A model generated the notes under the pieces. It ran no database searches, was not told where the DNA came from, and saw only the letters and a list, made by a program, of their open reading frames with translations. Of a stretch of DNA of 64,000 nucleotides, positions 1 to 64,000 are shown piece by piece. Made by a program: the position numbers and the translations under genes. Origin of the DNA: Callorhinchus milii. Taxonomy: Eukaryota. The stretch spans positions 93,622,001-93,686,000 of the forward strand of contig NW_024704742.1 in assembly GCF_018977255.1 (NCBI RefSeq), written 5' to 3'. The stretch's first letter is position 1. Each line of letters opens with the position of its first letter.

Positions 1-1492
1 CCATCACCATGCTTAAGAATATCCAACCCAAACTGAGAATTCCATGCATCCCAACTTACACGTGGAAATCCCAGAGATAGTTTGTTGGAAAGGAATGCAC
101 ACTCTCTCCCTGGAGGCATGCATCCTGCTTACCTAATTTCGGAAAATATTAGGCACAGGTTTGAAAGAGCCAAGGATTTTGGACCCCAGAGTGTGCTGAC
201 TGGCAAGCTTTCCCGCTGCTTACCTAGCTAGGAGCGCCCTACGCATTAGGGCTTTGGCTTGCTGGGTTAAAAGGAGCTGAGTGGGAAAAATCCCTGCTTC
301 CAGCGACTGGAACAGTGACTTTACAGAGAACAGTGACCATGTTCAATGAACATCCTAGGGAGGTAGTAGAGACTCACTGTTAATGGCTATGAGAGGTAGG
401 TATACTGTGTGATTTTTTGGGGGGATAGAGATTGTATAATGAGCTTTTCTAACCCTATGTTTCTAAGCAATTAAAGCTCAAACCAACACAACTCTCGGGG
501 TTAGTACAATTCCTGAACATTAAAGTGTAATGAATGGAATACTTTGAATAATAATAATATTCTAATTTCCTTATAAGAAGGTGGACAGCTTAACTAATAA
601 AATATATAATCGTCATAAAACAATCATTTAATAGTTTGGAAGAATAAATCTCAGTTTAAGATTTAAAACGTTCTAATATTTTTAGTCTTCCATTATTGTT
701 CTTATTGAAGGATCAGGCACATTGTAGTATAAAGCAGCTGATTTAAGTCTTTCCCCAGGTGTCTAGTTTCTTTCTCAGTAAAAGCTCCAATTTCCTGGCT
801 TCATTCACAGTAACCTTGATGAGTGTTGGCTCCCTGGCAGCTGTTTATACATTCTGTTAAATGCACATGTACAGTACGTTTTAGATAATGGACGTACAGC
901 AGCGAGGATCCAACTGAGAGTCAAAATGTTGCAATAATCTCTATTAATACAGCTCAAGCCGCTTCTATCCAGGGCTTGAAGTCTCTCCTCCGTATCTATT
1001 ATTTTCTACAATATTGTACAGTATAAACAATTTTAATGTTTGGCGCCAAAGATATTTAAGCATTGAAGTCTATGTCTCATTGCCTCAAACCTGGGATATT
1101 CTACAGAACAAAGAAACCCATTATTGGTAATCTGCCATAATAGTTATGAAGGTTAAGAACATTTGTGCTTTTTTAGTTTGATATCTTTAGTGAATTATTT
1201 GTGCTCTTCAAAAATGAGTAATGCCAGTGCTGAAAGTGGAATATTTTCCACTTTAGGTCCAGACTTATGGAGTCCTGTACCTTAGTGGTTTTGATTTAGC
1301 ACCTTATCATGTCATTGAGACATCTCAAAGCGCTTCACAGAATGTATTGTAAAGTGAATTGACTGTGCATTTTGTGGAAGAAACACGGCAGGCAATTGTG
1401 CACAGCAGTGTGCCACAAACAGTCGTGGATTGAGTGACTGATTTATTTTTCTTATAATTTTTTTGAGGGTTTATTACCCCTGGAAAGCGATC

Positions 1493-2034
1493 TGTCACGG
1501 TTGCACTATTCTTGCAGTCTTTTGTGATGTGTATATATGTTTTATAATTCTATAATATTATTTAAGGGAAATGGGGAGTCCTGCCCTTTCTGTAGTTGCA
1601 GAACCTGCTTGCAGCAGAGAGGTAGCATGCAGCATGCACGAGTTTGCAAGAAAGTATAGATCCAGAGCTGCTTGATTGACAGTCAGCTAAACAAGCAGCC
1701 TGCAGAGTAAAATAACATGCGGGCGCTAGCGTGGGAAAAATCCCTCGCATTTACATCATACGGTGGGCAGAGCCATACGCATATATAAGGCAATGCTCAG
1801 CGCTCCTCGTGGTCGCTAACTAATGGTCGTCATCCAATATGTACTGACGTGAATAGGACAACTGTACAGTCAGGGTTGTTTTTCATGTTTCTTTACTAAT
1901 GTAGTTTTGTGCTGCCAGTTGTTACAGTTATGTGTGATTGTTATGTTTGATCGGATTGTTGTATATCTTCCATTGTTGTGTTCCTTATATTACAAATTAG
2001 CCTAGGGTTGCAAGGTTTTAATAAAGAGCTAACA
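1493..2034 (+). mobile_element. LTR-like segment (possible solo LTR)
   Basis: TGTCA...TAACA termini, TATATAA at 1782-1788, AATAAA at 2020-2025 just before the terminal CA, about 540 bp. No TSD of its own found; an alternative start is TGTGATGT at 1523. Confidence 0.45.
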
Positions 2035-2176
2035 AAAGGCAAAATGTTGCAGATGCTGGAAATCTGAAACAAAAACAGAATCACTGGGAACACTCAGCAG
2101 GTCAGGCAGCATCTGTGGAGAAAGGAAAGTGAGTCAATGTTTCGGATCCACGTCAGAACCCTTCGTCATGAATTTT
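2035..2176 (-). mobile_element. Penelope-like element terminal fragment
   Basis: Reverse-complement homolog of 31275-31410, which is attached to a GIY-YIG remnant. Confidence 0.75.
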
Positions 2177-3682
2177 GATCTGCCAATCGACTGACAACCA
2201 GGTTCCTACTTCTGCCAGGTAAATAGAGGCATGTGGAGTAAGGAAACTTACCTAAGGTTTCGCTCCACTCGGGAATCAAACCTGGGTCCTCACACTTATG
2301 AGACGAGTGCAGTAACCACTACAGGACTCCACATATCAGATATGATTAAGGCCTCTCTGAATAAGATTGCTGATTTGTGGCAGATTATCCAAAAACTGAG
2401 TTGAGACAGTCCACAATTATAATTATTTAATTGAATCCCTTTGTAACTGTGGTGCAGAAGAAGATTCAACATAGAATTGGATCTAAACACAACAGGTTGC
2501 AATTCCTCCGAGTGTTAGAATCATAGAATCATAGAATTATACAGCACAGAAGGAGGCCATTTGGTCCATCGTGTCTGTGCCAGCTCTTTGAAAAGAAAGT
2601 GTTCGCTTGCAAGACCAATTTGCCTTAGAATTTTCTCCCTCAAATCTAAGTCTTTCCCCGCTATTTAGTTTCTAACCCACTATATCAACCAGTTAAATGA
2701 TGGTGTGTGTAATGACTGTTTTTCTCTGAAATATATTATTCCCATACTACAATAAAATTGGTCAGAATTGGGCTGAAATAACATTGGTCCTGTTTTGAGA
2801 TCATTTGTGCATATTATCAATGTAGAACATAACTCAGTGCAAGAGTCTTCCGAACCATAAAGATTCAGTTGTTTAATTTGACTCAGTATAGTGTTCTCTG
2901 CACATTTTAGTGTTTTCTGGGAAGCTGGTAAATGTTTAATAACTGACTTTCATTTAGAGAGGTCACAGATCCCTAGACTGGCATTTATAAATCTTTGTCT
3001 AGTGGGATCACTTGACTTTATTGCAACAAAGTTTTTCATCATCTCCTATACCAATGTGGCATTGGATTAGATATGAGCTTGATCCAACATTTGGATCCAG
3101 CCAACTGAAAAAAATATCCCATTCAATGGCTGTCGGTCACGTTTCTGCTTATAATATTGTCAAGGTGATAAAATGTGGTGGTGGGTATACAGCCATATAT
3201 GGCTGTGATGGGCTTGCACTGCAAACCAAGACTTGCTGGCCTTAGGTGCTATGAATAGCATTTGTAACATTGTAGGGGGTTACCGATGTCTACACTCATG
3301 AATTAATGGAGTGGAACAGACTATTAGCTTTAAAGGGAAAATCAGACTTTTCAATTTAAGTTCACAGTTAGGCTAAACTAAAGTTCCAATCTCCGATTGT
3401 CATTGTGTCAACTTGACTTTACTGTTTCATCATCTTTACCAATGGTGCATTGAATTAGAGATAAGAAATAAGGCATCAGTTTGACATCTTTATTCATACC
3501 GAAAAACAAATTTATACACAAACTTTTTATACAAGCATCTACTTGAAGATTGCATCTTGGTAGTTTTATCCATTTGAGAATGTTGTAGGTTAGTCACAGA
3601 TTGCTGGTGACTGGTCTGAATTTCTCTAGAAGGCAATAGATTCCATGGTTTGTGCCTTTCCATTTATACTTGTAGCTACAGT

Positions 3683-4058
3683 GTGGAGTCCTGTAGCTCA
3701 GTGGTTAGAGCACTTGCCTCGCAAGCGAGAGTCCGGGGTTCATTCCCGGCAGGGCGAAATGTTGGGCAAATTTCCTTGCTCTACACACCTCTGTTTACCC
3801 AGCAGTAAGTAGGAACCTAGTTGTTAGTCGATTGGCAGATCGCTTTTCCAGGGATAATAATCCTTAAAAAAAACACAATAATAATTTGTTCACTCAATCC
3901 ACGACTGTTTGTGGGACACTGCTGTGCGCAATTGGCTGCCGCGTTTTGCCCACAAATATTCAGTCAATTCACTTTACAGTATATTCTGTGAAGCACTTTA
4001 AGACGTGTAGAAGATGTGAAAAACACTATATCAAATGCAAGGATTATTATTATTATTA
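3683..4058 (+). mobile_element. Full-length tRNA-derived SINE (long form) with Deu-like core and L2-type tail
   Basis: A box TAGCTCAGTGG, B box GGTTCATTCCC, core GTGGGACACTGCTGTGCGCAATTGGCTGCC, tail TATCAAATGCAAGG(ATT)n. Many copies in the window. Confidence 0.9.
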
Positions 4059-7000
4059 CTTACATTCCCTATGAACTGGAAAACTGATAATATTACATAA
4101 TCACAATTTGTAAGTGAACCTGACTGGTCAGGTCTTTTTATTTATTTGCCAGATGCGAAAAGCAATATGTAAGTTATGCTTTGATGCCTCATTGGAGCCT
4201 AATGTGTAGCAATTTGCAACAGGAGTCTCTAATAATGCTAATACAGGTAAACAGAAATGTGTAATGTCCACCAGAGGGTTAGAACAAGAGAGGAGTACTA
4301 CAGATAGATGAGACTCACTCTGTTAACCAGCAGAAGTAGCTATTTGCAATCTCTTACAACTTACTGCAAATTTGATAGATCCCATTATGTCAGAAAAATA
4401 TAATTGTCAGAAAAGATGGATACTTTTCACTCCCCCACAATGCTGAGAAGCCTCTTAAAAAAGGACAGCAATGGCATTTAGTGATTAGGGTTAAAAGTTG
4501 ATGATTCTTGCGTGAGCATTTCTGTAAATGTCTTGACTAAAAATGAAATTTCATTACAACTCCTAAAGTTGTTAAGTTTCTTATTAAGAAACATTTTCAA
4601 TTATAGAGCCTAATTACAGATGTTTCTTGCACTGAGCCATACGGTATAACGTTTGCCTGCCAATACTCTTTGCCTAGGCTTGCACATGATACATAATCAC
4701 TTGGGAGAGGTACCACACTAATGCCTGTGATACCATATCTCTGCATGAGCTTTTCTTCTAAAGAGCAGAGAGGAGTAAATCAGAGGTGGGCGGGGGGGGG
4801 GGGGGGGGGAATAAAGAGTTAATATTTTAGACTCCTTTTCAAGTGTCTTGAGGCTCCGTAGCACATGATAGATTTGCACTTAAGGAAAATATAAACAGTA
4901 CCGTAATGATATTTCCATATTTCTTTCACAGCTTTCTTTTAGTCATATTATTGAAGCAATGCTTGAAATGATATGGAGACTCAAACTCGACAAGACATAA
5001 CATTCCCTTTGGAAGTAACCTTAATGCCCAGAAATATGAGGTGTGGTTTCTTTCAACAGTCTTTGATATTCTGTGAAAGCAAAATTCCACGGTTCCCTGG
5101 AGAATGAGTCAATTCATAATCCACTGTTAAAAATACTTTTAACATCATGTTTATTGAAATTAAAACTTGTCATAACAACATGGATGATGTTAACTAGACA
5201 TCAAATAAATGGTTATGCCTATGTGTTTGGAACAATAAAAAAAGTAACAGTATTTACATTCCATGCACACTTAAATGACTTGTTCCATATTAATCCGTGC
5301 AAAGGGATGGTTGGATTCTTCTCATTGATGTCATGACAAATTGTAGTGAATTATTTTAATGAAGTTTTTTCTTACAGCTCATAGACAATAATACAAATTT
5401 TACATGTCAGCCTGTATTATAGATATTCCAGTGAGAATGTAATATCTAGCTCACAGAGCTGCCTACCTCTTGTAGAAAATAAATGGGCCTATATATAGGG
5501 TTCTTATTTGTGGTACTGTTTGAATGGATTCCTTAATAAGAAATCTGGGCTGTGCAAATGGGGATTACTGGTAACTGGAAGTGATTCATTACATGGGAAC
5601 TCCATTCTATGCTGATCTACATCCATAGCAGAATTTCCAGAGTTCTACAACAATTCTAATGGGATCATAACTAGGAAATCCTGCAAATGACAGCACTTAG
5701 GGTCAGCTTTGTCATATTTCGTAACTGGATTTCTCAATTAAGAAATACGAAAGGGAACTTGTTCTAGTAACTGGAAACATGTCACGGCTGTCGTGAATAC
5801 TCAAGGGAACCTGGTTCCAAATCACAATTGAGTTGGAGCTGTATTCAGAGATCTGCGACTTTCACTTGCTGATCAGATAATGAGAAATATTGAAAAATTC
5901 ACCTTATATAGCAAAAATTGCCATAGAAATGTCAGGCTAGCCTTTTATCTTTGTGTTGCTTGTAGCAGGAATTGTTCTACAGTATTTTTTTAAATCTTGA
6001 TATTCTTCCCAAAGTTTAGCTATGGCACATATCAGGCTGCAGGACCATAAAATTCTCTCTTTGAAAGTGAGATTACGTTGTTATCCCAACAGGAAACTAA
6101 TTTATTATGAACCGTAGGTTGCTCTTGATTTGACTCACAATCCTTCCTCCACCTGTAGGTCACTGGCATTTGAAGCTTGAGGCACCGTAAAAACTGAAGA
6201 CCATGGCTGTGAAGATCAAAGACCTTTCCAACAGCACAAATGTTTTCTTCTGTATTCTTCTGGCCTCTTGTTGTTTTAGGCATATCAAATGTTTGTTTTC
6301 ATTTAATTAAAAGGCTAAGCAGACTTTTATTGAATACCTCATATTGATATCCGCTCTCCACTGGGACCAAGTAAAAATAACAGGGCTGCACCGAGACATG
6401 GAGAAGTCTCTCAACATTTTTTTAAAAAAAGCATACATCGTGACACCAAATGATTTAAAGGATTATTATCTGTCAAACTTGTCCCTCTTCACAGGGATAC
6501 TGACTTTCATTATGATTCCAATGTTTGAATTACGTCCATCCAGAAAATTACTATTTACTAGCGACAGAGATTAATATGCAGTTTAATCAGGATTTCAGAA
6601 GGGGTGGGGGAAGTTTCTTCCCTTCTTGGTAAATTAACCAACCTTTGGTAGTTATAATGCTTATAATGAGAATAGCTCTTCCCTTGTGCTTTACAATGGT
6701 TCTGTCTCAGAATGAACTTTCTTGTTACTCAGTAGTTCCTTTGGTTCTCTGACTTTTAATCTGCGGAGTGGTAAAGCCAATGTTAATTGGTAATGGCTAT
6801 AGAACAGAGGCTAGCCACAGAAGTGGCCTGGCCTGTTCATCTGGCTGTGGGAAAGAAGAGATGAGTGCTTACAAATCCCTTTACTGGGGAGAGTGAGGGG
6901 GAGGGAAGGTGGGAATGTAAAGAGCCTGTAGTTTTGATCGAATGCTAATTCTGGCTGAGTGGTGGGATTACAGAGAAAGGGAGGCAGCTAAGGCCTAACA

Positions 7001-7409
7001 TTTAAAAATGTACATTGTATAAAAGCCTCTGTGAGCTGGGTGTGTGGACAGGAGAAACCCATTACTATATTAGAAGCCACCCTCTTTATTAAGTAAAGAA
7101 AGGGCTGTGTGTGTCCAGTTAGATTGCCTTGAGAATGAACTTTTCCACAATTATTTAAATTTTAAAAAAATTCTTCATTTACCATTGCTACTGGTTAATT
7201 TAAAATACTGCATAGAGGGCACTGTTTTAATGGTTCAGGACCTTCAGCTTATTCTGCATGCTTTCAGCTTGCATTACTGTGACGTTCAGTTAGCAATAGG
7301 AGAACTTTGCACTACATTTATAAAGCAAATCTGAAATCTTCATTCCCGAAAGTAACATCTCCCAAACCATATGTTGTAGCAATAGGATAGAGGAACTAAA
7401 TGTAAAACA

Positions 7410-7560
7410 ATGCTGTTAGTTACATCAAGCCAGGAGAACAAGAGAGGGCAGAGTTTCAAGGTTGTGAGTAACAGTTTTAGGATAGATACTAGGAAGTATT
7501 TCTTTACCCAGTGGGAAAAAAGTGGAACAACTAGGTTATTAGGAAGGATAGTGGAAATCA
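7410..7560 (+). mobile_element. CR1 LINE ORF2 C-terminal remnant
   Basis: Translation RGQSFKVVSNSFRIDTRKYFFTQ matches the CR1 TRGH..K.....R...RK.FF..R motif. Confidence 0.7.
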
Positions 7561-7574
7561 GGCTGTCACTCATT

Positions 7575-7812
7575 TCAATAGTAACTTGGTTGTTAGTTGA
7601 TTGGCAGATTGCTTTCCCGGAGTAATAATCCCTTGAAAAAAATTGGTCACTCAATCAATGACTGTTTATGGGACCCTGCTATGCAGAATTGGCTGCTGTG
7701 TTTTGCTCACACTATACACAGTCAGTTCACTTTACAGTATGTTCTATGAAGTGCTTTGCATCATCTCAAAGACTCTATGGCTCTATATCAAATGCAAGGG
7801 TTATTATTATTA
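7575..7812 (+). mobile_element. 5'-truncated SINE
   Basis: Homologous to the 3' two-thirds of 3683-4058. Confidence 0.8.
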
Positions 7813-7934
7813 ATAAATATCAAGAAACAGCTAGATGTTGTAATGGAAAGATGGTAGGGGGTTATTCTGGAATCATGAGATCAAATAGGTCAAATATTGT
7901 TCTTCATCTGAAACTTTTTTGTGACCTTACGAGA

Positions 7935-8253
7935 GAGTCCTGTAGCTCAGTGGTTAGAGCACTCGCTTTGCAAGCGAGAGACCTGAGTTCAATTCCAGGC
8001 AGGGCGAAACCTTGGCAAGTTTCCTTACTCCACACAGAGCCTAATAATAATCCCTCCAAAAACAAAAAAAATAATAAATTGGTCATTTTCAATCCACGAC
8101 TGTTTGTGGGACACTGCGGTGTGCAATTGGCTGCCGCGTTTGCCCACAAATATACAGTCAATTCACTTTACAGTGTGTTGTGTGAAGCGCTTTGGGACGT
8201 CCTCCTGACGTGAAAAGCGCTATATCAAATGCAAGGATTATTATTATTATTAT
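7935..8253 (+). mobile_element. Full-length tRNA-Ala-derived SINE (short form)
   Basis: Head GAGTCCTGTAGCTCAGTGGTTAGAGCACTCGCTTTGCAAGCGAGAG with a TGC anticodon-like loop. Near-identical to 37359-37676 and 57960-58283. Confidence 0.92.
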
Positions 8254-9607
8254 AGAAGAGGTATGTGAGAAAGCATATATCAATGGAGTTGACATGGCAA
8301 ACAAGAATGGGATAGCTGAACCTAATTGCTCTTTCCTTTTTCTGTGAAATATTATGTTCTTCTCATTTGCCTGCATGCATTTTATTTAAATGGCTACAGT
8401 AGTTGTTAATACCTCTTTAAATATCAGAGGATAGAAACACCTCTTTCTGCCCCTCTTCTGTCAATCTCTCCTGTGTTCTGCTCTCTTGAGATTCGCTTTG
8501 AATGGAAGAAAATTAAACATACCCACACGCAAATGCAAAGTGAAACAGAGAATAAATCAGAGTTTAAAATGCAGATATTTGGTTACCAAATTAAAAACAC
8601 AAGACCTAATCCTCAAAATGCACCAATCGAACAATTATCACTCATAAAAGGCTGAAATTTGTGACATTTCATATCAGTTTCAATTTGATTACCAGACTGA
8701 ATTTATTATAAAATGTTACAAAATGTCCCCGAAATACATGTCCAGCTACTGAAAAACTGCTGAATGATGCAGAAGAATTTTAGAATTCACAGTGCTCTGC
8801 AGTCTTTATTTATAAGCACAGTGGGATTCTGGTTAACCTCCTCATGATTTAAAATCATCCAGGAACCAAGGAGATAGTCCCACTAATATTAATTACAAAT
8901 ACAAACGTGGTGACCCACACATTTGTGTTGTCAAAATAGGTTACACACACATATGTGAGCAGTGCTTGAGTTGCTCTTCACTGAGACTTCAAGGTGTTTT
9001 TTGTGAAGCGTGTTAGTGAGGTCTGCTCTCTCCCTCTCTTTTTATCTCGGAGATTTATTAGTGTCAGTGATCAACTTTTTCATTCCTTGACCCGGTATGT
9101 GAGAGGGATGACAGCACACGTGTTTGGTCGCTGACCTGGGAAGCTTCCCTATATAAATCAGCTGCCATATTGGCTCGTGATGGAAGTCAGATCCAGCTGC
9201 TGTTGTGCTGATCCCAGCAGGCAGAGAGACGAGAGAGCTTTGTTGAGCCGTCACTGGAAGGGACAATTTCAACCGCTTTTAGGGAATGGAATTGCTGAGG
9301 AAAGCCAGCCAGCTAGCCAGGAGAGGGAAATCCAGAGAGGCACCTCTGTGTTCACATCATTCAACCTGTTCCGTGAAGATTCAAGTCTATTCACTTTTCT
9401 CCAGTCATTCCTTTTAAGTAGATAATACCATTTTGGGGAAATCTGAACAAATGAAAATTTACAGACCTACTAAAGTGTTTTTAAAAATGAAGGCAGTGGA
9501 GAAAACAATTAAAGAAAAGCACAATAACAACAGTAACTTGTTATAAAAAATAAGTTTTTTTTAATAAATGGATACCAACATTTGATACAATCCCTCAACT
9601 TGTCTAA

Positions 9608-9678
9608 GTTTACAGTGTGTTCTGTGAAGCGCTTTGGGACGTCCTCCCGACGTGAAAAGCGCTATATCAAATGCAAGG

Positions 9679-9713
<35 letters not shown>
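9608..9713 (+). mobile_element. SINE 3' tail with an expanded (ATT)n
   Basis: Matches the 3' end of the short-form SINE, followed by about 11 ATT units. Confidence 0.85.
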
Positions 9714-9714
<1 letters not shown>

Positions 9715-12379
9715 AGTGTCTCAAAGTGCTTTACACAATAAGTTACATTGAAGTGCAGTAGCTGTTATGCAGGAAAATTCAACTAATCTGCACCAGCAGT
9801 GCCACGTAAATAGTAATGAGATGAAGTGGGAGGACATAGCACAATTTCAGACAGACATCTGAAAATGTTGCTTTACCCAGAGGGTATTTAAAGACTGACA
9901 TATGTTGCCAGGAAGTTTGTTGAGACCAGGACAATAGAATAATTTATAAAACAGTTTAATGCTGTGATGGGAAATGGTAGGGTGCATCTTGTGATCTTGC
10001 CATTAAAACTTCAGCACCTCTAGCCCTGGACAAGGATTATCTTGCTCTCAATACTCCAGAGCGAGAAGGAAAGGGGACAGCTATGGTGATAGGATATAGC
10101 CATGGAAACCATGTGTGAAGAGGTGTGCCAATGGCTCACAGTTAAGGAGAAGATGGGTTGTAAATATAATGGTCACCATTGGTTTAATATATAAAAAGCT
10201 GCTTGCAAACACAAGAGGCTTGATAAAGTTAAAGGACCTTCAACTGAAAGATAATATGGCAATATCTGGATATAAGGATTGGACCACTATCACACGCTAC
10301 TGTTATCATTGTGGCTATGATACAGTAATATGATTCGCTCATCAGTGCTTGCAGACCATGTTTTTTCTCCAGTCAACCATGTAATTCGAAAGATGAAGCT
10401 TCAGAGATGACAACAGAGGAATTTGGTTGAAGCTCACCATGTTGCCTTCACCCTCCTCCGACTGTTGAATGGACCAAGTATTGCTTCAAGTCAATGTTTT
10501 GAAAACAGCTGGAGAAAAAAACAGTGTAAAAAGATTTATTCTAGCAATTTTGCACACAAAGACATCTTTATTGATGAATTATATCTACCAGGATCAGTCT
10601 GTAGAAGACAGAGCTAAGTGTGGAATTAAGAAGTCTGCTCAACAAGCAATATGCTGGAGTGTGTATTTAATGATGTTAAACCCCAAATTTTGCCCCAGAT
10701 ACAATAAGAGTTACACTTAGCAGATTAAATTGCATTTTATTTTTTGCAACAGACTGGCCAGTTTCTTTGCTGTTGAAAGGACATGAACACTTTGCCGGCT
10801 TGTTTATAGACAGGAATTTCTGGCATGTAGGCCGAGCGATCGCTGGCAATAAACATGCTGCACGCTTGGTAGTGCTCTCAACTGCACGATTGTTAAACTT
10901 GTTTAAACAGTGTGCTTGTCGAACAGTTTAAAGAGGTTTAAATCCAATGCTATAGAGAAGATCACTGTAGACTGTTGTTATGGTAATAGGGAGGGTAAGT
11001 AAAGTGCTGTGAGCAGTTATCAGAATCACTCACTGCCTCCCATCACTTCCTAGGTGCAGTGTTGTTTGAGTTGGAAAGTGACTGAGAAATAATAGCTGAT
11101 ATTCAAGCCTTCCAAGATGCTACCCCACGTGAAAGCAGCTGTATAATTGCAAGTTGTTGTTGTTGATACATTGTCTTCCATGGGAGCTGGGAAGGCTGAT
11201 GGTGCAGACAGGGCATGTTTTGGGCAGACTGTGAATGGAATAGTTCAAATATCTTTTCCTTATTTCCTGCTTTCTCATGAAAAGGGCAAAGACACAGTAC
11301 TGATGGAGAAAGGATAATGAACCATGCAAGTTTTATGCTTGGCTGTTTGCTCTACATTTATAGGGACAACTTCCTTAAATGATGATAACTATATCCATTG
11401 CTTAATGGAAGGGGGAAATCGATTGTGTGACATCAGTTGTTCTCGTTTTCCTACTACTTTGTGATGTCTTTCCTCCAATTTTCTTTCCTCCTTTAGTGCT
11501 GCTTGTATACAATTCTCCCAAACACTGGTTAGCTTCGCTCCAGGACCTTAACCAAGTGGCCATTCTTCGTGTGTGAGCTTCGACTGTGAATCGAACTGTG
11601 GCTGTACGCCTTGGCAGGTTATTCAGCAGAAAATCTCAGAGTCAAACGTAATGCAGTCCTTGCCCAATGCACTTTACACATGCACTTTACAACAAGGGCC
11701 ACTAGGTAGTAAGTAGGAGTGACAACTGGAGTTAATTTTCCCCTCTGTAGCCTAGAAGTTATGATACCAATTGTAGAACCCACTGAGATCTTCTAACACA
11801 GTATAGACCATGAATCAAAACCTGGGATCCTCAGAGTGTGAAAGGCTCAATTTCACACAAACCAATGATTTTTACCAATTAAGCCATTGGGAAAACTTCA
11901 TTGGCACTTCTTCATTTAACACAATTCTTTACTATTGAACTAAAACATAGATGAGACTCATTGTACTCTTTTGTCTTTGAACCTTCAGCTACTGTGAGTT
12001 TCAAAAGTACATAGGTATGTGAAGGGTAGAAGCTTGAAGGAGTAAGGACGGGCAATGAGACTGAATGAACACCTTGCTCTGAGAGCTGGTACACATGATG
12101 GGTCGAATAACCTCCTTCTGTGCTGGAAATGTCTATGATTCCAAACCTTCAGCCACTATGGCTATGCGCTCTTGAGCTCTTTTCCAAAGAAAATGGAGAA
12201 ACGGGAAATGAGTTGAATGAAATAGTTGGCTTTTACAGAGAACCAGTACAGTATGGCCTTCAATGCTGAAATATTCCATGATTTTGAGGGAGCAGAGGTG
12301 GCTGGTGTATCACGGTGACTTGTGTGAGTAGGAGGCACTTCAGGAGGTGAGGGGGCAAGGGCATCAAGAATGAAAGGGT

Positions 12380-13890
12380 CCTCTTCTCCACCACCAACTG
12401 GCTCCTCCACCCACCCTCTCACACTTCTCCCACCCTCTTCTCCAATTTCAACTGCAAGGAGATGCTGGAATTTCTCAAGCCAAAATCAAGGAGATCCGCT
12501 CAGCCAACTATGCCCTTCCAAGTGGTCCAGGACACTAACGCGTGTACAGGGAGCTATATAAATGCAAGTGGTTGTATTTTACCGACTTATCCTCCTCGGT
12601 CACTCTACTCTCACCTGCCGAACTGCCTACCCCACTCGTGCAAGTCACACTGGTAAACCAGTCACCTTCGCTCCCTCAAGGTACAGGGGTGTTCTGCTGA
12701 AATTTATCGGTCCATCAGCAGATCTGGCTGGATCTTATCAAAACTTACTGTTCCGCCCTCACCTCCGCTAAATCGTCCTTCTACTCCAAGATAATCTTGG
12801 AGGCCAAGGACAATCCCAGGCTCCTCTTCTCCACTATCGACTGGCTCCTCCAACCACCCCCTCACACCTCACCCATCCTCTCCTTCAACTCCAATCTGAG
12901 GAGATGCTGGACTTCGAGTCAAAATCAAGGAGATCCATTCAGCTGCTTCTGCCCTTCTAACTCCTACTCCCTCCCCATTTCCCCCTCACCTTCCTGCCCC
13001 TACCCATCACTCCCTTTGCACCTTCAAGCTTGGCTCCCCCTCTTCTCTCACCACCATTACAACCCGTATGATGAAACCCACCACCTACTCCCTCGATCCC
13101 ATCCTACCTCTCTACTTACCTCCCAGCTCTACCTCCTTGCCTCTCTACTTACAGAAATCGTCACCCTCTCCCTGTCCACTAGCACCATTCCCACTCACTT
13201 AAAAATAACTGTCATCACCCCTACCCTCAAAACATTTTCCCTGGACCATCCATGCATGCAAAGTCCACCTCATTGAGCCAGTCCGGAAGCTTGGTATCTT
13301 GTTTGACCCTCAGCTGTCACTTCTACCCCATATCTGTGCCATGACCCTCTCTGCTTTTTTCCACCTCCACAACATCATCCAGAACTCTGCAGCTCATGTC
13401 CTCTCCCGCAACAGGCTCCATGTCCCTATCACCCCTCCCTCGTCTGGCTCCACTGGCTCCCTAGCCCCCAGAGGATGAAGCTCAAAATTCTCAACACCTT
13501 CTAGGCCCTCCATGGCCTTGCCCCCTCCTACCTCTGCGAGCTGCTAATCACATACCGCCCAGCCCACCCCACCATTGGCGGTCGGGTCTTCAGTCTCTCT
13601 GCCCCCACCCTCTGGAACTCCATCCAACAGTCCCATTGCCTTGCTCCCTCTCTTGCCTCCTTCAAGGCACATCTCGCTCCTTTTCTACCATGCCTTCAGG
13701 CACCCTCCTCCCTGTACCTTTTTCTGCCCTCCATCCTCCCTGCCCTCCATCCTCCCTGCCCTCCACCCTCCCTGATCCCAGCCCCTTGCTCGAGTCCAAA
13801 TCCCTGACTATCCCATGCCTTGGAATGTCCTCCGATGTGAGGACATCGATTTGTCCACTATACAAATTTAATTTGTTGTTGTTGTTGATT
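12380..13890 (+). mobile_element. Decayed L2-clade LINE fragments
   Basis: C/T-rich sequence. Remnant peptides KDNPRLLFSTIDWLL and IPTHLKITVITPTLK, plus QNSAA and LHWLP-type motifs. Ends in the tail CCTTGGAATGTCCTCC...(TTG)n. Confidence 0.85.
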
Positions 13891-14139
13891 TTATGAAAAT
13901 CTTTTTGGCTTTTTCCTTCTCTCCCCACCTTTAAAATCTTTTCAAATAAAATTGTTAAAAAATACAGTAACATCTAATAAAATTGCTGACAAAATCACTT
14001 TGGATTCAAGTGCTGGAACTCACGACTGAACTTGAACATCTTAATATAACAAGTGACGGCAAAGTCACTTTTCATTACTCATCAGACGTTAAATACTGAA
14101 CTTTGAGCAGCATTGCTATCTAATATGCATTTTCAGATG

Positions 14140-14398
14140 ATAATAATAACGATAATCCTTACACTTGATATAGCGTCTTATTACATCTTCGAGGCGTCTC
14201 AAAGCGATTCACAGAATATACTCTAAAGTGAGTTGATTGTACATTTTGTGTGTAAAACATTGCAGCCAATTGGACACAGCAGTGTCCAACAAACATTCTT
14301 GAATTGAGTGACCAAATTATTACTATTATTTTGTATTTTTTTGTTGAAGCGATTATTACCCACGGAAAAGTGATCCGCTAATTGACTAACAATCGGGT
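14140..14398 (-). mobile_element. Truncated SINE
   Basis: Reverse-complement homology to 3683-4058. Confidence 0.8.
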
Positions 14399-14799
14399 AC
14401 ACTATAGTACATCATACAAGGAGGAATTCTTAACTTCAGTTTTCACACTTTTATAAAATGCCAGATTCAATTTCCTTAAACATACATTTCAATAGAGTAT
14501 GGTCTATATAGTCAGCAAAATATATTTCAAACTAAATTTCAACACTGCAAAATAAATATAGTTTGATTGAACAGCTCAACCATCTTCCACTGGGATCTAT
14601 GATCAGTTACTACATATGATACCTGGGAAGCATCAATCATTAAACTACAAACCAGAAAAGAGACACCTTGTCACTGGCAGACTATGACGAGAAAAGCTAG
14701 AACGATGGAGTCTAATGTAACACAGTTACTTAAGCAAACTTGAGGAGTGATTTCTTCTGGTGACCAGAAGTACACTATGCATGCCAACAACAACAACTT

Positions 14800-15140
14800 A
14801 TAGTAATAACCCTTGATTTTGATATAATGCCTTTCACATTGGCGCTTCATCTCAAAGCGCTTCACAGGATTCACTGTAAAGTGTAATTAATGACATATAT
14901 TTTTGTAGGCGGACATGAGAGTCTATATCATACAGGGTTATACCGCAAAGCGTCATGAAGTGAATGACCAATTTTATTTGGGTTATTGAATTGTGGATTG
15001 TTGCACAGGGCACCTGGGAAAAACTCCCATCTTTTTCAATAGTGCCACTGGATCATTAACATCCACCTGGACAGGCAGACAGGACCTTGGTTTAATGTTT
15101 AATCTGACGGATGGCATCTCCAACAATGGAACAATGCAGT
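14800..15140 (-). mobile_element. Older Deu-domain SINE (SacSINE1-like)
   Basis: AGTGCCACTGGATCATTAACATCCACCTG core, shared with about 16255-16480, 17640-17960, 32070-32513, 33860-34100, 38425-38745 and 50640-51160. Confidence 0.7.
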
Positions 15141-18100
15141 GGACTGCCTGCACACACACACATACACACAAATACACACACCCCTGCATTTGAGTGGCAT
15201 CTAAGTCTGTGAGTTCAAAAAGTTCAAAATCCTAACAAACTAGCTCAGCTGGTAAATCTAGTTACATTTCAGTTAAACGTTTGTGAATCCATAAACGTTT
15301 GACTCTGAGATGCGATAGATTTACCAGCTGAGCTAGGGTAACGACTTACATTTATATTTATGTAGGACAGTGTCTCAGAGTTCTTCACAAAGATGAAATT
15401 GGATGGCATGCAAAGATGAGGGAGGGGGAGAGTGCCAGTAGCCGTACACACAGACAAATGGGAACGCCGATCCTAAAGTAGATTTCATGAGAGCAGTTCC
15501 CAGGAGTTGGTGTGACATACTTCTGCCTCACTTATCAAGGAATTCTGATAGAAATATATGTATATCAAACTACATTCGTTATAACTACTTCAAAAAGAAT
15601 ATCTTCAAGTAAACTCAATCCCTTTGACATGATTGTGTTTTAAAATGCTTTTACCACCTTGTCTAGGAGTCTATAATATCTTCCTGGACTCCTGCCAAAC
15701 TACAATAAATGAATACTTTACAGACGTCTCAAAGAGCAGTATTAGATTACTGTAGTAAGCTGATAAAGCACTATAGAGTTGGCTGACAGATCCACAGGTA
15801 AGTGATTATAATTGAACAGTGACTGCAAGCACTCATTTTCATTGTAGGTTAAGATTAAGGGAAGATGTGATCCAGGCACAAATGAAGGTGAAAGCAGGTT
15901 CTTTAACAGAAACTGTGATCACAAAGCTAGAGGACACAGAATTAACATAACCTAAAAAATATAGTCACCACACTTTACAGTAAATCGTGTCAAGCATGTT
16001 TGACTGCCTCCCATTGAGAAAGATGCTATATCAAATGCAAGGAGTATTATTAATAAACCTAACATGTTACTAAACTAGTATGTTAACTGAGGCAAGAAAT
16101 TTTAAGAAATCCCTTTTCCCACACAGTCGATATTGTTTTTCTCAACGTACACTTGTCAAATTTAACCGTACTTCAAAAAATTAGAATACCATACATTTTA
16201 TTCTACGATTTACAATTATCCATAAAAAGAAATATTGATTCCTTTTGAGATAATCTATTTACATTTGTATAGTGCCTTTAATTTTAAAGAGCTTCACACA
16301 ATTTTACTGTGGCAAATGGGGCAGCCAATTTGGCACATCAATATTGCGCAAACAACCATGAAATGAATGATCACATTTATCTCATGGTTTGTTGGTTTGG
16401 ACACTGGGGGAAACTCCATTCTCTTTTCGAAAGTGCCTTGGGATTTTTAATGTCCACCTGAACAGGCAGATATGACTCAAGACTGTTCTTGGGTTTGATC
16501 ATCCCTGCTCAATTGCAATGGTTGTGGCCAAAGTCGCTGAGCATAGGATCTGTAAGGACTACCTATCTGGTGTCCTGGCAGGGAACATGGCACCCATGAG
16601 AAGAAGAAAAGTGAAGAAAGTAAATTGTGATAATAAGAAGTGAGAACAAACAGGGCAGGGGATCAGTGGTTGTTATCAAGTAACTGGTTAATGACTAGCC
16701 TTGTAAACCACATTCATCAACAATGTGATAATTCACATCAGCAAATCACAATTTATACCCTGACTGTCTTCGATGTCTACCCAAGTAGAGGTAAAACATT
16801 TTTAGCTTCTTATACAGTCATAAAATCTCAAAGTGTTTCACAAGTAATTCCTGTTAAGTGTAGTGACTGTGTCTGCAAAGTTCTGCAAACTACAGTGAGG
16901 TAAATGAATTTGTAGAATGACTATCTAATACTGCAGATAAGGTCAGTAGAAAAGATGTGTGGCTCATAGCAATACAATCATTGTTATCTTAAAATTGGAG
17001 ATGGTGCAATTGTGGAGAATTTTTTCACATAGTCTTAATTTGGAAGATGGTTTTCTGCAGTTCTTAGAAAGAAACAACTTTCAAATTAAGAATAGAAACA
17101 TTTTGCACAATTCGGCTTCAAATTACATTTTCAGAAAAAGTAGTTTATAACCTAAACATAGGTGGAATTTTGGACTTGTGGTTGTGGTTTCGAATTCTGG
17201 TGGCCACTAATTCCACCAGCATCACTAAACAGCTTGATGCTGTGATGGGGAAATGGTATGGTGGGTGTTCTGGAACGATGAGGTCGGACGGGCCAAAGGG
17301 TCTTCTACATCCCAACCAATCTCGTGATCTTGTGAAAATAAAACAAAATGGCTGCCATTTACTCAAAATGGTTGTTTGTGCCTTTTTATTTGGTGTTGTC
17401 ATTTCTTTTCATACTGAGCCGTTGTTCAGACCTGCAAATCAGTCTGGTTTGCAACACTGAAAATATAAACTATCGCAGAACTGGTTCAGGAGAAAATGAA
17501 GAGAAAAAGGATCCTTAAAGTGCAATGTTCCTCAAATATAAATAAAAATATTTCCAAAGGTTGTGCTGAAATGTTTGCTATTAATCCAGACAAGTATTTT
17601 ACACTACTTCACATCTCCACATTAGGACTTTGAACTCACATAGTCTAGGCTAGCACTCCACTGCAGTCCTTGGGGAGTGATGCATCATTGAAGATGCTGT
17701 CCATCGGATGGGATGTCAAACTGAGTCCTGTCTACCTGTTTAGGTGGACGTTACAGATCACACAGGTGAGTTTTTCTCAGTATCCTGGCTAACAATTCGG
17801 CGGATAAAATTGACCATTTACTTCATGGCTGTTTGTGGGACATTGGCTGCTGCATTTGGCTACAAAATACACAATCGCTATACAGTAAAATCCTGTGAAG
17901 CACTTTTAAATGCTCTCCCAAAGTGACAAGCTCTTTATGAAATTCAAGTCCTATTATTTCATGACTATACTTCCTCTAGTTTTCCCCTCTAGAGGCCAGT
18001 ATAGAGCTAAGAACGTACAAAGCCACAAGATTGTTGCAATGAATGAATGCTTAGAGCATGTCCAGACTCTTACAACCGAATGGCAATGCATACTTTACTG

Positions 18101-19199
18101 CTTGCAGTTTGTTTCCTGGGACTGGTATTTTGTTCTCAAGACATTGTTTGCTCTTGTAGATCTAGTTGGTTAAAAGGACTTGGCTTATTTAGTTAGCGGA
18201 TAATAAGGCATGAAGGATGCCTACAAAACACTTAAAATTCATTAAACTGCCTATGTCTGTTTGCCTAACAGCTTCTGTTCCCACTGATCCAAGAAGGGAT
18301 CTATCTTGGACAGTGTTCAGGTGGGTGTATTCCATAAAGAGAAAGAAGCCACAGGGCCACACACACAGCTGGATCTTTGCTTCATTAACGTCATTTTTCT
18401 TAAACCCAACCTGGTTCTGATGACAGATTTAAAGCTCTAAGCACAATTTGTTTGATTCTTTGATTTTCTATAGCAACAGCAGAGACAGACTTTTAGACTG
18501 ATGTACCTGAGCGAGACCTGCACAAGTTGTAACATTTGGATTACATTCAATTTTAAGAGACGGGAAGGGGATACTGAATTATTCTGGTGAAAATTAAATC
18601 ATGGTAAGACGAGTTGCAATATTGGGATCTGTACACTGAAGAGCACCCCAGCTCTAGAAGTGGGATTTCATAATCTATCATGCTAGTGTAACAAGTGGTG
18701 CTTGTTCATTGGGTGTCAACCTGGCTCAGTTGGAGGCTCTCACCTCCAAGTCAGAAGTGGTTGTGGGTTCAAAGCCACGTCATGGCTTTGAGGTCTTAGT
18801 AAAAATACTATTTTCAGGAATTTTGAAAATATGATAACATTATTATTTTTGAAAACAAAATAGCAAAAGTTCAGTAGAATGACACAACTCACTTTGAAGG
18901 CACTAAATCATTGTATTTAGTCAGCTGGGGAACCAACACACAAGGTTACTCAGATGAAGAACGCCCTTTGATATATTTAATCTTATTGTTCCAGAATATT
19001 CACCCTACTGTCCTTCCATCAAGCTTTGTGTAAATAAGTCTAGCGTCTTGGTCTCAATTAGCTTTCTTGATAACTGTCCCAATAGGTAAATTACTTTCTG
19101 GTTAAAGAAATACTTCCTGATGTCTTTTCTGAAATTGCCTATTGAAACCCTGAACTTTGCCCTCCTGTTCTGCTGTTTTGACGTATCTGAAAGTATTGT

Positions 19200-19577
19200 T
19201 CACGGTGAAGCCTCAACAGGTTGATCCTCGTCTTCAAATCCCTCCACTCCTCTGTACCCCCCTACCTCTTTGATCTCCTCTCTCCTCACAACAGTGCCCG
19301 TTGCCTTCGCTCCACCGGGTCTGGCCTTCTTCTTGTCCCCCGAATCCTCCGCTCCACCATCGGCGGCCGTGCCTTCAGCCACTATGCCCCGAGGCTCCCT
19401 TTGCTTCGCCCCCTCTCTTCCTATTTTCAGATCTCGGCTAAAGACCTTTCTTTTCGACCGCCTTTGGTCACCTTCCTCCCCACCCCCGACTCAGCCCCGG
19501 GATCCGTTACTTTTGATGCGCTCTGAGACACCCTCCGGCATGGAGGGCGCTATATAAATCCAAGTTGTTGTTGTTGT
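19200..19577 (+). mobile_element. L2 LINE 3' fragment
   Basis: ILVFKSLHSSVPPYLFDLL...LRS...GGRAFSHYAPRL (L2 ORF2 C-terminus) plus a (GTT)n tail. Closely similar to 63410-63800 on the other strand. Confidence 0.9.
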
Positions 19578-22500
19578 GGCAGTTTATTCTAGAATTTTAG
19601 AATAATTTTGGATGAACGAAAGGGTATAATTTTTACGTACTTCACTAAATGTAACTACAATTGCAGATAAAACATAATCTTCTGAAGAGAAAAGGGGACA
19701 TCCCAAAAAATTTAGCAAATACCACCATATCTTGGAAATCTTGCAAATCCTTTACTCCGATTTTTTTTGTTCAGAAAAAAGTTCATACAAACAATAGTTT
19801 GGCTGGTTAAACAGGTGAGTGGGCTGAAAAGGCAAAGTGGCACAATCACACAAGAATATTGTTTCACTGATATGCTATTCAATGTGCCAGAATGTGAGCT
19901 CATACACAATTTCCCGCACGCCAGGTTCCTGATCTTGGTTTTACAGTTAGGCACAGACACATGCTGAAGCAAGTTGTTTTCTTTTTAGTTGGAGGGAATA
20001 TCTAGAAGTCAGTCATTATCAGCCCGCTCTTGGTATATCTCCTAGTTGGTGGCTGAAGAACGGTATTGACAAAGGCTCCAGAAAGAAGATGACTGACCAT
20101 TTGCGTCTGGGGAACAGTGCACGTTGTGAAGAACCTAAAGAGAGAAAAAGGGTGTTGGCCAAGTTTGAGAGAGCGGTTCACAAAAACATTCTATACTCAG
20201 GCCAAATGAAAACAATCAAATCCTTTTCAATTAAAGTGGAAAGGAATTGCATGAGAAACATTTTAATGGGCTTTCGTGGCTCCTTCTCCCTTGTTGGAGT
20301 TCACACCCATATGTAAGCACTCTTTGTGAAGCCTGAAAGAGCCTGCAAATCCCTGTGCCAATTCTCAACATTGCTGAGCTCAAACAATGTAAGGCAGTGA
20401 TAATTTAATTTTCTTTCTGAAGTATTAGTTTAAAACGTGCGCATTCAGTGACACTGCAACATAATGAATTCATAGGCTCATGAGGAACCTCGGCTATGCA
20501 CCAGCACCTAGCAGAATTCACCTCTGAACTCTCGTCAATTTCTATTGAAACACACAATTGAATACATAACAAGTTAAAACCCAATGAAATTAATACCTTG
20601 CTTTCCCCTATTTTCTTCTGCTCTAAAATAAACCTCATCAGGGTGTGCGGTACCATAATTTATGTTACTTCTATCAATTTCTTGAAAAACGTAATTCAAT
20701 TTCATATTTTCTTAATTGAGAAGGAAAAAGCAATGTGCAGAGTTAACCTTATTGCCAGTTTGATTGAAGTTCATTATCCCAGCACAAATAACTAAGAATT
20801 AGATTTACAGTTCACAAAAGTTTTTTTTTGGCTAGCGAAGCATACACAATTCTTATCAAAAAGCTACTGTCAGCTGTTTACATCAGTTCTCAGTGTAAGT
20901 TATAACATTGCACAATCTTTGTGGAACTCAGACCCACCACGGTGAGTTCTTTTTAAAAAAANGCCATAGAAATCAGTGCATGGAAATTGCATTCCTCCCT
21001 TTGTGGCATTGAGCTCTGTAAGAAAACTGTATGTCGTGCTAAAACACGTTAACAAAACAACATGGAATCACTTCAATCTTTTAGGGTTTAGCAAACAATC
21101 AAGGAGAAACCTGCCCACTGACAAGAAAATAATCCATCAATGGGCACTGATTAATCCATCAATGGGCATTGATTTTCAACCTCCTTGTTCCGTCTATAGA
21201 TACAAGATATGTGTAAAATATAGGTGAATACACTCCCTTTTGCATCCATTTTTTCCCTTGGACTAACTCAGCACATGCAGCCACCCACACACAGAGCTTG
21301 GTTTACCTACGTCAATTTATATGCAGTAGTGTAAAAACTATTTTAAATGGTGAATTGGCAAAACTTATCATGCGAATCTCATTCCTCCATTGAATGAGAA
21401 CTTCAACAAAAGGTTGCTTTAAAAAAAACAGACAGGAGGCAGGGCATCTCACCCCAGGCACAGCAATCCCTTCAAATCGCAGATTTCAAACATACAAAAC
21501 ATGTCCACACGGACAAACACGTTATCTGCAAATCATTTAATTATCATGTTTCTGCAACAACAATAATAAGGGTTTAACATGTATGGACCATTTGTATACT
21601 TGATACATTGCATACATTTGTATAGATACTACTTTTAGTGTAGCCTTTTTAAATTTGCTTATGGTCACTTCCCCAGCCCTCCAGCATGGAGTTGTGCTCC
21701 GCCACTGTTAAGCGCTCTGGGATGCTACCCTGTGTGAGGAGTGCTATATAAAGTTGTTGTTGTTCTAGATTAGTACATGCACCCGGGAAACAGGCATTGG
21801 GACAAAGTTATTGTCCTCCTATTGTCCTCCACACAGATAAATGCAACCACCACTGTGCCTTTTTAGTGTCCTATACTTTATCAATCTGGACCTTCCCCTT
21901 CTCCATTGATCGGTGGCCAATTAACTTCATATGACAAGCACACTGCAGTTCTGGATTCTTTGGAGATGAGTGAGAGAAATGCACTTTAGAAAGGAATCAA
22001 ATTCCAGCCTCCCACCGCCCCACATCAACATTCCTGATCTCAGGTGGAGTCATGAAGCACAGGATACAATGGACACATGCAGTATAGGGAAGGAAAGCTT
22101 GCAAAGATTTTGCTTGAGCATACACTTCAGTATCTGCTATCAATTGGCCTCAGTGGCAAAGCAGAGAGCAGGTTAGAGCAGGAATGCAATGGTGTGAGGA
22201 ACAAGAGTTTGAAGCTTGAAACAAGAAAAATATCTTTAGTGGAGCCTCATAAGTCAGTCTCCCAGTCTCCTTCAACTGTAGTGTACTGTTAATTGTAAAA
22301 TCTAACCGCATAATGGGGTTGCAATTTTAGCAGTTCAAAACTAAAAATCACTGTAATTGCTACTTCCAGTTTACAACTGAAATTATCTCATTCACATCAA
22401 ATTCACCAAACTAAACCACACACACCCAATTGTCTACCAAGCTGATGCCTACTTTCCGATCTGTCAGACTTTTCTTGACCAACCTGAAAGCAAAATGCTG

Positions 22501-22976
22501 GCAACTTTGTCAATGACACATTTTCAATTCCCCTCCCCCTTGTGTCCAATAAAGTTATTTTCTTCTCCATTTTCACCTACAAAATAGAGAATCACACCAA
22601 TTTACAGTATATCCTGTGAAGCACTTTGAAATATCCTCCCAATGTACAAGACATTATATTAAATGCAGGGATTATTTTAGTACATTTTGGGCCATTTGTT
22701 TATTCTGTTTCTTTTCACATTAAATAATGGGAACCAAAATCCAAAACTCGCGCTTGAGAGCATCAATAATAAGTATAAAACAGGCCATTCTATTGTATGT
22801 CCTCTATAGCCAGTTTCATTGTAATTTAGTTGATTTAATGATACAACATTTTTTGTGACTACTGAAACACTTTCTGATCACAAGTATTCTTGTCACAAGT
22901 GAAACAATTACTGCAATCCAGTAACTGTGTTAAAATGGGCATTACAATATTACCCATTCTTATGTCTCATAACAAA

Positions 22977-23569
22977 AATAATTCTTGCATTTGATATAGT
23001 TCCTTACCACGTCTTCATGACGTCTCAAAGTGCTTCACAGAATATACTGTAAAGTGTATATGGGACTCCATCCCACGGTCCTTCACCTCACTTCCTCCCT
23101 TGCCTCCTTCAAGGCCGGTCTCAAGACCCTTCTCTTCGACCGTGCCTTTGGTCTCCCTCCCACCTCTCTGCCTTCCCTCACCCCTACACCACCCCTCCCC
23201 CATGCTCGGCCCTCGAAACCTGACTGTTCAGTGCTTTGGGATTCTTCCCTACGTGAAAAGCGCTCTACAAATGTAATTTTTTTGTTGTTGTATTGACTGT
23301 ATATTTTGTGGGCGAAACATGGCAGCCAATTCCACACAGCAGTGTCCCACAAACAGTGGTAGATGGAGTGACCAAACTATTGGAGGGATTATTACCCCCG
23401 GAAAACAATCCGCCAATCAACTAACAACCAGGTTCCTACATACTGCTATGTAAACAGAGGGGTGTGTAGTAAGGAAACTTGCCTAAGGTTTCGCCCCGGC
23501 CCAGGAAACAAACCCAGGTTCTCTTGCTTGCAAGGTGAGTGCTCTAACCACTAAGCTACAGGACTCCAC
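22977..23569 (-). mobile_element. Long-form SINE interrupted by a plus-strand L2 3' fragment (about 23060-23290)
   Basis: The SINE halves are colinear with 28411-28786. The insert encodes SLASFKAGLKTLLFDRAF and ends in (TTG)n. Confidence 0.88.
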
Positions 23570-25239
23570 ATGAAGGTGGGGGGGGAATGTGGTGGACGGT
23601 GTGAGAGGGTGGAGGAGCAAAAAGGGGGTTGAGTTGGTTAGAAATATGAACCATTATCCGAGGAGCAAATTATAACTAGTAAATTCAGCCCACTGCCTAT
23701 TTTTTGCTTAATAGCAAAATATCATTAACTCCCAAATGACCAAGACGTAACAAATTGCAATAATTCCCCAAGGTATCTGCTTTTAAACTACATTACCAAG
23801 GCAGGTCGTTATGAGTGAACAGATAGAACCCACCTCAGTCTCCACTATTCACCTTCAGCCACATTTAGAAATATAAATCTAATTACCAATAACTGAAAGC
23901 ATCACGTGGCAGTCAAACATATATAAAGTTAAAGAAATAATGACTGTATTTGATGAGATGAAAAGGCGTGCAGGTATCTTTTCTGCCTGAGTGTTAAGAG
24001 CACCTTTAACCACAGTAACACCCAGTAAAAGGACTATTAATGAGTTCATATAAAATGTTTTAGCCTCCATAAGACATCAAAAAGTATTTGCAAACGGTAT
24101 ATTAAACTGCAGCTTTTCTTCAAATTAAATCACTGCCTTTTGTGTTAAAGGTCTTTACTCCTAATTCCAACTAAAACCTTCAATGGAATGCTTTGACATT
24201 CATTTGGCTTTGGTGCACAAGAAGGGGAAGATGTGGAGACATAAATCACAACCCCTTATCTACACACAGGTCGTTGCCCTTCTCAATTTTCGTGACAAGC
24301 ACAGGTGTTCACCTGCACTGCCGCTACCTTCCAGTGCTACAAGCTAGCAGTGTTCCCTGCCACATTCACTTAGAGACTTAGTCCTTCGAATTTACTTTTG
24401 GTTAGCTGGGTGTCCGACACATACAAGAAACTATCAACATGCCTAAATTAATCCAAACCAGACTGAGGTTGCATATAGGTGCCATCTATGCATGTAAATT
24501 TCCCTGTGTGCAGAATGGAATGAGCACTTTCTCCCTGAAGGGACCCACCGTGCTTTACTAATTCCAGAGAACATTTGGTGCAAGTTGTTGAGAGGGAAGG
24601 CTTGGAGTCCCCAGAGTTTGCATTGAGAGTTCTGCTGAAGTTTAACCAGCGAAGACCACTTACACATAAGACCATGGCATAAATTAGGTGAATTTGGTTT
24701 ACTTGCAAGTAATGTTAACGTGACAAAATAGGTTCTGGATCTTCTGACCTCTGTTCCTCCTCAATCAATTGTTTTTAAACCAAGCAGTTTTGCCATGAGA
24801 ACGCCTCCTTAATCATGGCAAATGTAAAGGATAGACAGAATACATGTTAAAATGACAAAGAAATATTAAAAAAGTACAGATTTCAGGAGGAAGAGAGAAC
24901 AAACACTGCACCATTGCAATAATTATATATATTTACACAAGTATTGTTACTGCCAAGATCCTGGCTTGATGATTTAGGATAAAGTTGTTGAGGCAAACTC
25001 TTTAAAGGAAATCAGTTCTTGAAATACTTTAATGGGCATTTGTTGATGCATGTGCATAAAAACTGCTCTGTTGTCATTTACATGGGCATGACGAATACTA
25101 TCAGTAAAAATAAGTACATGTTCGACTGCACATTAGAGTGTGCGTGGTGGTGTCATACTAAACTATCAGCTTTCTACAGTTTTAATTTCTTCAAAAAAGG
25201 ATGCAACAGGAAGTAACATTTAAATGCTTAAAATAAATA

Positions 25240-25810
25240 CGACAACAACATTTTACATTTATATAGCACCTTTAATGTCATTAGGATGTTTCAACACTTC
25301 GCAAAGCTGACTGGAAACCTGAGTGGTAGAACAGCTTTGGGGGAGGAGGGGGAGGTGGCTAAAGATAGGTCTTCAGGTGAGTTTTGAATACAGCAAGGAA
25401 GAGGTTGAGGCGGAGGGACTCCAGGAAGGAGTTCCAGAGAGCAGTAGAGAGGAAGGAGGACTCCAGGAAGGAGTTCCAGAGAGCAAGCTTAATTCTTCCC
25501 CTCCAATGGTAGTGTTGATAGGTCAGGTTGGTGTTTACTGAGAGGAGGGAACAGCTGGGTAGTAGGATCGCACAGGTAGGATGTGGCAAGACCACAGAGG
25601 GATTTGAAAGTGAGGACAAGGATCTTGAATTTGATCTGCCAGAGATGGGACCAGTGGAACCAAGTGAGAATGGAAGTGATGGGAAGATAATGCGGGAGAG
25701 TGCAAGTGCTACAGAGCTTTGGATGGTCTACAGCTTACACAGGGAAGACCTGTCGAGTGCAACGAGGAGAGGATTAGAATATTTCAGTCTGAATTTGATG
25801 AAGGCCTAAA
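25240..25810 (-). mobile_element. Decayed L2 fragment downstream of the ERCC6L2 stop
   Basis: LWNS and FKTHLKTYL remnants, with the tail at about 25240-25290. Confidence 0.75.
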
Positions 25811-26227
25811 TGAGCATCTCATGACAGGTACAGGCACAAGCGGGCATTAATGTGGAGGTTAAAACTGAGCTAATGAGAATACAATAAAGAATTTAACTGT
25901 ATAAAATCAAAACTGTACATTTATATTTACTTAAACAAAAATCAGCAGATAAAAACAGTCCTGTCCCAAGAATGAGAAGAGAATTTTTGGAAGTGAAAAT
26001 AAATTCGGGCCTTTCAATGTCTACAGTATTTACAACTGAACATTATTGAAGCTCCTCCAGTAACTTTTTTTGGTCCATTCAAGTTTAGCTGTGGAAAAAC
26101 AGCAGAATACATCTTGATGCAAACATTCTTTTTACAGTTATCTTATATGAATCAGTTAAATGTATGGTTCCTGCCTGCTCAGAATGATTTGCCTTGAAAA
26201 CTTCTGTCATTGGTTGTTATCCAGGAT

Positions 26228-27221
26228 TCAGGAATTCTGCTTCCACAGCTGAGATGTGCCGGATGTTGTGGCACCAGGATCGTTCTCTGGGTCATCTTTT
26301 TTCCACAAAAACTTCTCATTCTTTTTCCAGAGGGAGCCTTTCTCCCTTTCTTTTGAGTTCAAAGGTGCACTTTCACATAATCTCTCTGTCACTGATAAAT
26401 CTGTCAGTGCACTGACATACCCGTCACTAGCCTCGTTGAGAAAATCCCAAAAATCTTTAGATTTGGTTTTGCCTTTCGGCGCATGCCCAGAAACCTTTTT
26501 TGGCTGTAGAGCAGTAGGTTTCCTTCTTTCAAACAATTCATCCAGTATTGAAGTGTCACCGAGCAGTTCTGTGACTGAATCAGCTTTGCACTGTGTTGTT
26601 ATTCCTTGCTTGTTATCTGATTTGCAGGTTGACCCTTTTTCTGACAGCCCTGTCTCTTTGTAAGAGTGTTGAAGGTTCACAGAATCCCTAGAGCTTTTCT
26701 CACTCTTCTTTGGTGGTTTGTTCTTTGTGGGAGCAGTACTGGAACAGACTTCAGAGGTTGTACAGTATTGACTACCATTATCTTTAGTACAATAATTATG
26801 AGAATGCTCCTTTGAAAACCTTCTGTTCCGTTTTACATTGTGTGGTCTGCAATTACAGTCATACTTTTCTGAATTGATTTCATTTTGCATTTCAAAGCAT
26901 ACTGCTCTTTCCTGCAGATGTTGTTTCCTAAAATGATTTGTTTCTTCACCTGATAATTCCTGAATAAGAGAAGAATTTGCATCCTCACTGGTAGAACAGC
27001 CTGTGGTTGTGCTGAACCGTGACCTTGGCACTGTGAAATCACCCTCAAGTTCAGATTCTGGAAGTCTGTCAGGTAAGACGTCCTTCAACTCTGGATGTCG
27101 GGTTGTGTGAAAATTACTCAACATTGTCAGCCGCTGTGTAGAGGCGCTGCTTAAAATGTGCTTTGGCAATTCTTGCAAAGAGCCCACTTTAAAGTGCCCT
27201 GGCATTTCAGAGAGCTGTTTT
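26228..27221 (-). CDS. ERCC6L2: ERCC6L2 terminal coding exon ([12 protein letters not shown]...[12 protein letters not shown]...[10 protein letters not shown]...[13 protein letters not shown]...stop)
   Basis: 994 nt, tttcag acceptor, phase 2. Matches track ORF 26228..27280 and ends at TGA. Confidence 0.9.
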
Positions 27222-30200
27222 CTGAAACAGGAAAACAAAACACAGTATGTTTTCATTCCTTCAAGTAATTGATTCAACATTTAAAACAGACACATTACAA
27301 AAGATGGGAAAGAACTACTCTTAATACTCAACACTGCTGCTTTTGAAGTTTACTATCTACATTTTATAGGAAACTATGTAATGTTGCCACTTTCACCTAC
27401 AAAATACACTGTCATTACACTTGACAGTTTATCCTGTGAAGAACTTTGAGACATCCTCCTGATGTGAAAGACACTGTATCAAATATGTAAGGGCTATTAT
27501 TACTTGTTGGTATTAAAACAAATCTCTTATCAGGAAGAGAAATTGCTTTGCAACTTGTTTCACACAGTCCCGCTATTTCATTTAGGAAAGTTGCTGCTCA
27601 ACTATTGTAAATTGGTGAACCCCTCCATTGAGGTAAAGGAGACTGGCATCCTTTTTGTTCCTGGGTGCTGATGCAAAGCCATCAGCTGTTTCCTAACTCA
27701 ATACCAGCCAACTCTGCCTGTGCATTCAACTGGTATGGATCCTGAAAAGGACTGACAGCATTGGATAGACATCTGGTAATGAAAAGGATGTCAACCCCAA
27801 TTGCAATAACAGAAGCACTCGCTAAGTCTATACCAGACATTAGCTAAAGTTATTTCACTTTCCTTCTCACCTGAAGTTGGACTCCCACTAGTTGTCAGAG
27901 ATATTGTAAAGAAAGATTTTTCCTGTTTTGAAGATTTCTCGCTGTGAGAGACAGTGAGTCGAGCATCTTGCATTGAAAATTCTGTTTTTAACAAAAATAT
28001 TTTCTATAGAAGTATAAATTGACATGAGCTATGTTTATTGCATTTAGTGGTGACATCACACAACTTCTCACCCGGTAAGTGCTGCCTCACTTTATAACTC
28101 TGGTGCTAACTGTGCACCAATGCATACTGGTGCTGACTATCTAGCTTCCCGTGCCAAAAACCTCTGGATCATTAAGTCACAACTAGCGCCAGCGTGTTGC
28201 GTGCATGTGTGCTAAGCACAGAAAATGTTTCAGATATCACTTGCGAAAATTGCTCGGACAATACAGATCTTATTCACTTATCACTTTGATCTTCACGTTA
28301 TATTGAATATTATGGCTGAGTTATTCAGAAATGACGAGATAGAGCTTTATTAGACCTCTGTCTGACTAATAGAAAGTCATATTACTCACTCCCAACCATT
28401 CAGAATTTAGTAATAATAATCCTTGCATTTGTTATAGCGCCTTATCACATCTTCAAGATATCTCAAAGGGCTTCACAGAATATACTGTAAAGTGCATTGA
28501 CTGCATATTTTGTGGGCGAAACGTGGCAGTCAATTGCGCACAGCAGTGTCCCACAAAGAGTTTTGGATTAAGTGACCAATTCATTATTTAAAAAAATTGG
28601 AGGGAAGGAATTATTACCCCAGAAAAGCGGACCGCCAATCAACTAACAACCGGGTTCCTACTTACTGCTAGGTAAACAGAGGCGTGTAGAGTAAGGAAAC
28701 TTGCCCAACGTTTCGTCCTGCCGGGAATCGAACCCGGTCTCTTGCTTGCGAGGCGAGTGCTCTAACCACTGAGCTACAGGTCTCCAAGTAGTACATTACA
28801 TTCACAAGTTAAAGGAAAGACAATATCATAGAAATATTGTTTTGAGTAGTGCTATGAATATGTCCATATTCCTCCTAATTCAAATTAGATGTGTGCACTG
28901 ACAATGTGTTACTACAAAATGCTCAGAAGCATATAGTTATATTCCTCTAACCATGACGCAGCATGTCCTACCATCAGACAGCATGCAGCAATAATAATGC
29001 CTGGGCTGTCACTCACCAAACATTGAGTGCAATGCTTTTTATTTCCATATAGGAATCTTAGAATCACAGATGGTGTTAGGAGTCTAAAAAGTCTTGCAAC
29101 ACAAAAGATCTTCCAATATAAATTATAATGGCATGCTCTCCAGATTTTCCATTAGCCATTGATGTAAAAACATCAACATAATATGTGGCAATGCGAAAAA
29201 TTGCTTCCCGTCACTTACTAGCAGTTAACAAGTTGGTATTATTTTCAGATCCATGGCTAATCCTATTTGCAAGCTCCTTCTGTGATGGTGGGAGCAAACA
29301 AAAAAAACTGTTTGCAGCGAATGCTTGCACAGCTGCACCATCAGGCCTCAGGAAGAGACTGCTAGATCTGCACCATAGCCTTCAGAACCTGTGTGGGCCG
29401 TCTGAATTATTCAGCACAGCACCACTGAACAGCTGAACGCAAACAAAAAAACTGACCAGAGAACACATATGTGGCCTTTCAGCTCACCCACGATTACAAA
29501 TAAAGGCTCAATTGTCATTTAACCATATAATCAATTCATGTTTTCTCATTCATTGCTGCTCAATTATTGTATTATTGTGATGGCTGTCAAAACAAGGCTT
29601 CCTGAATCACAGATCGTGTGGGGGTGAAATATAGAGTGGGAAATGGTTCCAAACCCCATACCAGGCTATAGCTTCCTTACAATATTCAGATGCACCAAGA
29701 ATGCGGAGCAACAATGTAATCAGAAAGAAGTAAAAACCAAATAGCTTCAGGAAGCACTGTTGTAATACAAAAGGTGGAAGAGCAGTGAGATTCAGTCTGC
29801 ATCCTTTGCTCAGCTCTGCAGGTGTGATTGCCTTTGAAAGGCCTTGCAGCTTTGTATCTCTGTTCCTGTTTAAAAGGTCTTCATCAACACGAATAGAAAC
29901 AAAATTGTCAATGGAAAGTCAGGTTAAGCATTTCCTGTTCATGAATTCTGCACCCATCCTATCATTTGGCAATTATATCAGGACAGTGCATTTACTGAGA
30001 ATGGTCTGGGCTCCAAGCTCATATTACCAGTGTGTCCAATTTCTTTTTGCACTCACTCCACATACATGCACAAAAACAGAAAAGAAAGAAGAATTTAAGT
30101 GTCACCTACAGGTATCATATAAACAAGAAGAGAGATAATGATTACAACTGTCTCAGGAAAAAAGGACGCAAGACTTTTATGATTTTTGATCTCTCTGCCT

Positions 30201-33200
30201 TCTGGCTCACTCACCTACAGATCCCTTTAGGTGTTTTCCCACTCAAGAAGGTGGTGGCTCTAACTTGGTGAGCCTTCTCCTTGGTCTGTGTGACTGGATG
30301 CACAATTGAGAGGAGGCCGGGTAATGCTGGGCTCTCACTGGTCAGGTGTTTTTGGAAGGATTTTTGAGGGGAGGTACGCACATCATCAGTTTCTTGAAAT
30401 GTCTATAATAAAAGCAGCAGTTAAATACTTCATGGCAAAAGGGTTTTAAAACAAACATGATTCAATGAGCTGTTAACTCCTAGTAAGTGATTAAAGCCTA
30501 GATCCTGCCCATCAATTAGAATTTCTGATTTAATAATAATAATCCATGCATTTGATATGGAGCCTTCACATCAGCAGGGCAACTCAAAGGGCTTTTGAGT
30601 TGCCACCTTCAAGTTCCATCTCAAGACCCTCCTCTTCGACCATGCTTTCGATCGCCCTGCTTCCACCCCTGCCTTCCATCCTCCCCGACCCCCAGCTCGG
30701 GTCCGTAACTCTTTCTGTCCAGTGCCTTGGGACGTCCTCCCGACGTGAAAGGCACTTTACAAATGTAATTTTGTTTTTGTTGTTGTTGTTGCTTTACAGA
30801 TTGGGTGACCGATTTGCCGAACACCTCCATTCTTTCCGCAAGCACAACCCTGAGCTTCTGGTTTCTTGCCACTTCAACTCACCCTCCCACTCGCACTCTG
30901 ACCTCGCTATCCATGGTCTCCTACGCTGTTCCAATGAACCACAACGCAAGCTTGAGGAACAGCACCTCATCTAACTGCTAGCAATCTTACAGTGCTCTGG
31001 CCTCAATATTGATTTCAATCATTTCAGACCATAACAGCTCACCTTCCCCTTCCCCCTCTTCTGTGACCATTGCCACATTATCTAAGTCCCAGACACACCT
31101 TTTCTCTCTCTGGTCTGCCTGTTTTGTTGTAATTTCTCCCCCACTTTGTTTTGTATTATTAACACCTCTTTAACCCATCATCCCCTGTCCTCTAACCCAT
31201 TTCTCCTTTGTCTTCTTTGCCCTGCCTCCCCTCTCTCTGTTAGTCCTTAACAGCCTCGCCCTCCCAACATGCTCCAATTCTAACGAAGGGTCGTGGACCC
31301 AAAACGTTGACTCACTTCCCCTTTCTCCATAGATGCTGCCTGACCTGCTAAGTGTTCCCCTCAACTTCTGTTTTTGTTTCAGATTTACAGCATCTGCAGT
31401 ATTTTGCGTTGTGCTTTACATGATTCATTGTAAAGTCCAGTGTCTGAATTCTATAGGCAAATCTAGGGATAATTCTCATATAGAGAATACTGAACTGAAA
31501 CGCCCTCGATTTATATGTTTTAATGGATCTGCACATAACACACAATCACTCCAACATTGTATTTCACCAAGATGTGCCAGCATAATCTAGAAGTTCTTTG
31601 ATGTAAATCTACAGATTTATTAATGGTTTTTAAACAATTTTGCTTCAATGAAATTGCTGAAGAAATGATTACAAGCAGCAATACAAAAACACTCAATGAC
31701 TGTTTTCTTCCTCACCATCTTTTTTTACCTCTCCACTCCAACATCTATCTGTGGAATTTCCATGTGCTCTCAGTTTTGTTTGGATACTCTTAAGCATGTG
31801 TCAGATACCCAGCTGACAAAAATAAACCTCTCTTGAAGGAGGCAACTCTTGCTGAGGTAGCATTTTAGGGCACTGACAGTCATACAGCCCCCCCCCCCCC
31901 CCCCCCCCGAGGGAGATAAGATATCTTATCTGGATTCTGGCAGTCTATTTGATCACAGCAGCATCATAGACAAACCTTTCCTGGTACCCATACCATACAT
32001 CTACTCTTAACATACCAATATATTATACTGTTAATAATTGATATCAAAAAGAAAATGGGCAAAATGTAATAATATACCGCCTTTCATGTCAGGAAGATGT
32101 CTCAAAGTGCTTCACAGGGAAAAGTGTAGTGATTGTGTATTTTGTGAGTGAACACAGCAGCTAATTTGCACACAGGAATGTCCCACAACAGCTATGGAGT
32201 GAGTGACCAATTTTATTTGGGAGATTGGTAGCCAGAACACCAGGAGAAATTCCCTTCTCTTTTTGACTTCTGCCATGGGATCTTTAATATCCACCTGAAC
32301 AGTCAGACCTCAATATAACGTCCTATCTGATGGACGGCACCTCCAACAATGTAGCACAGCATTACACAGCTGCATTGCTGGAGTGTCCAGGATTTCCTCT
32401 TGCACACTATAATGGAATGCCAGTAGAGACTATATGAATTCCAGCTCCTGACTTTGAACTCACAACCTTTTGACTCAGAGGTGAGAGTGCTATCAGCTGA
32501 GCTAAGCTTGACACACAGTAATTTACAAACTTCCTGCAGTGACAACTGAAGGTTCTTTAAAAAATAAGATTCACATCCTTGGGTTCAGACTGAATGAAAA
32601 ACAGGTTCCACGGAAGCCCTTGCTTCCATCCTTCAGACATCCTCCACTTTGTCCAAGGACTAAGCAGAGCCTTGCTGATAAAAATCCGTATGCATCATCT
32701 TTTTGCACAGGATTTCCTCCTGGACACTCCCGATCATAGAAAAATTATTTTATTGATCTAAAAATAGCATATCGGCTGGTAATCCACTGGCTATCCTGTA
32801 AAAGCAGCTTCAGTTAGTGGCAAAAATGTTTTAAAGAGTACCAACGGAGCTCCAATGAGTTCAAACCACATCCCAGAAACTACAGGGGGTGTTTAGAGCT
32901 AAAAACCAGTTGATAACTACTGACTGAAATGCCACCATTTCAGAATAGATTTGATAATAAAATGTTTCAAATTTCCATAGCTTTGATAGGTGGTGTTAAA
33001 TAACCATATAAAAAAAATTCTCAAACTGTTCTAGTAGGTTAACATGTACTTGCTGTCTTTAAAACATGTACTGCTGCCTTTTTTATTTTCCCACTATATC
33101 TTGCTTCACCACTTTGACATGCACCATTTGACGGGCTGGCATATCCCTGGAAGTTATATGAGTTGGAAGGACAATGGAGAATGGATTGGCTCTACATCGC

Positions 33201-36200
33201 TACAACTACCATTGTTTAATGAAAGACTCCAGCAATGATCACCAGAGGAGCATCAGAGAACTGAACAGAACCATGGAAACATTTCATCATTCAGTGCTTC
33301 TCGGAAATAAAAGGATATGTTGTTAGACTTTTGGAGGTCAGGATTCAACAATGGAGCCCGGACAGGTTCCCCGGTTAGAATAAACCATCGAGAGAAAAAA
33401 AGATTTAGAATCAAACATGGTTCAGCTGAATTATGGATCAATGTAACAGCTCCATGTGGTGTAACATAAAGTGGATACAGGGTCATGTTCTGTCTGGTGT
33501 TTAATAAAAACTGTGCTGGTGGAGAACAGAGTTAAGATGGAACCCTGCTGACACTTCTGCAATGTCCTATTTTGGTTCCTATCACATTTAGTTACCGACT
33601 CCAAATATCTTTTGTTTCATGTAAGAAAAACATTTACAAAGAACAGGAAAAAGCTATGAGGAGACAAAGATAGAGCCTTTTGATTATAGTGTATCCACCA
33701 AATAAACTCAGAGGGTTTCTTTTCAAGTTGACAAATAGCATTTGAGTATTAATACAGTAATAAAAAAAACATATGACAAATAACGCTACTGATTCACCTA
33801 CCTACAGACACATCAACAACAAGACTATAGTTGTCTCTTCATGCACCAGCACTTGTACATCTTACGTTGATATTCCTCAAAGCACTTTCCAGAGTTTTTC
33901 TGCAATCTGTAGTGACTATATTTGTAGGCAATCAATTTGTAAACAGTCACAAAGTGAATGACCAATTTTATTTAGGGGATGTTGGCCAGATTGTGCCTTT
34001 CTGTTTTCGAAGAGTGCCATGGGTACTGAACGGGCAGACCGGACCTTACTTTTAACATTTTATCCAAAGAATGGCACCACGATGAGTGTAAGCATCTCAA
34101 TGGAGAGTGATTAGACTAACAGCTCAAAGCTGCAAATATTTGTTGAAAAAAATGAAAGAATCTCATAATAATAATCCTTGCATTTGATATAGTGCTTTTC
34201 ACGTCTAGATGTCTCAGAGCGCTTCACAGAATAGATTGTAAAGTGATATATTTTGTGGGAGAAACACGGCAGCCAATTGCGCGCAGAGCAGTGTCCGCAA
34301 ACAGTTATGGATTGAGTGACCAAATTATTATTATTTTTTTTTCTTGAGGGATTATTATCAGGCGTGTGGAGTAAGTAAACTTGCCCAAGGTTTCACCCTG
34401 CTGGGATTCGAACCCTGGTCTCTCACCTGGAAGGCGAGTCCTCTAACCACTGAACTCCAACCGTCATAACATCCATCTATGAATGAGGAGGCCTCTGTGA
34501 TGGAAGATCCCATCTTCTCGGATTAGTTATCTGATCAATTTTACATTGTAAGTACTTAAAGAATTTCTTGAATGTGACTAGTTACATGTTAAGCAGAGCG
34601 ACATATAAAGTGGAGTCCCTTATTAACATTTTGCATGGGAAGCAGCCTGGATATTGACAACTGGCTACTTAAGTAGTAGTGACAAGTTAAGCTAGGGTCT
34701 TGTTATCAGGAGTTTACTGATTTGTTCCAAATAGTGCCACGGCTAAATTTACAATTATCTGGAGTTGCTCAGAAACTTCCCCTCCAGGGTTGAAGTGTAC
34801 AATGGCACTACAGCCTACAGCTTTTGCAGTTCTTTGAGTTGCAAAGCATTCCAACAATATGATAGGGGTTTACTATTAATCCAGGTTTACTGTAAAGCAT
34901 CTCTTTACTTTCCCTGTCAACTCCTGGCAACAATACAGCAGACTGACAGTTTGTCGATCAGATTAGACCATTACCAAAATATAAGGAAAGTAGATATTGT
35001 TTCTCAGTCTCTGAGATGGTCTATAGTTTGGCCTGAATTCTTGATTTAATAGTCAAAACTGACAGCAGGAAGCAGAGGAGAGACTTGAACACTCCCTCCT
35101 CATCATATCTGTTGCCTTAGAAAATAAACTTAGGAATGAGTCTTTGCAAATCCCTCTAGTTTTGCATCCTTTTGTTATGCAAGAATAGATGCATTTACAG
35201 AATAAGCTAATAAAACTCTTGCTCGTCTCCAAAATAAATCCTTCTCTAAAAAGGCAGGTGTTGTGATGAGCATTGCTCCTTTTGACAACGCACAACATTC
35301 TGCTGGTCGCCTATCCAAACTGTCTTTCAAGCATCAAGTCAATGCCATGTGCTCTCGGCAATAGAAACTATTATACGGTTTCTTGTTATTTGAAAGAGAA
35401 AATAAACAAGCCGCACGATTTTAGGAGTAACAAATCTGGCATTTATCTACCATGGTGCTTTCATTGAAGGAAAAGAAAACCCATACATCACAATACATGT
35501 GGTAATTAATGAATGGACTGCCACAGTTCATTTCAAATTATTGGTGAGAACAGAAAACCTTAAAAATGTACAATATAATAGAAAAAGTGGCAAATTCACT
35601 GATATCTAGGCAGATCCTCTCAGAACACATAACTGGAGAATTGTTAGCCAATGACTACAGAGTTGTTGTGCTCAAATTGTCTGCCACATTCCTATATTTG
35701 TTTGGTCAGCCAGGTGTCTGACACATGCGGAAACCTATCACCATGCTTAAGAGTATCCAAACCAAACAGTTTCAATGCATCTCACATGGAAATTCCAGGT
35801 ATTGTTCCCCTACAATTACAGTTACTATAACTTACAGTAAATCCTATGAAGAACATTGAAATGTTTCAGCAACGCAATTTTATAAAAATTCAAGGAGTAT
35901 TATTATTTCCTATCTGTCAACAGCATAGCAGTTATTCTGAAACCATGTTTAACATGACTGTTAACAGAAGCAAGAACGAGCATTTTATTAATGAGCTTCC
36001 ACGAGATCCATTAAGTTCAGGCAAAACAGAAAATTGTGCAAAGCAATTCTTTAACCCTCCTACCCCACCGGCCAGAAGAGCAAATGCATAGCTGATTTTG
36101 CAATACATTACAAAGCTACAGCTTTAACCTATTGTCTGAAATACCTCAAGACAATAGACTGGGTATATATTATTGCACACCGACAGAATCAAATTTAGAA

Positions 36201-39200
36201 CTGCTCAGACAAGAAAAGCCTGAAACTGTTTCTATGATACACAAGCAACATAGGTGGATCAGAACACCACAATGAAAGTACTCTAAAGTTACACCAAGTT
36301 GACCAGGATCCAAAATAGAAGAGCTCTAATATTTATCATCAGTCTTGATTTAGAATCAAACCCAAAACACTAACCAGTACTTTTTTTCCTTCAGGAGAAC
36401 CTGCAGGAAATTTCCAGGTTCTATTACAGATTACCAGATTACAATTCTTAATTTTATCTCTTATCGCATAAAATAGATGCAGAGCATGATCTTTCTCAAG
36501 TCTTGGTTTTACCTCGCTCGTGTTCAAATTGGCAGGAATCTGGGAATACCGATTCAATTCAAACACGTCACGCAGTGCAGTGCGACTCATTCGATTTTCT
36601 GCTTTGCTGGATCCAATCACACGTTGATTTGAATGAACAAAAGCCACTTCCTGAACATCACCTGCAAAACAAATTGTGACATTTCAGAAATCCTGGCACT
36701 ATTACTATCAAAATCATTAAGTACATAACTGGAGTTTATTATTTGCCATGTGTCGATGCATATATATTTGGCATCATGTGAACAGAGGTAATTGCAAGTG
36801 TCCTTAAAAATGTAACAAAACAGAAAGAATTTATTAATTACATAGTTAACAAGATAATCATTCCCATTGTTATTGTGATAATTTAGAGCACCTGTGATTC
36901 CCTCTTACACATACACATAGTTTACACATGAGGCAGAATAGGTGTTTTTAAAAAGGGGAATGCTGCTGTGGGAAATCACAGCATTTATTCTGTATATGTA
37001 TTTTATACAAAAGTATAATTTCTCTAATTTATCTTTCCTTTAAATTTCACTCACAGTTTATCTAAACAGAATTACATTAACAAAACACTGCTAATTTTCA
37101 CCTCTTACCTTTTTCAATCAAATGAGAGGCTAACTATTAACAGAGGCAGAGAATTGATAAGTCTGGCACACTATTTTATTATTGGGATAAAATCCTTGGA
37201 TTCAATCGGAATCACCTGTAAAATACATTTAAATTCAATACATGTTCCTCAGCTTGCTAGGAATTAGCTTCTTCAATATCAATGTTTGGACTTTGTTCCT
37301 CCATTATTATGTTCTATTCCAGGGTTCACTATATAACTAATCTTCAACTACCAACTTTGTGGAGTCCTGCAGCTCAGTGGTTAGAGCACTCGCTTTGCAA
37401 GCGAGAGACCCGAGTTCAATTCCAGGCAGGGCGAAACCTTGGGCAAGTTTCCTTACTCCACACAGAGCCTAATAATAATCCCTCCAAAACAAAACAATAA
37501 TAAATTGGTCATTTTCAATCTACGACTGTTTGTGGGACATTGCTGTGCGCAATTGGCTGCCGCGTTCGCCCACAAATATACAGTCAATTCACTTTACAGT
37601 GTGTTCTGTGAAGCGCTTTGGGACGTCCTCCCGACGTGAAAAGCGCTATATCAAATGCAAGGATTATTATTATTATCAATAGTAATGTGAGGGACTTGCA
37701 AGCAATTTTAATTAAGGCATCAAATTAGAAGTGCAGATGATTTGGCACAACCCACATTTCTTTCCTTTCCCTATTCTAGCTGAGTTGCTGCACATCATAC
37801 AAATCAAGGGCTAAAGACTGAATCCACAATCTGCTCATCACTCTCACATATCACCAAAGATGGGTCGAACTCTTTCTTTCTATAGAATTCTATGATTCTA
37901 AGAGGAATGGGCTCAAATCAAGTTGGTAATATACCATTTACTGGTTTATTGTCTTAAAGCATTGTTCATTGTGGATTGCATCCAGCAGACAATAATAAAA
38001 GGCATATGTTTTAGGTCACACATAATGAATTTTACATGGAATCTAATTACAGAGAAGGCAAATTTCATACAAATCCATTTCATAAAAATACCAATTCCTC
38101 ACTGACTTCCTCACTCCCCAATCCACCACCCAGCGCCTCCGCTCGACTAGCACTGGTCTCCTGCTCATCCCTCGCACCCTCCACCCCACCATCGGAGATC
38201 GTGCTTTCAGCCCCCAAACTCTGGAACACTCTCCCTCAATCCCTCCGCCTTACCTCTCTCTCTCTCTCCTTTCAAGTCCCGCCTGAAAACTTTCCTGTTA
38301 GATCGTGCTTACGGCCAACTCCCCCTTCCCCCCGGCTCAGTCAGGTTCCGCCACTGTTAAGCGCTCTGAGACGCTACCCTGCGTGAAGGGTGCTATATAA
38401 GTGCAAGTTATTGTTGTTGTAGTATCTTTCAAGTCAGCATTGATCAAGTCTCGAAGTGCTTCACAGGATTTCCTGTAAAGTGGATTGACTGTATTTTTGT
38501 GGGTGAACATAGCAAATTGCACACAGCAATATCCTACAAACAGCCATTAATTGAATGACCAATTTTATTTGGGGGATTGGCCAGGACATTGGGAGAAACT
38601 CCCTTCTCTTTTCAAAGATAGTAGTGCCATGGGATCTTAAATCTTCTCCTGAACAGGCAGACTGGACCTTGTTTTAATGTCTCATCTGAAAGATGGCACC
38701 TACGATAATTTAGCACATCTCCAACACTACATTTGGAGTGTCAGCCTAGAGTACGAGTTCCAGGTCCCAATGGGGCTTGCATCTGATACAGAGACAAGAT
38801 TGAGCCAAACTGACACACCTAACACTATGTAGGCAAATAATTGTTAGATCTGTAATTACCCAATAACTTGTCCATTGATCCAGCCTGCTCCTCATGACTC
38901 CATTTTCTGTTTGCTCGAATGTGCTGAGGAGACCCCTCTTTAAACTTGACCCGCTTTGCTTTACCTTTAGCAACTTTCTCTGGCCTTGGCTTATGACAAA
39001 ACTGAACCCTGCTTTGTTCAGTAATAAGCCGGGTTCTTTTGATGGGAACATCTTCTCCAGATGATGTAAATTCACCAATGTTCTCAGAGTCCTCACTGCT
39101 GTCGTGGTGGGCTGTATTTTGAAGGAGTTGAGGTTTATTGCAAAAGCCTTTCCTGTGTTCCTCTGCTGTGTGTTTAGATTGATTAACCTTTTTAGCTGGC

Positions 39201-42200
39201 ATCTCTGTTGATATTTCAATGTCATCAGATTCATCACTGACGCTGTCTTCAACTATGATTTGCAGAGTGTCACTTGAGTGTTTCCCCTTTGCCAACATGG
39301 ATTGTTGGTCTAGAACACCTGCTTTAGCCCTGGAAAATCCTGAGTGTTTACAGGGCAACAAAGTGTTGTTTTTACTGGAAATGCTGGTGAATTTTTCATT
39401 ATCTGAAATTCCTGACTGTCCAGCACCTTGGGACGTCCTTCCGACTTGAAAGGCGCTATACAAATGTAATTTTGTATTGTATTGTATTGTATCATCTGAA
39501 CTTTCTAAATCTTCTGACAGGAAATCACGCCCAGTTTTCTTCTTGGCAAGTGTTTTTTTCTTTTGTTCAGCCGCCTGTGAAGGGAGGATGACATCATCAC
39601 TCTCTTCTGTGTTGCTGTCAGTTCCCAAGGCAACTGCAGCGTTCCCCGAAGTACCGGGATGCTCATGTTCACTTCTTAAATCTGCCTCGGAATCACTGGA
39701 ATCGCTCCAGTTTTGGCAAACCTTTTCTTTCGCACACAGTGTGTGTCCATGAGCAGCTGACTGGGGCTCTGAAGTTGTGGTATAGTTGAGTCTGTGATCT
39801 GCCTTTGCAAGTGGGGCACCTATAACATTGCTTGAAGTTTCTTCTTCACACTGGCTGTCAGATGATTCATTGTCTGAGCTGGAGTCATTTTCGCTGCATT
39901 CCTCTCTAGTATCTATTTTTCCCTCCAGGAGCTTGGAAAACCCACACTGGAGTAACGTGAGCTGTCCTCTCATATCTGCACTGTTGCTGGTTTCTTTGGT
40001 CCTACCTTTATCATTCTTTGATTTTGTAACAAGTGAAGGTTCAGTCTCACTGTCACTGCTGAAGTCAAATAACTGCGCTGGTTGTCCAATAGCAGATGTG
40101 TTTTCCTTTTCAAATTCTACTATTAATTCTCCATTATCTTCTTCCACATCATTTCTTGTATCCATGGTCTAAATAAAAAGTAAAAATAAAAATTCACTTA
40201 CACTGAAAATTCAACCCAGTGACACATTCAAGTCAGTTTACCAAAGTATGTACTCTGATTAAAACACATTAAAATAACCTTACACCTATTTTAATATTGC
40301 TCTAGTTTTTTTTAAAAAAAGCATGGAGTTAATCTATCTCAGCAATGTCCGCTGAACAACAATGCGATGAAAAACTAGTTGAGCCGTATTATCATGCAGT
40401 GGTTGGGATCGTTGTAACCAGGGCTATAACCAGGCATGATAGCTGTTTTCACTGTGCATGTGTAGAGCAGGCCGGTGCTCTTCCTGAGCTAAAAAATGGC
40501 CGACTTCTGGGTCATAAGATCGAGACTGAAGTCATTTCCGCTGTGCATGCATTAAGCAAGAAATTATGTCACCAGTGATCACATGCCCCAGAAGTTAGCC
40601 TTTTTTATTGTGGAAAGCTAAATTTCTGAGTGATCAGATCACCACTGAGGTCACTTCCTGTGGCTTGCCTGTGATGGCAACCCAATGGCTTGTAAATTAG
40701 ACATTTTATTACGAGAGCCAGTTTGTGAACTTAATATTAACTCTAGCTTAAGCTCTCAGTGTGAAGCTTTCTGTGACATTCTCCTAATTGAAACACACTA
40801 TTATTGTTATAAAAAGAAAGTTATAACAGGCCTGCACTATAATTAATTGAGATTTAGTGAATTTGAAGAAAAGGCAAGTAAGTAAAAGGGATTGCTCTTT
40901 CAAAGAGGTAGCACAGACCTGCTGGCCTGATTGTGCTGTAAATTTCTATGCTCCTAAATAGAATTCAAAATATCTTTTTTTTTAAAGTACAGAATCTTCA
41001 AGAACTTCATAATGATAATTACTCATGTTGTAGAACTCTACACACCAGCAGACATTTCCAGTTTATAGATAAACAACACCAGTCAGTCGTTATCTGGGTG
41101 TTCCCAGAATTGCTGTGCACACATCACCAATTGTCAAAAAGAGTTTGCAATCAAAGGCTTCCTTGGTGTCCAAAACTAGAACACAGAAATTCATAGGGTC
41201 ATGGATTGTCAAATCAGGGATTGTGTGAGAAAGTACCACTGTTCAGAAAGTAGTGAAGAGTCACAGGGGTTGTTAATATTCCCCGTCCCTCCATGGTTTC
41301 CAGGTGCAGCAACTCATGGCTGCTTGAGAAGAAGGCAAACTCACCGTTTCCAGCTTCGGCGCTGGAGGTTCTTCTCTCAATTGTGTAGCAGCTGTCATCA
41401 TTCCTGCTTCCACTTGGCCTTCCCTCTGCAACACAAGGTAGATTAGATCACTAATTAATGTAATAAACTGAACAAACCAGGTAGAAAGGTTCAGCAAGTG
41501 ATTATTCAGCACATACACCATTTGTTAATAGTCTGTCAAGCTACTCCTATTTTAATTTTGAAGTATAGACTGGCTTTTGCAACTATGCAAGATTTTATTT
41601 AGATTTTTTTGAAACCATGCTAATAGTTTAAAAAAATGTTTAGTGCAAAATTTTGATTACAGAAAATCATCGAAGGAACTTCGAGAAACGAAGAACATTT
41701 CTTAAAGAAGTGCTCTAAAAAATCACCTTGGGCAAAAATTAAGACTATGATCACAGATTTCAATAACTACTTATAATGATGGAAAGAAAATAAAAGACAT
41801 TTCTTTAGGCAAATATCTGCCCATTACCTAGTTATTTTACAAAGGGCAAAAGGACAAATCTCAAATGGTCCAAAATGGCACAACTTTGCGGTCTTCCTCA
41901 ATAAATATAAACTACTATATTTTGGGTTATAAACCAGAGCTCATTCAAAATACTTAAATAAAATATATTACTCAGAGTACAATGGAAGTTCACTTTCTGG
42001 CCACTTCAGTAATGAGAGCAACTCAATATTCAGGCCCAGTTTTCATTCAAAACTGATGGCGACTTAAACCCCAAACTCACTGATAAGGGCAAATTAGACC
42101 ATTTTATTGACTCACTTAGTAGTGCCCTTATTAATTTCCACTGTACAATAATGTAACTATCGTGTATTATCATTACGAGTAAGTCTGGACCTCTGCAGAA

Positions 42201-45200
42201 AACTATAACCACATATATGAGCTTCAAAATGTGAGAAGCAAGTTGATTGGAATTTTCAATGCAATGTTTTCACCACACAAGTCAAATAAACAAACCTGTA
42301 GTGGGTGTGTGTGTGTGGGGGGGGGGGGGGGGGGAGGGGATGGTGGGGGTGGAAGAAGTCACATGAATTTAGAAAATAATAAAATATCAAAGTATTTGAT
42401 TTCTATCAAAATTCTATCATGACTGTTCCAAAATAGAGTTTGTGGTTTTCCTCACCTTCATAATATCCCGTGTCAAGCAGGCACCCCCCGTCCGAAACCT
42501 GAAAAGATTGTGGATGCCAAACAGCTCACCAGGGTGCTCTTTTGATCCTTGGACTGCACTGAAGTATCGCTTTGCATTTTCACTTCCGACAACCGCACAG
42601 TGCAGTTGCTAAAGCATTGAGTAAAAAATAAATTTTAAACTTCAAAATCCCACAATATACATTTCCTAATATTTAAAAAAGATAGACAGTTTTAATCGAT
42701 ACAAGCAGTAATTCCCAGGGGTTTTGAGTTTTTCAAGCGTACAGTTGCAAAATGTCATCAGGACACTTCTCATTTAATTCACTAAGAGAAAACACGCAAT
42801 GTGCCTCGAATCTTAATGTTATGACATTTAAACCCTAATATCCCCAGAGGAGGCAGATCATTCCCTCTCCTAAAATCACTTGTGACAATTTGATAAGAGG
42901 CACATCTTTACACTTTCATTGAAGGATTATTATTTATCAGTTTGTGAAACTTGCTGGTTCTGATACTTTTTCTTTATAAATACCAGAGCTGCTCACATGG
43001 CACGATCTTGATTATTCATCGTTATTACTAACAACAAAAAATATTTACCTACCAATCCACTCGTTCCCACTGCTCGGCAGGCACTAGCCTGCATCACGTC
43101 ACACACCCTACCCAGCCCACTGGCAAACTGGCTGCCGCATTCGCTCACAAACAAACAGTAACTCCACTTCATAGTAACTCCCATGAAGCGCTTTGGGACA
43201 TCTTCCCAACATGAAAGATGCTTTACCAAACTCAAGGATTATTATTATACGTGTATTAAATCACAACCATCTCAATTCAGCTATCGAAGGAATTGCAATT
43301 CAACTTTGGAACGTAAAGTGCATATCCTGCAAGGAACCCCATGTGTAGATCATGCGATTGTAAGAACTTAACTCCAACCAACAACAACAAAATTACATTT
43401 GTGTAGCACCTTTCACATTGGGAGGACATCTCAAGACGCTTCATGGGATTTACTGTGAATGGAGTTACTTGGGACCACCTTGGAGCGGAGTTCAGAGTCA
43501 GTATAAAACACATGGAATTGCACTGGGGATTTCCCTGTCAGCCACATTTTTTTTGCCCCAACATTTAAGTGGAGAACTCTAAAGCATGAATGTGCCAGAA
43601 ACTACAGAAAATCAGCAACTTTAATTCATAACAATTCTTCCAATACAGCTTCAGCAAACCTATGGGATGTCAAGAGTTCATTTCAGCAGACATTCTTTGA
43701 GAATTACATTCACCCTTCAAAAAGATTATTTTGGAAACAAAAATATAAAGTATCACCTAGATTAAAAGCAAACAATATCACTGTACAGTAGTTACTCACT
43801 TGTTTATAGACCTGACGTAGGTACATAATCTCTTCCACAGTACCCAATGAGATTAAACGAAATACTTTGACATCTCTGCACTGACCAATCCGATAAACTC
43901 TGTAGCGATACAAAAAAAGAATTTGTTGGAAGTTATAACAGAATGTTAATAGCAACAACAACAAAATTACATTTGTATAGCACCTTTCACATTGGGAGGC
44001 TGTCCCAAGGCGCTGGACAGTCAGTGTTTTGGACCCGAGCTGGGGGTCGTGATTGGCGAAGGTGGGGGGGAAGGAAGGTGATCAAAAGCACGGTTGAAGA
44101 GGAGGATCTTGAGATGGGTCTTGAAGGAGACAAGGGAGGGGGCAAGGGTGGAGGGACTGCGAGATGGCAGAAGGCCCACCCACGAATGGTGGGGCGGGCG
44201 AGGTGCGAGATGTGAAGCAGCCCACTGAGCGGAGGGAGCAGGCAGGTTGATAGGGGGTTAGGAGATTGCTGAGGTAGAGGGGAGTGAGGCCACGGAGAGC
44301 TTTGAAGGTGAGGACCAGAATCATGAACTGTATCCTCTGCAATCACATTGGAATAGCATAGCTCCAGATTAATAATAGCAAATGAGGTTTGTTAATATAA
44401 ATGTGTGTGTATGTGTGCATGCTGATGTGTCAGCGTTTAATAATCAATATTGCCTCAATGTCTAATTCATTGAAGCTTAGAGATAAACAGCAATTGGAAC
44501 TTTATAAAAATAGATGTAGAAACAGGATAATACACAATGTAAGAGGAAATAGCAAACATGCACAAGATAAAGGATGTGAATTGCAAAAGTACAAAAAGGA
44601 AAAGGATTTGGATGTGATTATTGATCATTTTTAAAGCATTTGCAGTGAAATTGTTAACTAAGTGAAAAGAATATTAGGATCTGTAATTTTATTTACAAGT
44701 CAAATCAGTGATTTTTAAGTTGGTGTAGATCACTTGCGAACCTACATCGGGAATATTATGTTCCATTCCGAAGGTACTTCTAAACTATTAATGCAATGGA
44801 GAGAAAGGTAATGAAGATGATTCTGAGATTTGCTATAATGAGAAACTCAGAGAACCTGAACTTTTTTTTGGAAAAAACATCAAGAAATAGGGTCTAGCTC
44901 TTTAAAATCCCCGAGAGCCATGAATAAAGCAGATGCAAGCAGTCTGTTTAAACTTGAATACAAGCACAGAACTACGGAATGTTTAACAAGCCTCAAGTGA
45001 GACTAGAGCTTTGAAAAAATGCTTTCCTCACAGAGCAGTGGATATGCTGTATAGATCATTGTTTTAAAAAAGGTTTGGATAAATACCTGATTAGGAATGG
45101 GATTGAAAGTTAGAAGGTAAGTATAGTAAGAGATGATCAAATATTCAATGGAACACACGGATTCCTGAGCTGCTGCTAAGGAAATGTTACCTCTGGAAAG

Positions 45201-48200
45201 CAACAGGACAGAGTTGACTCGGATATTCTGCTCGATGACTTGGGGGGGGGCAGGAGAATTTTTGCAAGATCTTTCAGATGGGTGAAGTCAAGTTTATGAA
45301 GGGGTAGATTGTACTTAGTCTGTGGAAGGAGCAGACTTTCTGGGCTACATGTTACCTATTAATTAATGAAATAAATTTTATCTAAAATTAATATTGTTGA
45401 TGTAGTGTAATTTAGTAAACGTATGTAAACTCCTGCATCAAAACTAACATTGTTTCCAATATTAATAATCATCAAAACCCTGCTGCTGCATGCTTCCTAG
45501 TGGCCACCAGCAGGCTAGTTTCGGAGAAGTATATGAATAGGTCATCTGCTCTTTTTCTTACTTGTCGGGAAGGTCGAATGGCCCAAAGAGGAAACAATAC
45601 AAGACTCCCAAAAAACAAAGAAAGCACATGCCTGTCAATAGCCTGCAAGTCATTAGCTGGATTCCATGTTGCGTCAAACATCACAACAATATTTGCTCCA
45701 ACGAAATTCAACCCCAAGCCACCAGCCCTGCAACGAAAAATACATTGTAAAATGCAAAACTGGCCATTTATAGACAATTAGAACTAGAAATGTAAAGACA
45801 TTAAATAATAAAAACATATCTAAAATTCTACTCCTTACATTGTGGACACCAAGCAAATGTTAATATCTTGTGTGCTGTTGAATTCCTTCACTATCCTGAC
45901 CCTTTCCTCGCTCTTAGTTCCTCCATCAAGTCGACGATAATCCAACCCAGCTGCCATGCAGTATTTCTCCAACACATCCAGAAGCTGATGGAAAACAATA
46001 CATTTTTATAAATAAGTGAAGGCAGTTCAGACAAAATTGCACATGATCATTTCCTGTATAGGCACCTAAGGAAGCATCTTTTCAACTGATTACTTTTTCT
46101 GGAGGGGAAAAAAAAATGTTTGCCAACTCTCCTTTAAACTTTTTATCTCAGCTTTCTTCCAGTTCTACAACATCCCCTGTCTCTGCCTCATTCCCAATGC
46201 AGCTGAAACACTCATCGATGTATTTATCACCCCCAGAGCTGACTTTTCCAATGCCTTTATCAATGGATTAAATGCTATGGTTTCTGCTTCTCTTGCTTTC
46301 CAATATAAAAGGCCAAGAATGCCATTCAAAGTTAGGACTATCACATAAAGCAAGTTAAATGTCCAAATAAAATGTTTAATAGAACTATTAGTTGTATAAT
46401 TTATTTTTCTCTTTTCCTGTTTTAAGTGCCTGGTTTTCATTTGAACGCTACCAAAGTGGCTTGACTGAAATTCACCAATCAGTACAGTATGATGCTGGAT
46501 CCCTGACAGTGGCTCTCACTGAGGCATTGTTTGAGATTGTGACCTTGACAAATGGTTAGTGAGTAGCAGCACTACACCACAGCTATAACTGTACTATCAG
46601 TTATCTTCTTATTGTCACATTTTCTCTGTGGCAGTAAAAGATTTCTGGGAGATTAATCTTCATTTACTTGGATTCTTCAGAGAGCCTTTAGATCCCCTTG
46701 GCTGCTGAACTATTTTATCACAAATCATAATTTTGCTGAAACACATCCAACATAATATTATAAATCATATTGTAATAAATAGACACCACCTAATGTTTTG
46801 AGCCAACTGTACAATAAAAAAAATACATTGTACTGCTTTTGTTTTCAAATGAAAATTATGTAGGACCACAATATGTTTTGGCATGATTAAGACATTTGTA
46901 ATGTTTTCCATTTAGAAATAATCAGTGTAAATTACACAAAATTTGCATTAAAACACAAGAAATACCCACATTACTATACAACCAGGTCTTAACCATGGCA
47001 TAATTCCTCCTTTTTAGTGTAGATAGAAATGCCTATTAAATATGCACTCATTGTCCCTTTCTACAGTGTATTCTAAGTATGCCTTTAAAATATGGCTCAC
47101 ATGGTTATATGACCAAGTGACCAGCACCAGGACAGATGTGTAGGTGAATGACTATACAACCAGGTCTTAACCATGGCATAATTCCTCCTTTTTAGTGTAG
47201 ATAGAAATGCCTATTAAATATGCACTCATTGTCCCTTTCTACAGTGTATTCTAAGTATGCCTTTAAAATATGGCTCACATGGTTATATGACCAAGTGACC
47301 AGCACCAGGACAGATGTGTAGGTGAATGACAACAATAACAACTTGCATTTATACAGCGCCCTTCACGTGGGGTAGCATCCCGGGACGCTTCACAGTGACG
47401 GAGTCTGACAACGAGCCAAGTGAAGAGGGAGGGGGGGAGGTGACCTTAGGCATGATCAAAAGGGAATTTCTTTAGGTGGGATTTCAATGTGGGGAGGGAA
47501 GGGGCAAGGTGGAGAGATTGAGTTGCAGTTTCAAGGTGTAGTGGCTGAAGTCATGGCCACTGATGGTGGAGCGGAGGAGGTGATGGACAATTAGGAAGCC
47601 AGAGCCAGGCAAGCAGAGGCAGTGGGTGGTGGAGTTGGGGGTAAGCAGGTCGGATAGGTAGGGAGGTGCGAGGGAATTAAGTGATTTGAAAACAAGTGAG
47701 AGGATCTTAAAGTCGATCCGTTCGGTGATTGGGAGCCAGTGGAGCCTCGCAAGGACTGGTGTGATGGGGGTACAGAGCCTTCAGCTCCCCTCTCGACTCT
47801 CTACCCCCTCCTCGCTCCCTCCCTTCCCTCCCCTCACCCTGACCATTTCCCCCCTGCTCAGGTCCTGACCCAACTGTACAGCGCCTTGGGACGTCCTCCT
47901 GACGTGAAAGGCGCTCTATAAATGGAATCTTGTTGTTGTTGTTGTTTTGTGTGGGTGAGTATCTGGGTGGTGGAATTTTGATGTAACTGGGTTCTGTATA
48001 TGGTGGAGCTGGAGAGAGCTGGAGTAAGGGGATTCTCCCAGGAGCAGACTTGATGGGCATCTTATTTATTTATCCACAGTATGTACTGCATATGTAGTCC
48101 TTGATCTTCATGTGGGTCGGCTGCCCACCTGAGGGAAAACCAGAGATGGAGCAGAGATGAAGTATAATTAAGCTTCAGCTAGCCAGACTAATGGATGTGT

Positions 48201-51200
48201 GTGTGGGGGGAGATCTGGTCCAGCAAGCATCATAATGCCAGTACCCAGTATTTTTCAAGAATGCTGAAAAAATGCTGCTACATGCCGGTACCAGCACTGT
48301 AATTGTTTGAATCCCACGAACAGAAGATAGCGAATAAGCTATTTTCTGCTGGTAGGATTCAAACTCAGTCAAAGTTGTTATCGCTGGCCACCATGAAGGC
48401 CGCAAGAACAGTGAGCCTGCCCAGCGTTGCACTGGTGAGCGCTCGGAGTCAGGAGTCTGTGGGCCCATGGAAATTTCTTGTCCAAGGACTAGTTTGTTTA
48501 ATATCTAGGTTTTGGGCCCATTCCAGCTAGGTTTGAATTCCGGATACTGGTAAGCCGAGGATCTACTGTACAGGTATTCTGTGAACTACAGCGCACAGAA
48601 AGCAGCACGTGTGCTGTAAACCAATTCATACCAATATTTGTACTAAAAAGAATTCAATGTCTGGGTGTCCAGATAACTTTGTAATCGTTACCAGTGGACA
48701 TTTGATGCAATGGAAATAAGACTACCAAAATGAATAAAATAAATTAAAAGAAAAATAATCCATTTCCTTTTCCTTAACATCTGGTGCTATACTGTATTTG
48801 AATAACTGTCCAATTAGGAAAAGACGAAAGGCAAAGCAAACCTGCTCTTAGTTGGGATTTGATCAATGTTTACTTTAAAATAAGTTACATGTGTTATTTG
48901 GAAATGTTTGCAGTATAATCACTACTATTGTGATTCTACCACCAATACTCTTACATATACAATATAAAATACACAAACCTACACACACACATAATTAATG
49001 AGACCCATGAGAGATGCCACTTCACTTGACCACAGGTTCAATGGGCTGAATGTTTTGCTCATGACACAGAATAATGTTTAATCAGTTACATGTAAGTAAT
49101 TTCAGCTGGATTAATTGATCAGCCAGATGCCCAACAGACATAGAAGCCCAGCCCCATCAACCACGCTTCCGGTATCAACTTGACTCAACTCTCACCTGTT
49201 AGAAATGCTATGAATTCAAGTTCTATGTTGGTACTTTGAGCTCATAGTCTAAGATGACACTCCAGGGCAATTCTGGAGGTGCATGGGTATCCTGGCCAAC
49301 AATCCTATGTTTGTGGGACACTGCTGTGTGCAATGGGCTAGCCTAGCCCATCATGGATCGCCTGAATGGCCCATTTTTGTGCCATTTGATTCTAACCAAG
49401 TGAGATAGGCTGATGTTTTGTACCCACATTGAACACAATGTCTGACAAGCTTCTCACTGCTTGTCCAGCTAAGATCACCCTCCCAGTTAGGGATTTGGCT
49501 TATAAAGTTAACAGGAGCTGAGTGGGACGAATCCTTGCTCCCAGTGACTGATCTGCAACTCCAAGATGTGCTTTCAGCCAAACTAAATGATCTGTCAGCA
49601 ACAGGGACTTGGAGCTCAGGAATTAGACTTCTGAGAACCATCACTGAGGATTGACTTCATTCATATATTCCGGTTCAGCTCCAATGAGATCCTGCTTAAC
49701 TCTCTCCCACCCACAAGATGGTCCTGCCTTTATTAGTTGTTTTTGCAAACATATTTTAAAATAAGCATAATTCTAAGCAGATTGTAGCCTTATGAGCAAT
49801 GAATGTAATTCAATTAGCTTGAAGCTATTTATATTCAGCTCCTTCAGAGATAGGCTACTGTAAAGAAAAATAGCATTTTATAACACCTCATCATGCTGAA
49901 ATGTCTCAAAAGTACTTCACACTTAATTATAGTCAGGTTTCAACTACTATTTTGCCCACAAAATGTACAGCCAATTCACTTTACAGCATATTCGGTGAAG
50001 CCCTTTGAGACATCTCGAAGACGTGATAAAGCACTATATTAAATGCAAGGAATAGTATTATTACAACAAGATTACATCTGTATAGTGCCTTTCACGTCGG
50101 GAGGACGTCCCAAGGCGATGGACAGTATACAGCATTTCAGACCCGAGCTGGGGTCGGGGGGAAGAAGGGAGTGGAGGGGAAGGGGGTGGCCGATGGTCGA
50201 AGAGGAGGGTCTCGAGGTGGGACTTGAAGGAGGCTAAGGAGCGGGCGAGGCAGAGTGATTGGGGGATGAAATTCCAGAGGTTGGGGGCAGAGTGGCTGAA
50301 GGCTCTCCCGCCAATGGTGGGGCGCGTGGGTTGCGGAAAGTGGAGCAGGCTGGAGCCGGCTGAGAGGAGGGAGCGGCTGAGTTGGTAGAGGTTCAGGAGG
50401 TCGCAGAGGTAGGGTGGGGCGAGGCCATGGAGGGCTTTGTAGGTGAAGACCAGGATCTTGAACTGGATCCTCTGAAGGATAGGGAGCCAATGGAGTCAGG
50501 CAAGAATGGGGGAGATGGAGTCACGGAGTTTGGTGCGGGAGAGGACATGGGCTGCAGAGTTCTGGATTATCTGCATATATATTATGTATAACATTAGGTA
50601 TTAAGGTATTAAGAGGATGATAATAGGTTAGTCTTATTTAATGTTGCCATTTTGATAATAGTGACTGGTTACCTCGACAAACATGACAACCATTTGCACC
50701 AGCAAGGACCCATAAACAGCCCTGAGGTGAATAATTAATCTGGAGGATTATGCCGAGAGAAACTCCCTTCGTGTTTTGAACAGTGTCATAGCAACATTAA
50801 TGTTCACTTGAATAAGTAGACGGGACGTTTGTTTAATATGTCTCATAATGCAGCACTACCGGGTTTCTGCACAGAAGTGTCACCTCAGGTTCTGAATTGA
50901 AATCTGTAATGTGGGACTTGAACTCAAACATGTTATAATAATAATAATAAAAAATGTTGACTATGCCATTGTAGCCGAAAGCAGTATCTAATTTGTACAC
51001 AAAAATGTCCCACAAACAGCCATGAAATTAATGAACAATTTTATCTGGAGGATTGTTGGCCACAACATTAGGAAAATCTCCCTTCTCTTTGCGAACAATG
51101 GCATGGGATCTTTAACCTCCACCTGTTCAAGTTGATGGGACCTCAGTTTAACATCACAACCGTCATGTTTATTTGAATGTCTTGTGTGCAGCCTTGTTCC

Positions 51201-54200
51201 GTGATTTAATTTCAATGGAATGGTCCACTTTGTATTATAAATGTTATCAGTTTCTGAGATGTTTTCTTTCAGGACAGTCTCGTACAATGCTTGTGGTAAT
51301 TTTACAAAACAGGAGAGATTAGCAAAATTAGTTATTTTTACTGAAGAGAAGCAGTCGGATAGAATGACACAACCATTAAAACAAATTGCAACTAAAATAT
51401 TAAAAGATAGCTTAAAACAATTGTAAAACTGATCTAATGATCAATAAAAGTAATTCTCATTCGTTCTGCAACTTGCCAGCCAAGCAAATTACTTTTTTAA
51501 ATTTGTAGTTTGTTTAACTCATAAATCAAACTGAATCATGACTGATTTGGAATATGATCAATGGAAAGTATATTTCCTTTCAAATCTGAGAACTGTTTCC
51601 AAACTTTCTTGAAACCAGTTCTCAAATGATAATTACATAACAAGACTGAAGATGAATTATAGATATTTACATAAAAATTCCACATCACCTAGAATTTTAA
51701 CCTTCAAACTAAAACATTGTCTCAGACCGTGAAATCCAATTCTGAATATCTACTTAATATCTGAACTGACTGAAACTAAATACTTTAAGTCCTTAAGTGT
51801 AGTGCAAGCAGACCTAAAAAGGATGTTTTTTCAATTCAAAAGTGAACAGATAATCATGTAGTGAAAAGAAATAAAACTAGTTTTAATTAAATCCTAAAAA
51901 ATTTTTTTTTAATTTAATTCTAATTTTTTAAAAAATACAGAAAAGTTTGTTGGCTAATTTAGTGTTCCAATGATTAATCTCTGTAAATTCACTATTATGA
52001 GCTTTGAAATGACCTTTTAGTAATTCAAAGAAACTTTCTCTGTAGGTATTAATGTCAAGTGTAACGGTGTGTACTTTGAAGAATGTTCCGAAAGTATCGC
52101 AAAGGATTGGGAGTTTTAGGTGATCTAATTTACTGTGATATATAGTATTTATACTTTAGAGATTCTAGCACCATGATTTATTCATGACAGGAGTACAAAA
52201 AATATTTTTAGAGGAAACCACAGCTTGCTTTGCACAGAATCGTTAGTCACTGGGGTATTGATGTCAAATGATAATCCTCCAATTTCATGTTTCATTCAAA
52301 CAAGCCTCAGAACTACATCACACAACATTCAAGAAAAAATTACATTTAAACATTCACTGCAATTGGGTCAGTAAATCCTCATTTACAATGCAATTTGAGG
52401 TCAGATCAGACCTGAAATCCATCCTCAAAATGTCACTACTGTGACATTTGCCTGATGAATTGACCTTGGCTTCAAGTAGACCCACGTTGAGGGCAGGTTT
52501 ACACTAGATTCAATTTGGTTGTGATATAATGAAAAACACAGTTCATTTTATGCCTGGACTTGCATCACTTCATAGCGAATAGTTGGGAGCATTGCCAATA
52601 ACCAAAATTCATAAGCCACTTATATAAAAAAAACACAAATTAACCTCACTTTTATTTGCATTATGTTCTGCTCCTTAAAGCTAAAAATATTTAATGGCTA
52701 TTTTATGTTAGACTAATTGCTGCAAAAAAGACAGGAAAATCATGATTCACCAGCAAATGGTGTTTCTATCCACCGGTTGGTTAGAGAGGAAGGTTTTTGA
52801 TCACATATAGATTTACATCCCTGTAGTATAGATGAAAACAGTGCAATCAGCTCCAGCTATATTAGAAACTTATTTGGCAGGTCAGGAACCAAAAATGTTT
52901 CAAGACACAGTTTTTAATGTTATTAAAGAGTCTGTTGCACTCTTGAGGCTCAACATACTTCAAATGGTTTCAGCTTCAAGACAATGCTCTTAAGATTTAC
53001 GATCATGCAGCTTCTTGGAAAATTGTTAAATTCACTGTTAATTTGAAAGCTGGCTTTTTACAGACATTGATAAAAACTAGCATCCAAATTAAAACCCAAT
53101 TTAACATTTTAAATATTTAAATGTAACCTTAAATTTTAAGACAATGGTCTTAAGGGGAAGACCTTGAGAAATGTCCTCTAGCTCTTTAATAACATTGAAC
53201 AGTCTGCACTTATTGTGAATATGCAGAACTCTACTCAGCCACAATCTAAAACTAGGGGTCATAGTCTCAAGATTAAGGGTCAGCTTTTCGAACTGAGTTG
53301 AGGAAACGTTTCTTCACTCAGAGGGTGGTGAATTTGTGAAATTCTCTACCCTAGAATAGATTCAAGACTGAGGTTGATAGATTTCTAAAGGATAGAGGGA
53401 TTAAGGGATATGGGGATAGGGCGGGTAAATGGAATTAGGTTAGAAGATCAGCCATGATCTTATTAAATGGCGGGGCAGGCTCGAGGGGCTGAATGGCCTA
53501 TTCCTGCACCTACGCCTTATGGTCTTAGTACAATTTGGAGGGGAGCCTAATTATTTTTTTGCTCAACCGGGTATCTGACACATGTGGAAACCCATCCCCA
53601 TGCCTAAGAGTATCCAAACCAAACAGTGAATTCCATGCATCCCACCTACACATGGAAATCCCAGAGATAGATTGTTGGAATGGAATGTGTACTCTCTCCC
53701 TGAAGGGATGCATCCTGCTTACCTAATTCCTGTAAGTATTAAGCGCAGGTTGGCAAGAGCCAAGGCTTGGGGATCCCAGAGTGTGCGTTGGGGTATTGCT
53801 GGCATTTAACGGAGCCTAATTCTGGTTTCCCATTCCTAATCACTTTATTGTTGGGAGTAATGTTCTCTTTTCCAGCAGTGAAAACAGGGCACAACATATT
53901 CAAATGCAGCTGTTAAAAACCAGAGCAACAGTTTTGTATTAATGAACTTCAATAAAATGAAAAAGAGTATTCTCACCAAAAAATGTTTTATTTTTGTTAA
54001 AAATAGGAACTTCACAAATCCTGAATTATTTACTTTATTGGAACAACTACTAGCCAGAATTCAAGAATTCAAACCATGTTTTTATTTAAATTTAATGTTT
54101 GACCCAAATTAAGGTTCCTCTCAAAACTGTCTAAACTTTGTTAGAGCCATCCAAACTCCATAAACAAATGAACAGAATGTTTTGAAATTCTTGTCCCCAC

Positions 54201-56506
54201 AAATGCTTATACCCCACAACCCACCTGAAAAAAAATTCAAACCCTTCATTGTGTATATTCTTTGACAGATTTTATTTAAAGATTTCAAGAAAAACTGTTT
54301 GGGAAAAATGTTTTGTTTGGAAAGCCGGAAAAGCTACATTTCAAAATGGAGTGACAAAGATTTTATAAATACATGATCATATCTATGTGGAAAACATCAA
54401 AATTATCCAATGAGTGGTTGAGCAATAGAGATTTGGGAAGATCCCAGTTTCAATCCTCGATTTGTGCTGATGTTAATTAGGTCAATTATTGAGGTGCTGC
54501 ATAATTGTGGCTTAGGTCTGAGAGGGGAAAGTCACCTGTGGTTTTTGCTCCCAAATGCTCACCAGTGAATCTTGTTGGAGATTTGCATGAGTAAGCATTC
54601 TTTGGACTGTAACGAACTTGAGAATTGTCCCCCCTCCTCCACCCTCCCAATCCCTATCAAATAGCTAAGAACCATTAAAGTAAGTTTTTATCCACAAAAT
54701 AAAAACCAAAGTAATTGTCGGAGTCTTTTTTCCCCCCTGAAAAATACAGGAGAAAATCTGGGGGAGGGGGATTGAATTTAACACAAAGACCCAGGTAAAT
54801 TCAGGATTTATTTTGGAAATTCAAAAACTTTAAGGAAATTAGATAGCAATAAAACATTTTTTTTTGTGAAAAAAAAGTGCTTACATTGATCAAGGTAACT
54901 AATCCAATTGATATTTTCACAGGAAGGAAGTGAGATGCATTATGTTGTGTAGATTCCAAAACTCAACCTTCCTGAACTGGAACTCTAGGAAAACAATTTA
55001 CCAGCCCGTGAAATGTAATGAACATGCAGATTCCCAAAACTCGCTCACCTTTGAGTGCATCATATTACACAGATTCTTGAAACTGGCAGTGCAGAAAGGC
55101 AGATCTCAGGAATGTGAGCCCACCATAACAGACGTTGAGTAAAATTGTCTAATAATAATCCTTGCATTTGATATAGAGCTTTTCACGTCTTCTAGACGTT
55201 TTTCATTTTTTATAAGTGATATGTGGGTAAAACATGTTTTTTGACTGACTTTCAACCAAAAAGTCAGTATTTATTAGTGAAAAATCATTAAAAAAAAGTT
55301 TAAACAAATATCCTACTGTAATTCAATAAAGCAGCTTACAGTGGTGGCCATGCAACTATACCATGTAAAAGGAAAAATTAATCCAGTATCTTCATCGGAG
55401 AACAACAAATGTTTGGGAGAAATACAACAAATGCACTTCAAGGAGTGTATCGAGCAGAATAATATAATAAATAATAATAATAATCCTTGCATTTGATATA
55501 GCGTTTTTCATGTCTTCTAGACTTCCCAAAGCGCTTCACAGAATATACTGTAAAGTGAATTGACTGTGTATTTGTGGACGAACGTGGCAGCCAATTGTGC
55601 ACAGCAATATCCCACAAAAATAACTGATGCCTTTTCTATCTGTACCTTACACTCAAACGGATGTAGCTTAAATATAATAATACAATGCTGACTGCCTATC
55701 TTGATCATTTTACCTATTCAAAAGCCTAGTTTTATTTGCCACATCAGAATTGACAAGGAAGAGAATACTATCCACTATTTCAGTGAACGGAAGCTGGTTT
55801 AGTGTGCATCACTGTGAACCAATATCCAATACAGACCATCCTCTATAGGAAGTCATACACACATTTACTTGCCACACATTTATTTGCCACACTGTATTAG
55901 AGCCCCCATACAAAACATCCATCAGACAATTATCTCAAAGAGTCATCTTATTCAAAAAACACTACATCCCGGGCTGAGATCTACTAACTCACCAGAGACA
56001 GATTTGAACCTGTAACCTTATGCTCTGTATGTCCCAGTGGACCCCAGGTAGGAGCTAAACTCACTGGACTAACAGAAGAGCATAATTACATTTTTTTAAA
56101 AATCCAGATGAATTTCACTGAAGTCAATTAGTTCTGAAAGGGAAAGATAGACTAACATCTAGCTTTTACTACTTTTATTCCAGATTTTTAATTTTCCTGT
56201 GTTACATAAATTAAAAATCTTTTTGCTAATTATCCATTCATTGATTGTTTATATCAACAATACCAGTAATCTTGATTGCATTACATTGCACTGTAAAGAG
56301 ATTGTATCTTTTGCTTTGACAAAGTGGTTACAAAAGTAAAATAAATTACTGGGCGAGAGCTTGGGGCATTTGAACACCACTTTTACCTGTCCAGCAGATG
56401 AACTCAATTAAAGTACCAAATCCTAATTGCTCACCTTTGTGGAGAGAGAGAAAAGAAGGACTTTGTCATGATTTCTTCTAAAGTGCTCCAAAAGCAGCTG
56501 GAGTAC
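26228..56506 (-). CDS. ERCC6L2: ERCC6L2 (RAD26L/HEBO) SNF2-family DNA translocase, 5'-partial spliced CDS: join(complement 56435-56506, 45839-45984, 45632-45727, 43800-43899, 42456-42608, 41345-41425, 38860-40168, 36513-36661, 30215-30402, 26228-27221)
   Basis: I spliced the exons by hand. Phases are consistent and give one open frame with SNF2 helicase-C motifs ([48 protein letters not shown]), then [24 protein letters not shown] and the VIGSSKAEN motif, recognised from recall of vertebrate ERCC6L2. Confidence 0.95.
28411..28786 (-). mobile_element. Full-length SINE (long form)
   Basis: Reverse complement of the 3683-4058 type, with an intact B box GGTTCGATTCCC. Confidence 0.92.
30215..30402 (-). 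CDS. ERCC6L2: ERCC6L2 exon, [14 protein letters not shown]...[30 protein letters not shown](R)
   Basis: 188 nt, ttatag acceptor and gtgagt donor, phase 0/2. Open frame linking both neighbouring exons. Not in the ORF track. Confidence 0.88.
30595..30792 (+). mobile_element. L2 3' fragment
   Basis: CTTCAAGTTCCATCTCAAGACCCTCCTCTTCGAC, the tail stem-loop and (TTG)n. Confidence 0.85.
30797..31410 (+). mobile_element. Penelope-like element 3' fragment (GIY-YIG endonuclease C-terminal part plus terminal repeat region)
   Basis: [12 protein letters not shown]...[15 protein letters not shown]...RKLEEQHLI followed by a GLNIDF-type end, typical of PLE GIY-YIG domains. Confidence 0.85.
32070..32513 (-). 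mobile_element. Near-complete older Deu-domain SINE (SacSINE1-like)
   Basis: Minus-strand head GTGTCAAGCTTAGCTCAGCTGATAGCACTCTCACCTCTGAGTCAAAAGGTTGTGAGTTCAAA, Deu core and L2-type tail. Similar heads at about 18712-18790 and 57440-57500. Confidence 0.75.
34165..34459 (-). mobile_element. SINE, short form
   Basis: Reverse-complement homology to 7935-8253. Confidence 0.85.
36513..36661 (-). CDS. ERCC6L2: ERCC6L2 exon with VIGSSK motif, (G)[49 protein letters not shown]
   Basis: 149 nt, ttgcag acceptor and gtaaaa donor, phase 1/0. Confidence 0.93.
37359..37676 (+). mobile_element. Full-length SINE (short form)
   Basis: Near-identical to 7935-8253 and 57960-58283. Confidence 0.92.
38100..38420 (+). 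mobile_element. L2 3' fragment
   Basis: [14 protein letters not shown] remnant; tail AAGCGCTCTGAGACGCTACCCTGCGTGAAGGGTGCTATATAAGTGCAAGTT(GTT)n. Confidence 0.85.
38860..40168 (-). CDS. ERCC6L2: ERCC6L2 large acidic, serine-rich exon ([10 protein letters not shown]...GSMDKLL)
   Basis: 1309 nt open frame (track ORF 38825..40165), atttag acceptor and gtaatt donor, phase 0/1. Low-complexity S/D/E/K content with [12 protein letters not shown] and SMDKLL blocks. Confidence 0.9.
39411..39490 (+). mobile_element. L2 3'-tail insertion inside the ERCC6L2 coding exon
   Basis: CCTGACTGTCCAGCACCTTGGGACGTCCTTCCGACTTGAAAGGCGCTATACAAATGTAATTT(TGTAT)n matches L2 tails elsewhere in the window. Flanked by an imperfect 13-bp direct repeat. 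Confidence 0.88.
41345..41425 (-). CDS. ERCC6L2: ERCC6L2 exon, [27 protein letters not shown]
   Basis: 81 nt, ttgcag acceptor and gtgagt donor, phase 0/0. Confidence 0.92.
42456..42608 (-). CDS. ERCC6L2: ERCC6L2 exon, [51 protein letters not shown]
   Basis: 153 nt, ctttag acceptor and gtgagg donor, phase 0/0. Not in the ORF track. Confidence 0.95.
43800..43899 (-). CDS. ERCC6L2: ERCC6L2 exon, [33 protein letters not shown]
   Basis: 100 nt, ctacag acceptor and gtgagt donor, phase 2/0. Confidence 0.95.
43950..44340 (-). mobile_element. L2 3' fragment
   Basis: [38 protein letters not shown] plus the tail. Confidence 0.9.
44700..45170 (+). mobile_element. Old CR1 ORF2 3' remnant
   Basis: Degenerate [14 protein letters not shown] and LFKLE..RT motifs, followed by a CR1-like 3' region. 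Confidence 0.55.
45632..45727 (-). CDS. ERCC6L2: ERCC6L2 exon, [31 protein letters not shown](R)
   Basis: 96 nt, ttgcag acceptor, non-canonical GC donor (AG|gcatgt), phase 2/2. Helicase motifs V-VI. Confidence 0.93.
45839..45984 (-). CDS. ERCC6L2: ERCC6L2 exon, [48 protein letters not shown](M)
   Basis: 146 nt, catcag acceptor and gtaagg donor, phase 0/2. Confidence 0.95.
46973..47328. repeat. Perfect tandem duplication, 2 x 178 bp
   Basis: 46973-47150 is identical to 47151-47328 by direct comparison. Confidence 0.95.
47331..47946. mobile_element. Two L2 3' fragments head-to-head (minus about 47331-47770, plus about 47778-47946)
   Basis: Tails point outward at both ends; the sequence switches from purine-rich to pyrimidine-rich. 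Confidence 0.8.
50063..50570 (-). mobile_element. L2 3' fragment, tail-to-tail with a SINE tail at about 49945-50062
   Basis: Minus-strand [36 protein letters not shown] remnant. Confidence 0.9.
53249..53528 (+). mobile_element. CR1 LINE 3' end
   Basis: [10 protein letters not shown]...[12 protein letters not shown], followed by the 3' UTR GATCAGCCATGATC...GGCTGAATGGCCTATTCCTG. Confidence 0.9.
53553..53810 (-). mobile_element. Unclassified retroposon copy (family also at about 1-315, 24397-24650, 31735-31826, 35700-35800)
   Basis: Mutual homology between the copies, an oligo-A 3' end on the minus strand, and an 11-bp direct repeat GGAGCCTAATT on both flanks. Confidence 0.75.
55465..55620 (-). 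mobile_element. SINE 3' half (a second tail stub lies at about 55150-55200)
   Basis: Reverse-complement homology to the SINE tail. Confidence 0.8.
56435..56506 (-). CDS. ERCC6L2: ERCC6L2 exon, [24 protein letters not shown]
   Basis: 72 nt, tttcag acceptor and gtgagc donor, phase 0/0. Start of the helicase C-terminal lobe. Not in the ORF track. Confidence 0.92.
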
Positions 56507-57959
56507 CTGAAAGCATAGACAATGATTTTTCAGCATATTGTTCAGAACAGACACTGCACCATTCTGCATAAAACTACCATACTGTATAACAAGGGAGAGG
56601 AAGAATACAATAGAACAAAGTAATTAAAAAAATAATTCATTAAATGAAGTAAAGAAATATCTAATCTAAACAAAATAAATGTGGCTTTGGCAATCAATAC
56701 ATCATGCACAGAGTTAAAAACAAATAATAAAAGATTCTTGTCTAGACCCAAAGCCTTGGGCTAAAGTTCAAACTTCAAAATGTTCTTCGGACTAGTTTCA
56801 GTTTGGATTCTATCCAAAAGACTGTCGTGCTAATGCACTATAACGTTCTCATTTTTTTTGGCAGGTGAGCACAAAGGAAACAACATTACATGGATGTTAA
56901 ATGTGGCTTATTGTTTACAATTCCATTTCCACCTCCTTTTCTTGTTGGATCCCACTTGCCAACAGCTGGAAAATGGGTTGGTCCCAGTAGTAGATGGCAA
57001 TAGCTGTTAATGGAGCTCTACAAAAGAAGGAAATTTTTGTATTCGCTTGGAGTTTGCTCCCTTAGAAAATGTGTGCAAATCTAAATGAACAAATGGTCTG
57101 CTAAAGTCAGCTGCTAAGAAGTACCCGAATATGGTTAGGATCACTCATACCTCTTGAGTTTTTTTTCGCTCTTAGTGATTAGTGATTCAGCTGAGAGTTT
57201 GCAAAAAAACATGCTTACATAAAACAAATACTGTATATACATCAGCTGATGGTTATCTGTAGCAGTGTACATTTGGTGAAAATGTTTGCTTACAAAGATG
57301 GCTGCAGCAATGCTGTTTTATCTAAAGGATACCATGATTTTGTATTTTTTTGTAATTACTCTATCCTAACTAATGTCTCAATTGGCAAATTCTGGCTGGT
57401 CAATTGATGCTGGTAATGGACAGTGAGGTGAAATTGATAGTCAGCCTGGGTCATTTGGTAGCACTCTTGCCTCTGAGTCAGAATGTTCAAGCCCCATGTT
57501 AGGACTCATGGGCAGGACCAATAGAAAATTGTGGTAATAGAAAATTCCAGAGTGTTGATTGGTGCTATTGAAAGATACATTTACTGCCAACCAACACATT
57601 TTCACTTTATTGATAAAATCGAAATATGAAGAAATGTTTATGTTTGCTGGGGATTGCTGCATTGATGGAAGTTCAGATAAGACCTTAAAGCTGAATGCTG
57701 TTCAGGTGGATGTTAAAGACACCATGGCCTTATTCTTAAAGAGAAAAGAGTTTCACTGTGTCCTAGCCAACTTTAAAAACATTTTTCAAACTTTTGATAT
57801 GATAAGTACATCAAACATAAGGATTATATTACATACACTGGACAATCCTATTTCCCACCACACCAATACCATTCATGTATATTCCATAATGCCTTGCAGG
57901 TCTATAAGCGGCAATCTTATTTTAAAAGGAATCCAGTACAGCACAGCATATTGGCATTT

Positions 57960-58283
57960 GTGGAGTCCTGTAGCTCAGTGGTTAGAGCACTCGCTTTGCA
58001 AGTGAGAGACCCGAGTTCAATTCCAGGCAGGGCGAAACCTTGGGCAAGTTTCCTTACTCCACACGCCTAATAATAATCCCTCCAAAACCAAAAACAATAA
58101 TAAATTGGTCATTTTCATTCTACGACTGTTTGTGGGACATTGCTGTGCGCAATTGGCTGCCGCGTTCGCCCACAAATATACAGTCAATTCACTTTACAGT
58201 GTGTTCTGTGAAGCGCTTTGGGATGTCCTCCTGACATGAAAAGTGCTATATCAAATGCAAGGATTATTATTATTATTATTATT
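57960..58283 (+). mobile_element. Full-length SINE (short form)
   Basis: Near-identical to 37359-37676. Confidence 0.92.
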
Positions 58284-61200
58284 GACCAGGTGGTGCAAGT
58301 GAGATGTTTCTTCACGTTCCTCACTCTTGCCCTTTTGTGTAAGTAACAAAGGCCTCACACTCCTATCCAAATATCAGCCCTTAGAATACAGTGCTGTCCT
58401 CCTGAGGTTGACACTCGGGTTCGGAAAACTAATGAGATGGTTGGCCCTGCACCAGATAATAAAAAAATGGTTTAATCTATATCAGTGTGTGGCAATGAAG
58501 AAAAAATGTTTCCACTGAGCCATTAGTTCTGTGCATCACTAGGTCAGTACCATTTTGGGGTTATTCAACTATGCCCTGCGTCTTTCAAACTCAATTTGAA
58601 TTTTATATTTTTTTTCTTAAATCCCACTTTTGCTAAACCTCATTTAGAAGAAAAATCATCATGTACACAATATTTATGGGTTTTACTAGAAACAAACCGT
58701 AAGATAATTGAATACATGTCCCTCCACCCCCAATAAATAAGTTGAAATTTGGCTTCATTCTACTCAAACAGTACTAGGATGAAAGAAAGCCCCAAAACAC
58801 TGCTCCATATGAATGGCACTATATAAATGTATATAAGTTGTTGCTGTTGTTGTAGTAGGATAGCTGATGCATTCCTTCGCCTTCCATGCAAAATTTTCAA
58901 AAGCAAAAANTCCAAATTGTGCCTTCACTTGTGTGGGGAGAAATTCCACTTGGGTTTATATTAACTCAACTTGTGTAGAATTTCAGAAGAGTCAAGAATT
59001 TGCCAAATTCTTAAACACAGCCTAAATTTTGTAAGTTTATGTTAAGAAACATAGAGAAACAACTTGAAAGTTGAGGCTGAATTCATCAATTTGCTAAATT
59101 CTGTGCAGTCTAAAATGTAGCATAAATAGAGTAAATCTAAACCACAAGTGGAAATTCTCCCCAGGAACTCATATTTTCCCGTCACCATTTCACCCTCATA
59201 CAAAGTATTTGAAACTTTTAACATTTTACTAATATATAAAAGATTTTAATTAACAATTCTCAGCCTACACCATAAACTGAATTAAATCTGGGTTCAAGTG
59301 CATCGCTGTAAAATCTGTTTTCAAGCAGTGAAAACTGTGTAATAAAGTATATGCCCTTCAGTTGTAAATAAAAATTAGGGCTATGGCTACAATTTACTCA
59401 AATAAAGCTGACACATTTGATCAACCTTTAAAAAAATATTATTCACCATATTTTAACAAATGTAGTATTAATATTTACATATAAACACATTCTGAGGAAA
59501 TGGGATACATTAGTATAATAAAAGGTAAAATAACACTATTTTAAGACGAGACTGCACATTTCAATGTGGATTTAGAGAACATATCAGGGGTTCAATAATG
59601 TAATTCAATGGGAAAATAATATATAAAAGCTTGTAGAATGGGTCTGCACAGAGCTACTCTTATCTGAAAATTTCTAAAGCAAGGACTTTACTCAATGTCT
59701 TCTTGGAACTCTCTTCTCTAAATAATCAGTCAGATACCCAAGGGGGTGCTCTTGTGTTGCTCTGTTTACAGTAGGCCATGGCTTCCCAGAATGTGTACAG
59801 ATGTGGACCAGCCAATAATTTGACTCTCAAGATATTCCACCATTTGGGAAGCAAATAACTGGGGTTTTGTGTACAATGGCTGGACTGTTATTTTCAAGGG
59901 AAGCATGTCCACATCTGGCAGTAGCAGTCTGAACGGACTACGCCGAAGATGAAATGCACCAAGGGGAAATGTGGAATTTTCTGCACCATGTCCATTGCTT
60001 TCATTCAGTCAGTAATAAAACATTACAACTGCTAATGTTGCATTTCGATGCTTGCAAGTCTTTTTAAATGAGCCAGGTTGGAATCAATGTAGACATTTTT
60101 TTTCTGCCGGTTCAAAGTTACTACTCGAAAATTTAGGGTTACGTTGTATACATTTTGACATGCAAAATGAACAATAAAAGTACCAGTCGATTTCAGAAGG
60201 ATACTATGGCATGATTTAAAACGTTTACTTTGTGATATGCCTTCACCTTTACTCTGGTGATGTCATCCACAGGTGTCCATTTTGAGGGTCACTAACAAGG
60301 ACCAGTGAAGTCAGGTTTTATCTTCCAAACAAAATCTGGGTATGTTATTGTTTCACAAAATGAGAGTATTTGGAGGTGGGGGAGTTTGACACCTAAGCGA
60401 AACTGGTAAATTTGTTGAAAATCCAGATTTATTTTGGAACATCAAAAACAAGCCAGATACTGTACTAATGAAGCAGTTGCTTTATTGATATACCAGAGTA
60501 AAGGTTATCCACACTGATTGCAGATAAACAAGCAGTACAGTTAATTAACATCATGTAAAATACAAATGACCACAGTCCTAACTAAAAAAATTATTTAATC
60601 AAATTATGCTGGCGCTATAGCACCCCACTGTGCAAGATCTACTCTCTCTCACTCTGACACACACGCACAAATCCAATTCATGTGTAACTCCTTAAACCAT
60701 TTCACCTTGTGTGCCATGCATACAACCAGATTTTCAATGTAGTGCAGGAACATTCCAGAATGACGACATTAGGTTTTCTATAGACTGAGTTTCACAAAAA
60801 AGTGACCCAGTTAAAGGTGCTTTGCCAGACACCAGTTAACTCCGGATACCGGGTAAATCAGACATAACGCCCGGCCCCAATTCATTTGTATTCTGATCCG
60901 TTTTAAATATGCCGGTTAATCTGTACAAAATGCTGTGCTGGTCGGCACTATGTCTGCTCGCTCTTTGTCAAAAGCGACTCCAAGATGGAGATAGGAGGAG
61001 ATAAATTGCGATCGACAGCGGACTCCAGCCATTCAGAAGTGGTGTGTCAATCAGTGAGGGGCGGAGAAATGTGGAAGAAACAAGGAAGGGAATGGAATGG
61101 GAGCAGTCAAATCACGATTGATTGACAGCAAGAGCCGGGAATGAGTGGAGTGACCATCCAGCTCCAGGCTGACAATCATCTTGGATCCGCCGCTAATTGG

Positions 61201-63015
61201 TGCTCTTCCTGTCCAATGGGAACTGGAATTGGAGGGAGAAGTGCCGCCGCTCATCCTCTCTACTGGAGGTAAGAACTTCAGATAACCTCGGATGCCATTT
61301 AAGATGGACTAAACAGCCCTATGTGTCCGCCTTAAGCAGCTTCCACTGTATTTAATTTGGTAGGAATTGGTAATAATAATAATAATCTGTGCATTTATGG
61401 CTCTCTGGTTTATCACTTATTACATTCAAGAGTGAATTAACTGCTTTATTAGTTCAGCATCTGTTTTATTTTTGATGTTCCAAAATAAATCCCAATATTC
61501 ATCCAAAAAACACTCATTACTCACTAGTGATGAGTTACAGAAAATTATTTCTCCAGCTAAACCTCAATCCAGACGCTCTTGTAATGCATCAGAGAAGAAA
61601 TTGTAGGCCTAGAACAAAGTTGTAAAAGCCATGAAGCGCCTAGGTTTTATCACTTGTCTGCTAATTATTAGTTAATTTCAGTCAAGCTGGCAGTCAGGGA
61701 AGGGCAGAGAAATACCACAAATGGGTGTAGTATTCCTAGGATAGGATTCTTGATTCTCATAGTCTTCCAGGAAGGAAGCCCTACTGGAGGGTTGAGGTAA
61801 AGGAAAGATAAAGCTGAGTAGCAATTTTTTTTATTAAGATTTCCAACGTTCGCTGCCTAGTCTCACACATTAATAGCCACATAAGGTCAACACTATGGTC
61901 AAGATCCAAGTACCTCAAATGTACAAGTAAAGTACATTCTAAATATCATTGTCAGTTTGCATATATGGGCAAAGGATCTGAAAAAAAACACACACCATTG
62001 TAGCTGTAAAATATTGCAGCAATGAAAAGTCTAATTCTCAAGAATTAAATTATCAATTTTCAAGCTACTGTTCAATTTTTTGACAAAATATAAATAAGTT
62101 TTGAATTTTTTTTTCGAAAGCTGATTATTCTGATCCATTTTTGTGAAAAGGTTAATGCACCTCAAATAGTTAATAAAAAATCTCGAAGAATACAGACCAC
62201 TGCAGTTATTACAGTGAACACACCAATTATCAAAAAAACACGAGAGCAGAAGCTGGAGATCAGCCAGCTCCAGGCACAAAAATAATGGCAATTTTGACTT
62301 CTAAATCTTTAGAAGAAAGTGGCACAGACAACTGTCAATGAATAGTCTGAACTTTTTTTTTGTGTGAAATGGACAATAACAAATAGCTGGAATAGATCAC
62401 AGGGAAGTAATGTAATCATGGGTTCAGTGGATGTCATGAATCACCAAAGCCAAGCAAGAACACCTATTACCTGACCACAAGATTATATTACTGCTTTGAC
62501 TTTACTCCAGGATAGCTGTTATTCAATGCACATTGTTAGTGGGTGATGTTTTCATTTTTGGCTTTGTGTCTGTGCCACTGCTGATTGTCAATATGATCTG
62601 CCTTGTTGATGTGTGATGACATTCACACTGAAGGATTAACGATTATGATGTTATCATCTTTATCGAGATATAACTTTCAGATAACTTTGCAGACCCTTAT
62701 AATGCAGAGCTGAGGTCTGGAGTACAGTGGAGAGGGGAGGTGAGCAACTGAAGACAATGGTTGTAGTATAATCATAATGCACCATTATATAAATAAAAGG
62801 CCACAAAGCCAATCTTTTGACCTAAGAGCTACACAAGTCACCTTAAGAGTCTACCATTCATTTTCTGGTATGCTCCAGTTACATTATAAATGAGATACTT
62901 GTTTCTTAGCAGTAGGGAATTTGGAACTCTTAGAAGTGTACAGGAGGATGAACTCATCCTGGCAAAAATTTGATTTACAGTAAAACTCACATAAGTTGTA
63001 TCAGTCGGGACCATT

Positions 63016-63152
63016 TCACCCACAAATATACAGTCAATTCACTTCACAGTATATTCTGTGAAGCGCTTTGAGATGGCTTGAAGACGTGAAAAGCGCTATA
63101 TCAAATGCAAGGATTATTATTATTATTATATCAAATGCAAGGATTATTATTA
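63016..63152 (+). mobile_element. SINE 3' fragment with a duplicated terminus
   Basis: TATATCAAATGCAAGG(ATT)n occurs twice in tandem. Confidence 0.85.
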
Positions 63153-63410
63153 ACATTTAATATGACTTATGTGAAGTCCAAGTTGTAGCTGAACCTGTAT
63201 TAGTCATACAGAATTTGATTTAATCAATAACCCATACTGTACATGCGTAATTCAATGCAACCGGTAAATGCAAGTGCATGAGTTGACTAGTCAAGACATT
63301 TCCTGCAATATTATTGCAATACTTATTGGCAAGTGCCTTACTGGAATCGCACTGACTAGCAGGAAATTAAGTTCTTTTGCGCATGAGTCGACGGATCAAG
63401 AGTATGCAGT

Positions 63411-64000
63411 CAACAACAATAACAATTTGGATTTATATAGCGCCCTCCACGCCAGACGGAGTCTCAGAGCGCGTCACAGTAACGGATCCCGGGGCCGAGC
63501 CAGGGGGAGGATGGTGACCAAAGGCGCGGTCGAAAAGAAAGGTCTTCAGCTGAGACTTGAAAGTGGGAAGAGAGGGGGCGAGGCGAAGGAGTGAGGAAGG
63601 GAGTTCCAGAGCCTTGGAGCGAAGTGGCTGAAGACACGGCCGCCGATGGTGGAGCGGAGGACTCGGGGGACAAGGAGGAGGGCAGACCCGGTGGAGCGAA
63701 GGCAACAGGCACTGTTGTGAGGAGAGAGGTCAGAGAGGTAGGGGGTGCAGAGGAGTGGAGGGATTTGAAGACATCTTGAGGATCTTGAAGTTGATCCTTT
63801 CTGGTTCAGGCAGCCCGTGCAGTCTGGCAAGGACTGGGTAATCGGGGAGCGGAGTTTGGTGCGGGCAGGAATGCGGGCGGCAGAGTTTTGTATGACCTGG
63901 ATTTTATGAACGGTAGTGGAGGGGAGACCGGCAAGGAGTACATTTGAAGAGTCCAGCCGAGAGATGACAAAGGCATGGACCAGGGTTTCAGCGGCTTTTG
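63411..64000 (-). mobile_element. L2 LINE 3' part, running off the window end
   Basis: CLRSTGSALLLVPRVLRSTIGGRVFSHFAPRLWNSLP and FKSQLKTFLFDRAF. Same subfamily as 19200-19577. Confidence 0.92.

Follow-up and report, generated by a model that had tools for sequence, protein, structure and literature searches.

Retroelements can insert directly and in frame into an internal exon, which is an established but less frequent way for them to enter coding sequence. In human and mouse, element-derived coding sequence is described as arising mostly by splice-mediated exonisation, in which an intronic element gains splice sites and becomes, in most instances, a low-inclusion alternative exon; L2 is among the donors, and human L2 cases located in the coding sequence, frame-preserving and stop-free, number 8 of 66 in that account (Sela et al. 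2007, PMC2394776). Alu sequence is reported in the main isoform of 11 human genes or gene groups, with 46 residues added to USP19 and 27 to NLRP1, for instance, and a disordered region as the recipient in ADARB1; these primate-young additions are exon extensions, whole exons or altered termini, 8 of the 11 affecting the C-terminus (PMC6924539). On the side of the element, zebrafish ZfL2-1 and ZfL2-2 and eel UnaL2 are described with a 3' stem-loop, a short terminal repeat and 5' truncation with microhomology (PMC4176376, PMC4245944, PMC3747384), and stringent L2 tails carry a 3' stem-loop (PMC4176376). At the junctions of zebrafish L2 inserts, either 5' microhomology, a frequent finding, or added bases are reported, and L2 duplications are reported to peak at 3-5 bp (PMC4245944). 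The labels L2 and CR1 are frequently mixed up (PMC13343379, PMC3747384), and an elephant-shark pair, SINE2-1_CM / CR1-2_CM, is given in PMC3747384.

The insert analysed here lies in the ERCC6L2 gene of Callorhinchus milii, within a 64,000-nt stretch of genomic DNA (hereafter, the window). Like the Alu cases described in PMC6924539, it is a retroelement that adds a few dozen residues to an old gene while preserving the frame, and it occupies a region predicted to be disordered, as does the ADARB1 case; unlike them, it sits in the middle of an exon, still displays its duplication and is likely far older. It shares with the exonised elements of PMC2394776 its presence in coding mRNA, but involves no splice site and is apparently included constitutively. 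Stem-loop, terminal repeat and 5' truncation with microhomology are those of the zebrafish and eel elements, whereas its duplication (8-13 bp) exceeds the size reported for L2-clade tails (PMC4245944). Our searches, which judged papers by title or opening of the abstract in a literature covered mostly outside subscription journals, retrieved no report of the shark ERCC6L2 insert and no title on a fixed mid-exon in-frame LINE insertion; an annotation of the insert may exist in supplements or repeat libraries. The ERCC6L2 insert adds a clean case to a route that is known but uncommon, and reveals no new mechanism. In the reading that we consider probable, a LINE 3' tail entered the exon by target-primed insertion before the split from a second species, sampled in one of the runs and termed organism B, and has since persisted as 31 near-neutral residues lengthening a linker predicted to be disordered.

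The host is a large internal coding exon (38860..40168, minus strand) of 1309 nt in a single open frame, delimited by an AG acceptor at 40168 and a GT donor after 38860. Its translation is 100% identical to C. milii ERCC6L2 (P0001), of whose 1599 residues it encodes approximately 721-1157, and other ERCC6L2 exons nearby follow the same order along the window as in the protein. The insert (80 nt) plus one flanking repeat adds 93 nt, i.e., 31 antisense codons with zero stops at 39398..39490 (minus strand; residues 947-977 of P0001), 27 of them derived from the antisense element and 4 from the duplicated site. Both the translation and the splice sites thus bear out an earlier, sequence-only account of this DNA (the preliminary description), which had placed 31 stop-free codons within a 1309-nt exon. 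Along P0001, the added residues follow the helicase domains (119-450 and 504-614) and precede the VIGSSK match (1162-1185) and the ribbon-helix-helix match (1263-1325). An atypical PCNA-binding (aPIP)-like motif maps to the same exon (39938..39964, minus strand; residue 789 of P0001), ~150 codons upstream of the insert, and is unaffected by the insertion; the human ERCC6L2 aPIP residues are given as Q798/L801/C804/F806 (PMC12003248). The ERCC6L2 entries of a skate (P0013) and an electric ray (P0014), of 1175 and 1244 aa, display no ribbon-helix-helix family in the precomputed list, which may reflect isoform choice or a shorter C-terminus.

The inserted sequence is a 5'-truncated LINE 3' tail antisense to ERCC6L2 (39411..39490, plus strand), with its 5' edge possibly at 39406. 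It is 82-89% identical to five copies in the window; the three copies named in the preliminary description matched at 88.9% (30715-30777), 87.5% (44024-43961) and 82.1% (47873-47950), and further matches were found at 50126-50066, 23219-23295 and 43435-43387, along with weaker copies. When the runs were compared with positions 38760-41600, ~19,700 contig pieces matched in each DNA run, with depth peaking at the insert. Longer window copies extend upstream from the tail into sequence whose translation is ORF2-like, as illustrated by an intronic copy of the same element at 50061..50495 (minus strand), where a 144-codon stop-free ORF2-like C-terminal stretch (50495-50064) leads into the tail. From its motifs, we take the ORF2-like C-terminus of these longer copies to be L2-type. 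The insert is the 3' tail of a high-copy LINE, likely of the L2/CR1 group and probably L2. The earlier label of an L2 tail holds for the tail of a repeat family, as evidenced by the window copies, whereas its choice of L2 over other CR1-group clades is putative and based on motifs. Pfam returned no family for the 31-residue peptide and none for one LINE fragment, an Atlas search retrieved eukaryotic clusters only (<0.9) and no named family, and the element fragments translated from the window include no intact RT domain.

The stem-loop ascribed to this tail is a family feature: RNAalifold recovered 12 pairs in a consensus of 10 window copies (columns 12-47), three of them with compensatory change. 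The insert holds a decayed copy of it (39422..39457, plus strand), in which two pairs are broken and folding is no more stable than that of shuffled sequences (z -0.21). The terminal (TGTAT)n microsatellite was in turn recovered by TRF as (TTGTA)4.2 at 39472..39492 (plus strand; period 5, 4.2 copies, 100%). Most window copies terminate in (TTG)n, and the (TGTAT)n tail is likely a family variant because loose contig ends at 39482-39483 reveal that other loci also match into it. The insert is closer to the ORF2-linked tail type than to a ~320-bp type ending in (ATT)n, but, at a length of 80 nt, a SINE carrying the same tail may also have been the source. The ~320-bp family is SINE-like, has its stem-loop tail in common with the LINE-type copies and is represented at 7935-8253, 37356-37684, 57957-58283 and other places, with 94-96% identity between copies. 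Elsewhere in the window, positions 12300-13910 hold a degraded ORF2-like LINE fragment that is interrupted by a large gap, includes a 191-codon open stretch (12701-13276) and ends in the same tail type. A perfect tandem duplication at 46973-47330 (178-bp unit, 2.0 copies, 100% matches), directly before the repeat copy at 47329-47770, is either a recent duplication or an assembly overlap.

We then inspected the junctions. The element is bracketed by a left copy of the target-site duplication, ATTATCTGAAATT (39398..39410, plus strand), and a right copy, ATCATCTGAACTT (39491..39503, plus strand), which are identical at 11 of 13 positions and enclose 80 nt at exactly the coordinates first described. 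The chance of at least 11 matches in 13 at one pre-set place is ~4e-5, and, among the 63,987 plus-strand sites of the window, five unrelated ones likewise reach 11/13; the flanking repeat counts because of its position, at an offset of exactly 93 nt that is fixed independently by the 31-residue gap in the protein alignment. At the right junction, the last two microsatellite letters are the first two of the repeat. At the left one, just upstream of the shared body, element copies read GGTCCAAA, in register with TCTGAAA of the left repeat, whose AAA (39406-39408) is identical to the element's own letters. Many element contigs start matching at 39406 (223 in run X6), and loose ends also begin at 39411. 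Positions 39406-39410 of the left repeat, which overlap these element-like letters, are hence readable as target, element or both. The true duplication may accordingly span 8-10 bp plus 5' microhomology, and at 39408 the mismatching letter may come from the element instead of from a later mutation. The preliminary description had taken the two mismatches of the duplication as a sign that the event is not brand new; the event is indeed old, as organism B shares the insert, but one of the two mismatches may be no sign of age, since the AAA of the left repeat matches element letters and is possible microhomology.

The duplication amounts to 8-13 bp, according to whether the 5' microhomology is assigned to target or element, and exceeds the L2 peak of 3-5 bp on any reading. 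This excess, together with microhomology at both ends, would suit a piece captured during DNA-break repair, independently of the endonuclease, instead of one inserted by target priming. We regard such capture as quite improbable, because truncation is confined to the 5' end of the element while its 3' end, including stem-loop and terminal repeat, is intact, the piece is flanked by a duplication and not by a deletion, and microhomology is described as normal for L2 inserts (PMC4245944). Under target-primed insertion, as read from the anatomy of the insert and the known L2 mechanism, the LINE endonuclease would have nicked the exon and reverse transcription would have been primed at the tail microsatellite, which has 2 nt in common with the target. 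Synthesis would have halted after ~80-85 nt, just beyond the stem-loop, and the 5' end would have annealed to similar target letters to leave the 8-13 bp duplication. The outcome at the locus is a net gain of 93 nt with a stop-free antisense frame.

To assess transcription through the insert, contigs of four of the 24 listed runs, from four studies (X2, X6, X8 and X16), were compared with window positions 38760-41600. X2 and X8 are presumed to be RNA on the basis of a splice joint (41345/40168, with canonical intron ends, CT..AC on the plus strand) that connects an upstream ERCC6L2 exon (41345..41427, minus strand) to 40168; it is present in these two runs, from two studies, and absent from the other two. 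X2 record 10 crosses this joint and reaches 39459 without interruption, so that it includes 32 nt of the insert, while X2 record 7, which covers 38858-39435, goes on past the compared region, probably into later exons. In X8, record 27 extends over 39459-39943, and the left contig ends at 39364, short of the insert. X2 depth is 44-53 over the exon vs mostly 4-14 over the intron. No single contig of any run crosses the whole insert, as expected from a high-copy repeat that breaks assembly. The left junction is crossed by 25 element letters, below the 31-letter bridging rule of the tool, and the right junction passes this rule in X16, X2 and X8, with only 28 letters in X6. Contigs of all four runs nonetheless enter the insert from its flanks, which rejects an assembly artefact and speaks against the concern, raised with the first description, that the segment might lack support in the reads. 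A recent or polymorphic insertion is not supported either: in X6, which among the organism A runs of the largest class has the lowest word share (0.88), the flanks continue unbroken into the insert and no empty-site joint occurs among those listed, bearing in mind that contigs drop rare alleles.

Two of the five C. milii database models (P0002 and P0003, from UniRef) omit the insert, jumping over it with an intron at ~39255-39497, and would be expected if the segment were normally spliced out and the 31 residues rare or absent in the protein. We consider this very improbable. The two models remove differing spans, both larger than the insert, and X2 contigs run unbroken across their proposed boundaries, with no such joint among the 15 listed of 35. 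Neither a joint skipping the insert nor a splice joint at its edges appeared among these 15, with the proviso that contigs drop rare forms. A simple scan of 39300-39560 on the gene strand found no polypyrimidine-AG acceptor and two donor-like sites, both past the insert. The three other models, P0001 (or its NCBI twin P0068), P0004 and P0070, keep the insert. The introns of P0002 and P0003 are likely homology-driven annotation artefacts, which suggests that some gene models wrongly splice around inserts of this kind. The RNA check proposed earlier for 39398-39503 thus yielded a spliced X2 contig that enters the insert and no splicing-out among the listed joints. Contigs of both RNA-like runs show a spliced exon that retains the insert, inclusion in the mRNA appears constitutive, and the protein would contain the 31 residues. 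The distances to the splice sites (663 and 538 nt), the duplication and the gap in 14 of 14 other proteins detailed below all point to direct insertion into the exon, as originally put forward, and not to splice-mediated exonisation.

The state of the site in other vertebrates was inferred at the protein level from sharks and rays plus three bony fish. When 15 proteins were aligned over their full length, all 14 from other fish lacked exactly 31 residues here, between well-aligned flanks; they comprise sturgeon, paddlefish, lungfish and 11 entries from sharks and rays, among which one catshark contributes two isoforms. This is the clean gap that had been predicted for lineages lacking the insert. 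In 9 of the 14 pairwise local alignments, one gap of 31 residues fell at the site, the other five being too diverged or ending short of it, and deleting the 31 residues raised the pairwise score in 14/14. Against the peptide, scores above 60 were obtained by 4 of 81 fetched proteins, all of them C. milii models, and the next best score was 37. An ancient vertebrate peptide is therefore ruled out, since the 77 other fetched proteins all score 60 or less and the gap recurs in 14/14; no alignable peptide in distant orthologs, which the first description had named as a potential refutation, emerged from this set. Searches for a chimaera orthologue protein returned 9 distant matches (25-50% identity) at near length, none among 968 candidates at shorter length and 3 matches among representatives, one of which is a C. 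milii model. Judged from these protein sequences, the insertion is absent from what would be the ancestral ERCC6L2.

Evidence for the age of the insertion comes from organism B (run X16). At the exon, 135 of 1323 aligned letters differ in this organism (10.2%), with several indels, against 0.1-0.4% in the organism A runs. X16 record 1 (39028-39435) extends gapless from the left flank into the insert, and record 5 (39447-40179) extends gapless through the microsatellite to the exon end; an empty site would match only 7/25 and 12/44 letters at these junctions. Organism B carries the insertion. The 11 nt at 39436-39446 are without coverage, so the exact length of 93 nt in organism B is extrapolated, and the insertion is very probably in frame there. 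Because organism B shares it, the insertion predates the split between the two, and the allele would have been fixed before that split. Shark proteins are only 35-46% identical over the exon, so organism B is likely another chimaera, and it is highly likely to fall outside Callorhinchus. Were it instead a close relative of the same genus, the insertion could be far younger than Jurassic, an option to which the element lends itself in being still 95% like the family majority. We deem this decidedly unlikely in view of the 135 differences and several indels, when organism A runs depart by 0.1-0.4%; chimaeras, moreover, probably evolve slowly. Living Callorhinchus species have a common ancestor dated at ~15 Ma (PMC11521621), and 10% divergence since then would need a high rate. 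Crown chimaeras are placed at ~173 Ma by a morphological clock (PMC11521621), and the split between Chimaera phantasma and C. milii at ~187 Ma (PMC12952989). If organism B belongs to another chimaera family, the insertion is thus possibly ~170-190 million years old or older. In the same exon of organism B, 44 letters replace 11 at 39016-39028, an in-frame gain of 33 nt.

The insert lengthens the segment that links the PCNA-binding motif to the VIGSSK region. The spacing from aPIP to VIGSSK, parsed in 18 of 20 proteins, ranges from 327 to 359 residues across 17 other vertebrates and reaches 382 in C. milii, or 351 minus the insert. Third codon positions account for 18 of the 38 listed organism B differences, which are the best-supported rows and not a random draw. 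AlphaFold, run with a 14-sequence alignment, assigned the insert a mean pLDDT of 45.5 and predicted it to be free of secondary structure, consistent with the disordered linker proposed earlier. These features, together with the in-frame 33-nt gain of organism B, describe a host linker of variable length that is under weak constraint and predicted to be disordered. Stops are absent from two of the element's three antisense frames, and the chance of a stop-free, frame-keeping outcome, once the exon was hit in that orientation, would therefore be about one in five. The tolerated insertion of the preliminary description fits the variable spacing, the preserved frame and the predicted disorder alike, and these data suggest that the ERCC6L2 linker tolerates 31 foreign residues.

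We finally weighed whether the added codons have been under selection. Compared with the majority of six intronic copies, the insert differs at 3 of 61 positions and those copies at 4-10. All three clear differences fall in third positions and two are synonymous, against 14/40 and 11/40 of the changes in the intronic copies (P ~0.04 and ~0.19, respectively, on three changes and post hoc); a fourth difference, at 39414, was excluded before this count, as the five counted copies split 2/2/1. The insert also has a lower share of acidic residues (D+E 0.03, vs 0.19 in the remainder of the exon) and has been kept in two species 10% apart. These features would accord with exaptation, whereby the same antisense LINE tail, having entered a constitutive exon before the chimaera families split (~170-190 My), became a chimaera-specific short binding or regulatory motif under purifying selection. 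Such a history, in which the readable duplication, stem-loop and microsatellite would record the birth of a motif base by base, strikes us as unlikely. The P values rest on three changes examined post hoc, the ~5% divergence from the family majority fits neutral decay since just before the organism B split, given ~10-12% in total between the species, and the peptide has neither a Pfam match nor predicted structure and is absent from the other vertebrates compared. The third-position pattern is a faint hint of more than neutrality, and the evidence for selection on the added codons is weak. Only the reading frame is clearly preserved, which points to near-neutrality. We therefore favor retention of the target-primed insert as a tolerated passenger over an exapted motif, because the linker is tolerant, the ~5% decay fits neutrality and the hint of selection is weak.

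Both ends of the insert, the empty site in outgroups, support from RNA and a second species make this an unusually clean example of direct insertion, and the choice between a neutral passenger and a new motif becomes answerable from existing chimaera genomes. Should organism B represent another chimaera family, the insert would serve as a presence/absence marker for living chimaeras and would indicate that such a sequence can stay in frame for more than 150 million years. As for variation at the locus, single-base differences within organism A occur in the exon at 39159, 39795 and 39972, the database C. milii proteins differ at two residues of the exon, and an 8-nt intronic insertion at 40620 relative to the window, present in X2 and X6 (organism A), is an ordinary polymorphism.
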